Below, piece after piece: positions 1 through 64,000 of a stretch of 64,000 nucleotides of DNA. A model generated the notes under the pieces. It was not told the origin of the DNA, did not search any database, and was given only the letters and a program-made list of their open reading frames with translations. A program made the translations under genes and the position numbers. The stretch is from an uncultured Chloroflexia bacterium (GTDB taxonomy: Bacteria; Chloroflexota; Limnocylindria; Limnocylindrales; CSP1-4). The stretch's first letter is position 1. Each line of letters begins with the position of its first letter. The DNA is taken from contig CAVVCZ010000005.1 in assembly GCA_963746845.1 (NCBI GenBank), positions 384,001 through 448,000 of the forward strand, written 5' to 3'.

Positions 1-465
1 CTCCTGACCCGCCGGACCGCGATCGGCCTGTTCATCGAGTCGGTCGGGATCAACTTCCGGTCCAGCTTCTACAGCGGCATCAACGAGAAGCGGGTCAAGC
101 TGTTCGCCTACGCGTTCTGCGGCCTGTGCGCGGGGATCGCCGGTCTCGTCGCCGTCTCGAGCATCCGGACATCCGACGCGAACCAGATCGGCCTGTACAC
201 CGAGCTCGACGCCATCCTGGCGGTCGTCATCGGTGGGACGGTCCTGGGTGCCGGCGGCCGGTTCTCGCTCCTCGGGAGCGTCCTCGGCGGCCTGATCATC
301 CAGGCCACGACGACGTCGATGTACCACGTCGGCGTCGCGGCGAGCGCGATCATCGCGGTCAAGGCCGTCGTCGTGATCCTCGTGATCGTGCTGTACTCGC
401 GACAGACCCAGGACGCCGTCCGCAGGCTCGTCAGCCGGACGAAGCGGGACGAGGTGACGGCGTGA
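1..465 (+). CDS. Sugar ABC transporter permease (RbsC/YtfT-like), 5'-truncated by window edge
   Basis: Frame 1 reads LLTRRTAIGLFIESVGIN...ELDAILAVVIGGT..GGRFSLLGSVLGG...; TGA at 463-465 overlaps next GTG. Not in ORF track (no start). Confidence 0.9.
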   Translation, partial: LLTRRTAIGLFIESVGINFRSSFYSGINEKRVKLFAYAFCGLCAGIAGLVAVSSIRTSDANQIGLYTELDAILAVVIGGTVLGAGGRFSLLGSVLGGLIIQATTTSMYHVGVAASAIIAVKAVVVILVIVLYSRQTQDAVRRLVSRTKRDEVTA

Positions 466-2078
466 CCCAGGCTCTCGCCGCGCGGGTCGCCAGCAAGCAG
501 CGGTTCCTGCCCCTCGCCGCGACGGCCCTCCTCTTCCTGATCGCCTACGGGATGGGGGCGCTCGCGTTCCCCGCGATGCGCGACGGGCAGGCGTTCTTCA
601 ACCTGCTCGTCACGACGCCGTTCCTGCTGATCGCCGTCGTCGGCCAGACGTTCGTGATCATCTCGGGCGGGATCGACCTGTCCGTGAGCGGCGTCATCGC
701 CCTGACGACGGTCGCCTCCGCGGCGCTGATCCAGTCCGGCTGGAACCCGTGGATCGTCATGCCGCTGATGCTGCTGATGGGCGTGACCATCGGCGGGGTC
801 ATGGGGTTCTTCATCGCCTACCTCAAGGTCCAGCCGTTCATCGCGACCCTCGCCGGGATGTGGTTCGCCCGGGGCCTGTCCTACGTGATCAGCGACAGCG
901 AGATCCGGATCCACGATCCCCTGTACCGGCTGTTCGTCGGCACCCGCATCCTCATCCCGGGCCTCGCCGATCCGGTCACGAAGAAGGGCGACTACATCAC
1001 GATTCTCGTGGTCGTGGCGCTGATCGTGCTCGTCGCCGGGATGTTCATCGCGCAGTACACGCGCTTCGGCCGGACGGTCTACGCGATCGGCGGCAACAAC
1101 GGGGCGAACGAGCAGTCGTCACGGCTCATGGGCCTGTCCGTGGACCGGACGAAGGTCAAGGTCTACATGCTCAACGGCTTCTGCTCGGCCCTCGCCGGGA
1201 TCGCCTACAGCATCTACGTCGGGTCCGGGCACGGCGGGCATGCCCTGGGGTTCGAGCTCACCGTGATCGCCGCCGTCGTCATCGGCGGGACGGCCCTGAC
1301 CGGCGGCGAGGGCTACGTCATCGGGGCGCTGTTCGGGGTCCTGATCACCGCGCTGATCCAGAGCATCATCCAGTTCAACGGACAGCTCAGCTCGTGGTGG
1401 ACCAGCATCGTCATCGGGGGTCTGATGCTGGTCTTCATCGGCGTCCAGGCGGTCCTCACGACGATCAACTCGAGACAGCTGGCTCGGGCACGCCTCGGCG
1501 GAACCGCCGTGCGGTCCGGCTCGCGCCGACGACCGTGGTGGCGCGACCGGCGGGTCGCGTTCGGGGCCGGCGCGGTCATCGTCGCCGTCCTCGTGTACCA
1601 GGCCGTCGGGTTCGCGGGGGGCGGCCAGGCGGGAACGGCCGCCAATCCGTCGGCGGCGGCAGGGTGCGCGCTGAAGCCGCTCCGCCAGGACCAGGCCGCG
1701 GGCCTGATCAAGGACGGCGCGATGATCGTCTACGAACGGAACGGCGGTGGCGCCTGCGTGGACGAGCTCTATGCGATCTATGCCGACGGTCGGATCACCG
1801 CCGACAACGGCACGCAGAAGCTCGAGAAGCAGATCAAGCCAGATGACGTCACGGCGCTCGTCGGCGCCATCGACAAGCTCGGCTGGTTCACCGACAACAT
1901 GTACTCCACGTCGCACCATCCATGCGGGCAGTGCTTCACCTACTTCACCAACGTGACCCTCAACGGGACGGCCAAGAACGTCCAGGCCGTCGACGGCGGT
2001 GCGGACGCACCGCCGAACTACTGGCTGGTGTCCGGCAAGCTGTCCGAGATCCTGCCCCGGTTCGACGGGGCGAAGTGA
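462..2078 (+). CDS. Sugar ABC transporter permease (YjfF-like) with extra C-terminal TM plus extracytoplasmic domain
   Basis: GGIDLSV, PFIATLAG, TRFGRTVYAIGGN, FELTVIAAVVIGGT motifs; GTGA coupling to upstream gene gives start 462; about 190 aa extension after the permease. Confidence 0.9.
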   Translation: MTQALAARVASKQRFLPLAATALLFLIAYGMGALAFPAMRDGQAFFNLLVTTPFLLIAVVGQTFVIISGGIDLSVSGVIALTTVASAALIQSGWNPWIVMPLMLLMGVTIGGVMGFFIAYLKVQPFIATLAGMWFARGLSYVISDSEIRIHDPLYRLFVGTRILIPGLADPVTKKGDYITILVVVALIVLVAGMFIAQYTRFGRTVYAIGGNNGANEQSSRLMGLSVDRTKVKVYMLNGFCSALAGIAYSIYVGSGHGGHALGFELTVIAAVVIGGTALTGGEGYVIGALFGVLITALIQSIIQFNGQLSSWWTSIVIGGLMLVFIGVQAVLTTINSRQLARARLGGTAVRSGSRRRPWWRDRRVAFGAGAVIVAVLVYQAVGFAGGGQAGTAANPSAAAGCALKPLRQDQAAGLIKDGAMIVYERNGGGACVDELYAIYADGRITADNGTQKLEKQIKPDDVTALVGAIDKLGWFTDNMYSTSHHPCGQCFTYFTNVTLNGTAKNVQAVDGGADAPPNYWLVSGKLSEILPRFDGAK

Positions 2079-2097
2079 TGCGCGGATCGATGCTCCG

Positions 2098-3012
2098 ATG
2101 AGCGCTCGTGGTCTGGCCCTGGCGGCGATCATCTGCGCGCTGACGCTCGGGGCGTGCGACTACATCGTCACGCCCGCCGACGAGAGCGGCCCGACGCCGG
2201 TGACGGCCGGGGTCTGGACCGGGATCGCGACCGGCATCTCGCAGACGCCGGGCGGCGATCTGCACGTCGATCTGGCGATCCGGAACGACACCGGCGACTG
2301 GAGCGCCATGCAGCTCGCCGACGGCGGCTCCGTCGCCCTCACTGGTGGCGACGGGAAGACGTCGGCCTGCGCGACCGCGGTGGTCGGGACCGGCGGCCAT
2401 CGCCTCGCGCCGGGGTTCCAGGTGCGCGGCTACACGGGCGGCACGGAGGCAGCGCCCGAGCCGGAGACGCTCTCGGTCGAGTGCGCCGGCGCCACGCCGG
2501 CGGCGGGCCAGAAGCTGTCGATCGACTACTCGTACGTCACCGGCGACTTCAACTACTACACGCCGTCGAAGCCGATCAAGGCCAGGCTCGTGGTCGATCT
2601 CGACAAGCCGGCGGCGGATCTCGCCTTCCCGGTCGGCAAGCCGATCGACGGGGTCGTCCAGAAGGCCTCCGACCCGATCGAGGCGATCAACAAGTGCGTG
2701 CTGACGCTCACGTCGACGAAGCGGACGGCGGACGGGCTCGAGCTCGGCTGGCACACGGAGAACCCGACCGACTACCCGACCTACGTCCACATCGGAACGC
2801 CGCCGGTCGTCGGCTCGGACGGCGTCATCTACGGCTTCTACGAGAGCCCCCACCTGGCCGACACGCCGATCACACCGGCCACGGGGAGCGCCGACTGGAC
2901 GACCGAGGTCGCGGTCCCGAAGGACGTGACCGGGCTGTACATCCTCGTCAGCGTCGAATCGAAGCAGCAGAAGACGTTCGTCAGCCACGCGATCGACATC
3001 ACCGGCCAGTAG
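2098..3012 (+). CDS. Putative lipoprotein, unknown function
   Basis: MSARGLALAAIICALTLGA-C lipobox; beta-rich mature part; strong GC3 codon bias. Confidence 0.8.
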   Translation: MSARGLALAAIICALTLGACDYIVTPADESGPTPVTAGVWTGIATGISQTPGGDLHVDLAIRNDTGDWSAMQLADGGSVALTGGDGKTSACATAVVGTGGHRLAPGFQVRGYTGGTEAAPEPETLSVECAGATPAAGQKLSIDYSYVTGDFNYYTPSKPIKARLVVDLDKPAADLAFPVGKPIDGVVQKASDPIEAINKCVLTLTSTKRTADGLELGWHTENPTDYPTYVHIGTPPVVGSDGVIYGFYESPHLADTPITPATGSADWTTEVAVPKDVTGLYILVSVESKQQKTFVSHAIDITGQ

Positions 3013-3075
3013 CCCTCGCCCGGGGCGGCCGGTCTCCGAAGGCGTTCGGAACGCGGTTGGTATCATCGCGTCCGT

Positions 3076-3152
3076 CCGCCCGTAGCTCAGTGGATCAGAG
3101 CGACTGACTTCGGATCAGTAGGTCGGGGGTTCGAATCCCTCCGGGCGGGCCA
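3076..3152 (+). tRNA. tRNA-Arg, anticodon UCG
   Basis: Cloverleaf: CCGCCCG/CGGGCGG acceptor, GCTC/GAGC D stem, ACTGA-CT(TCG)GA-TCAGT anticodon arm, GGGGG-TTCGAAT-CCCTC T arm, G73, encoded CCA; A20 Arg identity base; TATCAT -10 at 3061. Confidence 0.95.
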
Positions 3153-3249
3153 CTGCCTCAGGCGCGTGCGCTCGACCGTCCGAGCGTGAGAGGCGGGACC
3201 GAGGGGGAAGGTGCCGGCCGTGAGGCGGGCACGGAGGGGTGACTAGCCG

Positions 3250-3856
3250 GTGATCCTGCGCGTCGTCAAGGGCCGGATTCCCGTCGGACAGCTCGAGGCG
3301 GTGCGCCGCGACCTCGAGCGCCACTATGTCCCGGCAGCCGACGCGTGCGCGGGTCTCGAGCGCTACGTCGTCGCGATCCGGCCGTCCGCGGACGGCCACG
3401 ACATCGCGCTCGTGACCGTGTGGACCGACGTCGAATTCGGCGCTCACCGCCTACGCGGGGGATCTCGCCAGATCCGGCACGCTCGACGGGAAGGGCCACG
3501 GCGAGATCCTCGACCACGTCGACTACTACGAGGTCGATGTCGGCGAGGCTCGGCGGCGACCCGGGACGCCCCGGTTCCTGCGCCTGTCGGCCGGGTCGGT
3601 CGGGCGGGGCCTCGACGCGGACATCCAGCGCGATCTGCGCGAGCGGCTCGCCGAGCTCGGGCCGGAGGCGGTCGACGCCTACGTCGGTCGCCGGGTGAAA
3701 GGTGCCCAGGTCGAGATCGCGTTCGTGTCGGCGTGGTCCGGGCCGCCGGCCGGCGCCTCGCTCGAGGTGCCGATCTGGCCACACCTGTCGGGGTACTTCG
3801 ACACGTTCGGGATCCATGTCCACGACGTGATCCTGCACGGAACGCCACGTCCCTGA
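3250..3856 (+). pseudogene. Tandem ABM/dimeric alpha-beta barrel-like protein, frameshifted at ~3436 (pseudogene or sequencing error)
   Basis: Frame reads MILRVVKGR...LVTVWTDVE, then coding-like sequence continues in the +1 frame (SALTAYAGDL...EIAFVSAWS...) to TGA 3854-3856. Confidence 0.7.
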
Positions 3857-3968
3857 AAGCCGAACGCCGGCCGGACATGACCGGCTGTCGCGAGCCCGCG
3901 GGTACCTTCGGCGAACGGGCGTCGAACTGACGCTGTTCAGCCGGCGAGCGCCCGCGGAGGAATCCCCG

Positions 3969-4568
3969 ATGCCGACCACCGCCCGCCGTTCCTCGAACGG
4001 CAAACACGCCCGCGTCTCGCCCGAGCCGCGGCTCGGCCAGCGAGCGGCCGAGCTGCAGGCCTTCGGCGCACTTCGCCAGCTGCCGATCGCCCTGTCCGCC
4101 GAGGCGCGCGGCGAGAGCTGCCAGCTCCTCAACGCGATCCTCGCGGACACGTCCGTCCTGTCTGCGCTCTACAAGAAGTCGCACTGGAACGTGGCCGGCC
4201 CGACCTTCTACCAGCTGCATCTCCTGTTCGACAAGCACGCGGAGGAGCAGCTGGAGCTCGTCGACATGCTTGCGGAGCGGGTCCAGATGCTCGGCGGGAT
4301 CTCCGTCGGCGATCCACGGCACGCGGCGGAGCTGACCACGATCCCGCGGCCCCCCGACGGCGCCGAGGAGGTGCCGGTGGTCCTGGATCGCCTGCTCGAC
4401 GCCCATGAGGTGATCATCGAGAAGGTCCGGGCGGCGATCGACGCCACCGAGGAGTCGGAGGACTGGGGCACGAACGACCTCCTGATGGGCGACGTCCTGC
4501 GCCGTCACGAGATGGAGGTCTGGTTCCTCTCGGAGCACGTCGTCGACATCCCGCTCGTCGAGGCCTGA
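3969..4568 (+). CDS. dps: Dps family DNA starvation/stationary phase protection protein
   Basis: HWNVAGPTFYQLHLLFD and D-MLAER ferroxidase motifs; GGAGG RBS. Confidence 0.95.
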   Translation: MPTTARRSSNGKHARVSPEPRLGQRAAELQAFGALRQLPIALSAEARGESCQLLNAILADTSVLSALYKKSHWNVAGPTFYQLHLLFDKHAEEQLELVDMLAERVQMLGGISVGDPRHAAELTTIPRPPDGAEEVPVVLDRLLDAHEVIIEKVRAAIDATEESEDWGTNDLLMGDVLRRHEMEVWFLSEHVVDIPLVEA

Positions 4569-4607
4569 CCCGCGGGCCGAGCCGCGCCGCCTGCTACGCT
4601 CGGCGGC

Positions 4608-6326
4608 GTGACCGCCCGACCGCGAACCGCCGCCCAGCTGCTCGTCGAGTGCCTCGCGGCCGAAGGCTGTGACTACGTCTTCTCGGTGCCCGGCGAGGAG
4701 ACGATGGACATCCTCGACGCGCTCGGCGGTGCCGCCGCGAGCGGAGCCCCGAACGCGCCCCGCCACATCACGACGCGGCACGAGCAGGGTGCCGCCTTCA
4801 TGGCCGACGTCCATGGCCGGCTGACCGGCCGGGCCGCCGTCGCGATGGCGACCCTCGGGCCGGGCGCCACGAACCTTGTCACGGGCGTCGCGGACGCGTA
4901 CCTGGATCACGCGCCGATGGTCGCGATCACGGGGCAGGCGAGCTCGGACAAGCTCCACAAGGAGGCCCACCAGGTCGTGGACATCGTCCGGATGATCGAG
5001 CCGGTGACGAAGTGGAACACCCGCGTCGAGCGGGTCGAGGCGATCCCGGAGATCGTCCGAAAGGCGTTCCGGCTGGCGACCCTCGAGAAGCCCGGGCCGA
5101 CGCACATCGAGCTGCCGGAGAACCTGGCCGCGGCCCCGGTCGCCGACACCGCCCGGCCGCTCACGCCGGGCCACTGGGACTTCCCCGAGCCGACCGACGA
5201 GGCGATCGCCGAGGCGGCGGAGCTGATCGCGACGTCGCAGCGACCGCTCGTCCTGGCGGGAAACGGGGTGCTCCGCCGCCGCGCATCCGGGGAGCTCCGC
5301 GCGTTCGCCCGCGGGCTCCACGTCCCGGTCGCGGTGACGTTCATGGGCAAGGGCGCGATCGACGATCGGTCGCATCTCAGCCTGATGGCCGTCGGCCTGC
5401 AGGCCCGCGACCACGTCCTGTCCGGGTTCGATCGGGCCGACCTCGTGATCTGTGTCGGCTACGACCTCGTCGAATACGCGCCGGCCCGCTGGAACCCCGA
5501 CGGAGGCAAGCGGATCGTCCACATCGACACGGCGCCGGCCGAGGTCGACGCCCAGTACGGCCCGGAGATCGAGCTCGTCGGGGACATCGACGGGACCCTG
5601 CGCCGGCTCCTCGCCGCGGTCCAGCCCCGGGGGATCAGCGGGCGCGACGCCGGGGAGCGGCACGAAGCCCGCGAGACGCTGGTCCACGCCGATCTCCGGA
5701 CCGCCCTCCTGGAGGAGCTCGCGGGGAGTGCCGGCACGTCGGACGGCGACCCGCTGGTCACGCCCCAGCGCGCGATCGCGGACCTGCGCGAGGCGCTCGG
5801 CCCCGACGACATCGTCGTGTCCGACGTCGGCGCCCACAAGGTCTGGGTCGCCCGGCTGTACCAGGCGTACGAGCCCAACACGGTGATCATCTCGAACGGG
5901 TTCGCGGCCATGGGCATCTCCGTCCCCGGCGCGATCGCGGCGAAGCTCGTCCACCCGGATCGCAAGGTCGTCGCCCTGTGCGGCGACGGTGGCTTCCTGA
6001 TGAACAGCCAGGAGCTCGAGACCGCGACGCGGATCGGCGCGAACATCACGGTCGTGATCTGGCGCGACGACGGCTACGGCCTGATCGACTGGAAGCAGCG
6101 CAACGAGTTCGGCCGGCCATTCGGGGTCGAGTTCGGCAACCCGGACTTCGTCGCCTATGCGGAGTCGTTCGGGATCGCCGGGTTCCGGCCGTCGACCGCC
6201 GCCGACCTGCTGCCGACGCTCCGGCGAGCGCTGGACGTCGACGGCCCGGCCCTCGTCGAGGTCCCGATCGACTACCGCGAGAACCTGCGCCTGACCGAGC
6301 ACCTCGGCGCGCTGTCCGGCGCCTGA
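4608..6326 (+). CDS. Acetolactate synthase large subunit-like ThDP enzyme
   Basis: FSVPGEE, RHEQGAAFMAD, GPGATN, GDGGFLM ThDP motifs; leaderless GTG 7 nt after TACGCT. Confidence 0.93.
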   Translation: MTARPRTAAQLLVECLAAEGCDYVFSVPGEETMDILDALGGAAASGAPNAPRHITTRHEQGAAFMADVHGRLTGRAAVAMATLGPGATNLVTGVADAYLDHAPMVAITGQASSDKLHKEAHQVVDIVRMIEPVTKWNTRVERVEAIPEIVRKAFRLATLEKPGPTHIELPENLAAAPVADTARPLTPGHWDFPEPTDEAIAEAAELIATSQRPLVLAGNGVLRRRASGELRAFARGLHVPVAVTFMGKGAIDDRSHLSLMAVGLQARDHVLSGFDRADLVICVGYDLVEYAPARWNPDGGKRIVHIDTAPAEVDAQYGPEIELVGDIDGTLRRLLAAVQPRGISGRDAGERHEARETLVHADLRTALLEELAGSAGTSDGDPLVTPQRAIADLREALGPDDIVVSDVGAHKVWVARLYQAYEPNTVIISNGFAAMGISVPGAIAAKLVHPDRKVVALCGDGGFLMNSQELETATRIGANITVVIWRDDGYGLIDWKQRNEFGRPFGVEFGNPDFVAYAESFGIAGFRPSTAADLLPTLRRALDVDGPALVEVPIDYRENLRLTEHLGALSGA

Positions 6327-6346
6327 CCGAGGACCGGACCGGGACC

Positions 6347-7075
6347 GTGGCCGCCCTCCGCTCGTTGATCGGCCGGATGTTCACGATGCCGTCGTACCCG
6401 CCGGAGCCGGCGGATCTCCGGACGTTCCGCCTCGCCGGGCTCGAGCTGCCGGTCCGCTCGACCGTCGTCGTCGTCGTCACGATCCTCGTCGTCATCTTCG
6501 ACTTCCAGCGGACGCTGATCCCGGACGACCTCCTCCGCTACGACCGCAATCCGGGCGAGCAGCGGCTCCAGGCGCTGAGCCGCGTCGTCCTGTTCTTCGT
6601 CGTGCCGATGCTGGTGGTGCTGATCGGGTTCCGCGACAGGCCCCGTCGCTACGGGCTGCAGCTCGGCGACTGGCGGTGGGGCCTCGGGCTGGCCGTCGTC
6701 GGGGCGGCCGTGATGACGCCGATCGTGCTGATCCTCTCGGGCCAGCCCGACTTCCGCGCCTACTACGCGCCCTCGAACGAGCCCCTGCCCGGGCTGCTCC
6801 TGACGAACACGCTCGACCTGTTCTCGACCGAGTTCCTGTACCGCGGCTTCCTGATGCTCGCGCTTGCCCGCTTCTTCGGGCCGGTCGCGCTCGTCATCGC
6901 GCTCTTCCCGTTCACGTTCACCCACCTGACCAAGCCCGAGACCGAGCTGCTCTCGACGTTCGTGGGCGGCGCGATCTACGGCTGGCTCACGTGGCGGACG
7001 CGCTCGATCGTGTGGGGTGCCGCGGCCCACGTGTACATCGTGACCCTGGTGATCGTGGCGGCCGGGAACGGCTGA
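6347..7075 (+). CDS. CPBP (CAAX/Abi) intramembrane metalloprotease
   Basis: TEFLYRG, FTFTH, AAAH motifs and several TM segments; start could be 6347 GTG or 6378 ATG. Confidence 0.85.
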   Translation: MAALRSLIGRMFTMPSYPPEPADLRTFRLAGLELPVRSTVVVVVTILVVIFDFQRTLIPDDLLRYDRNPGEQRLQALSRVVLFFVVPMLVVLIGFRDRPRRYGLQLGDWRWGLGLAVVGAAVMTPIVLILSGQPDFRAYYAPSNEPLPGLLLTNTLDLFSTEFLYRGFLMLALARFFGPVALVIALFPFTFTHLTKPETELLSTFVGGAIYGWLTWRTRSIVWGAAAHVYIVTLVIVAAGNG

Positions 7076-7078
7076 GGC

Positions 7079-7813
7079 TCAGAGGCGGGGCGGCCCGTCG
7101 AACAGCTCCCCGTCCCGGAGCTCGAGGACCCGGTCGGCCACGTCGAGCATCACCGGGTCGTGGGTCGCGACGATCGCGGTCACGCCCTCGGTCCGGACGA
7201 CGTCCCGGAGCAGCATCATGATCACGTGGCCGGTCTCCGAGTCGAGCTGGCCGGTCGGCTCGTCGGCGAGCAGGATCCGCGGCCGGTTCGCGAGCGCCCG
7301 GGCGATCGCCACGCGCTGCTGCTCGCCACCGGACAGCTCGTGCGGCCGGTGCTTCATCCGCCCGCCGAGGCCGACCATCTCGAGGAGCTCGCGGACCCGC
7401 TGGTCGCGGACCTTGCCGTCGGTCTTGACGAGCCGGAGCGGAACCTCGACGTTCTCGGCCGCCGACAGGATCGGGACGAGCCCGAACGCCTGGAAGATGA
7501 ACGCGACGGACCGCCGGCGCACGTCCACCAGCTCGTCCTCGCTCATCGCGCTGACCTCGTGGCCGTCGATGACGACCTGGCCGGAGGTCGGGTGGTCGAG
7601 GCCGCCGAGGATGTTCAGGAGCGTCGTCTTGCCGCTTCCCGACCTGCCCCGGACGGCGATCAGGCGTCCGGCGTCGGCGGTGAGGCTCACGCCCCGGAGC
7701 GCGTGGATGATCGTGTCGCCCGACGGGTAGTCGCGGACGACGTCGATCGCGCGGAGGATCGGATCGGAACCGGCGCCACCGGTGGCCGGGTGGGCCATGT
7801 CGAGGGTCGTCAT
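7079..7813 (-). CDS. ABC transporter ATP-binding protein (LolD/MacB type)
   Basis: GRSGSGKT, LSGGEQQR, LLADEPTG, ATHD. Confidence 0.95.
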   Translation of the reverse strand: MTTLDMAHPATGGAGSDPILRAIDVVRDYPSGDTIIHALRGVSLTADAGRLIAVRGRSGSGKTTLLNILGGLDHPTSGQVVIDGHEVSAMSEDELVDVRRRSVAFIFQAFGLVPILSAAENVEVPLRLVKTDGKVRDQRVRELLEMVGLGGRMKHRPHELSGGEQQRVAIARALANRPRILLADEPTGQLDSETGHVIMMLLRDVVRTEGVTAIVATHDPVMLDVADRVLELRDGELFDGPPRL

Positions 7814-8922
7814 CGGTCGGCCTCCCGGTCGGCCGGCCGGGCGGGCGGCGGCGCGTCCGCGTCCGGCCAGATCTCGACGTGGTCGTCCTCGAGCCGCAGC
7901 CGGACCCGGTCCTTGAGCCCGAGGGCCGCGACATGGGCCTTCGGGAGCTGCAGCCGGCCGGCCCGGTCGAGGACCGCGAACTCCTCGCTGATCAGGGTGT
8001 GCTCACCGGTCTCGGAGACCGAGCGCCGGCGGACCGTCTCGGTCGAGGTCCGGCCGTCGCGGATCGCGACCGTCCGCTGGACCTGCTCGGACACGAGCGG
8101 GTCGTGGGTGACGATCACGATCGTCGTCCCGAGCTCCTCGTTCACCCGTCGGAGCAGGCCGAAGATCTCGTGGGACGTCGTCGTGTCGAGCTCGCCCGTC
8201 GGCTCGTCGGCGAACAGGACCTCGGGCTCGTTCGCGAGGGCGACCGCGATCGCGACCCGTTGCTGCTCGCCGCCGGACAGCCGTTCCGGGCGGTGGTCGA
8301 GACGCTCGCCGAGCCCGACGAGCTCGAGCAGCAGGCGGGCGCGCTCCGGGCGCTTCGGCCGCCCGTCCAGGGTCATCGGCAGCTCGACGTTCTCCTGCGC
8401 GGTCAGGTACGGCAGGAGGTTCCGCGCCGTCTGCTGCCAGATCATCCCGACGACGCGCCGGCGGTAGCGGGTCCGCTCGCGCCGGCCCAGCTGGCCGAGG
8501 TCGTGTCCGGCGACGACCGCGCGCCCGGCGGACGGCGTGTCGAGCCCGCCGAGGATGTTGAGGAGCGTCGACTTGCCGCTCCCCGACGCGCCGACGATCG
8601 CGATCATCTCGCCGACGCCCACGACGAGGTCCAGGCCCTGGAGCGCGACGACCTCGAGGTCGGCGACCTTGTAGATCCGGACGAGCCCCTCGCACACGAT
8701 CTGGCGACCGTCGCCGGCCCGGGCGATCGTCCGCTTCCGGCCGGGCGCCGCGAGGCTGGGCAGCGTGGGCGCCACCGGCGCGGCCGGATCGATGACCGGC
8801 GCGTCGCCGAACCGGCCGGTCCCGACCGTCGAGCCGGGGGCGACCGCCGTCCCGCCGGACCGTCCGCTCGGCGGCAGGTCGACGATCTCGGCCCGGCCGA
8901 GGGGTTCCCGATCGTCGGTCAT
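7810..8922 (-). CDS. ABC transporter ATP-binding protein with C-terminal AbrB-like extension
   Basis: GASGSGKST, LSGGEQQR, FADEPTG; tail VLDRAGRLQLPK...LGLKDRV. Confidence 0.92.
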   Translation of the reverse strand: MTDDREPLGRAEIVDLPPSGRSGGTAVAPGSTVGTGRFGDAPVIDPAAPVAPTLPSLAAPGRKRTIARAGDGRQIVCEGLVRIYKVADLEVVALQGLDLVVGVGEMIAIVGASGSGKSTLLNILGGLDTPSAGRAVVAGHDLGQLGRRERTRYRRRVVGMIWQQTARNLLPYLTAQENVELPMTLDGRPKRPERARLLLELVGLGERLDHRPERLSGGEQQRVAIAVALANEPEVLFADEPTGELDTTTSHEIFGLLRRVNEELGTTIVIVTHDPLVSEQVQRTVAIRDGRTSTETVRRRSVSETGEHTLISEEFAVLDRAGRLQLPKAHVAALGLKDRVRLRLEDDHVEIWPDADAPPPARPADREADR

Positions 8923-8952
8923 GACGTCCTCACGCTGTCGACCATACCCGCC

Positions 8953-11745
8953 TCACTCCATTCCACGCCGGAGCGCCGCGACCGGCGCGCCGCGGCGCTG
9001 GGCCCACGCGGCCAGGGCGATGCCGATCGCCGCGATCGCGAGCACGCCGCCGAGGATCAGGGCGAGCTGGAGCGGATCGGCGGACAGCGGCACCTCGAGT
9101 CGTGCCCCGACGAGCGCGTCCAGCCCGAGCCCGGGCTCCAGCAGGGCGAACAGCCCGAGCCCGAGCGCGACGCCGACCAGGAAGGCGATGAGCACGGTCG
9201 GGCCGTGCTCGAGGATGGCCAGACCGGCGGCGTCGCGTCGCGACAGGCCGACCATCCGGAGGTGGGCGACCTCGGTGGCCCGTGACGCCCCGGACAGTGC
9301 CAGCGCGGCGGTGACCGCGAGGGCGGCGTAGACCGCCGCCACGAGCGCGGCAATCGCGATCCCCGCAACGATCGCCGCCGTCACCGGGGAGTCGGTGAAC
9401 GCGGTTGCGAACGTCGCCCGGCTCTCGACCACCGCCGACGGCACCTGGGCGGTGACCGCGGCACGGAGCTCGGCGCCGTCGCCGTCCGGCGCCTGGAGGA
9501 ACAGGCTCGAGAGGGCGAGCGGCGCATCCGGGTGGACGGCCTTAAGCTGCTGGCGCGACACGATCGCGAAGACCGCGTCCGGGTCCATCGTCGGGAAGGT
9601 CGCCCGCGTGTCGACCCCGCGGACCTGGTAGTGGTAACCCTCGACGACGATCTCGAACGGCTTCCCGACCGGCGCGCCGTCGGTGCGATCGGCGACGGTC
9701 CGGGACAGGAGGATCGGGACGACCTTGTCCGCGGGCAGGTCACCGAGCATCGCCGGTGGTGCCGCGGGGTCCGCCGGCGTCCCGCGGACGATCGACTCGT
9801 ACGCCGCGAGGTCCACGGCGAGCAGCTGGATCCGGAGGTTCCGCGGACCCACCGGCACGAGCGTCTTGAACAGCCCGGCCGCCGCGGTCACACCCGGCAG
9901 CTTCAGCGGATCGACGGTCGTCGGCAGGGTCCCGACCTGGGCCGTGGCCCGGAACGGGGCCCCGATCGCGTGCCACGCGGCCGCCGTGCTCGCACGGTCG
10001 AGATGGACCAGCGCGGCCGACGAGAACGCGCCGATCGAGGCCGTCGCGAGGAGCACGAGCAGCACCGCGGCCGTCGTCCCGCCCACGGCGGCCCGGCGGA
10101 ATGCGAGGATCGGGACGAGGCCGAGCCGGCGCGCCCCGAGCCGGCCGAGGAACCGGAGCGGGATCGGCACCAGGACGATCGCGGCCAGCCCGACGGCGAT
10201 CCCCGCGAGCGCGGGCACCGCGGCGATCAGCGGGTCGGCGGAGGCGAGCGAGCCGGTGCTGCTCGCGCCCTTGACCCCACGCTCCCGGAGCAGGTACGCC
10301 CCGGCGCCGGCGAGCACGACGACGACCCCGTAGAGGATCAGCCGGCGCGCCGAGATGCCCCGGGGCGGGTCGTCGTCCCGCGCGCCGCGGGCGGCGGCGC
10401 CCACGCCCCGGACGGCGGTCACGATCAACAGCCCGATCGCGATCGCCCCGACCAGGGTCGCCGCGATGACCGTCGACCGGTTGCTGCCGGTGGGGATCAG
10501 GAGGATCGACAGGAGGATCGCGAGACCGACTGCCGGGATCGCGATCACGCAGCCCTCGAGGAGGACCGCCCGGACGATCTGGCCGACGGTCCCGCCACGG
10601 CCCCGGACGAGCGCCAGGGCCGGCCGGCGACGCCGCGCGGCCATCATCGCCACGAGCCCGAGCGCGGCGAACGCGACGATCGCCGGGCCGATCGCGACGA
10701 CCGTCAGGATCGCCGACGCGGACGCCCAGCGCGCCTGGTGGGTGACGAGGAGTGGCAGCAGCCCGCTCCGCATCGCGGCCCCGGTGAGGGCGTTCGTCGT
10801 CACCTGGGTCTGCGGGAAGGTCGTCTCCAGGCGCCGCAGGTCGAGGATCAGGGGATCCAGCTCGGCCGCGGCGAGCCGATCCGTCGCGAGGAAGTGCCGC
10901 CAGGCGTAGCGGAGCGGCGCGCCGGCGCTCGCGATCGCCTGGACCATCCCGTCGTAGGCGTCGTCGGCCATCAGCGCCCCGACGTCGATGAACTTCGCGT
11001 CGCCGCCGGGTGAGCGGATCGAGACGTCCGCGATCGACTGGTCGTCGTACCAGAACGGGTCGGTCGGGTCATCGACCTCGAACACGCCCGTGATCTCGAT
11101 CGCGGCGAGTCCCTGGACCCGCGACGACAGCGGGTCGCGCGGGTCGATCGACAGGAACAGGACGTCGCCGGCGGACGCGTCGATCTGATGGGCGGCCGGG
11201 GCGGCGATCGCGGCCTGGAGCACGAGCACCTTGACCGGCTCCGTCGAGGGCGGATCGGTCGGGGGCACGAGGTGGGCGAGGTCCGGCGGCAGGTCGACCG
11301 TCCGGGTCGTCGCCGTCGGCGCCGACCCCGCCACGTAGTGGATCCGCGTCGATGCGCCGGGCTGGATCCGGAAGCGGATGAACGACGGGTCCGGGGTCGT
11401 CGCCTGGATCGAGAACCGCGGTGTGTCGATGACGACCTTCCGCTCGCCGATCAGGCCCTGGACGGCCGCCGGCATCCGCCCGTCGAGCCGGTCGCCCTCC
11501 TCGTCGACCTGTCGGAGCGGCTCCGACGGGTCCGCCGACAGCCCCGTCTCCTCGACGAGGGAGACATTCCGATCGAACGCCGACGCTTGCGCCACGACGC
11601 CCCGGAGCGCGTCGTCGGCGACCCGGTCGAGCAGGCGCGGCGCGATCCCGAACACCGTCGCGGTGACGAGGATGAGCAGGCCGAGCCCGAGCGCCGGTGC
11701 CCGGTCGTCGCGGAGGCGGCGGAGCGCGACGAGGATCGATGACAT
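8953..11745 (-). CDS. Large FtsX-like ABC permease
   Basis: Two FtsX repeats (RRRPALALVRGRG; RATEVAHLRMVGLS) with large extracytoplasmic loops. Confidence 0.9.
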   Translation of the reverse strand: MSSILVALRRLRDDRAPALGLGLLILVTATVFGIAPRLLDRVADDALRGVVAQASAFDRNVSLVEETGLSADPSEPLRQVDEEGDRLDGRMPAAVQGLIGERKVVIDTPRFSIQATTPDPSFIRFRIQPGASTRIHYVAGSAPTATTRTVDLPPDLAHLVPPTDPPSTEPVKVLVLQAAIAAPAAHQIDASAGDVLFLSIDPRDPLSSRVQGLAAIEITGVFEVDDPTDPFWYDDQSIADVSIRSPGGDAKFIDVGALMADDAYDGMVQAIASAGAPLRYAWRHFLATDRLAAAELDPLILDLRRLETTFPQTQVTTNALTGAAMRSGLLPLLVTHQARWASASAILTVVAIGPAIVAFAALGLVAMMAARRRRPALALVRGRGGTVGQIVRAVLLEGCVIAIPAVGLAILLSILLIPTGSNRSTVIAATLVGAIAIGLLIVTAVRGVGAAARGARDDDPPRGISARRLILYGVVVVLAGAGAYLLRERGVKGASSTGSLASADPLIAAVPALAGIAVGLAAIVLVPIPLRFLGRLGARRLGLVPILAFRRAAVGGTTAAVLLVLLATASIGAFSSAALVHLDRASTAAAWHAIGAPFRATAQVGTLPTTVDPLKLPGVTAAAGLFKTLVPVGPRNLRIQLLAVDLAAYESIVRGTPADPAAPPAMLGDLPADKVVPILLSRTVADRTDGAPVGKPFEIVVEGYHYQVRGVDTRATFPTMDPDAVFAIVSRQQLKAVHPDAPLALSSLFLQAPDGDGAELRAAVTAQVPSAVVESRATFATAFTDSPVTAAIVAGIAIAALVAAVYAALAVTAALALSGASRATEVAHLRMVGLSRRDAAGLAILEHGPTVLIAFLVGVALGLGLFALLEPGLGLDALVGARLEVPLSADPLQLALILGGVLAIAAIGIALAAWAQRRGAPVAALRRGME

Positions 11746-11751
11746 CGGTCG

Positions 11752-14700
11752 TCAGCTCTCCCGCGCGCGCAGGACGCCGCTGATCCGGATGTCCGGCAGC
11801 TGCCGGCGGGTGAGCCAGAGGCTGATGACGAACAGGACGAGCGCGGCCACGTAGACCGGCAGGATCGCCTCCCACGGGATGACGACGACCGGTGCAGGCA
11901 CCGGCGCGAGCCCGGTCTGGGCCAGGGTCGCGAACGGCAGCACGAGCCACGCGAGGAGGAGCCCGAGGAGCGTCCCCGCGACGAGGCCCACGACGAGCAG
12001 GAAGACGCTCTCGATCGAGAGCCACAGCGACAGCTGGCTCGTCGAGAGGCCGAGCGCCCGGAGCAGCGCGAACTCGCCGACCCGTTCGCTGGTCGACACG
12101 GTCGAGCTGACGAGGAAGCCGATCCCGGCGAAGAGCATCGCGGCGATCGACCCGAGGCCGAGGACACCGATCAGCCCGAGCGGCACGGGATCCGTCGTCA
12201 GCGCGCGCGTCAGCTCCGTGCGCCCGATGACGCTCGACGTGCCGGCCGACTGGCTCCGGAGCGCGGCGAGGACCCCCGGCTCGGAGCCCGGGGCGACCCG
12301 CAGCCACCACTCGTCGGCCCCGGACGTCTGTCCGGTCGCGATGAAGCGGGACACGTCGACGTCGGCGATCAGGGCGATCGCGATCGGCTTGTCCGGATCG
12401 AACGGGGCGAACATCGGGGTCGTGCCGACGATGCGGACGTTGACCGGCCGGCCGAGGCTGGACAGCTGGAGCTCGTCGCCGATCGAGCTGCCGGTCCGGG
12501 TCATCAGCGCGTCGGACGCGATGATCGGGATCGAGACCTCGTCCGGGTCGCCGGACCCACCGAAGCCGGCCGGGCCCGCGAAGAGTCGGTACACGACCCC
12601 GGAGCTGCCGCCCCCGAAGAACGGCTGGCTGTTGCTCACGGCGATCCGGTTCGGACGCGCCGGCACCGGCCGGAACGTGTCCGTCCGCTCGGCGTCGATC
12701 CGCGCCCACTGCCAGCCGTCCGCGGCGGCGTCGATCGTCACCGGGGCCCAGCCCGTCTCCCCCGTTGCGGCGTCCGTCACCTCGAGTCCGGTGATCTCCG
12801 CCGCCCCGAAGATCGGGATCTGCTCCGTCGGCGCGATCGACAGCTCGACGGCCTCGAGTGACAGAGGCGCCGTCGGCAGGAGCCCGGGCGCCGACGGGTC
12901 GCCGAGATCGATGACGATCCGCTGCGGCGGACCGGACAGCGAGCCGGCGACGGCGGCGGTCCGCCACAGGCGGCCGTCGCCGTCGCGGAGCACCGCGTCC
13001 GCGCTGAACCCGGCGGTCCCCGGCGGGAGGTCGGTCGCCGTCGGCTCCTCGGTCGTGGTGTCGATCTGCTGGAAGGCGACGTCGACGGTCAGGGCGATCC
13101 GAGCCGGCCGGCCGGGCAGGGCGATCGCCGGCGATGGCGATTCGGCGGCCCGCAACGGACCGAGTGCGTCGGTCGCCGCCGTCCAGTCCGAGCCGCGCGG
13201 CGGTGTCGTCGCGATCTCGCCGGCAGCGGTGGGATCCACCCCGACCAAGGTGCTCTCGCGGACGGTCCGACCGATGTCGAACGGTGACGTGATCAGGGGC
13301 GTGGCGGCGGTCACGCCGGGGATCGCCCGGTATGTCGGCCCGGCGGCCCATGTCGGCAGCGAGGTGTAGTCGGACGGCAGCGCCCGAACGTCGCCAACGG
13401 CCTGGTACGCGGCCTGATCGGCCTGCGACCGGGTCCACGTCGCGGCGTGCGCGGCGGCCAGCGTCCCGAGCGCGGCCGCGAGCATCAGGAGCAGCGCGGC
13501 TCGCGTGTAGCGCAGGGGCCGGCGGGCCAGCTGTCGACCGCCGAGCGACCCGACGAGCCCGCGGCCACGGACGAGGAATCGCTCCCCGAGCTCGGCGACG
13601 CGGGGCACGATCCGGAGGGCAAGGACCGCGCCCGCGATCAGCCCGATCGCCGGCGCCGCGACGAGCAGCGGGTCCAGGCCGAGCGTGCCGCGCGCGTTCA
13701 CCGTCAAGGGCGCGCCGTACAACCGGAGCTGCCACAGCGCCACGGCCGCGACCGCCACGAGGGCGAGGTCCAGCCCGAGCCGCTGCGGCAGGGTGGTTCG
13801 CGCCTGTCGCCCCTGGGCGGCGCGCGCGCCGGCCGGGCTGGCGGACACGAACAGTGTCGGCAGCGTGAGCGCGACGATGCACGCGAGCCCGGCGACGATC
13901 GACACGACGATCGCCGTCTGGCTGATCGCGGCGTTGTCCGCCAGCCCGAGCCCCGCCGTCGGACCGACCGAGCCGAGCACGTTCACGATCGCCAGGGCGA
14001 GCAACGGCGCCAGGATCGCCGCCGGCACCGCGAGGAGCGTCGACTCGAGGACCGCCATCCGCGTGAGGTGGCTGCCGCTGGCCCCCCGCGAGCGCATCAG
14101 GGCGATCTCCGACCGGCGTCGCTCGACGAGCAGGCCCGCCACGAGGATCACCGCGTAGCCGGCGAGGATCGCGAACTGGATCGTCAGGAGGATGACCCCG
14201 CTCCGGCTGACCAGCACGCTCCGTCCGACACCGTCGAGCAGCTGCGGCAGGGTCGTCGTGACCCGCGGGCTCGTGCCGGCCGGCAGGAGGCCGCGCAGGC
14301 GCGCAGCCAGGTCGTCCGCGCCGGCCCGGAGGGCGTCGACATCGTCGACCCGCAGCGACGCCACGTCCGGGAGCCCGCGCCAGTCGATCGCGAGCCGACG
14401 CCCGCCACCGAGCGTGACGAGGTCCGCCTCGCGGATCACCAGCGGACCACGGGAGGTGTAGGTGCCGCTGCCGCTCGTGACTCCGGTCGTCTCGAGCGTG
14501 TCGCCCAGGAAGAGCGCATCACTCGGGTCCACCTGCCAGATGCCGACGATCGCAACATCGACGTGGAGCGAGGCATCCAGCCGGCTCACGAGCGACAGGC
14601 GATCGCCGACGGTCAGGTGCATCTGACGGGCGGCGGCATCGGAGACGACCGCCTGGAGCGGCGTTCCCCCGGCCGTCGGCCAGGCGCCCTCGAGCAGGGT

Positions 14701-15099
14701 CGCGCGACGCTCGATCCCGTCGACGCTCGCGAACTCGGTCAGGTCGTGCACCTGATCCGGAGGGGTTGCCGCGTCGGCGTACGAGCCGGACGCCGTGATC
14801 CGGTAGACCGATCCTCCGGTCGCAGCCATCGCCCGGTCGAGCTCGGGACGGACGATGGCGTCGAGGCTCTCGAGCCGGTCCGGCTCGGACGACAGGGACA
14901 CGACCATCGCGCGCGTGGCGGGCGGCGCGGCGAGGATCGCGCGGTGGAGACCGCCTGCGGCCACGGCGTCGCCGTACACGACGCCCGTCGCGAGGAGCGT
15001 CGTCGCGCAGATCAGCAGCACGAGCGCGGCGAGCACGACCGGCCAATCGGCGAGGCTGCGCTGCACGACCGCGCCTGCCAGGCCGGTCCGGGGGGTCAC
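11752..15099 (-). CDS. Large FtsX-like ABC permease
   Basis: ERRRSEIALMRSRGAS and ERVGEFALLRALGLS FtsX motifs; GTG start with GGGAGA RBS. Confidence 0.9.
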   Translation of the reverse strand: MTPRTGLAGAVVQRSLADWPVVLAALVLLICATTLLATGVVYGDAVAAGGLHRAILAAPPATRAMVVSLSSEPDRLESLDAIVRPELDRAMAATGGSVYRITASGSYADAATPPDQVHDLTEFASVDGIERRATLLEGAWPTAGGTPLQAVVSDAAARQMHLTVGDRLSLVSRLDASLHVDVAIVGIWQVDPSDALFLGDTLETTGVTSGSGTYTSRGPLVIREADLVTLGGGRRLAIDWRGLPDVASLRVDDVDALRAGADDLAARLRGLLPAGTSPRVTTTLPQLLDGVGRSVLVSRSGVILLTIQFAILAGYAVILVAGLLVERRRSEIALMRSRGASGSHLTRMAVLESTLLAVPAAILAPLLALAIVNVLGSVGPTAGLGLADNAAISQTAIVVSIVAGLACIVALTLPTLFVSASPAGARAAQGRQARTTLPQRLGLDLALVAVAAVALWQLRLYGAPLTVNARGTLGLDPLLVAAPAIGLIAGAVLALRIVPRVAELGERFLVRGRGLVGSLGGRQLARRPLRYTRAALLLMLAAALGTLAAAHAATWTRSQADQAAYQAVGDVRALPSDYTSLPTWAAGPTYRAIPGVTAATPLITSPFDIGRTVRESTLVGVDPTAAGEIATTPPRGSDWTAATDALGPLRAAESPSPAIALPGRPARIALTVDVAFQQIDTTTEEPTATDLPPGTAGFSADAVLRDGDGRLWRTAAVAGSLSGPPQRIVIDLGDPSAPGLLPTAPLSLEAVELSIAPTEQIPIFGAAEITGLEVTDAATGETGWAPVTIDAAADGWQWARIDAERTDTFRPVPARPNRIAVSNSQPFFGGGSSGVVYRLFAGPAGFGGSGDPDEVSIPIIASDALMTRTGSSIGDELQLSSLGRPVNVRIVGTTPMFAPFDPDKPIAIALIADVDVSRFIATGQTSGADEWWLRVAPGSEPGVLAALRSQSAGTSSVIGRTELTRALTTDPVPLGLIGVLGLGSIAAMLFAGIGFLVSSTVSTSERVGEFALLRALGLSTSQLSLWLSIESVFLLVVGLVAGTLLGLLLAWLVLPFATLAQTGLAPVPAPVVVIPWEAILPVYVAALVLFVISLWLTRRQLPDIRISGVLRARES

Positions 15100-15258
15100 G
15101 TCTGCTCGTCTCCCGCTCGTGTCAGACGTCGGATATCAGTGCATACACCGCTCGGAGCGGCGCGGGTTCACGTCAGGAAACGAGCCCGCGAAGGGTAGCG
15201 CATGCGGCGTGTCCGCCCGCCAGGCCGGGTTCGGGGGACGGCGACGCCGGCAGACAAC

Positions 15259-15291
15259 GACGCCGGCCGACCCGAAGGCCGACCGGCGCCG
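15259..15291 (-). terminator. Probable intrinsic terminator after the F420/NADP reductase gene
   Basis: Minus strand GGCGCCGGTCGGCC-TTCG-GGTCGGCCGGCGTC hairpin followed by GTTGTCT. Confidence 0.6.
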
Positions 15292-15330
15292 AGGTTCCCC
15301 CCTGGGCGACGGGCGCTGCCCGCCGCGAGA

Positions 15331-15975
15331 TCAGTTGCGGCTGTCGCCCGTCGTCGCGGCGTCGTCGGGTCCGACGATGACCCACGCGTCCTGCCACGTG
15401 CCACCGGCGAGGGCCCGCTGGATGTTGAGCCAGGCCATGCCCTCGAGGGTCCGGGCCGAGGCGAGCGTCCCGGCGTCGACCGGGCGGAAGCCGACCGACT
15501 CGACGACCGATAGGACCGCCTGCTTGGCCGCGTGGTCGTCGCCGGCCACGAAGCCGTCCGCGGCGACTCCGTCGACGAGCGGCTGCGCCTGGCGCGAGGC
15601 GAACGCGGTGTTGAAGGCCTTCACGACGGAGGCCGACGGGAGCTTCGCCTGGAGCTCCTCGGCGATCGAGGTCGGCGAGCCGTCCGGCGACGGGGTCGGG
15701 CGGTTCGAGACGTCCACGACGATCTTCCCGTCGATCCGCGAGCCGAGCTCGTTCGCGACCTGGTCGAAGGCGGTGGCCGGGACGGCGAGGACGACGAGGT
15801 CGGCCGCCGAGACCGCCTCGGTATTGGTGACCGCCGCTCGGGCGCCGGTCTGCTCGGCCGCTGCGCGGGCGTGCTCGGGATGGGCCGCCGACAGGGTGAC
15901 GTCGTGTCCGGCCCTGGTGAGCGAGCCTGCGAGCGCGCGCCCGACGTTGCCGGCCCCGATGATGGCGATCTGCAT
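15331..15975 (-). CDS. NADPH-dependent F420 reductase / NADP oxidoreductase family
   Basis: IAIIGAGNVG Rossmann motif, KIVVDVSN, VVKAFNT, FVAGDD. Confidence 0.9.
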   Translation of the reverse strand: MQIAIIGAGNVGRALAGSLTRAGHDVTLSAAHPEHARAAAEQTGARAAVTNTEAVSAADLVVLAVPATAFDQVANELGSRIDGKIVVDVSNRPTPSPDGSPTSIAEELQAKLPSASVVKAFNTAFASRQAQPLVDGVAADGFVAGDDHAAKQAVLSVVESVGFRPVDAGTLASARTLEGMAWLNIQRALAGGTWQDAWVIVGPDDAATTGDSRN

Positions 15976-15995
15976 CAGGTGATCCTCCGGGATCT

Positions 15996-16071
15996 GCTTG
16001 ACATTGTTGCTGTGGTCAAGCGATATTTGTTGATAGCGAAACCGTACGACGATAGTTTGCTGTTGTCAAGC
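15996..16071. promoter_or_regulatory. AT-rich divergent promoter/operator region; minus-strand sigma70 promoter TTGACA-N17-TACGGT
   Basis: -35 at 16069-16064 and -10 at 16046-16041 (minus); direct repeats TTGCTGT(G/T)GTCAAGC at 16007-16021 and 16057-16071; inverted GCTTGAC/GTCAAGC at 15996-16021. Confidence 0.7.
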
Positions 16072-16094
16072 ACTGTTTGTGGAGAACCAGTCCC

Positions 16095-16676
16095 GTGGCC
16101 ATCGAACCCCCCGTCGAGCACGGCGCCCGTCGCGCCCCCGCGGTCGGCCGGCAGGTCCGGCGCTGGCGGACGGACCGCGGCCTCACCCTCGCCCGCCTGG
16201 CGGGTGCCACAGGGCTGAACATCGGCTACCTGTCCCAGATCGAGAACGACAAGGCGTCGCCGTCCCTGACCTGCCTCTCGTCCCTCGCGACCGCCCTGGA
16301 CGTGCCGATCGCGTGGTTCCTCGTCGACGAGTCGGCCGAGCCGGAGGTCGTCCGCCACGCAGATCGTCGCTGGCGGACCTCGGCGGCCGGCCGTGCGAGC
16401 CGGGTCGACGGAGGCGCCTCGAGCGACATCGCGATCGTCGAGCTCGAGGCGGTCCCGGGCCAGCCCACCGGGCTGCACACCCATCCGGGCGACGAGCACC
16501 ACTACGTGACGGCGGGCCGGTTCCGGATGACCCAGGGCGACCACGTCGTGGAGCTGGGGCCCGGCGATTACCTCCGCTGGGACGGACTGATCCCCCACGA
16601 CGCCGAGGCGATCGGCGACGCGCCCGCCTCGATGCTGATCGTGCGGCTCACCCGCCACGGCGAGCCGCACGACTGA
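16095..16676 (+). CDS. XRE-family HTH regulator with cupin domain
   Basis: GLTLARLAGATGLNIGYLSQIENDKASPS HTH; HTHPGDE...PH cupin; GGAGA RBS at 16081. Confidence 0.93.
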   Translation: MAIEPPVEHGARRAPAVGRQVRRWRTDRGLTLARLAGATGLNIGYLSQIENDKASPSLTCLSSLATALDVPIAWFLVDESAEPEVVRHADRRWRTSAAGRASRVDGGASSDIAIVELEAVPGQPTGLHTHPGDEHHYVTAGRFRMTQGDHVVELGPGDYLRWDGLIPHDAEAIGDAPASMLIVRLTRHGEPHD

Positions 16677-16687
16677 CGGCCGACATG

Positions 16688-16718
16688 CCGAACGGCCGGC
16701 GCGAGGCCGGCCGTTCGG
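16688..16718. terminator. Hairpin between convergent genes (probable bidirectional terminator)
   Basis: CCGAACGGCCGGC-gcgag-GCCGGCCGTTCGG perfect 13-bp stem. Confidence 0.65.
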
Positions 16719-16739
16719 AGGAGCGAAGCGCGAGGTCCG

Positions 16740-17288
16740 TCAGTTCACGCGGCTGACCGTGAACGGGTTGGTCAGCGGATGGTGGTTGCCCCGCCCGACC
16801 CAGATCCGCCCGATCGGCAGCTTCGAGGCGCCCATCGAGCCCCCGAAGGTGACGTGGCGGGCGCAGCTCGTCCGGAAGTTCAGCCCATCGATCCGGCCGT
16901 AGTTCGTGAACCGGTAGGTCAGCGTCTTGTGGTCGGCGCTCAGGGCGATGAAGTCGCTCCCCTCGAGGTGGACGGCCCGCGCGTCCGTGATCGCGGCGCT
17001 CGACACGATCCGCCCGCTGAACACGACCTTGCCGGTCCCGCGATGGGTCACCCGCAGATGCCAGCCGGTCGCGTCATGCCAGATGTAGTCCCCGGCCGAC
17101 GCGCCCGCGTGCCATGCCGTCGGCACGCCCTGGACCGAGGCCGGCCAGTGGCCGTCGGTGCAGGCGGCCGTCGCGGCGGCAGCAGTGGGCCCGGGCGAAG
17201 CGGCGAGCGTCGCGGCGGGTGCGACGAGAGCGGCCGTGAGGGCGACGAGGCCCATCAGGGTTCCGAGGATCGGGCGTCGGATCGTCAT
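16740..17288 (-). CDS. Secreted hypothetical protein
   Basis: Signal peptide (MTIRRPIL...ATLAA), beta-rich mature domain with two Cys; GGAGA RBS. Confidence 0.8.
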   Translation of the reverse strand: MTIRRPILGTLMGLVALTAALVAPAATLAASPGPTAAAATAACTDGHWPASVQGVPTAWHAGASAGDYIWHDATGWHLRVTHRGTGKVVFSGRIVSSAAITDARAVHLEGSDFIALSADHKTLTYRFTNYGRIDGLNFRTSCARHVTFGGSMGASKLPIGRIWVGRGNHHPLTNPFTVSRVN

Positions 17289-17491
17289 TCGAGCATCTCC
17301 GTAGGCGTGGAGTGGTCGAGGGCACCCTCGTGGGCCCGCGTACGACCGTCGACCCGGAAACGTCAGGAGGACGTAAGACCGGCACGCAACCGCAACCCGC
17401 GGCGCGCCACGCTCCCGCCCGACGATCGGTATCCTTCACGCGTCCCGCGGACGGACCACGCTCCGTCGATCACACAGGTCAGGTGGTGCCC

Positions 17492-18640
17492 ATGAAGGTC
17501 GGCGTCGCCAAGGAGACCGCGCCCGGCGAGCGGCGCGTCGCCCTGGTACCCGAAGCGCTCGGCAAGCTCACGACGGCCGGGCTCGAGATCCTCGTCGAGA
17601 CCGGCGCCGGCGCCGGATCGGCAATCCCGGACAGCGCGTATGCGGATGCTGGTGCGACCGTCGTCTCGACCGACGATCTGTACGCCCGGGCCGATGCGAT
17701 CCTTCGGGTCCAGAAGCCGAGCGCGACCGAGGTCGGACGGTTCCGGAAGGGCCAGGCGGTCCTCGGCCTGCTCCAGCCGCTGATCGATCCGGCCGGCGCG
17801 AAGGCCCTCGCCGACGCGGGCGTCACCGCGATCAGCCTGGACGCGATCCCGCGCACGCTGAGCCGGGCCCAGACGATGGATGCCCTGAGCTCGCAGGCGA
17901 ACGTCGGCGGCTACAAGGCCGTCCTGATCGCGGCCAACGCCTATCCCCGCTACTTCCCGCTGCTGACGACCGCGGCCGGGACGGCCAAGCCGGCCAACGT
18001 CCTGATCCTCGGGATCGGCGTCGCAGGGCTGCAGGCGATCGGCACGGCCCGGCGGCTGGGCGCGATCGTCCATGCCTACGACGTCCGGCCCGAGACGCGC
18101 GAGCAGGCCGAGAGCCTCGGCGCGAAGTTCGTGAAGCTGAAGACGACGATCGACGCGACCGGGGCCGGCGGGTACGCCCGCGAGCTGACGCCCGAGGAGC
18201 GTGCCGCTCAGCAGGCGGAGCTGAACGAGGCGATCGGCGGGATGGACGTCGTGATCACGACGGCCCAGGTCCCGGGGCGCAAGCCGCCGGTCCTCGTGAC
18301 TGCCGCAGCCGTCGAGCAGATGAAGCCGGGCTCGATCATCGTCGACATGGCGGCCTCGACTCTCGGTGGCAACTGCGAGCTGTCACGGGTCGGCGAGACG
18401 ATCGAGACGTCGAACGGCGTGACGATCATCGCCCCGGACAACCTGCCCGCATCGATGCCGGCGGGGGCCTCCGCGTTCTACGCGCGGAACATCTCGACCC
18501 TGCTGCTCGGGATGGTCAAGGACGGAGCGCTCAACCTCGACTTCGAGGACGAGGTGACCAGGGCGACGGTCATCACCCGTGACGGCGCCGTCGTCAGCGA
18601 ACCCGTGAACAAGCTGCTGAACCCCGGAGGCGCGGCGTGA
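17492..18640 (+). CDS. pntA: NAD(P) transhydrogenase subunit alpha, part 1 (domain I)
   Basis: MKVGVAKE...ERRVAL, SRAQTMDALSSQ, GIGVAGLQA, GGYA, GGNCE. Confidence 0.95.
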   Translation: MKVGVAKETAPGERRVALVPEALGKLTTAGLEILVETGAGAGSAIPDSAYADAGATVVSTDDLYARADAILRVQKPSATEVGRFRKGQAVLGLLQPLIDPAGAKALADAGVTAISLDAIPRTLSRAQTMDALSSQANVGGYKAVLIAANAYPRYFPLLTTAAGTAKPANVLILGIGVAGLQAIGTARRLGAIVHAYDVRPETREQAESLGAKFVKLKTTIDATGAGGYARELTPEERAAQQAELNEAIGGMDVVITTAQVPGRKPPVLVTAAAVEQMKPGSIIVDMAASTLGGNCELSRVGETIETSNGVTIIAPDNLPASMPAGASAFYARNISTLLLGMVKDGALNLDFEDEVTRATVITRDGAVVSEPVNKLLNPGGAA

Positions 18641-18975
18641 TCCCGCAGGACATCCTGGACCTGCTCAACAACCTGACCGTCTTCACCCTGGCGATCCTCG
18701 TCGGGTTCGCGGTGATCAGCAAGGTCCCGGCGACCCTTCACACCCCGCTGATGTCGGGGGCCAACTCGATCCACGGGATCGTCCTCGTCGGCGCGATGCT
18801 CATCGCGGCCGAGGTGAATGACGTCGCCGGCTACCTGCTGGCCCTCGTGGCGGTCGGGTTCGCGACGATGAACGTCGTCGGCGGCTACGTCGTCACCGAC
18901 CGGATGCTCCAGATGTTCCGGAAGAAGCCCGCGGCTCCGAAGCCCGCCGAGGCGGACGCGGAGGGCGGGGCGTAA
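18637..18975 (+). CDS. pntA: NAD(P) transhydrogenase subunit alpha, part 2 (membrane)
   Basis: VPATLHTPLMSGANSIHG, NVVGGYVVTDRMLQMF. Confidence 0.95.
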   Translation: MIPQDILDLLNNLTVFTLAILVGFAVISKVPATLHTPLMSGANSIHGIVLVGAMLIAAEVNDVAGYLLALVAVGFATMNVVGGYVVTDRMLQMFRKKPAAPKPAEADAEGGA

Positions 18976-18978
18976 CCG

Positions 18979-20412
18979 ATGGATACCCTCGGCTACATCG
19001 AAGTCCTCGTCCGCATCCTGTGGATCGCGGGCGCCGTCTGCTTCGTCCTCGGCCTCGTCCAGATGAACTCGCCCGCGACGGCGCGGAACGGCAACCTGCT
19101 GTCGGCCGGCGGCATGGCCGTCGCGATCGGCGCGACCGCGGTCCTGATCCTCGCCCGCCAGCTGCTCGGCGAGGGGTTCGTCGCGACGGGCTGGATCATC
19201 ATCCTCATCGGCATCGCGATCGGCGGCGGGCTCGGCCTGTACACCGCGCGGACCGTGAAGATGACCGCGATGCCGCAGCTGGTGTCGCTGTTCAATGCCG
19301 TCGGCGGCGGCGCGGCAGCCCTGATCGCAATCGAGGACTACCTGCGGCTGTCGTCCGCGGGTGCGAACGTCCGGCTCGACACGAACATCTTCATCGTGCT
19401 CGACATCATCATCGGGTCGATCACGTTCTCGGGCTCGCTCATCGCCTCCGGCAAGCTCCAGGGCCTGATCCCGGGCAAGCCGATCATGATCCCGGGCGGC
19501 CGGCTCGTGACCGCGGCGCTCGCCCTGATCACGGTCGTCGCCGCGGTGGTCCTGTTCGCGACGGGCACGCCGAACGTGGCCCTGATGCTCGTGATCCTCG
19601 CGGCCGCCCTCGTCTTCGGCGTGACGATGACCCTGCCGATCGGCGGTGCCGACATGCCCGTCGTCATCAGCCTGCTGAACTCGTTCACGGGCACCGCCGT
19701 CGCGATGGCCGGCTTCGTCATCGACAACCCGGTCCTGATCATCGCCGGCGCCCTCGTCGGCGCGTCCGGCGCGATCCTCACGAAGCTGATGGCCGACGCG
19801 ATGAACCGCTCGGTGCTGAACATCATGATCGGCGGGTTCGGTGGCGGCGACAGCACGGGCGCCGTCGTCGGGGCCGAGGGCGGCTCCGTCCGGGAGATCG
19901 GCGTCGACGATGCCGCGATCCAGCTGGCGTACGCCCAGTCGGTGATCGTCGTCCCGGGCTACGGCCTCGCCGTGGCCCAGGCCCAGCACGCCGTCCGCGA
20001 GCTCGCCGAGCTGCTCGAGAGCCGGGGCGTCGACGTGAAGTATGCGATCCACCCGGTCGCCGGCCGGATGCCGGGACACATGAACGTGCTGCTCGCCGAG
20101 GCCAACGTCCCCTATCCCCAGCTCAAGGAGATGGACGACATCAACCCGGAGTTCGAGCGAGCCGACGTGGCCCTCGTGATCGGCGCAAACGACGTCACCA
20201 ACCCGGCCGCCCGCCGCCCGGGCTCGCCGGTGTCCGGCATGCCGATCCTCGACGTCGACCACGCGAGGTCGATCGTCGTGATCAAGCGCTCGATGGGCAA
20301 GGGCTACGCGGGCATCGACAACGAGCTGTACACGAACCCCAAGACGGGGATGCTCTTCGCCGATGCGAAGGACGGCCTGGCGTCGCTGACGGCGGCGGTC
20401 AAGGCCCTGTAG
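18979..20412 (+). CDS. pntB: NAD(P) transhydrogenase subunit beta
   Basis: MTAMPQLVSLFN, IGGADMPVVISLLNS, HPVAGRMPGHMNVLLAEA. Confidence 0.96.
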   Translation: MDTLGYIEVLVRILWIAGAVCFVLGLVQMNSPATARNGNLLSAGGMAVAIGATAVLILARQLLGEGFVATGWIIILIGIAIGGGLGLYTARTVKMTAMPQLVSLFNAVGGGAAALIAIEDYLRLSSAGANVRLDTNIFIVLDIIIGSITFSGSLIASGKLQGLIPGKPIMIPGGRLVTAALALITVVAAVVLFATGTPNVALMLVILAAALVFGVTMTLPIGGADMPVVISLLNSFTGTAVAMAGFVIDNPVLIIAGALVGASGAILTKLMADAMNRSVLNIMIGGFGGGDSTGAVVGAEGGSVREIGVDDAAIQLAYAQSVIVVPGYGLAVAQAQHAVRELAELLESRGVDVKYAIHPVAGRMPGHMNVLLAEANVPYPQLKEMDDINPEFERADVALVIGANDVTNPAARRPGSPVSGMPILDVDHARSIVVIKRSMGKGYAGIDNELYTNPKTGMLFADAKDGLASLTAAVKAL

Positions 20413-20450
20413 GGGGGCGGCGGTCGGATCGGCCGCCGAGGGGGGGTCCG

Positions 20451-21446
20451 ATGCAGAAGATCCTCAACGACCCGGAGCGGTTCGTCGACGAGATGCTCGC
20501 GGGCATCGTCGCGGCCCACGGGGGCGAGCTGCGCCGGGTGGGGCCGCGGGGGATCGTCCGCACCACCGCCCCGGCGGCCGGCAAGGTCGCGATCGTGACC
20601 GGCGGCGGCTCCGGGCACCTGCCGGTCTTCATGGGCTACGTCGGGAGCGGGCTGCTCGACGGGGCGTCGATCGGCGAGGTCTTCGCGTCGCCGAGCGCCG
20701 ACCAGATGCTCGAGGTCACCGAGGCCGTGTCCGCGGGCCGTGGCGTCCTGTACCTGTACGGGAACTACGGCGGGGACGTGATGAACTTCGACCTCGCCGC
20801 CGAGCTGGCCGGCGCGTCCGGGATCGAGGTCCGGTCGTTCCTGGCCGCCGACGATGTCGCCTCGGCGCCGCCCGAGCGCGCCGATCGCCGGCGCGGGATC
20901 GCCGGGATCTTCCTGCTCTACAAGGTCGCCGGAGCCGCGGCGGACCGCGGGGCCACCCTCGACGAGGTGGTCGCCGTCGTCGCGCGCGCCGCGGACGGCC
21001 TGCGCACGATGGGGGTGGCGCTCTCGCCGTGCACGATCCCGGCGGCCGGCGTCCCGACGTTCGAGCTGCCGGACGGCCAGATGGAGATCGGGATGGGGAT
21101 CCACGGCGAGCCGGGCGTGCGGCGTGGCGCCCTGGAGCCCGCCGACCGCATTGCCGACGAGCTGGTCGAGGCGATCCTCGACGACCGGCCATACGCGCCG
21201 GGCTCGCGGGTCGCGGTGCTGGTCAACGGCCTCGGCGCGACACCGAAGGAGGAGCTGTACATCCTCTACCGGCGCGTGGCCGAGCGACTCGACGAGCGGA
21301 AGCTGGCGGTCCATCGGGTCTGGATCGGCGAGTACGCGACGTCCCTGGAGATGGCCGGGGCATCGGTCAGCATCATGGCCGTCGACGACGAGCTGGCGGC
21401 CCTCCTCGACCATCCCGTCGCGACCCCGTTCGTCGTTCAGGCGTGA
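20451..21446 (+). CDS. dhaK: Dihydroxyacetone kinase substrate-binding subunit DhaK
   Basis: GGGSGH, NYGGDVMNF, GMGIHGEPG, TSLEMAG. Confidence 0.92.
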   Translation: MQKILNDPERFVDEMLAGIVAAHGGELRRVGPRGIVRTTAPAAGKVAIVTGGGSGHLPVFMGYVGSGLLDGASIGEVFASPSADQMLEVTEAVSAGRGVLYLYGNYGGDVMNFDLAAELAGASGIEVRSFLAADDVASAPPERADRRRGIAGIFLLYKVAGAAADRGATLDEVVAVVARAADGLRTMGVALSPCTIPAAGVPTFELPDGQMEIGMGIHGEPGVRRGALEPADRIADELVEAILDDRPYAPGSRVAVLVNGLGATPKEELYILYRRVAERLDERKLAVHRVWIGEYATSLEMAGASVSIMAVDDELAALLDHPVATPFVVQA

Positions 21447-22087
21447 CCGCCGGGCCCACGCTGGGTGACGCCCTCGTCGCGATCGCGGCGGCGCTCGTCG
21501 ACGAGCGTGAGCCGCTGAACCGCCTCGACGGTGTCGCGGGCGATGGCGACCTCGGGTTGACCGCGGGGCGCGCCGCCGACGCCCTGGTGGAGCTCGCTCC
21601 GACGGTCGACGCCATGGACCCGCCCGCCGCCGCGAAGTCGATCGGGATGGCGCTTGCCCGCCGGGCGCCGTCCACCGGCGGCACCCTCATCGCCTTCGCC
21701 TGCCTGGCCGCGGCGAAGGTCGAGCCGATTCCCGGCGCCTCGCCGACCAGGACCCTCGCGGATCTCGTCGAGGCCGCGCGCGACGAGATCGCGACCCGCG
21801 GCAAGGTGGAGCCAGGCGATCGGACGATCCTCGATGCGATCGGCCCGGCCGCGGCAGCGATCCGGGCCGCGGCGGAGGCCCACGCCTCCGTGGCCGAGGC
21901 CCTGGCGAGCGCGGCCGCGGCGGCCGACGACGGGGCGCGTGCGACGACCGGGATGGCGGCAACGACGGGCCGGGCCGGCTGGCTCGCCGACCGGGCGCGC
22001 GGGCACGAGGACGCGGGTGCGCGGCTCGCGGCGATCGTGTTCGCGGCCGCCGCATCGGCCACCCGACCGGCGGATCCCACGTCGTAG
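21443..22087 (+). CDS. dhaL: Dihydroxyacetone kinase DhaL/DAK2 subunit
   Basis: LNRLDGVAGDGDLG, GDRTILDA, GRAGWL...DAGA; GTGA coupling to dhaK. Confidence 0.9.
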   Translation: MTAGPTLGDALVAIAAALVDEREPLNRLDGVAGDGDLGLTAGRAADALVELAPTVDAMDPPAAAKSIGMALARRAPSTGGTLIAFACLAAAKVEPIPGASPTRTLADLVEAARDEIATRGKVEPGDRTILDAIGPAAAAIRAAAEAHASVAEALASAAAAADDGARATTGMAATTGRAGWLADRARGHEDAGARLAAIVFAAAASATRPADPTS

Positions 22088-22141
22088 ACTGCCGTCGTCG
22101 CCCGGGCCGATCGTCCGGGACGGGGGAAGGAGCAGTCCGAC

Positions 22142-22900
22142 GTGTCGTCGTCCGAACCGCCGTCGGGGCCCGCGGGCCCGTCCGAGCCTGAGGTCCCGGC
22201 CACACCACCGGCCGCGGCGGTCCCGCTGCCGGCCATGCCGCCTCCGCCCGCGGCGCCGGCACCCCCGGCCGGCCCGTCGCCGGAGGTCCCTCCGCCGCCT
22301 CCCGGATACCCGGTGAGCGTCGGTGTCCCGCATGACCCGGGTCAGAGCCGGCTGTGGGGCATCCCGCTGATCGGGATCTGGATCCGCGCGATCCTCGTCA
22401 TCCCGCAGGTCATCGTGCTGATCGTCCTGTGGTTGATCGTCGCCGTGCTGTTCCTCGTCAGCTGGATCCCGATCCTGTTCATGGGCCGCCAGGCGGGGTT
22501 CATCTACCAGATGGTCGGCGGCCTCCTCCGCCTGTCGATCCGCACGGCCCTGTACGTGACGCTGATGACCGGGAAGTACCCGCCCTTCGGGCCGGGCGAC
22601 GAGCACGCGATCACCTTGACCTTCGATGAATCCGAGGAACAGAACCGGTTGTGGGGCATCCCGATCATCGGGATCTGGGCCCGGGTCATCCTCCTGATCC
22701 CGCACTTCATCGTGCTCTGGGTGCTCGGGATCGGCGTCGGCCTGATCGCATGGGTGAGCTGGATCCCGGTCCTCGTCAACGGCCGCCAGGCCGATGCGAT
22801 CGTCGACTACGTCAGCGGCGTCTATCGCTGGTCGACGCGCGTCGGCTCCTACGCGTTGCTGTTGACGGGCACGTATCCGCCGTTCCGTCTCGGCGAATAG
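22142..22900 (+). CDS. Membrane protein with two DUF4389-like repeats and Pro-rich N-terminus
   Basis: Repeated RLWGIP(L/I)IGIW...ILxIP...TG(K/T)YPPF; GAAGGAG RBS. Confidence 0.85.
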   Translation: MSSSEPPSGPAGPSEPEVPATPPAAAVPLPAMPPPPAAPAPPAGPSPEVPPPPPGYPVSVGVPHDPGQSRLWGIPLIGIWIRAILVIPQVIVLIVLWLIVAVLFLVSWIPILFMGRQAGFIYQMVGGLLRLSIRTALYVTLMTGKYPPFGPGDEHAITLTFDESEEQNRLWGIPIIGIWARVILLIPHFIVLWVLGIGVGLIAWVSWIPVLVNGRQADAIVDYVSGVYRWSTRVGSYALLLTGTYPPFRLGE

Positions 22901-22925
22901 GGCCGAGTCGCCAGGGCGCCAGGCC

Positions 22926-24041
22926 CTACGCGCTCGGCACGACCGCCGCGGTCCGTGGAACGACGTTCACGTCCGCGATCTCGAGCGGCGCCAGCGTCCC
23001 CAGCGATTCGGCGACCACGACCGCGTCGTCACCCGGCTGAAGGACGAAGTCCGTCTCCGGGTTGACGAACGCGTGTCCCCCGCGGTTGACCGACAGGAGC
23101 GTGGCCCGATGCTCGGACCGCAGGCGGGCCGAGACCTCGTCGATGGTCATCCCACAGTATTCGTCGGGCAGGCTGATCCGGTACAGCTCGGAGCCCTCGC
23201 CACCGGACACGATGTCCGTGATCAGGCCGGTGAGGCCCGGGTAGAGGGCGGATCGCGCCAGCAGGTGCGAGGCGACCTTCGAGGTCACGAGCACCTCGTC
23301 GACCTCGGCGCGCCGGAAGTGCGGCTCGTGGCGCGGGTTGTTGACCTCGGCGACCGTCCGGACGTGGGGGGCGATGTGCTCGATCGCCATGATCGTCAGG
23401 ATCGAGTTCATGTCGGCCGCGTCCGATGAGTCGAACGGGAAGATCAGGGCGGCGGCCGCCTCGGTGATCCCGGCTCGCTCCAGGTCCTCGGCGTTCGTCG
23501 GGTCCCCGCGGACGAAGTACACGCCGTTGCCCGCCGGGTTCTTCTCGACGTCCGCGATCAGGACGACCTTCGACTCGTAGTCGTCGCCTTTCAGCTCGTC
23601 GATCAGGTCGCGGGCGGTCGTGTTCCAGCCGCAGACGATGATGTGGTCCGTGTAGCCCGACGCACCCAAGCCCTGGCCCTCCTTGAGCAGGAAGTCGATG
23701 ACGAGCGCAACCAGCGCCCCGGTGAGCGTCCCGATGATCGCGACGCCGAACAGGCTGAAGAACCAGCCAACGATCCAGCCGACCGGGCTGGTGACATACG
23801 ACGAGTCGCCCTGCCCGAGGATCGTCTGGACGCCCCAGTTCAGCGACGATCCGAGGGAGCTCAGCGTCAGCGGCTTCTCGACGAGCGTGATGAGCAACGC
23901 CGCGACCAGGACGAGGGCGAACGCGCCGAACAGCAGCTGACCGAAGAACCGTCGGTCGACGGCACCGCGAACCCGGGACAGGTGCCAGCCGACGCGCCGG
24001 AAGACGGGGCTGCTGAAGAGTGGGGCGAGGAAGCGCTGCAC
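22926..24041 (-). CDS. 2-TM ion channel with RCK (TrkA-N/TrkA-C) domains
   Basis: TM-pore-TM followed by HIIVCGWN, FVRGDPT, AEVNN; pore reads TILGQGD. Confidence 0.88.
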   Translation of the reverse strand: MQRFLAPLFSSPVFRRVGWHLSRVRGAVDRRFFGQLLFGAFALVLVAALLITLVEKPLTLSSLGSSLNWGVQTILGQGDSSYVTSPVGWIVGWFFSLFGVAIIGTLTGALVALVIDFLLKEGQGLGASGYTDHIIVCGWNTTARDLIDELKGDDYESKVVLIADVEKNPAGNGVYFVRGDPTNAEDLERAGITEAAAALIFPFDSSDAADMNSILTIMAIEHIAPHVRTVAEVNNPRHEPHFRRAEVDEVLVTSKVASHLLARSALYPGLTGLITDIVSGGEGSELYRISLPDEYCGMTIDEVSARLRSEHRATLLSVNRGGHAFVNPETDFVLQPGDDAVVVAESLGTLAPLEIADVNVVPRTAAVVPSA

Positions 24042-24092
24042 GATCGCGCCTCATCGTGCCACAGCCCCGTGACCTCCCGGACCCTCAGCGCG

Positions 24093-24788
24093 TCAGCCGA
24101 TCTCGACCGCCGCCTCCAGCACCTCGACGTCCGGGATCTCCGTGATCGCGTTCAACAGGTCGTCGGTCTGCGTGCCCGGCCGGATCCGGACGTTGAGGTC
24201 GATCTCGTAGTGGTTCTGGTGCGTGCGTTCGGTGCTGATCCCGGTGATCACGATCCCCCGATCGGCGAGCATCTTCGACACCTCGCCGATCGCCTCGAGC
24301 CGCCCAACGGCCAGCCGGAAGCCCACGGCGCGACCGCGCTTCGGGAAGATCCGCCGGACGAGCGCGGGCAGCGGGCCAAGCGAGAAGACGACCAGGCCCG
24401 TCGCGACGATCGCCAGGAACCACTCCCCGACTCCGGCCGCCATGCCGACGGCCGCCGTCACCCACAGGCTCGCGGCCGTCGTGAGCCCGCGGATCGAGGT
24501 GCCGTACTTGATGATCGCTCCGGCGCCCAGGAACCCGATCCCGGTCACGATCTGGGCCGCGACCCGGGACGGATCCACCGGGGCCGTCCCGTCGATTCCG
24601 AGCCCCGTGAAGCCATAGATCGAGAGCACCGTGAACAGCGCGGACCCGAGCGAGACGAGCAGGTGGGTCCGCGTTCCCGCCGGGTGCTCGTGGAACTCGC
24701 GCTCGACCCCGATCGTCGCGCCGAGGGCCGCGGCCAGGAGCAGCCGCAGACCCAGGTCCACCTGGAGCGCGAGATCGACCGATGGCAT
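24093..24788 (-). CDS. MgtC/SapB family protein with ACT-like C-terminus
   Basis: IGVERE...AGTRTHLLVSLGSA, DPSRVAAQIVTGIGFLGAG, GLTTAASLW. Confidence 0.93.
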   Translation of the reverse strand: MPSVDLALQVDLGLRLLLAAALGATIGVEREFHEHPAGTRTHLLVSLGSALFTVLSIYGFTGLGIDGTAPVDPSRVAAQIVTGIGFLGAGAIIKYGTSIRGLTTAASLWVTAAVGMAAGVGEWFLAIVATGLVVFSLGPLPALVRRIFPKRGRAVGFRLAVGRLEAIGEVSKMLADRGIVITGISTERTHQNHYEIDLNVRIRPGTQTDDLLNAITEIPDVEVLEAAVEIG

Positions 24789-24851
24789 GCGGTGCTGCCC
24801 CTCCGGCTCGGACGGAGACTCGAACGTCAGTCTAGGGCGGGACGGTCGCGC

Positions 24852-25358
24852 TCAGTCGTGCGTGTGGTCATGGGGGGAGTCGGGGATGCTGACATCCGCG
24901 ACCCGTGCGCCGAGGCCGGCGATCAGGTCCGCCGGTGCCAGGTGGAGGTTGATCCCGAAGCCGCCGCCGCCGATCGCGACGACCGGCTCCTCGACGATCG
25001 CCGCGTCGGCGATCACCGGCCAGGTGGTCGTCGCCCCGAACGGGGTGATCGTGTAACGCTCGTAACCGGTCACGGCGCGGGCCTCGTCGGCATCGGGGAG
25101 GGTCATCCGCCGGACGCCCAGCACCTCACGAAGCTTCGGCCAGTCGAACCGGCGGCCGGCCGGCACCAGCACGAACAGGTAGTCGCCCTCGCCGCGCCGG
25201 ACGACGATCGTCCGCAGCAGCTGTCGGGTCTCGATCCCCTGGAACACCGCCGACTCCTCGGCCGAGGAGGCGCGCTCCGTCCGCACGACGCGGTGTCGCA
25301 GGCCGGCAGCGCGGACCGCCTCGATCGCGGGCGTCGTCGCCTCCGGTGGGTCGTCCAT
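24852..25358 (-). CDS. YbaK/ProX family aminoacyl-tRNA deacylase
   Basis: SAEESA..., FVLVPAGR, TGYERxTITPFG, AIGGGG; leaderless ATG 6 nt after TACCAT. Confidence 0.85.
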   Translation of the reverse strand: MDDPPEATTPAIEAVRAAGLRHRVVRTERASSAEESAVFQGIETRQLLRTIVVRRGEGDYLFVLVPAGRRFDWPKLREVLGVRRMTLPDADEARAVTGYERYTITPFGATTTWPVIADAAIVEEPVVAIGGGGFGINLHLAPADLIAGLGARVADVSIPDSPHDHTHD

Positions 25359-25429
25359 CGATCGATGGTAGGCGACGCCCGACAGGCCCGCCGCGGCACG
25401 GCCAGGGCTCGGGCTGAGGCCTCGTCTTC

Positions 25430-25770
25430 TCCTCGATCGGCACGGTCTGTGAGGCCGAGTCCTGGACGACCGGCTCATCGGACGACAGCAGCCGGAGGTT
25501 GCCGCGGTGACGTCGTTCGCGGCGCGCTTCGGCGAGACAGGCGTTGACGATGAGTCGATGTGCCCATGCCTCGAACCGATCCGGATCCCGGAGCCGTGGC
25601 AGGTTCTGCCACGCGTCGAGCAGCGCTCGCTGCGTGGCGTCCTCGGCCAGGTACGGGTCACGCAGGAAACGTCGCGCGACCGAGTGGAGGTGGCTGCCCA
25701 CGCGTTCGATCAAGGCGTCGAACGCCGCTTCGTCGCCGCGCATCGCTCGCTCGACGAGTCTTCGCTCCAT
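25430..25770 (-). pseudogene. Truncated ECF sigma-70 factor (region 2 only)
   Basis: MERRLVERAMRGDEAAFDALI...AEDATQ..LLDAWQNLPRLRDPDRFEAWAHRLIVNAC; no region 4 in any frame read; frame runs on over ybaK. End approximate. Confidence 0.75.
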
Positions 25771-25867
25771 CGTTCTCCAACCTGGCCGACCCCGGTCCGG
25801 GAGCGGTTCGGCGAGTATGAGTCGCGGTCGTCGCGAATCATTCAATGCAGATCCGGCGAGCCCCGGA

Positions 25868-27319
25868 TCAGTCGCCGAACGCGACCTCCAGGAACTGGTT
25901 GGCCCAGCGACTCCAGGCGGCGGGACACCGATCGATGACCTGGCCGTGCGCGCCGTTGCCGGTCGTCACCCCGGGGCAGTAGTGGAGCTCCACCGGCACG
26001 CCGGCGGCCAGCGCCGCACGGAAGTTCCGCTCGGCGGCCTGGTCCGGCGGATCGATCCGGTCGGTGGTGCTGTGAAGGAGCAGGACCGGGCGAGCGCCGA
26101 TCTCGGTGATGGTCTTCACGGGGTCGACCGAGCGGACGTCCTCGCCGGCACGCAGCTGGACGCCGGTCAGGATCGCGAACGCGCCGGGCACCGACGGCAG
26201 CCCGTGTTCGGTCTCCAGGACGTTCCCGACGGACAGCTCGATGTTCGCGTGCATCGAGTCGAGGATCAGCGCTCCGATCCGAGGGTCCGTCCGGGCTTCC
26301 GCGAGAACTGCCGCCGCGCCCATCGAGTTGCCCATCGCCGCAATGGCCTTCGGGTGCTTGGTCAACGCAAGCCAGTCGACCATCGCTCGCACGTCCCATT
26401 GCTCGTGCAGTCCGATCGTGACGTCGGCCCCCTCGCTGCGGCCCTGGTCGCGGAGATCGGCGAGCACGAGGTTGTCGTGCTCGTGGAAGGGCGGCGCGTA
26501 CTTGAGCACCTCGCTCTTGTTCGACTTCCAGCCGGGCACGATCACGACCGTGGGAGCCGTCGGGCCGGCGCCGTCCGCGGCGGGGATGTACCAGCCGGCG
26601 AGGCGCACGCCATCCCTGGCCTTCACGGCGTCACCCGCCGGCGTCCCCTGCGACGCGCAGTTGGTCATGTCGGAGTTGGCGGCCACGAGCGCGGCGTCGT
26701 CCGCCTGGTCGTAGTTGATCGCCTCGTAGGTCCACCCGAAGCGGGACATCGGCGTGTCGCACCCCGGCCAGCCCGAAGCGGGATGTGTGTACTCCTGTGA
26801 CCCGATGGCACCGACGTAGGTCGTGAACCCGGTCAGCCCGACCAGCACGATCGCGGCGGCTGCGACCAGGATGATCCGCCCGGTGCGCGACGGCCGACGC
26901 GCGGGTTCGCCGACGGCGGCGCGCGGCCGGTCGCGCCAGACGATCCGGGTCCCGACGGCGAACGTGGCCGCCGTGAGCACGATCCCGATCAGCGCGCCCA
27001 GCACCCAGAACGGACCCTGGTCCCGTGGGAGGCCGAGGGCGATCGCAACCGCGTACGTCGCGATGACGATGACCGGGGCGATCCAGACGAACGCGAGCTC
27101 CCCGGCGATCGACCCGGCAACCAGCCCGGCGACGATCCAGAGCAGCCACGACCAGGGCGACGCACCGAACGCCGCGGTCCCGATCGAGACCACGGCCAGG
27201 CCGACGAGGAACGACGCGACGAGACGCCCCGGCCGAGGCCCGGAGCGCGCGATCGCCGGCGGTACCTGCGGGCCCGCGCCGATCGGGACGGGATCCGACG
27301 GGGTTCCTTCGGAGATCAT
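25868..27319 (-). CDS. Membrane-anchored alpha/beta hydrolase
   Basis: Several N-terminal TMs; DGVRLAGWYIP, DLRDQGRSEG, GNSMG nucleophile, STTDRID, GAHG; GGAGGT RBS. Confidence 0.88.
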   Translation of the reverse strand: MISEGTPSDPVPIGAGPQVPPAIARSGPRPGRLVASFLVGLAVVSIGTAAFGASPWSWLLWIVAGLVAGSIAGELAFVWIAPVIVIATYAVAIALGLPRDQGPFWVLGALIGIVLTAATFAVGTRIVWRDRPRAAVGEPARRPSRTGRIILVAAAAIVLVGLTGFTTYVGAIGSQEYTHPASGWPGCDTPMSRFGWTYEAINYDQADDAALVAANSDMTNCASQGTPAGDAVKARDGVRLAGWYIPAADGAGPTAPTVVIVPGWKSNKSEVLKYAPPFHEHDNLVLADLRDQGRSEGADVTIGLHEQWDVRAMVDWLALTKHPKAIAAMGNSMGAAAVLAEARTDPRIGALILDSMHANIELSVGNVLETEHGLPSVPGAFAILTGVQLRAGEDVRSVDPVKTITEIGARPVLLLHSTTDRIDPPDQAAERNFRAALAAGVPVELHYCPGVTTGNGAHGQVIDRCPAAWSRWANQFLEVAFGD

Positions 27320-27421
27320 CGCGCACCTCCGCTCGTCACGGTGCGCCGGGTGGACCGTTCCGGCATGTCGGGGCGCCGACATCCGGCGCGTCGTCGGAGT
27401 GACGCTCGAGCGGAGGGTCCG

Positions 27422-28168
27422 TTACGGGTCGACGAGCTCCATGCGGATGCGCTTGTTGATCCGGCCCTTCGATTCGTAGCCGGTCACCCGGATCGATCCC
27501 ACCTCGCTCGTGTTCGAGACGTGCGTGCCGCCGTCCGCCTGGAGGTCGAGCCCGACGATCTCGATCGTCCGGATCTCCTCGATCCCCTCGGGGAGCAGGT
27601 TGATCTTCGTGCGGATCAGGTCCGGGATCGCGAACGCCTCGGCGCGGGGCAGGACATTGACCCGGACGTCGCGCTTCGCCGCGAGCTCGGCGTTGACGGT
27701 GGCCTCGATGCCCGAGACCAGGTCGGCGGACATCCGCTCGAACTCGAAGTCCATTCGTCCGCCGCCCGGCTCCATGTTGCCGCCCGTGACCTGGGCGCCG
27801 TGGTCGCGCCAGACGACGCCGCACAGCGCGTGGAGCGCGGTGTGGGTCCGCATCAGCGCATACCGCCGCGCCCAGTCCAGGTCGACCGTGAGCACATCAC
27901 CGCGTGCCGGCGCCCCGTGCTCGGCCGGCTCGAGCTCGTGGACGATGTCGCCACCGGACTTCCGCGCTGCGCGCACGGTCCACGATCGGCCGTCGGCGGT
28001 CCGCAGGAGCAGCCCGCGATCGGACGGCTGGCCACCACCGCCCGGATAGAAGACGGTCCGGTCGAGGACGACCAGCGGCGCCTCGCCGCTCTCGTCGACC
28101 AGCTCGACCCGTGCCTCCAGGGTCCGCGCGTAGGCGTCCCCGTAGCAGAGCTGCCCGCGCGCGTCCAT
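27422..28168 (-). CDS. alaX: AlaX alanyl-tRNA editing protein
   Basis: LDRTVFYPGGGGQPSD, MRTHTALH, QADGGTHV, SKGRINKR. Confidence 0.93.
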   Translation of the reverse strand: MDARGQLCYGDAYARTLEARVELVDESGEAPLVVLDRTVFYPGGGGQPSDRGLLLRTADGRSWTVRAARKSGGDIVHELEPAEHGAPARGDVLTVDLDWARRYALMRTHTALHALCGVVWRDHGAQVTGGNMEPGGGRMDFEFERMSADLVSGIEATVNAELAAKRDVRVNVLPRAEAFAIPDLIRTKINLLPEGIEEIRTIEIVGLDLQADGGTHVSNTSEVGSIRVTGYESKGRINKRIRMELVDP

Positions 28169-28191
28169 CGAGCCTCCGATCGGTCCGCTGC

Positions 28192-28767
28192 CTACTGGGT
28201 GGTCAGCGTCCCGAGCATCGTCGTGGGATGGACGACGCAGAAGTAGGTGTAGGTACCGATCGGCAGGGCGGGGACGCCGTAGTCCCGGGTTCCCGGGCCC
28301 TGGAAGAACGGCGTGTCGCCGGTCAACGCGACGGCTGTCCCGCTCGCGTCCTTCAGCTCCACGTTGTGCGGCGCCTGATTGTCCTGGTTGTCGAAGTGGA
28401 TCGTGAACGGCGTGTTCGCGGCCGTCGAGAGGGTGGTCGGCTGGTAGCCGGACGTCGCCGCGCCCACGGGCGCCGTGATCGTGAGGACGGCACCCGAGGC
28501 CGCTGGGCTGCCACCCGCGGACGGCGCAGTGGACGGCCCGGCCGAGGGCGCCGTGGACGGCGCCGTTGACGGCGCCACCGACGGAGCCGTCGATGGCGCC
28601 GCGGAGGCCGCGCCCGACGCCGCCGGAGATCCGGATGCCGCACCCGAGGGAGCCGGCGTGATCGACGGCGCCGGCGCGTAGGTCCAGCCGGGCGCCGCGC
28701 TCGTGGACGAGCAGGCGGCGAGGGCGGCGGCGAGGATCGGCAGCAGGAGGACGGACAGTCGGCGCAT
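28192..28767 (-). CDS. Cupredoxin (type-1 copper) lipoprotein
   Basis: LAAC lipobox, Ala/Ser/Pro linker, PHN and YFCVVHPTTM copper ligands. Confidence 0.9.
   Translation of the reverse strand: MRRLSVLLLPILAAALAACSSTSAAPGWTYAPAPSITPAPSGAASGSPAASGAASAAPSTAPSVAPSTAPSTAPSAGPSTAPSAGGSPAASGAVLTITAPVGAATSGYQPTTLSTAANTPFTIHFDNQDNQAPHNVELKDASGTAVALTGDTPFFQGPGTRDYGVPALPIGTYTYFCVVHPTTMLGTLTTQ
28520..28610 (-). repeat. Coding 12-bp degenerate tandem repeat (PSTA/PSVA linker)
   Basis: Repeated GACGGCGCCGT(G/T)-like units encoding APST repeats in the cupredoxin. Confidence 0.7.
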
Positions 28768-28853
28768 GACGGCAGGTGACCTCGAATGTTCGTCAGGTGG
28801 TCGGATCGGGGGACGATCCGCTGCGGCGACGGGCGGGTCGCGTGCTGCCGAAT

Positions 28854-31800
28854 CTACCGCCCGAGTGCCGTTCCTGCCGCGGCAGTATCGGTCAGCCCGA
28901 GCCGGATGGCGACGGCCGCCGCCTCGACGCGGCCGGACACACCCAGCTTCGAGAGGATGTTGCCGACGTGGACGCCCACCGTCTTCTGGCTGATGAACAG
29001 GCGCTCCCCGATCTCGCGGTTCGTCCGGCCCTCGGCGATCAGCGCCAGGACTTCGCGCTCACGGCGCGACAGGCCGAACGTGTCCTTTCGCGCCGCTGAC
29101 GCGTCCCCGACGACGCCGCGTGTGACCGGCGAGCGTGGGTCGTCCGGTTCGGGCGGCTCGCCCAGCCCCGGTCCGACGGCGACCAGCGCCGGGCCTTCGT
29201 GCCCGTTGGGACCTGCCGGCACGGCCGTGACGTCCAGCGGCTCCAGCCTCGTGTCCTCCAGGAGCGGGATCCGGATCATCGCCCGACCGGCGAGATGGCT
29301 CACCTCGCGGAGGAGCGGACGCGCGCCGAGCTCGAGGGCGATCCGGGCCGCCTCCTCGAGTGGGGCGCGGGCGCGGGCGCGGGACGGCCGGCCCTCGCCC
29401 GAGCCGAGGATCGCCTCAGCCTGATGCCAGCGGGCCTTCGCCAGCTCGTACGGGTTGGCGAGGGCGCCCCACGCGGCGGCGAGCCGGTTCCAGGTCGCCG
29501 GGTCGTCGTGTCCCTCCAGGCGCTCGCGGTGGGCCCCGGCCTGGGCGAGCCAGGCGTCCGCCTCGCGTCGCGAACCGATGGTCGAGCCGACACCGGATCG
29601 CTCCACCGCCTTCCGGGCCGTCCGGACGACGTCGCTCGAACGCGACCGGATGGCGGCGAGCGCCGCCAGGTCGCGCCGGGTGCCTGCGTCGGCCGCGGAT
29701 GCCGAATCGACCTCGGCCACGGTGGAGGCCATCTTCGCGATCAGGCTCCAGTCGCCGGTGCCCTTGACGAGGTCCCAGCCGCGTGCGGCCGCGCGGGCTG
29801 CGTCGACGTGGTCGCCCTGCCACAGCGCGAGCGAGGCGGCGGCGCGATAGATCGGGACCGCGTGCTGCGCGTCGCTCACGGTGTCGAGACCGATGAGGAT
29901 CTGGCCGAGCTGACGCCCCGCGGCCTCCCCGGCGTTCGTCTCGATCTCGACGACGGCGAGCGTGTCGATCGGGCGGGCGATCGCCCCGCCGGGGCTCCAC
30001 TCCAGTGCGGTCGCGCTGATCGCGCTCGACTCGGCCCATCGGCCGAGCAGGTACAGCGAGTCCGAGGCGTTGGCCCGCAGGAAGTTCCCGAACACGGCCT
30101 CGAGGCCCTCGCGACGGGACACCTCGACGCCCTCGTAGGCGACGTTCACGGCCTCGGCCCGCCGGCCGACGAGGTCGAGCACCGTCGTGAGGTTCGCGTA
30201 GACCCGGAACAGCTCGTCGAGGTCGCCCCGGGCCTCGGCCATCGCCAGGGCCTCGCGCAGCAACGCGACCGCCGTCTCCGGCTCGTCGCCCCAGCCGAGA
30301 GTCACGCCCAGCGTGGTCGTCGCATGGAGCCGGACGGCGTCGCCGGCCGGCCCGAGATCGGTCGCCATCGCGATCGCCTCGCGGGCCAGCTGCTCGGACC
30401 GATCGAAGGAGCCGTCGATCATCCGGACCTGGGCGAGGGCCGCCAGGACGCCGGCACGCTCCACGCTGGCTGTGGCCGGGACCAGATCCACGGCCCGCTC
30501 GAACGCCGCCAGCGCCCCGACGCGATCACCCGCCGCCCGGCGGTACCGCCCGAGTCGTTCGTACAGCACGCCCAGCGTCATCCGGTCGCGACGCTCGTCG
30601 AAGCGGTACACGAGGGCCTCGACGTAGGCCGCGGCACGGGACGGGCGCTCCGCCGCGAACGCGGCCTCGGCCGCGCGGAGCTGGAGCGTGATCGTGACCT
30701 CGTCGGCGTCGCCCGACCGGGTGCGTTTCCCGGTGCGGGTCGTGGCGCGACCCGCCGTCGCCGGCCCTGGCTCGAACAGGGCGAGCGCCAGCTCGAGCGC
30801 CGCGAGGGCATCCTCCGGAGCGTGAGCGGCCTCGGCCCGGCCGGCCGCGTCGACGGCCGCCGCGAACCCGCGATCCGGCACGTTCGCGGCCACCCAGTGA
30901 CGCGCCGCCTCGCCCGGATGCGCGAGCAGCCCGGTCGCGAGCGCCAGGTGGTGGCGTCGGCGCAGTCGGGGCAGGAGGTCGGCCGCGGCGGCTCGCCTGA
31001 TGTGGTCGTGGCGGAACGCGATCCCGTCCGCGTCGTCGACGAGGATCCCGTGCTCGATCGCCTCGTCGAGGCCGGCGCTCAGGTCCGGGTCGAGGGCGCC
31101 CTCACCCCGCCGTGGCCGGGTCGACGATCGCGGCGGGAGCCGATCGGCCGTCAGCTCGAACGTCGCGGCGGTGTCCGCGAGCTCGTCGCGGTCGACGGGG
31201 CGGCCCGACAGCGCGAGCAGGCGGAGCACCCGCCGGCACTCGGGTCCGCGCCGGGCGAGCCGCGCGATCACGAGGTCGTCGAACGAGCTGGTGAGGCTCG
31301 CGTCGGAGACCTCGCGTCGGGCCGCCAGCAGCTCCTCGGCAACCAGCGGAAGGCCGCGGGACCGGTCAGCGACCAGGACGAGCGCCGCGCCCGTCGGTCG
31401 TTCGCCCTCGACGGCCTGGACGAGGTCCGCCAGCTCCGACCGCTCGAACGGGTCGATCCGGATGTGGACGGGTCTGGACGACTCGCCCCCGGTTGCCTCG
31501 GCCAGCGTCGCGTTCAGGGGGTGATCACGGGTCAGCTCGTCCGATGCCCAGGTCCCGATGAAGCACACCCGCTGATGGCGACGGACGCGGCTCAGGAAGG
31601 TCACGAGCGCGCGCGTCCCCGCATCCGCGTCGTGGAGGTCCTCGAGGACCACGAGCACCGGCCCCTCCTCGGACAGGCGGCCGACGACGCCGAGGATCGC
31701 CTCGAGCACCCGGCTCTGGCGACGCTCTGGCGCAGTGATCGTCGGCCGCGCGGGCAGCACGCCGGCGTGCCCGAGCCTCGCCTGGATCTCCGGGAAGAGA

Positions 31801-32132
31801 CGGGCGACGTCCTCGACCGCCGGCCCGACCAGACGCACGAGCTCCTCGTCGTCCACCGCGCGGAACACCGGCCGGAGCGCCCGGATGATCGGACCGTAGG
31901 GATCGTCGGCGCCGGGGAGGAACGATCGACCGCGGATCACGGTGAACGGCTCGCTGAGCCCGCCGATCCGCCGTGCAACCTCGCCGACGAACCGGGTCAC
32001 ACCGACCCCGCCCGGACCCTCGAGGAGCACGGCCGTCGACTCACCGCCGGCTGCCGCTTCCAGCGCCGGGGCGAGCCGGATGAATGCCGCGTCGCGTCCC
32101 ACGAATCGCGCGCCGTCCATCGTCGCGGGCAT
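28854..32132 (-). CDS. Large AAA-ATPase/TPR/LuxR (LAL-type) transcriptional regulator
   Basis: FVGR, EGPGGVGVT (degenerate Walker A), VLEDLHDAD, GLPLVAEEL, C-terminal LSRREREVL...TNREIGERLFISQKTV; leaderless ATG 7 nt after TAGAAT. Confidence 0.92.
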   Translation of the reverse strand: MPATMDGARFVGRDAAFIRLAPALEAAAGGESTAVLLEGPGGVGVTRFVGEVARRIGGLSEPFTVIRGRSFLPGADDPYGPIIRALRPVFRAVDDEELVRLVGPAVEDVARLFPEIQARLGHAGVLPARPTITAPERRQSRVLEAILGVVGRLSEEGPVLVVLEDLHDADAGTRALVTFLSRVRRHQRVCFIGTWASDELTRDHPLNATLAEATGGESSRPVHIRIDPFERSELADLVQAVEGERPTGAALVLVADRSRGLPLVAEELLAARREVSDASLTSSFDDLVIARLARRGPECRRVLRLLALSGRPVDRDELADTAATFELTADRLPPRSSTRPRRGEGALDPDLSAGLDEAIEHGILVDDADGIAFRHDHIRRAAAADLLPRLRRRHHLALATGLLAHPGEAARHWVAANVPDRGFAAAVDAAGRAEAAHAPEDALAALELALALFEPGPATAGRATTRTGKRTRSGDADEVTITLQLRAAEAAFAAERPSRAAAYVEALVYRFDERRDRMTLGVLYERLGRYRRAAGDRVGALAAFERAVDLVPATASVERAGVLAALAQVRMIDGSFDRSEQLAREAIAMATDLGPAGDAVRLHATTTLGVTLGWGDEPETAVALLREALAMAEARGDLDELFRVYANLTTVLDLVGRRAEAVNVAYEGVEVSRREGLEAVFGNFLRANASDSLYLLGRWAESSAISATALEWSPGGAIARPIDTLAVVEIETNAGEAAGRQLGQILIGLDTVSDAQHAVPIYRAAASLALWQGDHVDAARAAARGWDLVKGTGDWSLIAKMASTVAEVDSASAADAGTRRDLAALAAIRSRSSDVVRTARKAVERSGVGSTIGSRREADAWLAQAGAHRERLEGHDDPATWNRLAAAWGALANPYELAKARWHQAEAILGSGEGRPSRARARAPLEEAARIALELGARPLLREVSHLAGRAMIRIPLLEDTRLEPLDVTAVPAGPNGHEGPALVAVGPGLGEPPEPDDPRSPVTRGVVGDASAARKDTFGLSRREREVLALIAEGRTNREIGERLFISQKTVGVHVGNILSKLGVSGRVEAAAVAIRLGLTDTAAAGTALGR

Positions 32133-32448
32133 GGTCGCCATTCTAGAGGCCGGTCTCCCGCCCGGATCGCGGCGTCCCGTGTGGCTCGGCGCGTCGACGC
32201 ACCACCCATCCGTCGGGCCCCCATTGGTCCCCATCCTGCGTGATCGGAACGCGGCACGGAAGGTTCGCGGACCATCGAGGCCGGAGGCCATGGCTCGCAA
32301 CGCGAAATCGATCAGACGGTGTTCGTCGCGCATGGGCGTCGCTGGCAGGGCGCCGGGGAGCAGCGGAGCGAGCGGGCTTCAAGGCCCGTGAGCGAGCAGC
32401 GCAGCCGGCAATGCAGTCCAGCGTGGTCCAGGCGCGACAGCCGGAGGT

Positions 32449-34053
32449 TCAGGCCCGCGCCCGAGCGGCCAGATATGCGGTCAGCACGTCCTCGTCGACA
32501 TCGCTCGACCAGCCGCCCTGCGCGGCCTCGTCCTTGACCGGCTCGCCGAGCGTCATCTTGTGCAGCCAGCCCTGGCGGCCGTCCGGGCAGAGGACCAGCC
32601 AGTACGCGCCGGACTTCTCGAGCAGCTGGACCTCGTCCCCCTGGTCGAGCTGGCCGATGTCGATCCCGCGGAGCTCATCGGGTGCGTCGAGCAGCCGGAC
32701 GACGCGGTAGCGGATGATCCGGCGCTCGCGACCGTCGACGGCGTCGACCGAGCCGTGGTCGAAGCTCATCCGCGCCGACTCCACGTACCGGGTCGGGTCG
32801 GACTTCCGGGCGGCCTGGACGGACGGGCGGCGCCAGCGGGGCATCCCCGCCTCGACGTCGACGGGCGGAGGAACCGCAGCCGCGACCGCACCAACGACAT
32901 CGCCTCCCGGCACGGCGGCGTGTCCGCGAGCGGCGTGCGCCTGGAGCACCTCGTCCGGAGCCGGCGCCTCCTCGTCGCGACGCTTCTTGCCGAAGATCGC
33001 GAATGCGAAGGCCATCGTGGTCGCGGTGGTCGTCCCGACCAGCATCGGCAGCCCCGTGGTCGTGGTCGACGGGCGGACGCCGAGGATGTCGAGGGCAGCG
33101 GTCAGCGCACCCCATCCGACGCCGCCCTCGGTCAGACCGGAGCCGCGGGAGCCGCCGGGTTCGGCGCCCGGGTCCCCGCCGGTGGGCCCATCGGGCGGCA
33201 CGACGACGCCCGCACCGGTCGCGTCGAGACCGGGGTCGGCGCTCGCGCCGGGCTCCGCGCCGGGCGACGAGCCGGGGCCGTCAAGGGATCCATCGAAACC
33301 ACCGCTCGCGCCGCCGCCCGAGGGCCCGCCGAGGCCACCGGGTCCGGTCACGCCTGCCGCAGGAACAATCGTGGGGAGTCCGTCGGATCCCGGATCGGAG
33401 GCGCCGGGATCCGACGGCGCGGGCGTGTCGGCCGGGTCACTCGTCGGACGGGCGGTCGGACCAGGCGTCTGCGTGGGGTCGGGCGTGGGCGTCGGAGCCG
33501 ATCGTGGCGTGGGATCGGGCTGAGGGGTCGGGTCCGGCCTCGGCGTCGGGTCCGGCCTCGGCGTGGGCGTGGGATCCGGGGTCGGGGTCGGCTTCGGCGT
33601 CGGCGTCGGGTCGGGCGTCGGGGTCGGGGTGGGGCTCGATCCGTTGATCACGACGTTGCCCGCATCGAGCGTGTCCGTCGATCCGTCCGCGGCCTCGGAC
33701 GCGAACTGCACTGCGTGGGTCCCGGCCGGAAGCTTGCCGAGCCAGTAGAGCGTGCCGCCGTTGTGCCAGCTGTTGTCGGGGCTGGTCATCTCGTGCGGGG
33801 CTCCGTCGATCACGACCTTGACGTGCGCCGGGGCCGACCCGTCCCCGCTGCGGAAGCGGACGTCGAAGTGGATCGTCGTCGTCGGCGTCCCGACCCGCGG
33901 CCAGACGTGGCCGTGGCTGAGGTCCTCATCGGCGGCCGCGAGGGCCGGCGCGACGTTCGCCAGGATGACCAGGAACACGGCCGTCAACACCGCCAGGGGA
34001 GCGGTCGCCAATCGCCGGATCCGGGTTCGACGCTCGATCAACAAGAAAGACAT
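32449..34053 (-). CDS. Membrane protein: signal peptide, Ig-like domain, PT-rich linker, TM, C-terminal SH3-like domain
   Basis: Hydrophobic N-terminus ending ALA; PTP(D/K/R)PT repeats; [11 protein letters not shown]; [23 protein letters not shown]. Start uncertain (ATG 34053 or nearby TTG). Confidence 0.8.
33470..33635 (-). repeat. Coding Pro-Thr tandem repeats
   Basis: GG(C/G)GTCGG units encoding PTPTPDPTP... Confidence 0.8.
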
Positions 34054-34301
34054 GCCTCCGCGCGGGGCAGGGGCGCCCGTGCTGAGGTGACCTTGGCTGC
34101 GGATCGAGGCGGTCGCAATGGTACGGGTTTCCCACTCACGCCCCCGCGTGGGGAGGGATCGCTCGACGCCCGGTGCCAGCCGACACCAACGATCCCGAGC
34201 TTCGTGCTCCGCCGCGGAACGGCGCATGGGTCGGACGGCGCACGGTCCTGACCCGAAGTGGCCATACCCAAGGCGGGGTCGCGCGCGCGACGATCGCGCG
34301 G

Positions 34302-35051
34302 ATGCAACTCGTCTCGGCTTCCCGCTCGCTCCGGCCTCCGGTCGGGGCCGCCCTCGCCGGCCTCCTCGTCGGCGGCGTGCTCCTCTCCGGCGGGCTCGTC
34401 CTCGCCTGGCTCGCCTTCCTCACCCCGATGATCAGCGTGCTGACCCCGGCCGCGCTCCGGCCGACGGTCCCGCAGATGGCGATGGGCGGGCTCGTCTGGG
34501 GCGTCGCCCTCGTCGCGCCGCCAGCGTTCGCGTTCGCAGGGGCGTGGCGTCTCAGCCGGGTCCTGCGGGCCCTGACCGCCCGACCCGCCGAACGCCTGCT
34601 CTCGAGGGCCGCCACCCAGCTGGGGGACGACTACGTGGCGATCAGCGACGTGACCCTGCCGGAGGGCCGGGTCGTCCACGACCTGGTCCTGGGCCCGTTC
34701 GGGCTCGCGGTGTTCGGCGACGTGCCGCCCGCGCGCTACGTCCGCCGGACCGGCGGGAGCTGGGAGATCCGGGGACACGGTGGCAAGTGGGTCCACATGG
34801 AGAACCCGCTCGAGCGGGTCGCCCGCGACGCCGAGCGCGTCCGGCGCTGGTTCGCCGGCACCGAGCGGGATTACGTGCTGAAGGTGTTCTCCGCCCTCGT
34901 GACGAACGACCAGACCGTCAGCCGGACGCCGAACTGCGCCGTCGTGACCATGGACGAGATCCCCGCCTGGCTGTCATCCCTGCCGCCATCCCGGCAGATG
35001 ACCCCGGAGCGGCGCGAGGAGATCCTGGAGCGGATCCGGCCGCTGCTCTGA
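34302..35051 (+). CDS. Membrane-anchored NERD-like (PD-(D/E)xK fold) protein
   Basis: Two N-terminal TMs then [11 protein letters not shown]..., [18 protein letters not shown] pattern typical of NERD domains. Confidence 0.7.
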
Positions 35052-35053
35052 GC

Positions 35054-35129
35054 TGGTAGGGGAGCCAGGACTCGAACCTGGAACCAGCGGGATATAAGCC
35101 CGCCGCTCTGACCATTGAGCTACTCCCCC
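35054..35129 (-). tRNA. tRNA with anticodon UAU (putative tRNA-Ile for AUA)
   Basis: Minus strand GGGGGAG TA GCTC AATGGTCA GAGC G GCGGG CT(TAT)AT CCCGC TGGTT CCAGG TTCGAGT CCTGG CTCCCCT A CCA; all stems pair; TAGCAT -10 upstream. Confidence 0.93.
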
Positions 35130-35215
35130 GCGCCGATGCTACCGCGCGGTCACGCGCCTGTCAGTCCGGAACGAGGGATTGGGCTGTCGAGGTGCCGCAG
35201 CGCCGAGGTGTCGGG

Positions 35216-35476
35216 TCAGTTCTCGCCGTGGCCGAGGATGCGCCCGGCGAGGGCCTTGAGGCTGAGCGGTCGCGGGTTGAGCGTCGGCTCGGGGCCCAGA
35301 TCGTGGGACGGCCTGACCTCGATGAGCTCGCGTTCCTCGTCCGTGCGGACCGCTTCGATCGGCAGATCGTCCGGATCGAACGGCCGCGGCGTCTCGGCCG
35401 CGGGGCGTGCGGGACGGCCGTACGCGGGGGCGCCATAGAGCTTGGGCAGTGCGACGTGCTGCTCGTCGATCGCCAC
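35216..35476 (-). CDS. Small hypothetical protein (86 aa)
   Basis: GTG start with GAGGA RBS, coding-like GC3, LPKLYGAPAY...PFDPDDLPI. Confidence 0.7.
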   Translation of the reverse strand: MAIDEQHVALPKLYGAPAYGRPARPAAETPRPFDPDDLPIEAVRTDEERELIEVRPSHDLGPEPTLNPRPLSLKALAGRILGHGEN

Positions 35477-35639
35477 GAATGGAGTCCTCGATTGACCGTG
35501 CCGGATACCCGACGAGGCGATGATATCCGTCCGAGAGTACCGCGGAATGGTACGAAAGGACCAGACGCACGACCGCTCCGCGCGCCCCGGACGGTGCCCG
35601 CTGTCACCACTCCCTCGCGGCCGGATGCCGGGATCGGAT

Positions 35640-36044
35640 TCAGCCGATCAGCGGCTCCAGCACCTGGACGACCACCACCAGGACGAGGTAGCAGACGGGG
35701 ACGGCCGCGAAGAATCCGAGCGCCGCGCTCCACCCGGACCGGGTCGTCCGATCTCCGGATCCGCGTGGCTGCGGCACGACCCACCAGGTCACGACGCTGC
35801 CCACGACGAGCACGATCGCCACATCGAGGACGAGGTACAGGGTCCGGAGGTCACCGCCGGGCAGGGCCGCGCCCCGTCGGATCGCGGTGTCGTACACGAG
35901 GTAGCCGAGGCCCAGGACGATCGCGACGACGAGGCTCGAGAGCACCGCCCGGACGACCGGTCGGGGCGCGTTCCGGAACTGCCGCCAGCGGACCTCGAGC
36001 CACGAGCGGTGCCGGACCTCCGGGCCGTGCGCGGGCGCCGTCAT
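35640..36044 (-). CDS. Hypothetical 3-TM membrane protein
   Basis: ATGA-coupled to the upstream aminotransferase; three hydrophobic segments. Confidence 0.8.
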   Translation of the reverse strand: MTAPAHGPEVRHRSWLEVRWRQFRNAPRPVVRAVLSSLVVAIVLGLGYLVYDTAIRRGAALPGGDLRTLYLVLDVAIVLVVGSVVTWWVVPQPRGSGDRTTRSGWSAALGFFAAVPVCYLVLVVVVQVLEPLIG

Positions 36045-37282
36045 CCCTGGCCCTGGCCGATGATCTGCAGCTTGGGTCGTTGCGGAAGCGTCTCCGGCGT
36101 GTGGGCCGCGAGGAGCTCGACGGCCGTGGCGACCCGTTCGATCTCGTCCTCGGTCGTGAAGAACCCGACGCTGATCCGGAGGGCGTCGAGCGGCGGGATC
36201 GTCCGGGCGATCGCGAAGGTCCGCCCGGCGATCTCTGCGAGGGCCGTCGCCGCGTCCCAGCCGCCGATCCGGAACGTGACGAGCGTGCCCATCCGGTCGC
36301 GCGGCGTCAGCATCTCGACGCCGTCGATCCGGGCCAGGCGGTCGACCGCGAGCTGCGCCATGGCCTGGCCACGGGCGTGGATCCACGGCAGTCCGACGTA
36401 CATCGAGAGCCAGCCGCAGCTCCGGGCGAGCCCCGTGATCCCCGGCCGGTACGGCCCCCCGTCCTCGAAGCGGCGGGCGTCCGACCACGGGACCGCCTCG
36501 TCGGGGCTGATCCGCTCGTACGTGAAGAAGCTGCCGTTCAGGACGAACGAGCGGTCCACGACCGCCGGCGACGCCCACAGCGCGCCGGTCCCCTCCGGCC
36601 CGAGCAGCCACTTCTGACCGGGGATCGCGTAGAAGTCGACCCCGAGCTCGGCGACGCTGACCGGCATCGCCCCGGTCGACTGGGCGCCGTCGACCGCGAT
36701 GACGGCGCCCCGTCCGTGGGCGAGGGACGCGATCTCGGTCAGGGGAAGGCGGGCGCCGGTGGTCCACAGGACATGCGACACGGCGACGAGCCGCGTGCCC
36801 GGCCGGATCGCGGCGTCGAACGCCTCGAGGATCCGGTCGTCGTCCCCGCCCAGCCCGACGTCGACCGCGACGATCTCGGCGCCGGTCCGCGCCGCGATCG
36901 CATGCGACGGCCCGAGGGCGCCCGGGTGCTCCGCGCGCGTCGTGACGATTCGATCGCCGGGCCGCAGATCCACGGACCACATCGCCGCGTTCATCGCGGC
37001 GGTCGTGGAGTGGGTGATCGCGATCTCGTCGACCTCCGCGCCGACGACCGCGGCCACGGCGCCACGCGCCTCGGCCAGGCGCTCGAGGAACGCCTCCCAG
37101 TAGTCGATCGAGGCGCGGCCGATCCGGAGCTCGTAGTCGACGATCTCGGCCATTGCGGCGGCGGTCTCGGCCGGCATCGGGCCGACGGAGCCGGTGTTCA
37201 GGTAGATCCCGGCCCCGAGCGCCGGCAGCGCAGCGCGGATCGCCGCCAGCTTCTCGGCATCGGGCAGGAAGGGGGCGACCAC
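36041..37282 (-). CDS. Class-V PLP aminotransferase (cysteine/cystine C-S lyase / EgtE / CefD-like)
   Basis: YLNTGSVGP, EHPG, SHVLWTTG, DGAQS, PGQKWLLGPEG (PLP Lys), LRIS; leaderless GTG. Confidence 0.9.
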   Translation of the reverse strand: MVAPFLPDAEKLAAIRAALPALGAGIYLNTGSVGPMPAETAAAMAEIVDYELRIGRASIDYWEAFLERLAEARGAVAAVVGAEVDEIAITHSTTAAMNAAMWSVDLRPGDRIVTTRAEHPGALGPSHAIAARTGAEIVAVDVGLGGDDDRILEAFDAAIRPGTRLVAVSHVLWTTGARLPLTEIASLAHGRGAVIAVDGAQSTGAMPVSVAELGVDFYAIPGQKWLLGPEGTGALWASPAVVDRSFVLNGSFFTYERISPDEAVPWSDARRFEDGGPYRPGITGLARSCGWLSMYVGLPWIHARGQAMAQLAVDRLARIDGVEMLTPRDRMGTLVTFRIGGWDAATALAEIAGRTFAIARTIPPLDALRISVGFFTTEDEIERVATAVELLAAHTPETLPQRPKLQIIGQGQG

Positions 37283-37300
37283 GTCCGTATGATATCGGCG
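37283..37300. promoter_or_regulatory. Overlapping divergent -10 elements for two leaderless genes
   Basis: Plus TATGAT 37288-37293 +7 nt to ATG 37301; minus TATCAT 37294-37289 +6 nt to GTG 37282. Confidence 0.75.
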
Positions 37301-38194
37301 ATGGCCTCGCCTTCCGCCGGTCGCCGCCTCTCCCGGTCGCGGACCCGCCCGCCGGGCGGTCTCGCCCGGCCGGAGCTCCTCGCCACGACCGACTGGCTGA
37401 CCGACCAGCTCGGACGCCCAGAGGTCCGGATCCTGGACGTCCGCTGGCGGCCCGACGGCAGCGGCCACCAGGTCTGGACGGCCGGCCACATCCCGGGCGC
37501 CGTCTTCGTCGACTGGCGGGCCGAGCTGACCGACGCGGCCGAATCCGGCGAGACTCTGCTCCTCGCCGGCCCCGAGCAGGTCGCCCGGACGCTGTCGCTC
37601 GCGGGGGTCGGGGACGGGGCGACGGTCGTGGTCTACGACGACACGGTCAGCCTCTTCGCGGCTCGGGTCTGGTGGAGCCTGCGGGTGTACGGGCTCGAAT
37701 CGGTCCGCGTGCTCGACGGCGGCTTCCCCGCCTGGCAGAGCGAGGGCCGCCCGGTGTCGAACGCCGTCGCGCCGCCGCCGCCCGCGCATTTCACCCCGCG
37801 GGCCCAGCCGCGGATGCGTCTGTCGACCGCCGATGTCCGCGCCCTCCTCTCCTCCCCCGACGTGACGCTCCTCGACGCCCGCGCGCCGGCCGAGTACCGC
37901 GGGCTCGAAGGCACGACGAAGCGGCTCGGCCACATCCCGGGCGCTGTGAGCGTGCCCGTCGGGGCGATGACCCAGCCGGGGGGCCAGCACTTCAAGCCCG
38001 GCGACGAGTTGCGCGACATCCTGCTGAAGGCGAACGTCGCCCGCGGTCGGCGGATGGTCTGCTACGACGGCTCGGGGATCGCCGCGGCCAAGCTCGCGTT
38101 CGCGCTCACGCTCCTCGGCCACGAGGACGTCGCGGTGTACGACGGCGGCTGGTCCGAGTGGGGGAACCGGCTGGACCTGCCGGTCGACCGCTAG
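37301..38194 (+). CDS. Two-domain rhodanese/SseA-like protein
   Basis: LDVR, GHIPGA (twice), LDGGFPAW, YDGGWSEW; active loop reads CYDGSG. Confidence 0.9.
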   Translation: MASPSAGRRLSRSRTRPPGGLARPELLATTDWLTDQLGRPEVRILDVRWRPDGSGHQVWTAGHIPGAVFVDWRAELTDAAESGETLLLAGPEQVARTLSLAGVGDGATVVVYDDTVSLFAARVWWSLRVYGLESVRVLDGGFPAWQSEGRPVSNAVAPPPPAHFTPRAQPRMRLSTADVRALLSSPDVTLLDARAPAEYRGLEGTTKRLGHIPGAVSVPVGAMTQPGGQHFKPGDELRDILLKANVARGRRMVCYDGSGIAAAKLAFALTLLGHEDVAVYDGGWSEWGNRLDLPVDR

Positions 38195-38823
38195 GCGCCT
38201 GGCGGCCGGTCCGTCGACGGCCAGGGCAGATCGCTGGCCGGAGCCTCCGCGGGTCCGGTCGCGGGTCCGGCGACGGGGTCCTCGCCGGCGCGGTTCAGGC
38301 CTGCCCACGGATCGACCTCGCGGTGGGGCGCGAGGATCTGCGCCCGGTGGTGGTTGATCGCGACGAGCTGCGAGCTCTGGCGGGCCTCCCCGACGGAATC
38401 GGACCAGAACGTGGCGTCCGTCACGGGGACGAACTGACCGGTGAGCTCGGACAGCGCCTCGCGCAGGTCGCGCTCCGGCAGCAGGTGAATCCGCCCGATG
38501 ATCCGGAAGGGCGGGATCGAGATCATCGCCTGCTCGGGGATCTTCGGCGTCCGGAGGTCCGGGCGCGGGTCCAGCACCTGGTCGGACACGGCGAACAGGA
38601 CGGCGCCGAGGTTGACCTGGGCGTACTCGGTCCGCGTCGCGATGTTCCGCGACCCGTATTCGTCGACGACCGCATCGGACAGGACGAGGAACTGTTCGTC
38701 GGCATGGTTGAGGATGTCCGTGACCCGCGCCTGGCGCGTCCGGATGTGACCCTTGATCACGAAGCTGTCCGTGTACAGGGTGAGGGGCAGCGTGATCGGC
38801 TCGCCCCCGAGCAGGTCGAACAT
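38191..38823 (-). CDS. Hypothetical protein with two repeated small beta domains (DUF6812-like)
   Basis: IKGHI..RVTDILN..FLVLSDA / IIGRIHL...FVPVTDA repeat; leaderless ATG 6 nt after TATCCT. Confidence 0.75.
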   Translation of the reverse strand: MFDLLGGEPITLPLTLYTDSFVIKGHIRTRQARVTDILNHADEQFLVLSDAVVDEYGSRNIATRTEYAQVNLGAVLFAVSDQVLDPRPDLRTPKIPEQAMISIPPFRIIGRIHLLPERDLREALSELTGQFVPVTDATFWSDSVGEARQSSQLVAINHHRAQILAPHREVDPWAGLNRAGEDPVAGPATGPAEAPASDLPWPSTDRPPGA

Positions 38824-38888
38824 GGTCGAAGGATACGCGCGCGAGATCGGCGGGACGTACGGCTTTCGGCCGTCGCGGGCCCGCGACG

Positions 38889-40619
38889 TCAGGTTCTGGC
38901 GCCCGCGGTCACCAGCTGTTCGGCTCCGTGTTGGAGCCCCTCGTACAGGGCACCGACGGTCTCGAGCGTGTCGATCTCGTCGGGCGACTTGTCGAGGCGG
39001 AGGTTGGCGATCCGCGGGAAGCGCAGCGAATAGCCCGACTGGTGACGTCGGGACCGGACGATGACGTCGAAGGCGACCTCGACCACGACGGTCGGCTCGA
39101 CCTGCCGGTAGCGCCCGAACCGGGCGATCGTGTGGTCCTCGAACCAGCGGGTCATCTCGGCGATCTCGACGTCGGTGAGCCCGCTGTAGGCCTTCCCGAT
39201 GGTGACGAGCCGCTCACCGGCCGTGTCGCGCACCGCGAACGTGTAGTCCGACAGGACGCCGTGGCGCTTGCCGTGCCCGACCTCGACCCCGACGACGACG
39301 CAGTCGATCGTCGCGAGGGCCTTCTTCATCTTCAGCCAGCCGAGGCCGCGCCGGCCGGGCGAGTAGATGGACCGTGGGTCCTTGACCATCAGCCCCTCGT
39401 TGCGCCGCTCGCGTGCGGCCCGGAACGCGTCCTCCAGCCCGTCCACCGAGGTCACCGCAGCGAGGTGGCTCAGGGCGAACACACCGCCGTCACCCGCGAG
39501 CGGCAGGCGGAGCGTCTCGAGTCGCCGGCGCCGGTCCTCGAGCGGCTCGCGCAGGAGCGCCTCGACCGCCTCGGGCGGCTGCCCCCCGCTGCCGTTCGAC
39601 GCGCCGCGATCGTCGGGACCGAGCCCCAGCGCGTCGAACGCGACGAAGATCACCGGCACCTCGGCCCGGATCGCGACCGACGGCGACTTCCGCCCGAGAC
39701 GCGCCTGGAGCGCGATGAACGGCAGCACCGACCCGTCGCGCCAGGCGAGGATCTCGCCATCGAGGATCCCGTCCCACGGCAGGTCGCGCGCGCCATCGAC
39801 GATCTCCGGGAACTGGTTCCCGATCTCGTGCAGGTCGCGCGAGTAGAGCCGGACGTCCGTCCCGTGGCGGTGGAGCTGGGCGCGGATCCCGTCGTACTTG
39901 TCCTCGACCCAGACGGGGACGCCGAGCCGCCTCACGATCTCGGCGGCGTCCTCGGCCGGCGAGGCGAGCATGAACTTGATCGGGTGGAACAACGCGAGGC
40001 TGGCATCGGCGAGGCGATCGTCGCGGGCCATCTCCGCCATGTGCCCGATGTCCCCGGTCAGCATGCCGGCCCACTTGACCGCGTCGAGCGCGCGATCGAA
40101 CGCCTTGGCGATCGCCGCTTCGACGAGGCCCTCGCGAAGCCCGATCCGGAGCTCGCCCGAGAGGACCTTGACGATGTACTTCGCCGTCATCGGGTCGGAT
40201 CGCTCGAGCAGGTCGTGGAGGATCGCACCCTTGGCGGCGGGTCCCGAAGCGGACTCGATCGCCGCGTACGCCGCGGCCACCTCCGGCAGCGTCGGCGAGA
40301 CCGACGGATCCGGGTCGTGGCCCGCGAGGGTCAGGACGTCGGCGACCGCGCGACCCAGGTCGGACGAGCGATCGTAGGCCTCGCCGAGCGCGGAGCGCGG
40401 CACGCGCGCGAGATCCGTCACGGTCGTTCCGATCGCCGACCAACCCAGGCCCGCGGCGCGCTGATCGGCCTCCGCGAACGGCCGGCCGGTGAGGAACACG
40501 ACCGCGATCGGGAGCTCGTCCGCGGTGAGGCCGGCGAGGTAGTCGGCGAGGAGAGCCGTCTTCTCGGAGGTCCGGGTCGTGGCGGCGACGCGCTCGGCGA
40601 CCTCGCTCCAGCGACGCAT
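38889..40619 (-). CDS. ATP-dependent DNA ligase (LigB-type)
   Basis: EDKYDGIR adenylation motif, LDGE, FDAL, EGLMVK, WLKMKK, LRFPR. Confidence 0.96.
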   Translation of the reverse strand: MRRWSEVAERVAATTRTSEKTALLADYLAGLTADELPIAVVFLTGRPFAEADQRAAGLGWSAIGTTVTDLARVPRSALGEAYDRSSDLGRAVADVLTLAGHDPDPSVSPTLPEVAAAYAAIESASGPAAKGAILHDLLERSDPMTAKYIVKVLSGELRIGLREGLVEAAIAKAFDRALDAVKWAGMLTGDIGHMAEMARDDRLADASLALFHPIKFMLASPAEDAAEIVRRLGVPVWVEDKYDGIRAQLHRHGTDVRLYSRDLHEIGNQFPEIVDGARDLPWDGILDGEILAWRDGSVLPFIALQARLGRKSPSVAIRAEVPVIFVAFDALGLGPDDRGASNGSGGQPPEAVEALLREPLEDRRRRLETLRLPLAGDGGVFALSHLAAVTSVDGLEDAFRAARERRNEGLMVKDPRSIYSPGRRGLGWLKMKKALATIDCVVVGVEVGHGKRHGVLSDYTFAVRDTAGERLVTIGKAYSGLTDVEIAEMTRWFEDHTIARFGRYRQVEPTVVVEVAFDVIVRSRRHQSGYSLRFPRIANLRLDKSPDEIDTLETVGALYEGLQHGAEQLVTAGART

Positions 40620-40645
40620 GGCGGCGATGGTATACCGTCCCTCCG
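40620..40645. promoter_or_regulatory. Back-to-back -10 elements for two leaderless genes
   Basis: Minus TACCAT 40632-40627 +7 nt to ATG 40619; plus TACCGT 40633-40638 +7 nt to ATG 40646. Confidence 0.75.
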
Positions 40646-41305
40646 ATGGGCCCTCGACGCTGGTTTCCGGACGCCCTGACGGGCGAGCGCGTCGTCCTCC
40701 GACGACATGCGCCGGACAACATCCGTGCGTTCGAGCGGTGGTACAGCGACCCCGAGGTGGTCCGCCTCACGCGCTACCAGGACGGCCCGATGCGCCGCGA
40801 CGAGATCGAGCGCTTCTTCGCCGCGCGCGCGCTGGGCGTCGAGTCGCTGGCGATGGCGATCCACGTCCGGGAGACGGATCGGCTGATCGGGACGTGCGCC
40901 CTGTCGCAGCTCGACGCGGACAACGGCTCCGCGCTCTACCACATCACGATCGGCGAGAAGGACGCGTGGGGCCTGGGCTACGGGACCGAGGCGACCCGCC
41001 TGATCATGGGCCACGCCTTCGACGGGCTGGGGCTCCACCGCGTCGCCCTGTCGGTGTTCGCCTTCAACGAGCGCGCGATCCGCGCCTACCAGTCCGTCGG
41101 CTTCGTCATCGAGGGTCGTGCCCGCGAGGCGATCTGGCGCGAGGGCCGCTGGTGGGACGAGCTGTCGATGAGCCTCCTGGACACGGACTGGGCGGCGATC
41201 CGGACCGGCACGACGCCGCCGCGCCGGGCGCGGTCCTCGACCGGTGGCGGGAGCGCCGGTCGGACGCCCGGCGCGCTCGCCGGCATCCTCGGCCGGCGAC
41301 GTTGA
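40646..41305 (+). CDS. GNAT acetyltransferase, RimJ/RimL family
   Basis: LTGERVVLR, WGLGYGTEA, LGLHRV, NERAIRAYQSVGFVIEG. Confidence 0.92.
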   Translation: MGPRRWFPDALTGERVVLRRHAPDNIRAFERWYSDPEVVRLTRYQDGPMRRDEIERFFAARALGVESLAMAIHVRETDRLIGTCALSQLDADNGSALYHITIGEKDAWGLGYGTEATRLIMGHAFDGLGLHRVALSVFAFNERAIRAYQSVGFVIEGRAREAIWREGRWWDELSMSLLDTDWAAIRTGTTPPRRARSSTGGGSAGRTPGALAGILGRRR

Positions 41306-41580
41306 GCAGCGAGGGTCCGGCCGCGGATGCGGCCCGTGCCGACGTCCGCGAGCTGATCAACGCCAAGGGGCATGTCGTCGAGAACGCCCGGCTGGCGGTC
41401 GACCGGCTGGAGGCCGCGTTCGAGGCGGGCGATCTGCAGCGGACCCCGGAGCTGATGCTGTTCCTCGCGGACCTCGGGCCGGCGCTCGAGCAGGACGAGG
41501 GCCAGAAGCTCGGTGGCAAGAGCGCCGAGGCGGCCCGGTTCATCCTCCGCGCGATCGACGGGGCGCTGGACGAGGCGTAG
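41302..41580 (+). CDS. Small helical hypothetical protein (92 aa)
   Basis: TTGA-coupled to the GNAT gene; coding-like codon usage. Confidence 0.7.
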   Translation: MSSEGPAADAARADVRELINAKGHVVENARLAVDRLEAAFEAGDLQRTPELMLFLADLGPALEQDEGQKLGGKSAEAARFILRAIDGALDEA

Positions 41581-41591
41581 GTCCCCGCGGT

Positions 41592-42668
41592 TCAGCCGGC
41601 GGGTGCCGGGCTCTCGCTCGTGACGGGCTCGGGCGAGGCCGTCGGCGACGGTTCCTCGGACGGCGGAGGCGTCGGTGCGGCAGGGGTCGGGCTCGGCGTC
41701 GCTGCGGGCGGCGTGACCGCGGTCGACGGCGTGGCAGCCGCCGCGGCCGCCGCATCGGCCGTCGCGGTTGCCGTCGCCGTCGGCGTCGGGTCCGGGGTCG
41801 GCGTGGGCTCCGGGGTCGGCGTCGGCGTCGGGGTCGGCGTCGGCTCGGGCAGTCCGTCGCGGGTCGGCACGATCAGGATGTAACGCCGGTACCACTCGGA
41901 CGCGCTCGAGCGGATCGAGCTTCGCCGCCAGCCGGCGCTGTACGGGTCGTCGAGCGGGCTGTCGATCTCGCGATAGGTCTGGAGCCGGTACGACGTGTCA
42001 CCGGACTTCAGGGACAGCCGGTTGATGTAGCGGTTGACGGTGCGGTCGGATCGGAGCGGGTCGGACAGCCACAGGCCGGCGACGGTGAAGTTGTCCGAGG
42101 TCGCCGGGTTCTCGCCGGTCACCACGTAGCCCGTCGCGACCTGGGCGTGACCGCCGGCATGGCCGAGGACGCCGACCGGCATGTGGTAGCGGGCGATGGA
42201 GATCACCGCGGCCTTGAGCGCGCCGTCGAACGACCCGTACGCCCGGTCGTCGTAGACCCGCTGGTTCGGGTCGGTCATCGCGGGGGTGCCCCAGCCGTAG
42301 TAGTTCAGCGCGTTCCGCCAGCCGTGCGGGTCGCTGCCCGGGCGGCCGGACGAGAGGGTGTCGTGGCTCCGCTCGAACGACAGGATCGACGTCATGTCGC
42401 GGACCACGGCCTTGTTCGAGCTGTTCTGGGTCCGGTACACGGTCCAGCGGAAGCCGTTCCCGCCGCTGTCGTTCAGGTCGATGAAGTTGAGCATCATCAT
42501 CGCCGCGGCGGCGGTGCAGGCCGTGTAGTACGGGTCCTGGTAGAGGAAGCCGGCAGCGCGATAGAGGTTGAACCGCCAGATCGTCGCCGCGGACGCGGAC
42601 ACCGGGATCAGACCCGCCAGCAGGAGCAGGCCGGAGGCAAGCGCAAGCGCCGGTCGCAGACGGATCAA
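41592..42668 (-). CDS. Secreted protein, putative C39-like cysteine peptidase with PT/PA-rich tail
   Basis: Signal peptide; Q..YTACTAAAAMMML, GGHAQVATGY, SDP spacing as in papain-like C39; TTG start after GGAGG. Confidence 0.7.
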   Translation of the reverse strand: MIRLRPALALASGLLLLAGLIPVSASAATIWRFNLYRAAGFLYQDPYYTACTAAAAMMMLNFIDLNDSGGNGFRWTVYRTQNSSNKAVVRDMTSILSFERSHDTLSSGRPGSDPHGWRNALNYYGWGTPAMTDPNQRVYDDRAYGSFDGALKAAVISIARYHMPVGVLGHAGGHAQVATGYVVTGENPATSDNFTVAGLWLSDPLRSDRTVNRYINRLSLKSGDTSYRLQTYREIDSPLDDPYSAGWRRSSIRSSASEWYRRYILIVPTRDGLPEPTPTPTPTPTPEPTPTPDPTPTATATATADAAAAAAATPSTAVTPPAATPSPTPAAPTPPPSEEPSPTASPEPVTSESPAPAG

Positions 42669-42831
42669 GCGATCGACTCCTCCGTGTCCGCCGGTCCCGG
42701 CGGATCGTGACGCGCCGCATGGTGCGGGCGGCTGCCAGCATCGGGCCCGCGTCCCGGGGAGCCAATCGACCGATCGTACCGACGGTCGCATCCCTCGATG
42801 GCGCCGGTGCAGATCGGCACCGGGCGGCGGC

Positions 42832-44106
42832 TCAGAGGTTCGGCGAAACGTCGGCCGGGCGATCGTCACGCACGATCCGCCCGCCCTGGAGCACGACGAC
42901 CGGGCGTTCCAGGAGGGTCACGTCGGCCAGCGGATCGCCGTCGACCGCGACGAGATCCGCGAACCGGCCGGCGCCGAGCGACCCCACCCGATCGGACCAG
43001 CCCATCGCGGCGGCGGCCACCGTCGTGGCAGATCGGATCGCGTCCAGCGGCGTCATCCCGGCGCGGACATACGAGGCGAACTGCCCGGCGTTCAGCCCGT
43101 GCGGATAGACGCCGCTGTCCGTGCCGAACGAGATCCGGACACCGGCGGCGATCGCCCTGCGCGCGACGATCTCGGTCGAGTCCTGGGCCTCGCGCATCTT
43201 GCGCATCGTGTCGGCCGGCCAGCCGAGGGGCTCGCCGTGCTCGAGGGCCCACTCGCCGTCGACCAGGTCGCACGTGTAGAACGTGCCCGTGTCGGCGAGC
43301 ATCGCGATCGCCTCGTCATCGAGGAACGAGCCGTGCTCCACGGATCGCGCACCGGCCCGGATCGCCCGCTTCGCGCCCTCGGCGCCGTGGGCGTGGACCG
43401 CGACGAACGCGTCGTAGTAGGCGGCTTCCTCGACGGCCGTCCGGAGCTGCTCCTCGGTGAGCTCGGGGGCGCCCGGCACGCCGCCGCGGGTCAGGATCGC
43501 GCCGGTGCCGATGCACTTGATCAGGTCCGCGCCGCCGATGAGGAGTCGCCGGACCCGGTCGCGCACCTCATCGACGGTCGTGACGACGCCGAACCGGAGA
43601 TCGTCGGGGAGCCGGATGTCCTGCGCCAGGCCGACGACGTCGCCGCCTCCCCAGGGCGACGTGACGAACGCTCCGGCGCACTGCATCCGCGGTCCGACGA
43701 CGTCGCCCCGATCGATGGCGTCGCGCAGCGCGCAGTCCGTGAAGGCCCGGAACGGCCCGAGGTCGCGAACGCTCGTGAACCCGGCCCGGAGCGTCACGCC
43801 CGCGTGCCGGACACCGATGAGCACGTCCTCGGCGGCGGACGTCGTCGTCGCCGGCACGCCGGCCTCCTGGACGTCGCCGACGAGATGGGTGTGGACATCG
43901 ATCAGGCCCGGCAGGACCGTCAGGCCCCCGAGGTCGACGACCACCGCGTCATCGGGGATCCCGTCGCCTGCCCCGGCCTCGGCGATGACACGCCCGTCCG
44001 CCACGTGCAGGACCCGATCTCGGCGGACGGTGCCGGCTTCGACGTCGAGCAGGGCGCCGCAGCGGATCGCCACGGGGCGGCGGGGATCCGGGCCTTGGGC
44101 GGGCAT
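42832..44106 (-). CDS. Metal-dependent amidohydrolase (Xaa-Pro dipeptidase-like)
   Basis: PGLIDVHTH, GFTSVRD, IK, HAHG, EHG, GTDSG; leaderless ATG 7 nt after TACGAT. Confidence 0.93.
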   Translation of the reverse strand: MPAQGPDPRRPVAIRCGALLDVEAGTVRRDRVLHVADGRVIAEAGAGDGIPDDAVVVDLGGLTVLPGLIDVHTHLVGDVQEAGVPATTTSAAEDVLIGVRHAGVTLRAGFTSVRDLGPFRAFTDCALRDAIDRGDVVGPRMQCAGAFVTSPWGGGDVVGLAQDIRLPDDLRFGVVTTVDEVRDRVRRLLIGGADLIKCIGTGAILTRGGVPGAPELTEEQLRTAVEEAAYYDAFVAVHAHGAEGAKRAIRAGARSVEHGSFLDDEAIAMLADTGTFYTCDLVDGEWALEHGEPLGWPADTMRKMREAQDSTEIVARRAIAAGVRISFGTDSGVYPHGLNAGQFASYVRAGMTPLDAIRSATTVAAAAMGWSDRVGSLGAGRFADLVAVDGDPLADVTLLERPVVVLQGGRIVRDDRPADVSPNL

Positions 44107-44130
44107 CGCGGGGATCGTACGACAACCCCC

Positions 44131-44161
44131 TTGACTCTCGACCTGCCCGAGAGTCCACGAT
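44131..44161 (+). promoter_or_regulatory. MerR-type promoter/operator (19-bp spacer with dyad)
   Basis: TTGACT 44131-44136, 19 nt, CACGAT 44156-44161; perfect inverted repeat GACTCTCG (44133-44140) / CGAGAGTC (44148-44155). Confidence 0.88.
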
Positions 44162-44167
44162 GCACCT

Positions 44168-45013
44168 GTGGATGACGACCTGCTGTCGATCGGACGGTTC
44201 GCGAGGCTCGCCGGCCTGAGCGTGGGCGCACTGCGCCACTACGACGAGCTGGACCTGCTCCGCCCGGCCGACATCGACCGCTTCACCGGCTACCGCCACT
44301 ACCGGCGGGCGCAGCTCGAGACCGCGCGGACGATCGCCCGCCTGCGCGACCTCGAGGTGCCGCTCGACGAGATCCGGGAGGTCCTGGCGATGGACGACCC
44401 GGCCGAGCAGCGGCGGCGGCTCGCCGTCCATCGGGCGCGCATCGTCGCCCGCACCGACCGACTGACCCGTCTGCTCCACGTCGTGGGGCGGATGACCGAC
44501 GGAAAGGACCCGATCATGACGAACACCGCAGCCGACCCATCGGCGGCGACCACCGTGGAGCTGGAGGCGGCGACCCACCGCCAGCTCGGGGTCGACCTGT
44601 TCAACAGCACCTGGACGCTCATCGAGCGCCCGGACCGATCGCCGGCTGAGACCGACGAGATGATCCATCGCGCGCACGCCTCGCGCTGGCACTGGGCCCG
44701 CGCTGGCACCACCGTCAACCTGGCCCGCGGCGAGTGGCTGTGCTCGCGTGTCTACGCGACGATCGGCCGCGGCGAGCCCGCCCAGTGGCACGCTCGGCGA
44801 TGTGTCGAGATCACCGAGGCGCTGACGGCCGACGAGCGGGAGAGCTGGGACCTGCCGGCCGCATACGAGGCGATGGCCCGGGCGGCGTTCGTGGGCGGCG
44901 ATGCCGTGACGGGGGCGTTGTGGAAGGGCAAGGCAACGGCCGCGCTCGCGGACATCACGGATGCGGACGATCGGTTGCCGATCGAGGGGGACCTCGCGAC
45001 ATTGCCGGGCTGA
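44168..45013 (+). CDS. MerR family transcriptional regulator with helical C-terminal domain
   Basis: LLSIGRFARLAGLSVGALRHYDELDLL.P..D.FTGYRHY; leaderless GTG. Confidence 0.95.
   Translation: MDDDLLSIGRFARLAGLSVGALRHYDELDLLRPADIDRFTGYRHYRRAQLETARTIARLRDLEVPLDEIREVLAMDDPAEQRRRLAVHRARIVARTDRLTRLLHVVGRMTDGKDPIMTNTAADPSAATTVELEAATHRQLGVDLFNSTWTLIERPDRSPAETDEMIHRAHASRWHWARAGTTVNLARGEWLCSRVYATIGRGEPAQWHARRCVEITEALTADERESWDLPAAYEAMARAAFVGGDAVTGALWKGKATAALADITDADDRLPIEGDLATLPG
44516..45013 (+). CDS. Putative in-frame short isoform (C-terminal domain only) of the MerR gene
   Basis: GGAAAGGA SD at 44501-44508 then in-frame ATG at 44516, at the coiled-coil/effector-domain boundary. Confidence 0.6.
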   Translation: MTNTAADPSAATTVELEAATHRQLGVDLFNSTWTLIERPDRSPAETDEMIHRAHASRWHWARAGTTVNLARGEWLCSRVYATIGRGEPAQWHARRCVEITEALTADERESWDLPAAYEAMARAAFVGGDAVTGALWKGKATAALADITDADDRLPIEGDLATLPG

Positions 45014-45049
45014 CCCTTGGCCCGGTCCGGCCCCAACCACGCCCTGCCC

Positions 45050-45217
45050 ATGCGCCGGGTGCGTCAAACGACGCCCGGCGCATCCGACAAGCGACGAATG
45101 GTGCGTCAGGTGCGTCAAACGGCGGCTGAACGCCCCGATTCGGCCGCCGCCAGGGCTACCCGAGTGCCCTCGCCGGTCGTTTGACGCGCCGCGCGCATGA
45201 ATCGCGATCGACGCACC
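45050..45217. repeat. Intergenic REP-like repeat cluster (GGTGCGTCAAACG)
   Basis: Copies at 45058-45070 and 45109-45121, partial 45100-45108, inverted CGTTTGACGCGCC 45178-45190, inverted partial 45209-45217; hairpin 45050-45083. Confidence 0.7.
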
Positions 45218-45252
45218 GACGGAGTCCAGCGTCGGCGCCCTAGACTCCACGG

Positions 45253-46206
45253 ATGACGCACGTGAAGATCGGGATCAACCTCTGGAGCCAGGCCTCCTCC
45301 TGGCCGGATTTCCTCGCCGCCGCCCAACGCGTGGAACGGCTCGGCTACGACAGCCTGTGGACGTGGGACCACCTCCACGCGATCATCGGCGACCCGCAGC
45401 AGCCGATCTTCGAGGGCTACACGACCCTCGGGGCGTGGGCCATGGCCACCGAGCGCGTGAAGCTCGGGTTGATGGTCGGGGCGAACACCTTCCGCAACCC
45501 GGGGCTCGTCGTGAAGAGCATCACGACCCTCGACCACATCAGCGGCGGCCGGGCGATCCTCGGGATCGGCGGCGCATGGTTCGAGTACGAGCACACCGCG
45601 CACGGGATCGACTTCGGGTCGGGGTTCGGGCAGCGACTCACCTGGCTCGACGAGTCCGTCGCCGCGATGCGGACGCTGCTCGACGGCGGCACCGTGACCT
45701 CGGCGCCGGGCGGCCGGTACCAGTTCGAGGACCTCCACCACGTCCCGGACCCGATCCAGCGTCGCGTCCCGATCATGATCGGCGGCACCGGGCGGACGAA
45801 GACCCTCCGGACGATCGCCCGCTACGGCGACCAGTGGAACGCCGCCGGGACGCCGGAGCTGCTCGCCGAGCTCACGCCGATCCTCGACAGCTATCTCGCC
45901 GGGGAGGGCCGGCCGAAGGATGCGGTGGAGCGCACCTCGAACATCTGGATGGTCATCCGGGATGACGAGCGGGAGGCGCGACGCGTCTGGGACGAGTCGA
46001 TGAGTCTCAACCGCAACGAAGTTGACCTGAAGCTGATCGCCGAGCAACGACCGATGCTCGGCAGCCCGGCGAAGATCGCGGCGCGGATCCAGCAATACGT
46101 CGATGCCGGGTTCCCGACCCAGATCCTCGAGGTGCCGGCGCCATACGACGTGGAGACCTTGGAGCGGCTGATCGGCGAGGTCGTGCCCCTGCTCCACGCC
46201 GGCTGA
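45253..46206 (+). CDS. LLM-class (probably F420-dependent) oxidoreductase
   Basis: GYDSLWTWDH, FRNPG, LDHISGGR.ILGIGGAW, PIMIGG; leaderless ATG 6 nt after TAGACT. Confidence 0.92.
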   Translation: MTHVKIGINLWSQASSWPDFLAAAQRVERLGYDSLWTWDHLHAIIGDPQQPIFEGYTTLGAWAMATERVKLGLMVGANTFRNPGLVVKSITTLDHISGGRAILGIGGAWFEYEHTAHGIDFGSGFGQRLTWLDESVAAMRTLLDGGTVTSAPGGRYQFEDLHHVPDPIQRRVPIMIGGTGRTKTLRTIARYGDQWNAAGTPELLAELTPILDSYLAGEGRPKDAVERTSNIWMVIRDDEREARRVWDESMSLNRNEVDLKLIAEQRPMLGSPAKIAARIQQYVDAGFPTQILEVPAPYDVETLERLIGEVVPLLHAG

Positions 46207-46210
46207 CGCG

Positions 46211-46663
46211 GTGCCCGAGGCCGCGCGATCCCGCTCGATCGGCAGCGCGGTTGGACGGCTGATCGCCGTCTTCGACGATCCGGCGGCGGTCGAGCAGGCT
46301 CGCACAGCGCTGATCGCCGCGGGCATCGCTCCTGCTGCGATCGAGACCTTTGCGGGGCCCGAGGCGGAGGGGGCCTTCGACCCGACTGGCGAACGCCACG
46401 GGATCCTCGGCGTCGCCTACCGGGTCCTCGAGTTCAGCTGGGCCGACCAGGCGCCCGACTTCGCCTGGTACGACGCCGCGATCCGCGAGGGCCGGATCGT
46501 GATGAGCGTCCGGGTCAAGGGCCAGCGGCATGTCGCCCACGCTGCCCGGATCGTCGACGAGCATGGCGGCCACTTCATCAACCACTTCGGCTGGTTCGAG
46601 ACCCAGGAGTTCACGCGGTGGCGCGGGGCGGAGCCGGACGTGCCCGGCTTCCTCAGGCGCTAG
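46211..46663 (+). CDS. Hypothetical protein
   Basis: Follows the LLM gene by 4 nt; LIAVFDD...GGHFINHFG; coding-like. Confidence 0.75.
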   Translation: MPEAARSRSIGSAVGRLIAVFDDPAAVEQARTALIAAGIAPAAIETFAGPEAEGAFDPTGERHGILGVAYRVLEFSWADQAPDFAWYDAAIREGRIVMSVRVKGQRHVAHAARIVDEHGGHFINHFGWFETQEFTRWRGAEPDVPGFLRR

Positions 46664-46669
46664 CCGCGA

Positions 46670-47860
46670 TCAGCCCGCGACGGCAGCGAGGATCGCGAGG
46701 ATTTCGTTCTTGGTCGGGAAGCGCGGGCTGTTGATGATCGCTGCGTCGTCGATGGCATCCTGAGCGATCGTCGCGTGAGAGTCGCGGGCGAGACCCTGGG
46801 CGGCAAGCGTGCTGCGCTGGCCGACACGCTCGAGCAGGGAGCGCACCGCATCGATCCCGGCCCGGGCAGCGGCGGCAGGGTCGTCGCGGGGATCGGCGGC
46901 ACCGAAGGCGACGGCGACCAGGGCGAGCTCCCGATCGCGGACGTCCAGATACGTCTCGAAGACCTCGGGCATCACGGTCGCGAGCGCGGTGCCGTGGGCG
47001 ATCCGGCCGCGGGTCCCGATCGCGTGGCCGATCGCATGGACGGCACCGACGCCGGTCCCGCTCTGCTGTCCGACGCCGGCGTAGTGGGCGGCCAGCAGCA
47101 TCCGGCTCCGGGCCTCGAGATTTGACCCGTCGTCGACCGCGACCGGTAGCCAGCGCGAGATCGTCCGGCAGGTGCCGAGCGCGATCGCCTCGGCGAACGG
47201 GTTGGGGTTGCGCGACAGCAGTGACTCGAGCGAGTGGGTCAGCGCATCGACCCCTGTCGCGGCGGTTGGGCGGGGCGGCAGGCCGAGCGTGAGCTCGGGG
47301 TCGAGGACCGCGACCCGCGGCAGGACGCTCTCGTGCCCCACGTACCCCTTGCGGCCCACCGTCTCGTCGGTGATCACGCCGTAGGTGTTCGTCTCGGAAC
47401 CGGTGCCGGCCGTCGTCGGGATCGCGATGACCGGCAGCCCCGCCGCGACCGTTTCATCGTGGTAGCCAAGTGACATGACAGCACGCTGATTGGGTGCATG
47501 GAGGGCGATGACCTTGGCCGAGTCCATCGCCGACCCGCCGCCAAGTCCCACGACGACGACGACGCCGCGATCGGGCGCGGCGAGGCTGCGTCGGAGCGCC
47601 TCGGTCCCCCGCTCGATCGACGCCGCGCCCGGGTTCGGCTCGACGCCGTCGAAGAGCTCGGCGTCGATGCCACCGGCACGCAGCAGGTCGACGACCCGGC
47701 CCGCGACCCCGGAGGCAACGACCCCGGGGTCGGTCACGACAAAGGCCGTCGCGGCGCCCAGCTCGCGGACGATCGCCGGCAGCTCACCCACGATCCCGGC
47801 ACCGAACCGCGCCCGGTCGCGGGCCGTGATCTCGAGCCGTCGGCGGGCGTAGCCCTCCAT
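46670..47860 (-). CDS. Iron-containing (type III) alcohol dehydrogenase
   Basis: GGGSAMDSAK, PTTAGTGSE, DALTHSLES, HAIGH, AHG. Confidence 0.93.
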   Translation of the reverse strand: MEGYARRRLEITARDRARFGAGIVGELPAIVRELGAATAFVVTDPGVVASGVAGRVVDLLRAGGIDAELFDGVEPNPGAASIERGTEALRRSLAAPDRGVVVVVGLGGGSAMDSAKVIALHAPNQRAVMSLGYHDETVAAGLPVIAIPTTAGTGSETNTYGVITDETVGRKGYVGHESVLPRVAVLDPELTLGLPPRPTAATGVDALTHSLESLLSRNPNPFAEAIALGTCRTISRWLPVAVDDGSNLEARSRMLLAAHYAGVGQQSGTGVGAVHAIGHAIGTRGRIAHGTALATVMPEVFETYLDVRDRELALVAVAFGAADPRDDPAAAARAGIDAVRSLLERVGQRSTLAAQGLARDSHATIAQDAIDDAAIINSPRFPTKNEILAILAAVAG

Positions 47861-48102
47861 CAGCGGACCTCGAGGACGCGATCCGCCCGCGTGTCCCGCC
47901 GGACCGTGAGCCAGCGCCGGCAGCCTGCGGCGTGGAACCAGCGTTCGGTCGTCTCGCCGTCGGGGTTGTCGAAGATCCAGACCACGTCGTAGTCGCGCGC
48001 GTCGGGATCCTCGATCGTCGATGGCGTCGTCCGACGCTCACCCCCGAACGTGAACTCGTCGAGTGGCCGGCGCCCGCAGCGCGGGCAGTCCAGCTCGTGC
48101 AT
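47860..48102 (-). CDS. soxD: Sarcosine oxidase subunit delta
   Basis: MHELDCPRCGRRPLDEF..GGE...ERWFHAAGCRRW; TGATG-coupled on both sides. Confidence 0.92.
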   Translation of the reverse strand: MHELDCPRCGRRPLDEFTFGGERRTTPSTIEDPDARDYDVVWIFDNPDGETTERWFHAAGCRRWLTVRRDTRADRVLEVR

Positions 48103-49313
48103 CAGCGCGTCCCCGCCGAGGCCTGGTCCGCCATCGCGAGGTCGTTCCGGAAGCGGTCGAGCCCGAACGGCGCGATCAGCGCCGGCGTCCGGCCCGTCGC
48201 GATCCGCTCGGCCATCGCCTCGCCGCCGGCCGGGATGGCCTTGAACCCCCACGTCCCCCAGCCGGTCGTGATCAGGAACCCGTCCACCCCCGTGTCGCCC
48301 ATGATCGGGCTGAAATCCGCCGAGATGTCGCACAACCCGGCCCACGTCCGGAGGATCCGCATACAGCGCAGGAACGGCAGAAGCGCCGTGATCTTGAAGG
48401 CGTAGCTCCGGAGGGCGTCGAACGACGAGACCCGGGTGAACGACGGCTGGCTGTCGAACTCCGCCCCGATCAGCATCTGGCCTCGCTCGGTCTGGGAGAC
48501 ATAGCACGCGAGCTCGGTCGACGCGACGATCTTGTCGAGGCCCTGGGCGAAGTCGTTCGTGACGAAGGCATGGAGCGGGTGGGTCCGGACGGGCAGCCGG
48601 ACGCCCGCCATCCCGGCGAGCTGCGTGACCCAGCCGCCGACCGCGCTCACGACGATCCCGGCCCGGATCGGCCCCGCGGCGGTCTCCACCCCGACGACCC
48701 GGTCGCCGTCCCGGAGCACGCCCGTCACGCGCCGGTTCTGGATCACGTGGACCCCGCGTGCGGTCGCGCCCGACGCGAGCGCCCACGCGACGCGATCGTG
48801 GCGCGCGGTCGCCGCCGGGACGTGGTGCGAGGCACCGAAGACGGGGTAGCGGCCGCCCCCGGTCAGGTCGATCTGGGGCACGAGCCGCTTCACGTCGGCG
48901 GGGGTCAGGAGCTCCGTGTCCACACCGAACGCCTGGTTCATCAGGACCCGCGCCTGCTCGGTCCGCATCCCCATCTCGCTGTGCGCGATCCAGACGTGAC
49001 CCTTCTTCCGATGGAAGAGCGCCGCGCCCGTCTCGGCCTCGAGGCCCTCGTACAGCTGGAGGCTTCGCCGGTAGAAGCGGATCGCCTCCGGGATCGCGTA
49101 GTTGGCGCGGATGATCGTCGTGTTCCGGCCCGTGTTGCCCGACGCGATGTAGTCGGCCTCGACGACGGCGACGTTCGTGATCCCGTGGCGGGTCGCGAGG
49201 TAGTAGGCAATCGACAGCCCGTGGCCACCGCCACCGACGATCACCACGTCGTAGCTGTCGCGTGGCTCGTGCCAGGCGATCGGCTGGAGCGTCGCGATGT
49301 GCTCGCTCACCAT
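48102..49313 (-). CDS. soxB: Sarcosine oxidase subunit beta
   Basis: GGGGHGL, GNTGRNTTIIRANY, RHDRVAW, GWGTWGFKA. Confidence 0.93.
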   Translation of the reverse strand: MVSEHIATLQPIAWHEPRDSYDVVIVGGGGHGLSIAYYLATRHGITNVAVVEADYIASGNTGRNTTIIRANYAIPEAIRFYRRSLQLYEGLEAETGAALFHRKKGHVWIAHSEMGMRTEQARVLMNQAFGVDTELLTPADVKRLVPQIDLTGGGRYPVFGASHHVPAATARHDRVAWALASGATARGVHVIQNRRVTGVLRDGDRVVGVETAAGPIRAGIVVSAVGGWVTQLAGMAGVRLPVRTHPLHAFVTNDFAQGLDKIVASTELACYVSQTERGQMLIGAEFDSQPSFTRVSSFDALRSYAFKITALLPFLRCMRILRTWAGLCDISADFSPIMGDTGVDGFLITTGWGTWGFKAIPAGGEAMAERIATGRTPALIAPFGLDRFRNDLAMADQASAGTR

Positions 49314-49687
49314 CCGAGCCGGCTCCGGAGCTCATCGGCATAGGCGGTCTGCGTCACGAGCAGGGTCGGGTCGCCGACGAGGAGCTTCGCCGGGACGCCG
49401 GCGATCTTCCCCTGGGCGAGCGCGCCGGCCGACGACGGCATGGCCCAGTCGGCATGGTCGGCGAGCGACGCGAGCTCCCCCGCGTCGAGCAGTGCGACGC
49501 TGAAGCCGGCGTCCGGCTCGACGATCGCGTCCGGGTCGTCGACGTCCACCCCCGTCGCCCCCAGGCCGAGGGCCTCGTCGGGCGCGAACCGGATGACGTC
49601 CACGTCGTCGCCGGTCCAGCGCGCTGCGTCGAGCGCGTCGGGCCGCGCCACCACGCGCAGCCCGTCGACGGGCTCAAGCGCGGGCAC
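49307..49687 (-). CDS. Short sarcosine oxidase gamma-like subunit
   Basis: RFAPDEAL...QGKIAGVP...AYADEL pattern; lies between alpha- and beta-like genes. Confidence 0.65.
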   Translation of the reverse strand: MPALEPVDGLRVVARPDALDAARWTGDDVDVIRFAPDEALGLGATGVDVDDPDAIVEPDAGFSVALLDAGELASLADHADWAMPSSAGALAQGKIAGVPAKLLVGDPTLLVTQTAYADELRSRLGW

Positions 49688-51851
49688 GGAGCCCCTCCGG
49701 GTCGTAGAACGGCGTCGCCGTGACCGCCGCCTCGCGGCCGTCGATCGACACGCGGTCCGCGAACGGCGCCCGCTTCTGCCAGCCGAGCATCAGCGCCCGC
49801 CCGAGCAGCGGCGACGTCCAGCTGCCGGTGACGTTGCCGACGACCTCGCCGTCGTCCAGCGACCGGATCGGCGTGCCCTCCGGCGGCGCATCCCCGTCCA
49901 TCGCGAACCCCATCCAGCGCCGCGTCTCGGGCAGCTCGCCGGTTCGCTCCAGCGACCCCCGCCCGATGAACGCCGGCTTGTCCATCCGGGCCGCCCAGTC
50001 CATCCCCAGCCGGCGCGGCGTCGTGTCGAGCTCGGTGTCCATCCCGACGATCACGTGACCCTTCTCCAGCCGCAGCCCGAACAGCGCCTGGAGCCCGTGG
50101 GGGCGGATCCCGAGGTCGCGACCGGCGCCCATGAGCGCCCTCCACAGGGCGACCGACCCATCGAGCGGGTGGTGGAGCTCGAAGGCCGCCTCGCCGGTGA
50201 ACGACAGCCGCATGACGTGACATGGCACGCCCGCGATCCCGGCGCGGACATGGCCGAGGAACCGCGGCACCTCCGCCAGCCCGAGGCGCCCGAGCAGCTC
50301 CCCGGCGAGCGGACCCGTGACGTTGATCGCGGCGAGGGACATCGTGCGGTCCATCACGTGGACGCGGAGGCCCCACGTCTCGACCCAGTCGCGGATCCAC
50401 ATCTCGGCGTTCGCGGCGCCGCCCGATGTGAAGGTGAGGGTGAACCGCGTGTCCCCGTCGCGGAGGATCATCCCGTCGTCCATCACGTGGCCGCGCTCGT
50501 TGAGGAGCAGGGCGTAGCGCGAGCGGCCGGGCTTGATGTCCGCGACGTGGCAGGGGTAGAGCCGCTCGAGCGCCTCGACGACGTCGGGACCGGAGACGAC
50601 GAGCTTGCCGAGCGTCGAGACGTCGCCGATCGAGACGCCCTCGCGGACCGCCCAGTACTCGGCGATCGGGTCGCCGTAGTGCCACGGCCGCCACCAGCCG
50701 CCGAACCGGTCCATCCGGGCCCCGAGCGCCAGGTGCTCGTCGTGGAGCGGCGTCCGCCGGAAGGCATCGATCGACACATCGGCGGCGGCCTCGGCGAGCG
50801 TGATCTGGCGGGCAGCCGGGCGCGCGGTGAAGGGCTCGGGAACCAGGCCGGTCCTGGCCGCGAGATACGCCCGGACGTGCGGCAGGCACGCGCCGCCCTG
50901 GCACGGTCCGAGCCCCGCCCACGACGCACGCTTCAGCAGCTCGAGATCCGTGTAGCCCGCGTCGAACGCAGCCGCCAGGTCGTCGACGGTCGTGCCCATG
51001 CAGGGACAGACGACGCCCGCGATCGGGGTGGGTGGCAGCGGATGATCGTCGGCGGCGGCACCGACGGCGCGGACCGCGTCGTCGTCCAGCATCCGGACGA
51101 GGACGTCCCGCGGCGCCCGACCGAGGTCGACGACCGCGGTGTCGCAGGGCGTCATCGTCTCGGCCCCGTCGGTCGCTCGACTGACGACCGCCGTGACGTA
51201 CCCGGAGGCATCGCCCTCGAACCGGACCAGCTCGCGTCCGACCCGGACGATGCGTCCGAGGTCGACGTCGGCCGCGATCAGCCGCTCCGCGGCCCGTGCC
51301 GTGACGATCCCCGCGAGGTCGCTGCCGGGGCAGACGGGCTGGATCTCGGCGGAGCCCGTGGCCACGACGATCTGCTCGGCCCGGGCATGGAGCATCCCGC
51401 TCGGCTCGCGGGCGACGATCGACGGGCCCGGGTAGATGGCAACGACCTCCGTTCCGTCGGCGGCATCGAGAACCAGGGCACCGCCGTCCTGCGGTGCCGC
51501 CGCCGCAGCGCCAACGACGACGAGCTCGGCCTGCGTGCGGCGCACCCGGATCTGCGCACCGAGTGGGGTCAGGGTCAGGTCGCGCCAGTCGACGACCGGC
51601 AGCGCCGGCTTGCCGACGATCGGGTGCCGGGCGACGACCGTTCCCGGCTGGGCTCCGACCTGGCACGTCCGGACATAGGCGACGCCATCGACCTCCGCGA
51701 GACAGTTGCCGCAGTCGCCTGCGAGGCACAGGCACCCGCCGTGGCCCGGCACCTCGCCCTCCCGCAGGATGGCGACCGCGACCGAGTCGCCCCGGCGGAA
51801 CTCGATCGGCCGCCCGTCGACGACGATCCGGCCGCCGACCGGCTCGGTCAC
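49674..51851 (-). CDS. soxA: Sarcosine oxidase alpha-like subunit (2Fe-2S + BFD-like Fe-S + GcvT domains)
   Basis: GDSVAVA, CLCLAGDCGNC...RTC, CPC...GPCQGGAC, FTARP, RRTPLH, DVSTLGK, LRLEKGH, PFYDPEG; GTGA-coupled start. Confidence 0.85.
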   Translation of the reverse strand: MTEPVGGRIVVDGRPIEFRRGDSVAVAILREGEVPGHGGCLCLAGDCGNCLAEVDGVAYVRTCQVGAQPGTVVARHPIVGKPALPVVDWRDLTLTPLGAQIRVRRTQAELVVVGAAAAAPQDGGALVLDAADGTEVVAIYPGPSIVAREPSGMLHARAEQIVVATGSAEIQPVCPGSDLAGIVTARAAERLIAADVDLGRIVRVGRELVRFEGDASGYVTAVVSRATDGAETMTPCDTAVVDLGRAPRDVLVRMLDDDAVRAVGAAADDHPLPPTPIAGVVCPCMGTTVDDLAAAFDAGYTDLELLKRASWAGLGPCQGGACLPHVRAYLAARTGLVPEPFTARPAARQITLAEAAADVSIDAFRRTPLHDEHLALGARMDRFGGWWRPWHYGDPIAEYWAVREGVSIGDVSTLGKLVVSGPDVVEALERLYPCHVADIKPGRSRYALLLNERGHVMDDGMILRDGDTRFTLTFTSGGAANAEMWIRDWVETWGLRVHVMDRTMSLAAINVTGPLAGELLGRLGLAEVPRFLGHVRAGIAGVPCHVMRLSFTGEAAFELHHPLDGSVALWRALMGAGRDLGIRPHGLQALFGLRLEKGHVIVGMDTELDTTPRRLGMDWAARMDKPAFIGRGSLERTGELPETRRWMGFAMDGDAPPEGTPIRSLDDGEVVGNVTGSWTSPLLGRALMLGWQKRAPFADRVSIDGREAAVTATPFYDPEGLRARA

Positions 51852-54316
51852 TGGCGCATCCGGAGACCCTGGGGGTCGAACAACGGCTCCGGCTGGAGCC
51901 GCGCCGGACGCCGCCGGCCGATGATCTCGATCTCGAACCCCTCGCCGCCCGGGCCGTCCGGGGTCGACAGCTCCGTCGGGACGTAGCCAAGCGCGATGGA
52001 CTCCTTGACGTGGTGTCCGTAGCCGCCGGACGTGATCCAGCCGACGACCCTGTCGTCGTGCCAGACCGGCTCGTCGCCGATCACATCCGCGGGATCGTCC
52101 GGCTCCGGGTCGACGACGAACGTTACGAACCGCCGCTTCGGGCCGCCGGCCGCCAGCTCCGCCTCGTGGGCGGCTCGCCCGATGAAGTCGTGATCGAGCC
52201 TGAGGTAGCGGGTGATCCCGCCTTCGGCCGGCGTGTAGATCGGGCGGTACTCGCGGAACCACGTGCCGTAGCTCTTCTCGAGCCGGAGCGACATGAGGGC
52301 TCGCATCCCGAACAGACGCAGTCCGTACCGCTCGCCCGCCGCGACGATCCGGTCGAACAGCGCGTGCTGGTGCTCGGGTGCGACCCACAGCTCGTAGCCG
52401 AGGTCGCCCGAGTAGTTGATGCGGGCGACCAGCGCCGGATGCATCCCGAGGTCGACCCGCCGGAAGGTCATGAAGGGGAAGGCCTCGGTCGAGAGATCGA
52501 GGTCCGACGCGACGGCGGCCAGCACGTCCCGCGAGCGCGGCCCCGTGACCGACAGGCCGACGAGGCCCAGCCCCAGGACGTCGAACGAGACCGAGCCATC
52601 CGCCGGCAGGTGGTGGCGGAACCAGCGCGCGTGGTGGGTCTCGGCCGGCAGCGACCCGAACAGATGGAACTCGTCCGCCTCGGACGCGCGGGCGACCGTG
52701 AACTCGCCGACGATCCGGCCCTGATCATTGAGCATCGCGGTCAGGGTGATCCGCCCCGGCGCGGGCATCCGCGCGGTGAGCAGCGAGGACAGCCACGCCT
52801 CCGCGCCCGGGCCGGTGGCACGGTACTTCGCGTAGTTCGAGATCTCGGTCATCCCGACCCGCTCGCGGACCGCGGCAACCTCCTCGGCGACGCACTCCCA
52901 CGCGTTCGACCGGCGGAACGTGACGTCCTCCTTCGGCTCGAGCCCGGCCTTCTGGAACCAGAGCGCATGCTCGAGGCCGGCGGTGGCGCCCCAGACGGCG
53001 TTCGCGGCGGTGAGCCGGTCGTGGATCGGCGTCGTCAGCAGCGGTCGGCCCGCGGGCAGCTCCTCGTTCGGGAAGGTGATCCGGAAGCGGCGGCGGTAGT
53101 TCTCCTGGACCTTCGCGTTCGTGTAGGCGAGCGTGGCGTAGTCGCCGTACCGCGCGACGTCCATCGCCCAGATATCCATCCCGGAGTCGCCGGCATCGCC
53201 CGCGGTCATCCAGGCGGCGAGCGCGAGGCCCACACCGCCGCCCTGCGAGAGGCCGGCCATGACGCCGCAGGCGACCCAGAAGCCCCGCAGCCCGCGGACC
53301 GGCCCGACGAGCGGGTTGCCGTCCGGCGAGAAGGTGAACGGCCCGTTGACGACCTTCCGGATCCCGGTCTCGCGCATCGGCGGGTAGTGCTGGAACGCGA
53401 CCGTCAGCTCGGGCGTGATCCGGTCGAGGTCCGGCCTCAGGAGCTGCGACCCGAAGTCCCACGGCGTCTCCCGCGGGGACCATGGCACGGCCGCCTGCTC
53501 GTACGTGCCGAGGAGCATCGCCCCGCCTTCCTGGCGGATGTAGATCTCGCCGGCGAAGTCGAGCGCCATCGGCATCTCCTTGCCGGTCCTGGCGACGTTC
53601 GCGGCGACCTCGGGCATGTCGACGGTGAGGAGGTACATGTGCTCCATCGCGAGGACGGGCAGCTCGATCCCGACCATCCGGCCGACCTCGCGCGCCCACA
53701 GCCCGCCGGCGTTCACGACGTGCTCGGCGTGGATCGGGTCGCCATTCTCGACGTGGACGTCCCAGGTGTCGTCGGGGCGCTGGGTCAGGGCCGTGACCAT
53801 CGTGTGCTGGCGGACCTCGGCGCCCGCGAGCTGGGCGCACTTCACGTAGGCGCGGGTGACACCGGTCGGGTCGACGTGGCCCTCGACCGGGTCGTACAGC
53901 GCCCCGACGAAGTACTGGGGGTCCATGAGCGGGAACACGTCGGCTGCTTCGCGAGGCGTGATCAGGTCCAGCTCCATCCCCAGGTAGCGGCCGCGGGCCT
54001 GGGCCATCCGCAGCCAGTCCATCCGGACCTCGGTGTCGGCGAGCATCAGGCCGCCGGGCAGGTGGATCGAGCAGTCCTGGCCGCTGGCCCGCTGGATCTC
54101 GTCGTACAGCTGGATCGTGTACTGCTGCAGGCGGGCGACGTTCGGGTCGCCGTTGAGGGTGTGCATCCCGCCCGCGGCGTGCCACGTGGAGCCCGCGGTC
54201 AGCTCACGTCGTTCGAGGAGGAGGACGTCCGTCCAGCCGGCCTTCGTCAGGTGGTACAGCACGCTGGCGCCGACCACACCACCCCCGATGACGACGACCT
54301 GGGCAGACGACTTCAC
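51848..54316 (-). CDS. Dimethylglycine dehydrogenase-like FAD/GcvT protein
   Basis: VVVIGGGVVG, GSTWHAAG, NGPFTFSPDGNP, SLRLEK, GcvT C-terminus. Confidence 0.92.
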   Translation of the reverse strand: MKSSAQVVVIGGGVVGASVLYHLTKAGWTDVLLLERRELTAGSTWHAAGGMHTLNGDPNVARLQQYTIQLYDEIQRASGQDCSIHLPGGLMLADTEVRMDWLRMAQARGRYLGMELDLITPREAADVFPLMDPQYFVGALYDPVEGHVDPTGVTRAYVKCAQLAGAEVRQHTMVTALTQRPDDTWDVHVENGDPIHAEHVVNAGGLWAREVGRMVGIELPVLAMEHMYLLTVDMPEVAANVARTGKEMPMALDFAGEIYIRQEGGAMLLGTYEQAAVPWSPRETPWDFGSQLLRPDLDRITPELTVAFQHYPPMRETGIRKVVNGPFTFSPDGNPLVGPVRGLRGFWVACGVMAGLSQGGGVGLALAAWMTAGDAGDSGMDIWAMDVARYGDYATLAYTNAKVQENYRRRFRITFPNEELPAGRPLLTTPIHDRLTAANAVWGATAGLEHALWFQKAGLEPKEDVTFRRSNAWECVAEEVAAVRERVGMTEISNYAKYRATGPGAEAWLSSLLTARMPAPGRITLTAMLNDQGRIVGEFTVARASEADEFHLFGSLPAETHHARWFRHHLPADGSVSFDVLGLGLVGLSVTGPRSRDVLAAVASDLDLSTEAFPFMTFRRVDLGMHPALVARINYSGDLGYELWVAPEHQHALFDRIVAAGERYGLRLFGMRALMSLRLEKSYGTWFREYRPIYTPAEGGITRYLRLDHDFIGRAAHEAELAAGGPKRRFVTFVVDPEPDDPADVIGDEPVWHDDRVVGWITSGGYGHHVKESIALGYVPTELSTPDGPGGEGFEIEIIGRRRPARLQPEPLFDPQGLRMRQ

Positions 54317-54379
54317 ACGACCCTCCGGTGCAGGACCTCCGAAGCCTACGCGAGGAGCGGGTCGGCCTGCCGTCCGGAG

Positions 54380-54466
54380 TCAGGCGGCGATCAGCGGGAT
54401 CGCGGCCGCCGTGTAGTTCAAGAAGGCGTAGCGGACGGCACTCCAGGTCGAGATCGGCGTCGTCAT
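54380..54466 (-). CDS. Putative 28-aa small protein/leader peptide MTTPISTWSAVRYAFLNYTAAAIPLIAA
   Basis: Nearly all codons end in G/C; hydrophobic; no clear RBS. Confidence 0.45.
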   Translation of the reverse strand: MTTPISTWSAVRYAFLNYTAAAIPLIAA

Positions 54467-54617
54467 ACCGTCAAACCGGTCGAACGAGTCCGAGCGTGGT
54501 GCCCGCATCACCGGTACGCGCGAAGCGCCGACAAGCGGCGCCTCGGGGGCGTGAACTGCGGCCGGACACGCCTTCTTGCAATGGCCGCGGCGCTCCCGGC
54601 GTCGCTCCGGCCACGGC

Positions 54618-55478
54618 TCACTGGGCCCGGAAGTCGACGACGTCGATCGTCTCTTCGTGGCCCGGCGTCGACGGATCCGGGCCGACGGTGATGCGCGTCG
54701 GATACCCGAGGTCGCGGTCGAACTCGATCGCCGTGCGCCCGTTCGGGGCCTCCTGCGCCGCGCGGTCGAACAGCCCATCGACGGTGAGCGGGAGCTCCTG
54801 GAGCTGGGTCGGATCGACCCGCTTGCCGCCCGATCGAACGGACGCGACGTCCCCGTCCCGGACGGTGATCTCGTGCGACCGGCCGGTGTCGGTGCAGTCG
54901 CACGTGAACCGGATCGACAGCGTGTACGAGTCGACCCAGCGCGTGGCCCAGACCTGTCGGGCTGCCGTCACCCGGCCGAGCACGGCGTCGTCCGGTGGAT
55001 CGAGCGTCCAAGCGGTCAAGGTGAACGACATCTCGTCGTCGACCGCGTTCGCGATCGGGTCTGAATCCATCGCGAGCGGAACACCGGTCGCGGGGTCGTA
55101 GGTGATCGTGGCGCGGTCGCCGAGGATCGCCCGGTGGACGATCGCGAACAGGCCGTCCACCCCGACCGGTGCCCCGACCGGCGGCGCCGTGTTTCCGTCG
55201 ACCGCCACGCCGTCGATCCGGACCGACGGACCGTCGCCGACGACCACGTGCGACACGAGCGGGCAGAAGCACGACGGCGTGAAGGTGAACGCATACCGCG
55301 TGATGCCGGACGCCTGCCACGTCGCGAGGTTCCGATCGAACTCCGCCATGAGCGGCCCTTTCCGCGGGATCGGCGACCCGACCGGGGTCGACGGTGTCGG
55401 GACCAGCGGGCCGCACGCGGCCGCAATCACGGCGAGAACGAGACCTGCCGCCGGACCGCCGAGCGTCGTTGACCGCAT
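54618..55478 (-). CDS. Lipoprotein with two repeated domains (DUF6174-like)
   Basis: IAAAC lipobox; W...GITRY.F...CFC / W....Y.L...CDC; VDGLF twice; GGGAGG RBS. Confidence 0.82.
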   Translation of the reverse strand: MRSTTLGGPAAGLVLAVIAAACGPLVPTPSTPVGSPIPRKGPLMAEFDRNLATWQASGITRYAFTFTPSCFCPLVSHVVVGDGPSVRIDGVAVDGNTAPPVGAPVGVDGLFAIVHRAILGDRATITYDPATGVPLAMDSDPIANAVDDEMSFTLTAWTLDPPDDAVLGRVTAARQVWATRWVDSYTLSIRFTCDCTDTGRSHEITVRDGDVASVRSGGKRVDPTQLQELPLTVDGLFDRAAQEAPNGRTAIEFDRDLGYPTRITVGPDPSTPGHEETIDVVDFRAQ

Positions 55479-55537
55479 CACGCCTCCCGAGGGATGTCGG
55501 GTCGGAGACGGCCGACGGTCGGCCGGAGTTCCGCGGG

Positions 55538-57103
55538 TCAGAAGTCGGTCGGGACGCCGCCCTCGGCGACGCGCCGGGCGACGAACGCGTCGAGCTCCTC
55601 GCGGATCGCCGGGTCCATCGGCGGCGGCTCGTACGCGGCGAGGAGCTCCTTCCAGAGCCGGTTGGCCTTGCCGGCGGCCTCCGGCGACCCGGCCTCCTGC
55701 CACGTCTCGTAGTTCCGCCAGTCCGACAGCATCGGCCGGTGGAACGCGGTCTTGTAGCGCGACTGCGTGTGCTGGGCGCCGAAGAAGTGACCGCCTGGCC
55801 CGACCTCCTGCATCGCCTCGAACGCCAGGCTGTCCTCGTCCATCGCGATCGGATCGAGGAACGCCTCGACCATCCCGAGCAGCTCGGCGTCGAGGATCGC
55901 CTTCTCGAAGCTCGCGTGGAGGCCGCCCTCCATCCAGCCCGACCCGTGCATCAGCATGTTGACGCCGCCCATCACGGCGCCCCAGAGCGAGAACACCGAC
56001 TCGTAGGCCGCCTGCGCGTCGACCGCGTTCGCGGCGTTCACGTTCGAGGAGCGGTAGGGCACGCCGTAGCGCCGTGCGAGCTGGCCGCCGATCATCGCCG
56101 TCCGCATGTACTCGGGCGTCCCGAACGCCGGCGCGCCGGACTGCATGTCGACGTTCGAGGTGAACCCGCCGTAGATGACGGGCGCGCCTGGCCGGACGAC
56201 CTGGGTCAGGGTGATCCCCGCGAGCGCCTCGGCGTTCTGCTCGACGAGCGCGCCGGCCAGCGTCACCGGCGCCATCGCCCCGGCGAGCGTGAATGGGGTC
56301 ATCACGATCACCTGGTTGCGGGCCGAGTACTCGAGGATCCCGTGGAGCATCGGCGTGTCGAGCCGGAGCGGCGACGACGAGTTGATGACCGTGAAGATCG
56401 ACGGCTCGCGGTCCAGAGTCGCCTCGTCGACGCCGCGGACGATGCGGGCCATCTCGAGCGCATCAAGGTTCCGCTGCCGGCCGAGGCTGTAGGCGTGGAA
56501 CGGCTTGTCGGCGAGCGTGACGACGTCGTAGATCGCGTGGAGATGGCGGACCGAGGCGTGGATGTCGATCGGCTCGACGGCGTACCCCGCGAAGAAGTGG
56601 ACGGAGTTGAGCATCTGGAACAGCCGGACGAGGTTCTGGTAATCCGCGCGGTTGCCGACCCGCCGTCCGCGATCGAGGTCCGCCACGTTCGGGGCGCTGC
56701 CGACGGTGCCGAACGCCGTCCAGGTGCCGCCCATGACGAGGTCGTGGGCGGGGTTCGGGGCGTGGAGCGTGAAGGTCGACGGCGCGGTCCGGATCCGCTC
56801 CTCGACCATCGCGGGGTCGAACCGGACGCGCTGGCTGTCGGGCCGGACGTCGGCGCCGGCGGCGCGGAGCACCTCGCGCGCGCCCTCGTCGAGGAAGTCC
56901 ATCCCGATCTCGGCGAGGACCCGGAGCGACGCGTGGTGGATGGACTCGATCTCGTCGGCGGACAGGACCTCGGTCGGGGCGTACGGGATGCGGGGCTGCT
57001 TCCACTCGCGCTGTGGCGGCAGGGTGTTCCGCTCGTGGCCGGCCCGGCCGCCCCGCCTGCGGCCGATCAGCGCCTGCCCGGCGGGGGTGTCGGCATCCGT
57101 CAT
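55538..57103 (-). CDS. MttB-superfamily (non-pyrrolysine) methyltransferase, MtgB-like
   Basis: IHHASLRVLAEIG, INSSSPL, GAMAPVTLAGALV.QNAE.LAG, DMQSGAPAFGTPE, HGSGWMEGG, EVGPGGHF; no in-frame TAG. Confidence 0.93.
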   Translation of the reverse strand: MTDADTPAGQALIGRRRGGRAGHERNTLPPQREWKQPRIPYAPTEVLSADEIESIHHASLRVLAEIGMDFLDEGAREVLRAAGADVRPDSQRVRFDPAMVEERIRTAPSTFTLHAPNPAHDLVMGGTWTAFGTVGSAPNVADLDRGRRVGNRADYQNLVRLFQMLNSVHFFAGYAVEPIDIHASVRHLHAIYDVVTLADKPFHAYSLGRQRNLDALEMARIVRGVDEATLDREPSIFTVINSSSPLRLDTPMLHGILEYSARNQVIVMTPFTLAGAMAPVTLAGALVEQNAEALAGITLTQVVRPGAPVIYGGFTSNVDMQSGAPAFGTPEYMRTAMIGGQLARRYGVPYRSSNVNAANAVDAQAAYESVFSLWGAVMGGVNMLMHGSGWMEGGLHASFEKAILDAELLGMVEAFLDPIAMDEDSLAFEAMQEVGPGGHFFGAQHTQSRYKTAFHRPMLSDWRNYETWQEAGSPEAAGKANRLWKELLAAYEPPPMDPAIREELDAFVARRVAEGGVPTDF

Positions 57104-57115
57104 GTGCGGCGCATC

Positions 57116-58825
57116 CTACTCGTCCTCGCCACCGAGGCCGCGGACGTAGCGGATGAGCCCGACGATCAGCAGGACGAGGATCACGAGCAGCCCGATCTGG
57201 ACCCAGGTGTACGGCATCTCCTTCGGGAGCGCGCCGCGAACCTCACCCGGAAACGCGAGGACGACATACAGCACCGCCCCGACGACGAGGACGGAGGCGC
57301 CCAGCGAGATCAGCCGGCGTCGGGCCGAACGGACCCGGCGACGGAAGCCGAACAGCGAGGTCGTGGCCTCCGTGATGACTGGCTGCTGGGCCTCGAGGAA
57401 CTCCATGAACTCGAGCGCGCGCTGGATGCGCCCGGTCGTCGCGTAGAGACGATCGAGCGTCCTGCGCGGGTCGAGGAGCGCGATCCCCTGCTGGCGGCCG
57501 AGGCGGCGGATGAACCGTCGAACCGTGGCCTGCAGGTCGTACTCGACAGCCAGCTGAAACCGGAGGGTCCCGAGCGTCACGAGCATCTTGAGATACCCGA
57601 CGATGCTGGACGACATCGTGAGCTGGTGCTCCCGGATCGTCTCGAGGATGTCCACCGCGAGCTTCGAGTACGGGTTCTCGGTCGGACGCCGCATGGGCCC
57701 GGGCGCCGAGGGTGTCGCGCGCGCACGATCGGCCACCGTCTCGTACAGGAACGCCTGGTGAATGCGGATGAGCTGTCGGCGAGCGGTGTCCGTGTCGGTC
57801 GCGGGACCCGGTGCCAGCCACCGCATCAGCTCGCGGACCGCACCCTCGACCTCGCCCCGGAAGAGCAGCCAGCTGTATCGCGTCAGGGAGCTCCGAACCG
57901 CGTCCGACAGCTCACCGACGATCCCGAAGTCGACGTAGCCGATCGCGTCGTCCTCAAGCACGAACAGGTTCGCGGGATGCAGATCGGCGTGGAAGTAGCC
58001 GAACACGTAGACCTGGTTGAGCATGTTCCAGTCGAGGTGACGGACGATCCGGTCCAGGTCATGGCCACGAGCCGCGAGGTCGTCGAGGAACGCCTGATTG
58101 CCCTCGCGCTTGGCGATCATGATCTCGATCAGCGGCATCCCCTCGATGAGCTCGGTGGTCAGCACCCGCGAGGTCGTGTAGTCGCGATGGACCCGGGCGA
58201 TCCGCTCGATCCCGTCGCCGCGGGCATTCTGGTAGAGCAGCACCGCCTGCCGCGCCTCGACCAGGTAGTCGAGCTCGTCCGCCGTCCATCGGGCGAACTC
58301 GTCGATGACCGCGCGACTCCGGGTCGCGCCGAAGACACGAGTCCAGTCGAGCAGCCAGCTCATCGAGTACATCAGGGCGATGTCGGCCGCGAGCGTCTCG
58401 CGGATGCCCGGCCGCTGGACCTTGACGGCCACCGGTTCGCCGCTGTGCAGGACCGCGCGATGCACCTGGCCGATCGAGGCCGCGGCGAACGATGTCGGGG
58501 CGAACGAGCGAAAGACGGTCTCCGGTTCGGCGCCGAGCTCGCGTCGGATGATCGCGGACACTTCGACGTACGGGAACGGCGCGACCTGGTTCAGGAGCTT
58601 GAAGAGCTCATCGCAGTACTCCGCCGGCAGGAGGTCGAAGCGGAGCGCGAGCATCTGCCCCAACTTGATCCAGGCGCCACCCAGCTGCTCGAACGCCAGG
58701 CGCAGCCGGATCGGTCGGGTGTGGGGATCGGCCCCGGGAAGATGGAGCGCCGGAGCGACGAAGAACCGGAAGAACGTCGCGAAGACGTGCCAGACCCGGC
58801 GCGGGTGCCTGAGCAGTGTCCTCAC
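57116..58825 (-). CDS. ABC1/UbiB (AarF) atypical kinase with C-terminal TMs
   Basis: IKLGQML, AAASIGQVH, VAVKVQRPG, ELDY..EA, FHADLHPAN, DFG. Confidence 0.93.
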   Translation of the reverse strand: MRTLLRHPRRVWHVFATFFRFFVAPALHLPGADPHTRPIRLRLAFEQLGGAWIKLGQMLALRFDLLPAEYCDELFKLLNQVAPFPYVEVSAIIRRELGAEPETVFRSFAPTSFAAASIGQVHRAVLHSGEPVAVKVQRPGIRETLAADIALMYSMSWLLDWTRVFGATRSRAVIDEFARWTADELDYLVEARQAVLLYQNARGDGIERIARVHRDYTTSRVLTTELIEGMPLIEIMIAKREGNQAFLDDLAARGHDLDRIVRHLDWNMLNQVYVFGYFHADLHPANLFVLEDDAIGYVDFGIVGELSDAVRSSLTRYSWLLFRGEVEGAVRELMRWLAPGPATDTDTARRQLIRIHQAFLYETVADRARATPSAPGPMRRPTENPYSKLAVDILETIREHQLTMSSSIVGYLKMLVTLGTLRFQLAVEYDLQATVRRFIRRLGRQQGIALLDPRRTLDRLYATTGRIQRALEFMEFLEAQQPVITEATTSLFGFRRRVRSARRRLISLGASVLVVGAVLYVVLAFPGEVRGALPKEMPYTWVQIGLLVILVLLIVGLIRYVRGLGGEDE

Positions 58826-58931
58826 GTCGAGTCGCCCCGATCAGCTGTGTCGGGGCATCGCCCCACGGGGCGCTTCCCGATCTCGCGAAGGCTGGGGCGT
58901 TATCGGTCGCCCATCCGGCGGTCCGGGAGCG

Positions 58932-59351
58932 TCACGAGCTCTCGTCCTTCATCGACACGCGCCGCCGCCGAGGCGGAAGGGTCGTCTCCTCCTCCCACTC
59001 GCGACCGGCCCGCACGAGATCGGCGAACGTCCGGCGCGAATACCGCAGGAGGAGCGCGATCGCTCCTTCCGCGGCGAGCTGGGTCTCGCGACCGAAATGG
59101 ACGCCGAGCCGGAGCGATTCGGCCAGGCGGGCCTCGCCGTCCTCGAATGTCTCGGCGAGACGACGCTGGCGCAGCTGCCTCGCATACAGCTCGCGCTCCT
59201 CATCGTTCGGGCCCTTGACCCAGGCCTCGCGACGCTGGCGCTCGCGGGCCGCCCAGTCGTCGATCTCCGCCTCGGTCGGCTCGATGTAGACGGGCTCCTC
59301 CGCAGCGACCTCGGCCACGGAATCGGGCCCCTTGCCGGTCGGATTGCTCAT
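58932..59351 (-). CDS. Hypothetical charged helical protein (139 aa)
   Basis: Open frame upstream of the ABC1 kinase; WAARERQRREAWVKGP motif; GGGGG SD-like and TACACT -10 upstream. Confidence 0.75.
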   Translation of the reverse strand: MSNPTGKGPDSVAEVAAEEPVYIEPTEAEIDDWAARERQRREAWVKGPNDEERELYARQLRQRRLAETFEDGEARLAESLRLGVHFGRETQLAAEGAIALLLRYSRRTFADLVRAGREWEEETTLPPRRRRVSMKDESS

Positions 59352-59439
59352 GCTCAGCCGCCCCCTGGTCCTCGTCCATCGTCGGGATCCCCGAACCTCG
59401 AGTGTACGCCTCCCGAGATCCGCTCCGGACCGATGTGCG

Positions 59440-60957
59440 TCAGTCGGCGGACAGGTCGAACCAGGTCGTCTTCAGCTGCGTGTAGCCGTCCAGCGCGGCG
59501 AGGCCCTTGTCCCGGCCGAACCCCGACTGCTTGAAGCCACCGAACGGGACAGTGATGTCGGCGCTGTCGAACGTGTTGACCCAGACAACCCCGGCCCGGA
59601 TCGCCCGCGACAGGCGATGGGCGCGGTTGACGTCGCGGGTCCAGAGCCCGGCGGCCAGCCCGTACGGCGTGTCGTTCGCGATCGCCAGCGCGTCGGCCTC
59701 GTCCTCGAACTCGGTGACCGTCAGGACGGGCCCGAAGATCTCCTCGCGGGCCACGCGCCAGCCGTTGTCGACCCCGTCGAGGATCGTCGGCGGCACGTAG
59801 AACCCCCCGGTCTCCGCGCGGACGCGCTCGCCGCCGGCGACCAGCCGGGCGCCCTCCTCCTGCCCGAGCCGGACATACCCGAGCACCCGGTCCAGCTGGC
59901 GCTCGTCCACCAGCGAGCCGAGCAGCGTCGACGGGTCCAGCGGCTCGGCCGGCGTCAGCTTCCGCCCCAGCTCCGCGATCCGCTCGACCAGCTCCTCGCG
60001 GACGGATCGGTGGACGATCAGTCGCGAGCCGGCGTTGCAGGTCTGGCCCGCGTTGTAGAAGATCCCCCACCCGATCGTCGAGGCAGCCGCGGCGACGTCG
60101 CCGACGTCCGCGAGCACGATCTGCGGGCTCTTCCCGCCGAGCTCGAGGGAGACCGCCTTCACGTCCGTCTCGCCGATGGCGCGCAGGAGGGACTTCCCGA
60201 CCTCGGTCGACCCGGTGAACGCGACCTTGTCGACGCCGGGATGACGGGCGAGGGCGCCGCCCACCACGGCCCCGGGTCCCGGCACGACGTTCAGGACGCC
60301 GTCCGGGAGCCCCGACTCGGCCGCCAGCTCCGCGAGACGCAGCGCCGTCAGGGGCGACTGCGACGCGGGCTTCAGCACGACCGAGTTCCCGGTCGCGAGC
60401 GCCGCGCCGATCTTCCAGGCCGTGATGATCAGCGGATAGTTCCAGGGAACGATCGCCGCCACCACCCCGATCGGCTCGCGGGTCACGAGCGACAATGCGC
60501 CCGGCCCGGTCGGCCCGATCTCGCCGTAGACCTTGTCGATCGTCTCGGCATACCACTGGATCGTCTTCGCGGCGCTCGGGACGTCGACGGCGAGCGTGTC
60601 CCGGATCGGCTTGCCGACATCGAGCGACTCGAGGAGCGCCAGCTCGTCGCGGGCGGTGCGGATCCGCTCGGCGAAGGCGAGCAGCACGCGCTTGCGGTCG
60701 GCGGGCGACCGGTCGGCCCAGCGTCGGTCGTCGAACGATCGGCGGGCGGCGTCCACGGCCCGCGAGACGTCCTCGGCGTCCCCTTCGGCGACCTGCGCGA
60801 TCGTGGAGCCGTCGCGGCCGGCGATGTCGGTGGACGTTCGGCCGGACGCAGCCGGCACGAACCGGCCGTCGATGAAGGCCTCGGTCCGCGGCTCGATGGC
60901 GGCCGCACGTCCCAGCCAGTCGTCGAGGGTCGCGCGCGGCTCGCGCGTCGCCGTCAC
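59440..60957 (-). CDS. NAD(P)-dependent aldehyde dehydrogenase (PuuC/BetB-like)
   Basis: PWNYP, FTGSTEVG, LELGGKSP, NAGQTC, EEIFGPV, PFGGFKQSG; GTGA-coupled start. Confidence 0.95.
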   Translation of the reverse strand: MTATREPRATLDDWLGRAAAIEPRTEAFIDGRFVPAASGRTSTDIAGRDGSTIAQVAEGDAEDVSRAVDAARRSFDDRRWADRSPADRKRVLLAFAERIRTARDELALLESLDVGKPIRDTLAVDVPSAAKTIQWYAETIDKVYGEIGPTGPGALSLVTREPIGVVAAIVPWNYPLIITAWKIGAALATGNSVVLKPASQSPLTALRLAELAAESGLPDGVLNVVPGPGAVVGGALARHPGVDKVAFTGSTEVGKSLLRAIGETDVKAVSLELGGKSPQIVLADVGDVAAAASTIGWGIFYNAGQTCNAGSRLIVHRSVREELVERIAELGRKLTPAEPLDPSTLLGSLVDERQLDRVLGYVRLGQEEGARLVAGGERVRAETGGFYVPPTILDGVDNGWRVAREEIFGPVLTVTEFEDEADALAIANDTPYGLAAGLWTRDVNRAHRLSRAIRAGVVWVNTFDSADITVPFGGFKQSGFGRDKGLAALDGYTQLKTTWFDLSAD

Positions 60958-62063
60958 GCCGCGTACCGCCGGATCGCAACGTCGTCCAGGACGATCCCGA
61001 GGCCGGGCCGATCCGGGACGCGAAGCACCCCGTCGGGCCCGGGCCGCACGGGCTCGGCGAGGACCGCGTCCCGTCGATCCGGCGTCCAGCCGGGTGGGTC
61101 GTAGGGAAACTCCAGCCATGGCCCGCCGCCGACGCCGGCGGCCACCTGCAGGTTCGCCAGCAGACCGATCCCGTTCGTCCATGTGTGTGGCGTGAACCAG
61201 CGATTGCGGGCGAGGGCGACCTCGGCGATCGTCCGCGTCCGGAGCATGCCGGCGGCGAGGACGACGTCCGGCTGGTAGACATCGAACGCGTCGGCGTCGA
61301 GGGCCGCGAGGCCCTCCGCGAACGTCCGGGTCATCTCGCCGCCGGCGATCCGGATGCCGAGGTTGGCCGCGCGCAGCGATGCGAGGCCGCGGAGGTCCGT
61401 CCCGGCCAGCGGCTCCTCGAGCCACACGACGTCGAGCTCGGCAAGCTGGGCGGCGATCCGCCGGGCCGCGTCGACGTCGATCGACGGTGACACGTCGCCG
61501 GCCATCCGCCAGCCCTGGTTGAGGTCGACCATGATCGCCATCGTGTCCTCGATCGCGTGACGCGTCGCGGTGACGGCCGCCAGGCCCTCGTCCAGCCGGC
61601 GTGGATCGACCCGGATCTTGAGGGCCGTGAAGCCCTCCTCGCGGAAGCGCACGGCCGACTCCGCACGGGCCGCCGGCGACAGGTGCATGCCACACGAGGC
61701 ATACGCCGGGATGCCGTCGAGCGCGCCGCCGAACAGGGTCGCGACGGGCAGCCCCGCGACCTGCCCGGCGATGTCCCAGAGGGCAACTTCCAGCGGCCAG
61801 TAGCGACCGGCGTGGAAGTCGATCGTCTCGAGGGCGCGGACGTGGCGGGCGATCGCCAGCGGGTCCCCCCCGATGAACAGGTGCTCGAATGCCTCGAACC
61901 CGTCCATCGTGTCGCCGGACCCGACCCCCACGACCCCCTCGTCCGTCTCCACGCGGACGAGCGTGACCGGGAACCGCGTCCGCGGCACGGGGTCCCAGGC
62001 CGCCGGAAACGGCGGATCGAGCGGGACGACGAGCCGGTCGAGACGGATTCCCGTGATGCGCAT
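60954..62063 (-). CDS. Mandelate racemase/muconate lactonizing (enolase superfamily) enzyme
   Basis: ALWDIAG, KIR, VDLNQ, WLEEP, GGE, QPD, PH, PGLGI. Confidence 0.9.
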   Translation of the reverse strand: MRITGIRLDRLVVPLDPPFPAAWDPVPRTRFPVTLVRVETDEGVVGVGSGDTMDGFEAFEHLFIGGDPLAIARHVRALETIDFHAGRYWPLEVALWDIAGQVAGLPVATLFGGALDGIPAYASCGMHLSPAARAESAVRFREEGFTALKIRVDPRRLDEGLAAVTATRHAIEDTMAIMVDLNQGWRMAGDVSPSIDVDAARRIAAQLAELDVVWLEEPLAGTDLRGLASLRAANLGIRIAGGEMTRTFAEGLAALDADAFDVYQPDVVLAAGMLRTRTIAEVALARNRWFTPHTWTNGIGLLANLQVAAGVGGGPWLEFPYDPPGWTPDRRDAVLAEPVRPGPDGVLRVPDRPGLGIVLDDVAIRRYAA

Positions 62064-62160
62064 GTGCGGCCAGTATCGCCGACCCCGGACGGGATGCGGT
62101 ACTGTCGGCTCTCCATCGTTCACCGGCAGGTGCCAGCCCCGGAGGAGCGTCGCTGGTCCG

Positions 62161-63429
62161 ATGACCACCACCCAGCACCAGGCCGCGGTCGTCGAGTTCG
62201 ACCACGTCACGAAGCACTACGACGCTCCGACCGGCAAGGGTCCGAAGCGGCCGACCCCCGGCGCGGTCAACGACCTGTCGCTGCACGTCCCGGCCGGCAA
62301 GATCTGCATCCTCGTCGGGCCGTCCGGGTGCGGCAAGACCACCTCCCTGAAGATGGTCAACCGCCTGATCGAGCCGACCTCGGGGAAGATCCTCATCGAC
62401 GGGTTCGACGCGGGGACGCGCGAGCTGACCGACCTTCGCCGGAGCATCGGCTACGTGATCCAGCAGGTCGGCCTGTTCCCGCACCAGACGATCGGCGAGA
62501 ACGTCGCGACCGTGCCCCGCCTGATCGGCTGGCCGAAGGCGCGCCAGCGGGAACGATCCGAGGAGCTGCTCGGCCTGGTCGGGCTGGACCCGGCGAAGTA
62601 CCGGGATCGGTTCCCGAGCCAGCTGTCCGGGGGCGAGCGACAGCGCGTCGGCGTGGCCCGGGCGCTGGCGGCGGACCCGCCGATCATGCTCATGGACGAG
62701 CCCTTCGGCGCGGTCGACCCGATCGTCCGAGACCGGCTCCAGAACGAGTTCCTGCGGCTCCAGGAGACGATCGCCAAGACGATCCTGTTCGTGACCCACG
62801 ACATCGACGAGGCGATCAAGATGGGCGACCTCGTCGCCGTCTTCCAGACCGGTGGGATCCTCGCCCAGTTCGGGACGCCGCTCGAGATCCTGTCGAGCCC
62901 GGCGTCGGAGTTCGTGGCGCGGTTCGTCGGGCAGGACCGGGGCCTCAAGCGTCTATCCCTGCTGCGAGTCTCGGACGTCGATCTGCGCGCACCGTCGATC
63001 GTCCGGGTCGGTGACTCGGCGGCCGACGCTCGACGGGTCGCGGCGGCCGACCCGCAGCGCTATGTCCTCGTCGTCGACGACGCCGGACGCCCGATCGGCT
63101 GGATCGCCCACGACGAGCTGCCGACGGAGGGCACGCTCACCGCCGAGATGCCGAACCCGGTGTCGCCGACGGTGAACCGCCGGACCACGCTCAAGGACGC
63201 GCTGTCGATGATGCTCGACGCTGATGTCCAGACCGGGATCGTCGTCGACCGGACCGGAGCGGTCCAGGGCCTCCTCACCCTCGGCGCGGTCGCCGAGAAG
63301 ATGCGGGAGGGCGAGCACACGCCGTCGTACGACGATCTTGACACCATCGCGGCGGCCGGCCACGAGCCTGCGCCGGGCGACGCCGATCTCGCCACCGCGG
63401 CGTCCGGGACATCGACCCCGGCGAGCTGA
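62161..63429 (+). CDS. Osmoprotectant (betaine/choline, OpuBA/OpuCA-like) ABC ATPase with CBS domains
   Basis: GPSGCGKTTSLKMVNRLIEPTSG, IGYVIQQVGLFPH, LMDEPFGAVDPI, C-terminal CBS pair; GGAGG RBS. Confidence 0.93.
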   Translation: MTTTQHQAAVVEFDHVTKHYDAPTGKGPKRPTPGAVNDLSLHVPAGKICILVGPSGCGKTTSLKMVNRLIEPTSGKILIDGFDAGTRELTDLRRSIGYVIQQVGLFPHQTIGENVATVPRLIGWPKARQRERSEELLGLVGLDPAKYRDRFPSQLSGGERQRVGVARALAADPPIMLMDEPFGAVDPIVRDRLQNEFLRLQETIAKTILFVTHDIDEAIKMGDLVAVFQTGGILAQFGTPLEILSSPASEFVARFVGQDRGLKRLSLLRVSDVDLRAPSIVRVGDSAADARRVAAADPQRYVLVVDDAGRPIGWIAHDELPTEGTLTAEMPNPVSPTVNRRTTLKDALSMMLDADVQTGIVVDRTGAVQGLLTLGAVAEKMREGEHTPSYDDLDTIAAAGHEPAPGDADLATAASGTSTPAS

Positions 63430-63432
63430 GCG

Positions 63433-64000
63433 ATGGACATCTCGATCGACTGGAACTGGGTGTTCAGCCACTTCGGCGCGATGTGGACCCGCTTCACCCA
63501 GCACCTCCAGCTGGTCGTCATCAGCGTCGTCGCGGGGTTCATCATCGCCCTCGCGCTCGCGGTCTGGTCGTATCGGAGGCCGACGGTCTACGGCCCGATC
63601 ACCGCGTTGACCGGCCTCCTCTACACGATCCCGAGCCTCGCGGCGTTCGCCCTGCTCCGGCCGATCACGGGCCTGACCTTGCTGACCGCCCTGATTCCCC
63701 TGACCACGTACACGCTGCTGATCCTTGTGCGCTCCAACGTCGCCGGGTTCCACTCGGTCCCCGCCGAGGTTCTCGAGGCGGCGGAGGGCATGGGCTACAC
63801 GCGCAGACAGCGGCTCCTGCGCGTGGAGCTGCCGCTCGCGGTCCCGTTGATCATGGCCGGGATCCGGCTCGCGACCGTGACCACCATCGGCCTCGCCACC
63901 GTCGCCTCGATCCTGGGCGAGACGTTCGGCGGGTTCGGCTTCTTCATCACCGAGGGCCTGAACCAGTTCTTCCTGACGGAGGTCTACGTCGGCGCGGTGC
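63433..64000 (+). CDS. Osmoprotectant ABC permease, 3'-truncated by window edge
   Basis: MDISIDWNW...LYTIPSLA...EAAEGMGY...VELPLAVPLIMAGIR. Confidence 0.92.
   Translation, partial: MDISIDWNWVFSHFGAMWTRFTQHLQLVVISVVAGFIIALALAVWSYRRPTVYGPITALTGLLYTIPSLAAFALLRPITGLTLLTALIPLTTYTLLILVRSNVAGFHSVPAEVLEAAEGMGYTRRQRLLRVELPLAVPLIMAGIRLATVTTIGLATVASILGETFGGFGFFITEGLNQFFLTEVYVGAV

What the first reader, a model, noticed from the sequence alone, without database searches (positions are those of the whole stretch)
35054..35129. Bacterial tRNA with a UAU anticodon
Seen: a perfect cloverleaf with loop C-U-UAU-A-U (anticodon 35096-35094), A73, U12:A23 and encoded CCA. Known: bacteria nearly always read AUA with tRNA-Ile2(CAU) carrying TilS-made lysidine, because UAU risks misreading AUG; exceptions such as Mycoplasma mobile are few. 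This tRNA has G4:C69, G5:C68 and G29:C41 rather than the C:G pairs E. coli TilS recognises, plus U38, so it does not look like a one-base miscall of a standard Ile2. How AUG is discriminated is unknown.
Basis: partly seen in the sequence, partly recalled or inferred. Interest (0 to 1): 0.85.

Follow-up and report, generated by a model that had tools for sequence, protein, structure and literature searches.

The report
Lysidine-free AUA-reading tRNA in Chloroflexota
This is a real, conserved isoleucine tRNA with a UAU anticodon that, in a whole order of high-GC soil and freshwater bacteria, appears to have replaced the nearly universal lysidine (TilS) system for reading the rare AUA codon.

Summary
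The tRNA is real: ARAGORN calls tRNA-Ile(tat) at 35054-35129 (-) and Rfam scores it 73.3 bits. It is not a miscall. All 60 orthologues I ran through ARAGORN carry TAT. Across 27 distinct copies the loop C32-A37 is invariant and 10 of 21 stem pairs show compensatory changes.

The genome (3.56 Mb, 71% GC, 92% complete) has no TilS. It has two CAU tRNAs (initiator, elongator Met), where TilS-bearing relatives have three.

In 151 genomes of the class, the UAU pattern is found in 45 of 45 genomes of family f1 and 5 of 6 of f2, and in 0 of 100 of f3-f5. TilS over cut-off shows the reverse. At least two further lineages of the phylum (Chloroflexota by record titles) show the same swap.

IleRS is the eukaryote/archaeal type 2 and keeps the position-34-reading arginine. 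AUA is almost extinct at 0.13 per 1000 codons, and 0 of 17 aligned AUA sites is Met in a relative.

This is a new, large, free-living member of a known rare kind (Mycoplasma mobile, Bifidobacterium, Neorickettsia). How AUG is avoided remains untested.

The parts
35054..35129 (-). tRNA-Ile(UAU) gene, 76 nt, CCA encoded, A73, G1-U72 wobble
   Evidence: ARAGORN. Rfam RF00005 at 73.3 bits. Covariation over 27 orthologues: 10 of 21 pairs with changes on both sides and 99.1% of cells paired.
35094..35096 (-). Anticodon UAU (positions 34-36), inside the invariant loop C32 U33 U34 A35 U36 A37
   Evidence: Sequence. These columns are invariant in 27 of 27 distinct orthologues. No other letter appears at these places in the contigs of 4 runs.
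35136..35164 (-). Promoter-like site (CTGACA, 17 nt spacer, TAGCAT). Its second hexamer ends 6 nt before the first base of the tRNA.
   Evidence: Consensus scan: 1 site found against 0.1 expected. A TA[CG][CGA]AT hexamer ends 3-14 nt upstream of the tRNA in 35 of 51 distinct family-f1 upstream regions. The background at random places of the same loci is 0.4%.
35216..35476 (-). Context only: an 86-aa ORF of no known family between the desulfurase-like gene and the tRNA
   Evidence: GC3 of 0.87. No Pfam or NCBIfam match. tblastn hits beside the tRNA in 38 of 60 relatives' loci. No link to the tRNA is shown.
36041..37300 (-). Context only: a class-V aminotransferase / cysteine-desulfurase-like gene upstream on the same strand (start codon not fixed)
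   Evidence: PF00266 at 183.7 bits. Best NCBIfam match is SufS family at 144 bits, far under its cut-off of 475. It lies beside the tRNA in 44 of 60 loci, all of family f1 and none of the 7 f2 loci. A functional link is speculation.

Best explanation
The gene encodes a functional minor isoleucine tRNA that reads the AUA codon directly with an encoded UAU anticodon. In this lineage it has taken over the job that tRNA-Ile2(CAU) plus the lysidine synthetase TilS do in almost all bacteria. The lineage is an order-level clade holding families f1 and f2. Public record titles of the nearest tRNAs place it in phylum Chloroflexota, and I infer class Ca. Limnocylindria.

Shown here:
- The tRNA is conserved and under selection for the cloverleaf.
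- TilS and the Ile2(CAU)-type tRNA are not found wherever this tRNA is found, and the reverse holds in sister families.
- AUA is nearly extinct, and where it aligns to a relative it matches Ile, Val or Leu, never Met.

Inferred:
- Charging with isoleucine is done by the genome's single type-2 (eukaryote/archaeal-like) IleRS. Its C-terminal domain keeps the Gln-x-x-Arg-x-x-x-x-Leu motif. In yeast IleRS, the arginine of that motif hydrogen-bonds a carbonyl on base 34 that G, I, U and pseudouridine have and C lacks. So U34 would be accepted and tRNA-Met rejected.
- MetRS should ignore the tRNA because C34 is gone.
- Misreading of AUG is probably kept low by competition with tRNA-Met (AUG is about 115 times more frequent than AUA). 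A weak, probably unmodified U34 may add to this, since MnmE and MnmG are not found and MnmA's known substrates have U35 (that last point is recalled). The unusual pyrimidine or G at position 38, never A, may also contribute.
- The type-2 IleRS, found across the phylum, and extreme GC pressure on AUA were the permissive background. They were not sufficient causes.
For: Gene and structure.

Orthologues with TAT:
- 22 of 24 same-genus genomes hold a 96-100% identical copy.
- All 30 loci and all 30 are called tRNA-Ile(tat).

No TilS in this genome:
- TIGR02432 scores at best 20.2 bits against a cut-off of 93.6, and that hit is GMP synthase.
- PF01171 gives no match.
- Control genomes ring in 14 of 14 for both families.

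Class draw of 151 genomes at least 80% complete:
- TilS over cut-off in 90, all in families f3, f4 or f5; none in f1 (45 with own) or f2 (6).
- UAU pattern in f1 44 of 44 plus own, f2 5 of 6, f3 0 of 49, f4 0 of 50, f5 0 of 1. The reversed-pattern control gave 0 hits.

Phylum draw of 401 genomes:
- 42 lack TilS at E 1e-10, and 35 of those carry a UAU-pattern hit.

CAU tRNAs:
- This genome has 2; four TilS-bearing relatives have 3 each.
- The class missing here is 78-79% identical over its full length to the E. coli gene annotated tRNA-Ile with a CAT anticodon.

IleRS:
- PF00133, PF08264 and PF19302 are present; no zinc-finger IleRS domain is found.
- It is nearest to MupA/MupB-type models and to type-2 structures: 597 bits against 220 for type 1.
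- The motif with the position-34-reading Arg is present and kept in 21 of 21 relatives' C-termini.
- The role of that arginine comes from passages of PMC11685878.

Codon data:
- 108 ATA in 829,718 codons of 2145 crude ORF-genes.
- 17 ATA sites aligned to genome G016 give 9 ATA, 3 ATC, 2 GTA, 1 CTA, 1 CTG, 1 TGC and 0 ATG.

Other:
- A conserved -10-like box lies upstream.
- There is no composition anomaly around the gene.
Against: Nothing here shows the RNA is made, charged or used.
- The runs laid were contigs. Those from RNA libraries may hold DNA.
- The genome is 92.4% complete and most relatives are draft bins. Each single absence is therefore weak; the case rests on the pattern across genomes.
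- One f2 genome (G029) and two same-genus genomes (G012, G022) lack a detected copy.
- 7 of the 42 TilS-less genomes of the phylum draw have no UAU-pattern hit.
- The type-2 IleRS domain is in 391 of 401 genomes of the phylum draw, and most of those keep TilS. So it explains permissiveness, not the loss.
- The ATA count comes from a crude ORF set. Some 'ATA codons' lie upstream of true starts.
- 17 aligned sites is a small sample, and one of them aligns to Cys.
- The Arg mapping to yeast Arg999 rests on motif spacing and on the end points of an alignment that I did not see residue by residue.
- A U34 modification by an unknown enzyme cannot be excluded.
- How AUG is avoided is not tested at all.
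Confidence: 0.8

Rival explanations
1. U34 of this tRNA is enzymatically modified by an enzyme not recognised here, and that modification gives AUA-only reading and/or IleRS recognition. Candidates are pseudouridine, as in eukaryotic tRNA-Ile(UAU), or a 2-thio or other group. This keeps the main reading but changes the mechanism.
For: [quoted passage not shown] A cysteine-desulfurase-like gene sits upstream of the tRNA on the same strand in 44 of 60 loci. MnmA is present at 314 bits.
Against: In Mycoplasma mobile the system works without a wobble modification (conclusion of PMC3575796). MnmG is not found, and MnmE is not found over its cut-off. The desulfurase-like gene scores far under every curated cut-off and is not beside the tRNA in family f2. 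MnmA's known substrates have U35 (recalled, not tested).
Confidence: 0.2
2. The tRNA is kept mainly as a regulatory or relic decoder. AUA is so rare that it is effectively an unassigned or rationed codon, and the tRNA gates the few genes that keep it, as the bldA tRNA does for UUA in Streptomyces. On this view it is not an ordinary housekeeping decoder.
For: Only 108 ATA codons in 829,718, in 97 of 2145 ORF-genes. 9 of 17 aligned ATA sites are still ATA in a relative whose proteins are 58-89% identical, which hints at retention. The bldA parallel is recalled.
Against: Family f2 uses ATA more often (8 in 4,941 codons of a small sample) with the same tRNA. Some retained 'ATA' lie in a conserved leader repeat, not in codons. 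I did not test the ATA-bearing genes for functional enrichment.
Confidence: 0.1
3. It is an accessory tRNA of a mobile element or phage, and the normal TilS/Ile2(CAU) system sits in the unassembled part of the genome.
For: UAU tRNAs do occur on a Streptomyces plasmid record and inside large tRNA arrays of other phyla. The genome is 92.4% complete.
Against: Flanking genes are syntenic across genera. GC is 0.716 in the 2-kb bin holding the tRNA, within a window range of 0.68-0.75. No integrase or tRNA array lies nearby. TilS over cut-off is found in 0 of 51 f1 and f2 genomes while 90 of 100 sister-family genomes have it.
Confidence: 0.03
4. It is a sequencing or assembly error: a true CAT or GAT anticodon miscalled as TAT.
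For: None found.
Against: 60 of 60 orthologous loci from independent assemblies read TAT. Contigs of four runs show no other letter at 35094-35096.
Confidence: 0.01

Closest known systems
Mycoplasma mobile tRNA-Ile2(UAU) system (Taniguchi et al. 2013, PMC3575796; introduction, discussion and passages read)
   Same: A bacterium without tilS and without Ile2(CAU), with one tRNA-Ile gene carrying TAT. Two problems have to be solved: IleRS must accept UAU, and AUG must not be misread.
   Different: M. mobile is a 777-kb parasite with a bacterial-type (type 1) IleRS, in which Arg865 of the zinc-binding domain gives UAU specificity. Here the genome is 3.56 Mb and free-living in style, the IleRS is type 2 with no zinc-binding domain, and a whole order shares the trait.
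Bifidobacterium and Neorickettsia species lacking tilS (named in PMC3575796 and in PMC8450103, where 17 of 4036 bacterial genomes have Ile3(UAU) instead of Ile2)
   Same: [quoted passage not shown] This is the same combination found here.
   Different: A different phylum. Here the type-2 IleRS domain is found across the phylum (391 of 401), so it pre-dates the loss. AUA usage is far lower. I did not see the species lists in those papers' supplementary tables.
Bacillus subtilis tilS suppressor (Fabret et al. 2011, as described in the discussion of PMC3575796; abstract of PMC3919564)
   Same: AUA decoding is rescued by recruiting another tRNA gene through a single change at position 34. This shows the LAU-to-UAU shift is reachable in one step.
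   Different: That was a laboratory mutant derived from tRNA-Ile1(GAU). Here the change is natural and old, and the tRNA body resembles the elongator tRNA-Met more than Ile1 or Ile2. That origin is unresolved.
Eukaryotic cytoplasmic tRNA-Ile(UAU) with pseudouridine at positions 34 and 36, charged by eukaryotic IleRS (passages of PMC11685878)
   Same: An encoded UAU anticodon read by an IleRS whose C-terminal arginine hydrogen-bonds the carbonyl of base 34. The same motif is present here.
   Different: Eukaryotic genes carry an intron that directs pseudouridylation. This gene has no intron, and no modification is known. Position 38 here is U, C or G, not A.
Canonical bacterial tRNA-Ile2(CAU) with lysidine made by TilS
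   Same: The same codon (AUA) and amino acid. Sister families f3-f5 of the same class still use it.
   Different: The anticodon is TAT, not CAT. Positions 4:69 and 5:68 are G:C, where the relatives' Ile2 has C:G. The enzyme is not found.

Membership tests
tRNA (Rfam RF00005) | Match to the covariance model over the gathering score, with a cloverleaf supported by covariation | tested here: met
   73.3 bits against 29. 10 of 21 pairs show double changes and 99.1% of cells are paired.
TilS-independent AUA decoding by tRNA-Ile(UAU) | tRNA gene with an encoded TAT anticodon and an isoleucine-type discriminator (A73) | tested here: met
   Invariant in 27 of 27 orthologues.
TilS-independent AUA decoding by tRNA-Ile(UAU) | No tilS homologue in the genome | tested here: met
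   TIGR02432 scores at best 20.2 bits (this hit is GMP synthase) and PF01171 gives no match. The genome is 92.4% complete. 0 of 51 f1 and f2 genomes score over the cut-off.
TilS-independent AUA decoding by tRNA-Ile(UAU) | No tRNA-Ile2(CAU) gene | tested here: met
   2 CAU tRNAs (initiator and elongator type) against 3 in four TilS-bearing relatives. The missing class matches E. coli tRNA-Ile(CAT). In f1, by my reading of the listed matches, only G127 shows a third tRNA-like CAU hit.
TilS-independent AUA decoding by tRNA-Ile(UAU) | IleRS that isoleucylates the UAU tRNA | not testable with these tools
   Only indirect evidence: a type-2 IleRS with the conserved position-34-reading arginine motif.
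TilS-independent AUA decoding by tRNA-Ile(UAU) | AUA is read as isoleucine | tested here: inconclusive
   17 aligned sites give 12 Ile, 2 Val, 2 Leu, 1 Cys and 0 Met. This is consistent but the sample is small and indirect.
TilS-independent AUA decoding by tRNA-Ile(UAU) | AUG is not misread (a ribosome or tRNA property) | not testable with these tools
   No computation here bears on it.
   The anticodon is TAT, with G4:C69 and G5:C68. No TilS.
Type-2 (eukaryote/archaeal-like) IleRS | C-terminal DUF5915 domain in place of the zinc-binding domain; nearest to MupA/MupB-type enzymes | tested here: met
   PF19302 at 94.5 bits and no zf-FPG_IleRS hit. MupA and MupB models score 503 and 470 bits. PDB type-2 chains score 597 bits against 220 for type 1.
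Accessory tRNA of a phage, plasmid or tRNA array | Lies in a mobile element, tRNA cluster or compositionally odd island, with patchy distribution | tested here: not met
   A single tRNA with syntenic chromosomal neighbours. GC is normal. Present in 45 of 45 f1 genomes.

The most novel reading that the evidence does not exclude
The UAU tRNA was not made by mutating the old Ile2(CAU). It was recruited from a copy of the elongator tRNA-Met gene by a C34-to-U change plus a flip of pair 3:70. This happened in a phylum whose type-2 IleRS judges position 34 only by its carbonyl. The lineage then discarded both TilS and Ile2(CAU).

It now separates AUA from AUG with an unmodified wobble U in a free-living, non-reduced bacterium. 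The same swap arose at least three times within Chloroflexota and possibly many more times in uncultured phyla.
Probability: 0.3. Interest if true: 0.7.

Novelty: new member of a known kind. Interest (0 to 1): 0.58.

Why it matters
TilS is treated as essential and nearly universal in bacteria. One paper reports it in 98.18% of genomes and calls it 'evolutionarily stable' (PMC6063277, passages read).

The known natural exceptions are a few host-associated genera: Mycoplasma, Bifidobacterium and Neorickettsia. The only one studied biochemically is a 777-kb parasite. Its answer to the AUG problem was 'some property of the ribosome', which has not been pinned down.

An order-wide, vertically inherited loss in free-living bacteria with 1-4 Mb genomes adds several things:
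- Dozens of natural replicates, with close TilS-bearing sister families as controls.
- A different synthetase solution: a type-2 IleRS arginine instead of the Mycoplasma zinc-domain arginine.
- A concrete evolutionary scenario in which GC pressure removes AUA, a permissive IleRS is already present, a new tRNA appears, and the old pair is lost.

It also warns that annotation pipelines and completeness markers which expect tilS and three CAU tRNAs will misjudge these genomes.

Tried and rejected

2. Literature. Searches for 'lysidine' with 'Chloroflexota' found 0 papers. 'tilS' with 'Chloroflexi' gave 47 papers; the 15 listed were all soil-ecology noise from word-start matching. 'tRNAIle', 'UAU' and 'Patescibacteria' with at least 2 of 3 terms listed nothing on bacteria beyond the known papers. 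'lysidine' combined with Patescibacteria, Candidate Phyla Radiation, Dormibacter or Limnocylindr: none of the 15 listed papers holds 'lysidine'. I therefore found no report of this lineage's loss in the searched library. Subscription journals and the supplementary tables of PMC3575796 and PMC8450103 were not seen and may list more taxa.

3. Expression. The run search gave only partial holders (best share 0.27; RNA-library runs 0.04-0.07). Laying four runs showed contigs covering 35054-35130 in one DNA run and in RNA-library runs X6 and X16/X17. X16 and X17 gave identical tables and may be one data set. These were contigs with flanks unlike the window, so they come from relatives. They do not show transcription, ends or strand.

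4. Origin of the tRNA. Pairwise identities favour the elongator tRNA-Met for five f1 genera (76-80% against 58-68% to Ile2). The picture is less clear for this genome (71-74% against 70-71%) and for f2 (64-71% against 64-72%). A FastTree of 83 tRNAs with masked anticodons did not resolve it. The UAU group is not with the Ile2(CAU) class, but Ile(GAU) and Val tRNAs nest inside it. I leave the origin open.

5. The elongator-type CAU tRNA gave no informative E. coli match; its best hits were prophage or plasmid tRNA-Phe. Its Met identity therefore rests on elimination and on its presence in all families.

6. IleRS co-evolution. The 11 TilS-less C-termini all have Arg at -6 and Asp at -12 from the position-34-reading Arg. 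Of the 10 TilS-bearing ones, 9 have His at -6 and all 10 have Leu or Met at -12. With a single loss event this cannot be told apart from shared ancestry.

7. The CAU-count pattern was noisy, with chance non-tRNA hits, and its match list was cut. I use it only for f1 and f2.

8. Two short scripts failed on my own coding errors and were corrected.

9. Rejected readings. Miscall, mobile element, and hidden tilS are covered under the rivals. A reassignment of AUA to Met is rejected because 0 of 17 aligned sites is Met.

10. Taxon names. 'Chloroflexota' rests on the record titles of the two nearest tRNAs (L141, L158) and on the Atlas lead. 'Ca. Limnocylindria' is my inference from size and GC given in PMC10608941 and from recalled GTDB names. 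Equating family f56 with Ca. Dormibacteria rests on one record title (L215) with the same loop-to-T-arm stretch.

Unpublished genomes flagged by the tool are inside some tallies:
- G010 and as one row of alignment A1.
- G102, G135, G167, G157, G131 and G122.
- G475, G218, G345, G328 and G412.
Without them the key counts become 21 of 23 for the same genus, f3 0 of 46 and f4 0 of 47 for the UAU pattern, and f56 3 of 3. No conclusion changes.

Full report
**Observation.** ARAGORN reports two tRNAs in the window, one of them tRNA-Ile with anticodon tat at 35054-35129 on the minus strand. Rfam's tRNA model matches at 73.3 bits against a gathering score of 29. The one correction is that pair 1:72 is a G-U wobble.

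**Not a miscall, and under selection.**
- The window is contig C5:384001-448000 of a genome of 3,564,506 bases in 12 contigs, 70-72% GC, rated 92.4% complete.
- A BLAST of the tRNA over 40 relatives found a 96-100% identical copy in 22 of 24 genomes of the same genus, but not in G012 or G022. It found 81-87% identical copies in 10 of 16 genomes of a second family, f2, which has 1.0-1.4 Mb genomes in the same order.
- ARAGORN calls tRNA-Ile(tat) in all 30 of those loci, and in all 30 loci from 13 further genera of family f1.
- In an alignment of 27 distinct copies, positions 32-37 are invariant while the stems vary.
- On the cloverleaf, 99.1% of 567 pair cells are standard pairs, and 10 of 21 pairs have changes on both sides (82 cells). 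With the 3' partners slid by 1-3 columns, 42-57.5% of cells pair.
- Position 38 is U, C or G and never A. Pair 1:72 is G-U in 25 copies and G-C in 2.

**The canonical system is missing.**
- The TilS N-terminal model (TIGR02432, cut-off 93.6 bits) scores at best 20.2 bits in this genome. That hit is GMP synthase.
- Pfam PF01171 finds nothing. Both families ring in all 14 control genomes.
- ARAGORN finds one GAU, one UAU and only two CAU tRNAs in the genome.
- Four TilS-bearing relatives each have three CAU tRNAs. By sequence these fall into three classes: an initiator class (C1/A72 mismatch), a class whose acceptor strand begins GGC, and a class that begins GGGCCCA with C4:G69 and C5:G68.
- This genome keeps the first two classes.
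- The third class is 78-79% identical over its whole length to the E. coli gene that RefSeq annotates as tRNA-Ile and that carries a CAT anticodon. It is therefore the Ile2(CAU) type, and it is the class absent here.

**Distribution.**
- In an even draw of 151 genomes of the class (at least 80% complete), TilS scores over its cut-off in 90. All 90 are in families f3, f4 or f5, and none are in f1 (45 with own) or f2 (6).
- A pattern for a UAU anticodon loop joined to a T-arm hits f1 44 of 44 plus own, f2 5 of 6, f3 0 of 49, f4 0 of 50 and f5 0 of 1. The reversed pattern gave no hit. The swap therefore maps to the stem of the order that holds f1 and f2.
- In a draw of 401 genomes of the phylum (at least 85% complete), TilS is over cut-off in 358, and 42 have no match at E 1e-10.
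- Those 42 are: f1 24, f2 4, f27 3, f56 4, and seven single genomes (G208, G533, G396, G469, G275, G381, G471).
- 35 of the 42 carry a UAU-pattern hit: f1 24, f2 4, f56 4 of 4, f27 2 of 3, and G533.
- Most of the other 29 pattern hits, in TilS-bearing genomes, do not look like tRNAs. The reversed control hits at a similar rate there. By eye, five TilS-bearing genomes have a tRNA-like hit.
- The f56 and f27 tRNAs have A38 and other acceptor stems, so the swap seems to have happened at least three times in the phylum.

**Taxon.**
- ARAGORN found a tat tRNA in 106 of the 120. The record titles shown for 80 of the 120 stretches range over Patescibacteria groups, Planctomycetota, Acidobacteriota, Myxococcota, Streptomyces (one on a plasmid) and DPANN archaea.
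- The two tRNAs nearest to ours share its acceptor stem. They come from records titled Chloroflexota and Chloroflexia (L141, L158).
- The protein atlas puts the IleRS nearest a cluster that is commonest in Chloroflexota.
- PMC10608941 gives Ca. Limnocylindria as 2.39 Mbp and 68.9% GC, with members CSP1-4, P2-11E and QHBO01. This fits the class seen here. The name is my inference.

**How it can be charged.**
- The genome's IleRS (contig C4, 1134 aa) has PF00133, PF08264 and PF19302 and no zinc-finger IleRS domain.
- It scores 503 and 470 bits on the MupA and MupB models. It scores 597 bits on solved type-2 IleRS chains against 220 bits on type-1 chains.
- PMC3575796 notes that the tilS-less Bifidobacterium and Neorickettsia also have the eukaryotic-type IleRS.
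- PMC11685878 shows that in yeast IleRS, Arg999 hydrogen-bonds the carbonyl that G, I, U and pseudouridine share at position 34 and that C lacks. Gln996 and Leu1004 lie beside it.
- This IleRS has Gln1058, Arg1061 and Leu1066 in the same spacing. They sit in the stretch that aligns to the human and type-2 bacterial structures.
- The arginine is kept in 21 of 21 C-termini from f1-f5.
- The type-2 domain is in 150 of 151 genomes of the class and 391 of 401 of the phylum. It long pre-dates the loss. It makes the swap possible but does not cause it.

**Codon usage and meaning.**
- In 2145 ORF-genes picked by GC3, ATA occurs 108 times in 829,718 codons (0.13 per 1000). It is the second rarest sense codon after TTA (29). 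For comparison, ATC occurs 38,386 times and ATG 12,351 times. 97 genes hold at least one ATA.
- No gene in the window holds ATA, and some counted ATA lie in leaders.
- 28 of the 97 genes had a match in 790 kb of the same-genus genome G016. The 17 aligned ATA sites read 9 ATA, 3 ATC, 2 GTA, 1 CTA, 1 CTG, 1 TGC and no ATG.
- Sister families are also GC-rich and ATA-poor in small samples, while f2 uses ATA more often.

**Expression and context.**
- The neighbours are ordinary chromosomal genes. A class-V aminotransferase / desulfurase-like gene and an 86-aa ORF lie upstream on the same strand, and a convergent ORF lies downstream.
- The desulfurase-like gene lies beside the tRNA in 44 of 60 loci, none of them f2.
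- A promoter-like site ends 6 nt before the tRNA.
- A TA[CG][CGA]AT hexamer ends 3-14 nt upstream in 35 of 51 distinct f1 upstream regions. The background is 0.4%, and the count in f2 is 0 of 7.
- Contigs from RNA libraries hold relatives' copies of the tRNA, but that does not prove transcription.

**Wobble chemistry.** MnmG is not found. MnmE is found only as GTPase-domain hits. MnmA is present. Nothing found here would add an xm5 group to U34. Whether U34 is modified at all is unknown.

**Origin.** The UAU tRNAs of five f1 genera are 76-80% identical to the elongator tRNA-Met and 58-68% identical to the relatives' Ile2(CAU). This genome's copy gives 71-74% against 70-71%, and f2 copies give 64-71% against 64-72%. 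The acceptor stem differs from tRNA-Met's only at pair 3:70 and shares its G1-U72. A tree of 83 tRNAs does not settle the matter. Recruitment from tRNA-Met is therefore a lead, not a finding.

**Verdict.** This is a real and functional-looking tRNA-Ile(UAU). It stands in for the TilS/Ile2 pair across an order of Chloroflexota, with a plausible charging mechanism. The question of AUG discrimination remains open. The kind is known. What is new, as far as my searches reach, is the lineage, its scale, its free-living setting and the repeated occurrence within one phylum.

Noticed in passing
L081/L089 (G049:C2:493546-493620), L082/L090 (G043:C1:768170-768244), L080/L100 (G125:C1:1528071-1528145), L093/L097 (G044:C20:124285-124546): In TilS-bearing sister families, the elongator-type tRNA-Met gene lies about 70-220 nt upstream of tilS on the same strand. 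In G044 the initiator tRNA also lies there. The tRNA beside tilS is not its substrate type; the Ile2(CAU) gene lies elsewhere.
   Followed up: partly
G000:C5:489448-490647 (outside the window), near residues 97-107 of the over-long ORF: Three copies of a GATATA-containing repeat spaced 15 nt apart lie in the leader of a gene. They are conserved in G016. They account for 3 of the genome's 108 'ATA codons' and look like an operator or promoter element rather than coding sequence.
   Followed up: no
window 3076-3152 (+), and the whole genome: The window's other tRNA is tRNA-Arg(UCG). ARAGORN predicts Arg tRNAs with anticodons CCG, CCU, GCG, UCU and UCG in the assembly but none with ACG. Yet a TadA-like deaminase is present (120 bits, under the 150 cut-off) at C4:1261385-1261807. 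This could be an assembly gap or another unusual decoding choice.
   Followed up: partly
Loci L148, L157, L162, L203, L206, L251: In Acidobacteriota, Planctomycetota and Actinomyces records, ARAGORN-95 nt tRNAs with a tat anticodon and a long extra arm or insert. Four of them (L148, L162, L203, L251) lie inside arrays of 11-33 other tRNA genes; the other three stand alone. This is a different kind of UAU tRNA, possibly carried on mobile elements.
   Followed up: no
I did not check whether those lineages also lack TilS or TiaS.
   Followed up: no
G000, whole genome: MnmG was not found, and MnmE was found only as GTPase-domain hits, while MnmA is present at C4:562741-563826. The usual xm5U34 pathway seems to be missing from this genome.
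   Followed up: partly
G127 (family f1), C72:4229-4257: This is the one f1 genome with a third tRNA-like CAU hit of unknown identity. Other members of its genus have two.
   Followed up: no

Follow-up and report, generated by a model that had tools for sequence, protein, structure and literature searches.

Positions 44168 to 45013 of the 64,000-nt stretch analysed here (the window), which comes from an uncultured Chloroflexia bacterium, hold a gene that is best read, with somewhat more confidence than doubt, as an autoregulated TipA-like one-gene, two-protein MerR circuit with a new effector domain. Its long product would join a DNA-binding part to a C-terminal TPR-like domain, and a start codon conserved at the junction of the two would give a second, TPR-only product. 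This short form is very probably made; that it binds the long form's signal and so titrates or neutralises it is proposed more tentatively, at slightly short of an even call. The sequence-only reading had likened the gene to TipAL/TipAS, and it held for the MerR identity, the conserved start at the junction, the TPR-like domain and the stand-alone homologues; both proteins and the sequestration role stand as predictions.

A MerR-type regulator with a TPR-like C-terminal domain

The long ORF (44168..45013, forward strand) encodes 281 aa (31.4 kDa) from a GTG which, in the ORF list, is the first ATG, GTG or TTG past the upstream in-frame stop. Judged by its sequence, the product is a MerR-type regulator: residues 7–74 (44186..44389, forward strand) form a MerR winged helix-turn-helix on which Pfam and the AF2 secondary structure agree (MerR_1, E 5.7e-14, 52.4 bits against a cutoff of 21.6; MerR, E 4.5e-8, 33.2 bits against 28.2; both over residues 7–74). 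A long helix at residues 78–110 (44399..44497, forward strand; AF2 pLDDT about 90–93) is the expected MerR dimerisation coiled coil, and the Pfam MerR-DNA-bind family matched residues 54–103 under its cutoff (E 1.4e-4, 22.9 bits, cutoff 25.4). Along the full-length AF2 model, the winged helix-turn-helix (residues 1–74) and this helix are followed by a disordered stretch (111–133) and by helical repeats (134–277). PADLOC matched the HTH alone (mad1, E 1.8e-7), with no match for the TPR part or for the 150-aa protein downstream. A computed complex of two copies of residues 1–116 with residues 117–281 scored 0.00 in both runs, a value from which no verdict was drawn.

The C-terminal domain (seven helices, residues 134–277, 44567..44998, forward strand) is confidently predicted to adopt a three-repeat TPR fold. 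Modelled alone by AF2, it reached a pLDDT of 96.0 and a pTM of 0.89, and its best VIA-align matches were TPR proteins with Z from 17.0 to 12 (BtubC at 17.0, PlcR at 14.5). The best Foldseek match had an E of 2.8e-3, and no PDB structure was found at E<=1e-3; TPR or TPR-like proteins made up most of the matches listed. A sequence-profile search of the PDB gave a generic TPR as its best match (E 0.093). TPR_12 matched 24 of 103 relatives, not the query itself, and the nearest ESM Atlas clusters were named “hypothetical” or “tetratricopeptide repeat protein”, with no shared Pfam family. The earlier impression of a helical, TPR-like domain thus agrees with AF2, Foldseek and VIA-align alike, and neither Pfam (E<=1) nor NCBIfam (165-aa part) gave a family match for the query. 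It is also unlike TipAS or GyrI, as had been suspected by eye: PF07739 (TipAS) did not match at E<=1 in the whole protein or in its 165-aa part, TipAS/AlbA chains were found neither in the PDB at E<=1 (profile of the 103 relatives) nor among the structural matches listed by Foldseek and VIA-align, and a GyrI-like (BmrR-type) domain was rejected (no Pfam match at E<=1, fold all-helical). Some His, Trp, Arg and Glu residues of the domain are nearly invariant in alignment A3 (built without L037, L081 and L096); Cys192 and Cys212 are present, the latter at least 90% conserved in that alignment, and the conserved positions include His167, His170, His175, His208 and Glu234.

Homologues of the domain fall into 1,893 clusters at the 50% identity level (E<=1e-3). 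Among the best 150 representatives of these clusters, 71 are stand-alone and 10 are fused, which answers the earlier proposal to look for stand-alone homologues. These begin near the position equivalent to Met117, with a median N-terminus 6 residues downstream of it and an interquartile range from 9 downstream to 5.5 upstream. Stand-alone TPR genes also occur in genomes without a MerR part within 1.5 kb, which points to a function for the domain apart from the long form. Its further fusions, to enzymes unrelated to one another (Glyoxalase_3, HAD, GNAT, DinB_2/MST, AHSA1) and, in P0158, to an ECF sigma factor (sigma r2+r4), suggest a portable interaction module. The family is found in Chloroflexota (relatives labelled Ca. 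Limnocylindrales) and in Actinomycetota, including Kitasatospora and Micromonosporaceae, and its members are annotated merely as “MerR family transcriptional regulator” or “hypothetical protein”.

An internal Shine-Dalgarno and start at the domain junction

Direct reading confirmed the internal site first noticed by eye: a Shine-Dalgarno (SD) GGAAAGGA at 44501..44508 (forward strand), within the codons for Asp111-Gly-Lys-Asp114, is followed after 7 nt (CCCGATC) by an in-frame ATG at 44516, i.e., Met117. The predicted short ORF (44516..45013, forward strand; linker and TPR domain, 165 aa, 17.9 kDa) has neither the DNA-binding domain nor the dimerisation helix. As had also been claimed, this start lies where the HTH and coiled coil end, as AF2 places Met117 just past helix 78–110, where the disordered linker begins (pLDDT <50 at residues 119–128). 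The SD pairs over 8 positions (7 Watson-Crick and one G-U) with the 3' tail of the host's own 16S rRNA (...GATCACCTCCTTTCT), at a duplex energy of -10.0 kcal/mol.

In a single sequence, such a site is not remarkable, and conservation is what counts: across 1,129 coding-like ORFs of the host genome, 548 of 12,189 internal in-frame ATG/GTG codons (4.5%) had an equal or stronger anti-SD match, and 36% of these ORFs carried one or more of these sites within the distal 60% of their length. SD use in this genome looks weak as well, with an SD reaching -8 kcal/mol at 22% of near-unambiguous gene starts vs. 12.6% of internal ATG/GTG codons, so that the SD is no proof of initiation here. A soil metatranscriptome yielded short contigs of relatives (85–95% alike) covering parts of 44126–44444 and of the downstream oxidoreductase gene, in which starts, ends and strand are not readable.

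Conservation of the site was assessed in two sets of loci, with a site counted when an ATG or GTG was combined with an anti-SD duplex of -8 kcal/mol or lower. Set A comprises L001 and 80 loci from genome contigs, one per species (56–100% identical), and was searched over residues 115–126; set B comprises metagenome loci that share 44–76% identity with P0131 (a protein at 50% identity to the query), and 67 of its 80 loci were usable (the other 13 had no single HSP spanning the whole gene). The loci in these counts are relatives rather than independent samples, and the start with its SD was retained at the junction in 78/81 loci of set A, the exceptions being weaker SDs of -7.4, -6.6 and -5.8 kcal/mol in L059, L107 and L081. 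All 67 set B loci had an ATG or GTG in the linker, 59 of them with an SD at the threshold. The sequence-only reading had named this conservation as a check, and an unconserved Met/SD as the observation that would speak against it; the site is kept in both sets. Linker start codons were 30 ATG and 51 GTG in set A (81/81), and 52 ATG and 15 GTG in set B (67/67). When set A genes were divided into 6-residue bins, the junction scored 71/80 and the next best bin 21/80 (L096, whose HSP ends at residue 245, was left out of this plot and kept in the junction count); set B likewise peaked at 53/67, with 12/67 for the next best bin. The distance from SD to start in set A was 5–11 nt, with a mode of 6–7.

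Codon choice points in the same direction. At the start position, Val was encoded by GTG in 51/51 cases vs. 315/1,129 (28%) of other Val codons in the same genes. In 16-locus analyses, which include L007 (genome G010, unpublished data; absent from the main set A and B counts), no other conserved anti-SD match along the gene was as strong as the GGAAAGGA site, and Gly112 used the rare codon GGA in 15/16 orthologues vs. 9–10% at other Gly codons of these genes. Redrawing synonymous codons with the peptide held fixed gave an expected 23.8/80 loci with start and SD in set A (L081 omitted for a stop codon in the range redrawn) and 34.1/67 in set B, where 78 and 59 were observed, and the signal was carried by 45 and 50 distinct 7-mer peptides, respectively. 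Much of the SD signal nevertheless comes with the peptide, as Gly-Lys-Glu/Asp-type codons let the SD alone survive the redraw in 45.6/80 and 40.4/67 loci. Taken at the nucleotide level and across two deep clades, the sequence conservation of SD plus start is far above chance.

Several relatives have lost the DNA-binding part. In L113 (G113), the HTH is gone and the promoter, a coiled-coil remnant, GAAAGGAG and the GTG are kept, this GTG being the sole start for an intact 156-aa TPR ORF. In L132 (G084), a remnant of the promoter survives together with the SD, the ATG that it precedes and a 159-aa ORF; a second in-frame ATG, without an SD, follows five codons further on. In L081/L016, a TAA lies two codons ahead of the internal GTG, that of L081 being known from a single MAG and possibly an assembly error. 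The dN/dS against the nearest fused relatives was 0.10–0.42.

Promoter, proposed circuit and rival explanations

MerR regulators activate transcription by distorting the promoter spacer upon signal binding. An over-long spacer (19–20 bp) holding a palindromic operator is a feature of MerR target promoters (available text of PMC9909328), and this is the arrangement found directly in front of the gene: a -35 hexamer TTGACT (44131..44136, forward strand), a 19-nt spacer with a putative operator, the perfect inverted repeat GACTCTCG-N7-CGAGAGTC whose arms are reverse complements (44133..44155, unstranded), and a -10-like hexamer CACGAT (44156..44161, forward strand) with A at position 2 and T at position 6. 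TTGACT or TTGACG, a spacer of exactly 19 nt and a -10-like hexamer were found together in 79/81 set A loci (CACGAT in 61, CAGGAT in 12, CACCAT in 5 and GAGGAT in 1), and a looser pattern matched 61/74 set B loci. The palindrome is retained in relatives, with half-sites specific to each clade. A simple sigma-70 scan with spacers of 16–18 nt had reported no promoter; the spacer here is 19 nt. Across the 3.56-Mb, 92%-complete genome, the operator motif (counted once per strand) is unique to the gene's own promoter, and a regulon scan with the operator pattern found no other target in it. From this promoter and the uniqueness of its operator, we infer autoregulation.

The GTG of the long ORF begins 6 nt past the -10-like hexamer (6–7 nt in relatives), a gap which in relatives leaves no room for an SD. 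Because this GTG sits at the expected transcription start, placed by promoter geometry only, the mRNA of the long form is probably leaderless. Both the MerR-type promoter and this probable leaderless start had been missed by the sequence-only reading.

In the proposed circuit, the long form (winged helix-turn-helix, dimerisation helix, linker and TPR domain) would be translated from the leaderless mRNA, and ribosomes initiating at the internal SD and ATG would produce the 18-kDa TPR-only protein, able neither to bind DNA nor to join the dimer. The long form would occupy the operator and, once its TPR domain meets the signal, activate its own promoter through spacer distortion, thereby raising both forms together. 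The SD-led short form would bind the same signal and neutralise or buffer it, as TipAS and AlbAS do. The modelled fold would suit a peptide or a segment of a protein as this signal no less than a small molecule. The domain had been put forward as a toxin, antibiotic or metal sequestration module; the usual binding partners of TPR domains are proteins or peptides, a poorer fit for a toxin or metal “sponge”. A bolder extension, which we consider decidedly unlikely, is that these are the first MerR regulators to sense a peptide or protein partner via TPR, with a leaderless activator and an SD-led binder whose ratio, and hence the set-point, would depend on how the cell is translating (stress, ribosome-targeting compounds) as well as on signal concentration.

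Downstream lies a gene for a luciferase-like (F420-type LLM) oxidoreductase (45253..46206, forward strand; Pfam Bac_luciferase, E 4.8e-45; TIGR03560 at E 2.6e-59, under its cutoff). It is possibly co-transcribed with the MerR-TPR gene, as no terminator-like sites were found in 43900–45400; the linkage is weak, with an LLM gene directly downstream in 52/77 set A loci and 8/50 set B loci. In the main clade of set B, the gene instead lies between acetyl-CoA-synthetase-like and M16-peptidase-like genes (named by eye from translations), and the other neighbours are housekeeping-like, none being conserved across both clades. Initial clustering of neighbours was polluted by spurious GC-rich antisense ORFs, the LLM genes forming the usable cluster. 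As pointers to the signal, the neighbours were rejected: linkage to the LLM gene holds in set A and not in set B.

Two products could also be made with a different division of labour, the TPR-only protein being the working binding or adaptor protein and the long form merely its inducible switch, with no small-ligand sponge. This is possible though unlikely, and several of the results above fit it: most of the closest structural matches are TPRs that bind peptides or proteins, stand-alone domains outnumber fused ones among the best 150 representatives, the DNA-binding part was lost repeatedly with the TPR ORF intact, and the domain is found on unrelated enzymes and an ECF sigma factor; the C-terminal TPR extension of ECF42 is likewise thought to act through protein interaction (from part of PMC8999054). 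Against it, no neighbour is conserved in both clades, and the nearly invariant His, Trp, Arg and Glu might just as well belong to a pocket for a small molecule or metal. Even less probable, though with a like number of products, would be a short form acting as an anti-activator, which binds the DNA-binding/coiled-coil part or the TPR domain of the long form and does not compete for the signal; we consider this the most improbable of the alternatives. Such a domain–domain contact is plausible because the effector domain of the TipA class autoinhibits the DNA-binding part until ligand binds (excerpts of PMC7762955), and TPR domains are protein binders, but the full-length AF2 model (pTM 0.57, disordered linker) gives no confident inter-domain packing, and stand-alone TPR genes exist in genomes with no MerR part within 1.5 kb, pointing to a function of the domain apart from the long form.

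The case for a full-length regulator only, in which the purine stretch and ATG/GTG are kept for the linker peptide, a translational pause or mRNA structure, is improbable to nearly the same degree. In its favour are how common equally strong SD-plus-start combinations are in the genome, the weak-looking use of SDs at real starts, and the large share of the SD score that follows from the Gly/Lys/Glu/Asp peptide. Yet the peptide varies while the SD core, the 5–11 nt spacing and the ATG/GTG are kept, Val at the start position is always GTG against the 28% background, and a pause signal requires no start codon; in L113 the intact TPR ORF has just this start, and in L132 the SD-led ATG is the first of two.

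Comparison with known systems

Few MerR genes are known to form one-gene, two-protein circuits (TipA, AlbA and NolA), and no MerR-TPR regulator was found in full-text literature searches; the word “TPR” is likewise absent from the 2021 MerR review. If confirmed, the present circuit would indicate that the pairing of sensor and decoy arose, or was kept, irrespective of the effector's fold, and would make TPR a further sensor domain of MerR regulators. It would also give gene callers a clear conserved internal start missed by current annotation, and open a widespread orphan domain family (the 1,893 clusters) to study, with an autoregulated promoter as built-in reporter. The prediction is testable, because cultured Kitasatospora strains carry a fused member, with WP_363544499.1 as the accession of one carrier.

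The RRNPP regulators (e.g., PlcR) share the layout in which a TPR sensor comes after a DNA-binding HTH; they combine an XRE-type HTH, a TPR domain and a cognate secreted signalling peptide. The structure of PlcR with PapR aligns with the domain (Z 14.5, rmsd 3.6, 140 aligned), at a level generic for TPR repeats. RRNPP membership was rejected, the HTH here being MerR-type and the repeats only about three, and no signalling-peptide gene was seen in the window's ORF list. ECF42 sigma factors likewise need a TPR region, fused at the C-terminus, for their activity (from the same part of PMC8999054). Compared by description, they differ in being sigma factors with an extension of about 200 residues and no two-isoform design described.

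Within the MerR family, the ligand-binding domain of AlbA (albicidin-binding, from Gram-negatives) differs from the TPR domain here. The short forms of NolA are made under control of its long form, and we know of no TPR domain in NolA. As far as the accessible text of each source goes, NolA of Bradyrhizobium is a MerR-family gene with three products from in-frame ATGs (PMC5596368), and AlbA/AlbAS pairs a self-upregulating MerR-family factor with a smaller ligand-binding-domain protein (bioRxiv 10.64898/2026.09.21.753095; PMC6078987).

With TipAL/TipAS of Streptomyces lividans, the gene shares the MerR HTH, the predicted coiled coil and the domain order. Both forms of the TipA class bind the inducing antibiotic, covalently in the case of thiopeptides. 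TipA gives TipAL and a predominant TipAS from two start codons (again from excerpts of PMC7762955). The TipA gene is autoregulated, and here a 19-nt spacer promoter stands on the gene itself; TipAS is the C-terminal effector domain alone, and here a conserved internal SD and start come exactly after the coiled coil. Unlike TipA, the present system has a predicted TPR-fold effector, an apparently leaderless long form and a Chloroflexota lineage with members in Actinomycetota. What would be new is a two-protein MerR design with an unrelated, uncharacterised TPR-like effector domain, predicted across a large family.

The putative internal start and its conservation

The MerR-TPR gene (44168-45013, + strand; TPR, tetratricopeptide repeat) spans 846 nt from a GTG start and encodes a long form of 281 aa (31.4 kDa). 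Both elements on which the sequence-only reading built its two-protein proposal are present: a Shine-Dalgarno (SD) sequence, GGAAAGGA, at 44501-44508 (+) and, 7 nt further on, an in-frame ATG at 44516 (+), which corresponds to Met117 and would open a short form of 165 aa (17.9 kDa). Eight positions of GGAAAGGA are able to pair with the 3′ end of the genome's own 16S rRNA (...GATCACCTCCTTTCT), for a duplex energy of -10.0 kcal/mol. The genome (71% G+C) offers a background of 1,129 coding-like ORFs with 12,189 internal in-frame ATG/GTG codons; 548 of these codons (4.5%) have an equally good or better anti-SD match, and 36% of the ORFs contain at least one such site, so that the SD and start in the window, taken alone, are no more than expected by chance. 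SD use at real starts in this genome also seems modest to weak: by a crude estimate made without a gene caller, -8 kcal/mol is reached at 22% of 623 near-unambiguous starts vs. 12.6% of internal ATG/GTG codons. Since the site is unremarkable in a single sequence, the weight of the case lies on comparison with relatives.

We compared two sets of loci, which are relatives rather than independent draws, so no p-values are given. Set A comprised the window and 80 public contigs, one per species, 56-100% identical and mostly labelled Candidatus Limnocylindrales or Chloroflexota. All 81 loci carry an ATG (30) or GTG (51) aligned to residues 115-126 and located 5-11 nt from the SD (mode 6-7); in 78 of them the anti-SD duplex is at -8 kcal/mol or stronger, and the SDs of the remaining three are weaker. 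When the gene was divided into 6-residue bins, the domain junction scored in 71/80 loci and the runner-up bin in 21/80. Set B consisted of 67 usable out of 80 metagenome loci, which have 44-76% identity to a representative sharing only 50% with the query; here the linker ATG/GTG occurs in 67/67 and a strong SD in 59/67, with a peak bin of 53/67 and a runner-up of 12/67. Conservation of the internal SD and start in homologues, the check put forward with the two-protein proposal, is thus borne out in both sets.

Such a pattern might be a by-product of peptide conservation, and several observations bear on this. The SD and start signal is carried by 45 and 50 distinct 7-residue peptides in the two sets. 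Where the start aligns with valine, the codon is GTG in 51/51 cases vs. only 28% for other valine codons of the same genes, and the Gly112 codon is the rare GGA in 15/16 orthologues vs. 9-10% elsewhere. Redrawing synonymous codons with the peptides kept gave SD plus start in an expected 23.8/80 and 34.1/67 loci, for 78 and 59 observed; the SD alone was expected in 45.6 and 40.4 loci. Much of the SD score therefore stems from the Gly/Lys/Glu-rich peptide itself, and the codon choices show that the internal-start signal as such resides in the nucleotides, not in the peptide.

The C-terminal domain, fused and alone

Searches of Pfam and NCBIfam with the 165-aa part gave no match at E ≤ 1; its relatives number 1,893 (50%-identity representatives) at E ≤ 1e-3. 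Among the best 150 of these, 71 are stand-alone proteins starting near the Met117-equivalent position, which answers the search for stand-alone homologues suggested earlier; the others have a MerR N-terminus (10), another N-terminal extension (17) or a C-terminal extension (4), or are partial (48). Other fusion partners of the domain are Glyoxalase_3, HAD, GNAT, DinB_2/MST, AHSA1, Glyoxalase/Ble and an ECF sigma factor. AF2 structure prediction (103 sequences) gave seven helices with a pLDDT of 96.0, for which Foldseek returned mostly TPR or TPR-like proteins (best E-value 2.8e-3), and VIA-align returned BtubC (Z 17.0), two uncharacterised bacterial TPR-like proteins (Z ~15) and PlcR (Z 14.5), scores at a level generic for TPR repeats. 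A PDB profile search had no match below E 0.09. Taken together, these family and structure searches identify a small TPR domain whose family has not been described and which is neither TipAS nor GyrI-like, in agreement with the helical, TPR-like impression gained from the sequence alone. Within the fused family Arg138, Asn146, Trp149, Glu153, Arg157, His170, Ser172, Trp176, Trp190, Arg194, His208, Glu234, Arg238 and Arg269 are invariant, and His167, His175 and Cys212 are conserved at ≥90%.

For the full-length protein (87 sequences; pLDDT 92.6), AF2 predicted a winged helix-turn-helix (HTH) followed by one long helix (residues 78-110), disorder in the linker (111-133) and then the TPR domain, with no confident packing between the halves (pTM 0.57). 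The internal SD is encoded in the four codons immediately after the long helix, so the short form would be devoid of the DNA-binding and dimerisation parts.

Some loci have separated the two halves or lost the HTH. In L081 (= L016, genome G022) a TAA stop falls at the position of residue 113, two codons ahead of the internal GTG, and leaves a MerR DNA-binding ORF of 112 aa and a TPR ORF of 157 aa, the latter with a dN/dS of 0.10-0.19 against fused relatives; the locus comes from a single MAG, and the stop may be an assembly error. Locus L113 (G113) has the HTH-coding part deleted and keeps an intact MerR-type promoter, the coiled-coil tail, GAAAGGAG and the GTG behind it, now the sole start of an intact 156-aa TPR ORF. 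Likewise, L132 (G084) has lost the HTH-coding region and retains a degenerate promoter, a few first codons and the SD, behind which an ATG opens a 159-aa ORF (a second ATG lies five codons downstream). By their sequences, L113 and L132 would be natural "short-form-only" derivatives. In L128 and L133, the TPR gene immediately follows another small gene. Across these split or HTH-less TPR ORFs, dN/dS against the nearest fused relatives is 0.10-0.42, taken over the whole path and not just since the rearrangement, which is consistent with continued constraint. That the TPR gene has repeatedly persisted in the absence of its MerR part suggests an independent function.

In one clade (L113, L128, L132, L133 and several set B loci), the gene immediately upstream encodes a small, conserved helical protein that ends in ...SRELDNA, and a GNAT acetyltransferase-like ORF often precedes it; the window has a divergent amidohydrolase in place of this context. 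In L037, an orthologue of otherwise 82% identity found in a long-read MAG, two adjacent in-frame stops at residues ~264-265 suggest either an indel error at this place or a frameshift of recent origin. Orthologues 56-84% identical, with the same promoter, also lie on eight contigs (L045, L059, L060, L069, L076, L103, L108, L109) labelled Verrucomicrobiia, Saccharimonadales, Eisenbacteria, Polarisedimenticolia, Methylomirabilota, Binatia, Patescibacteria or Dormiibacterota; these are probably mis-binned Chloroflexota contigs, gene transfer being less likely.

Promoter and flanking sequence

Upstream of the gene we found TTGACT, 19 nt, CACGAT, 6 nt and the GTG, with a perfect palindrome, GACTCTCG-N7-CGAGAGTC, inside the 19-nt spacer. 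The spacer is exactly 19 nt in 79/81 set A loci, 78 of which have an in-frame ATG/GTG 6-7 nt past the hexamer; a looser pattern matches 61/74 set B loci, where the half-sites differ yet stay palindromic. Further upstream no conservation was found among the compared relatives. As there is no room for an SD between hexamer and start, the mRNA of the long form, beginning at the predicted transcription start, would most likely be leaderless. A pattern search found no other occurrence of the putative operator anywhere in the genome.

The divergent amidohydrolase gene (42832-44106, - strand) is best matched by an NCBIfam model for Xaa-Pro dipeptidase (NF051886; E 1.1e-123, below cutoff). Only 61 nt separate its start from that of the MerR gene, which forces the two promoters to overlap or adjoin. 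In relatives this gene is not conserved as a neighbour. The 239-nt spacer (45014-45252) before the luciferase-like oxidoreductase gene (45253-46206, +) contains a ~32-nt palindromic unit (core GGTGCGTCAAACG) twice in direct and once or twice in inverted orientation, and the unit is also present at about eight or more other genomic sites at 90-97% identity. It lies downstream of the gene in only 2/79 loci examined (the window's own and L031), which suggests a dispersed repeat of REP/MITE-like type that is specific to the species. Directly after the oxidoreductase gene, a 150-aa ORF (46211-46663, +) has no Pfam, NCBIfam or PADLOC match and a homologue downstream in 19/81 related loci.

A proposed two-product circuit and known regulators

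From its anatomy and conservation, we read the gene as a candidate for a minimal MerR circuit that regulates itself and yields two products. The long form would bind DNA as a sensor-activator, and the short form, produced from the SD-led internal start, would bind the same signal. Two-product architecture, as first proposed, has strong comparative support in sets A and B; the sponge half of that proposal enters as a titration role that we infer. With a TPR domain as the predicted sensor, the signal would be no less likely to be a peptide or protein than a small molecule.

A 2021 review of MerR regulators names metal loops, redox sensors and, as domains, GyrI-like or TipAS; the term "TPR" does not occur in it (PMC9909328), and a full-text literature search found no MerR-TPR regulator, the co-mentions examined being unrelated. 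TPR sensors are known on other transcription factors, namely PlcR-type regulators and, as described, ECF42 sigma factors (PMC8999054). Membership of the TipA class was rejected, as the gene failed the defining TipAS-domain test. In mode of action, there are parallels: one autoregulated tipA gene with two start codons yields TipAL and a predominant TipAS (PMC7762955), AlbA/AlbAS is likewise described as a two-product case (bioRxiv 10.64898/2026.09.21.753095), and in-frame ATGs of nolA give three proteins (PMC5596368). The gene studied here would work like them, with products predicted from sequence, and its short form, like TipAS, is predicted to be free of DNA binding and dimerisation.
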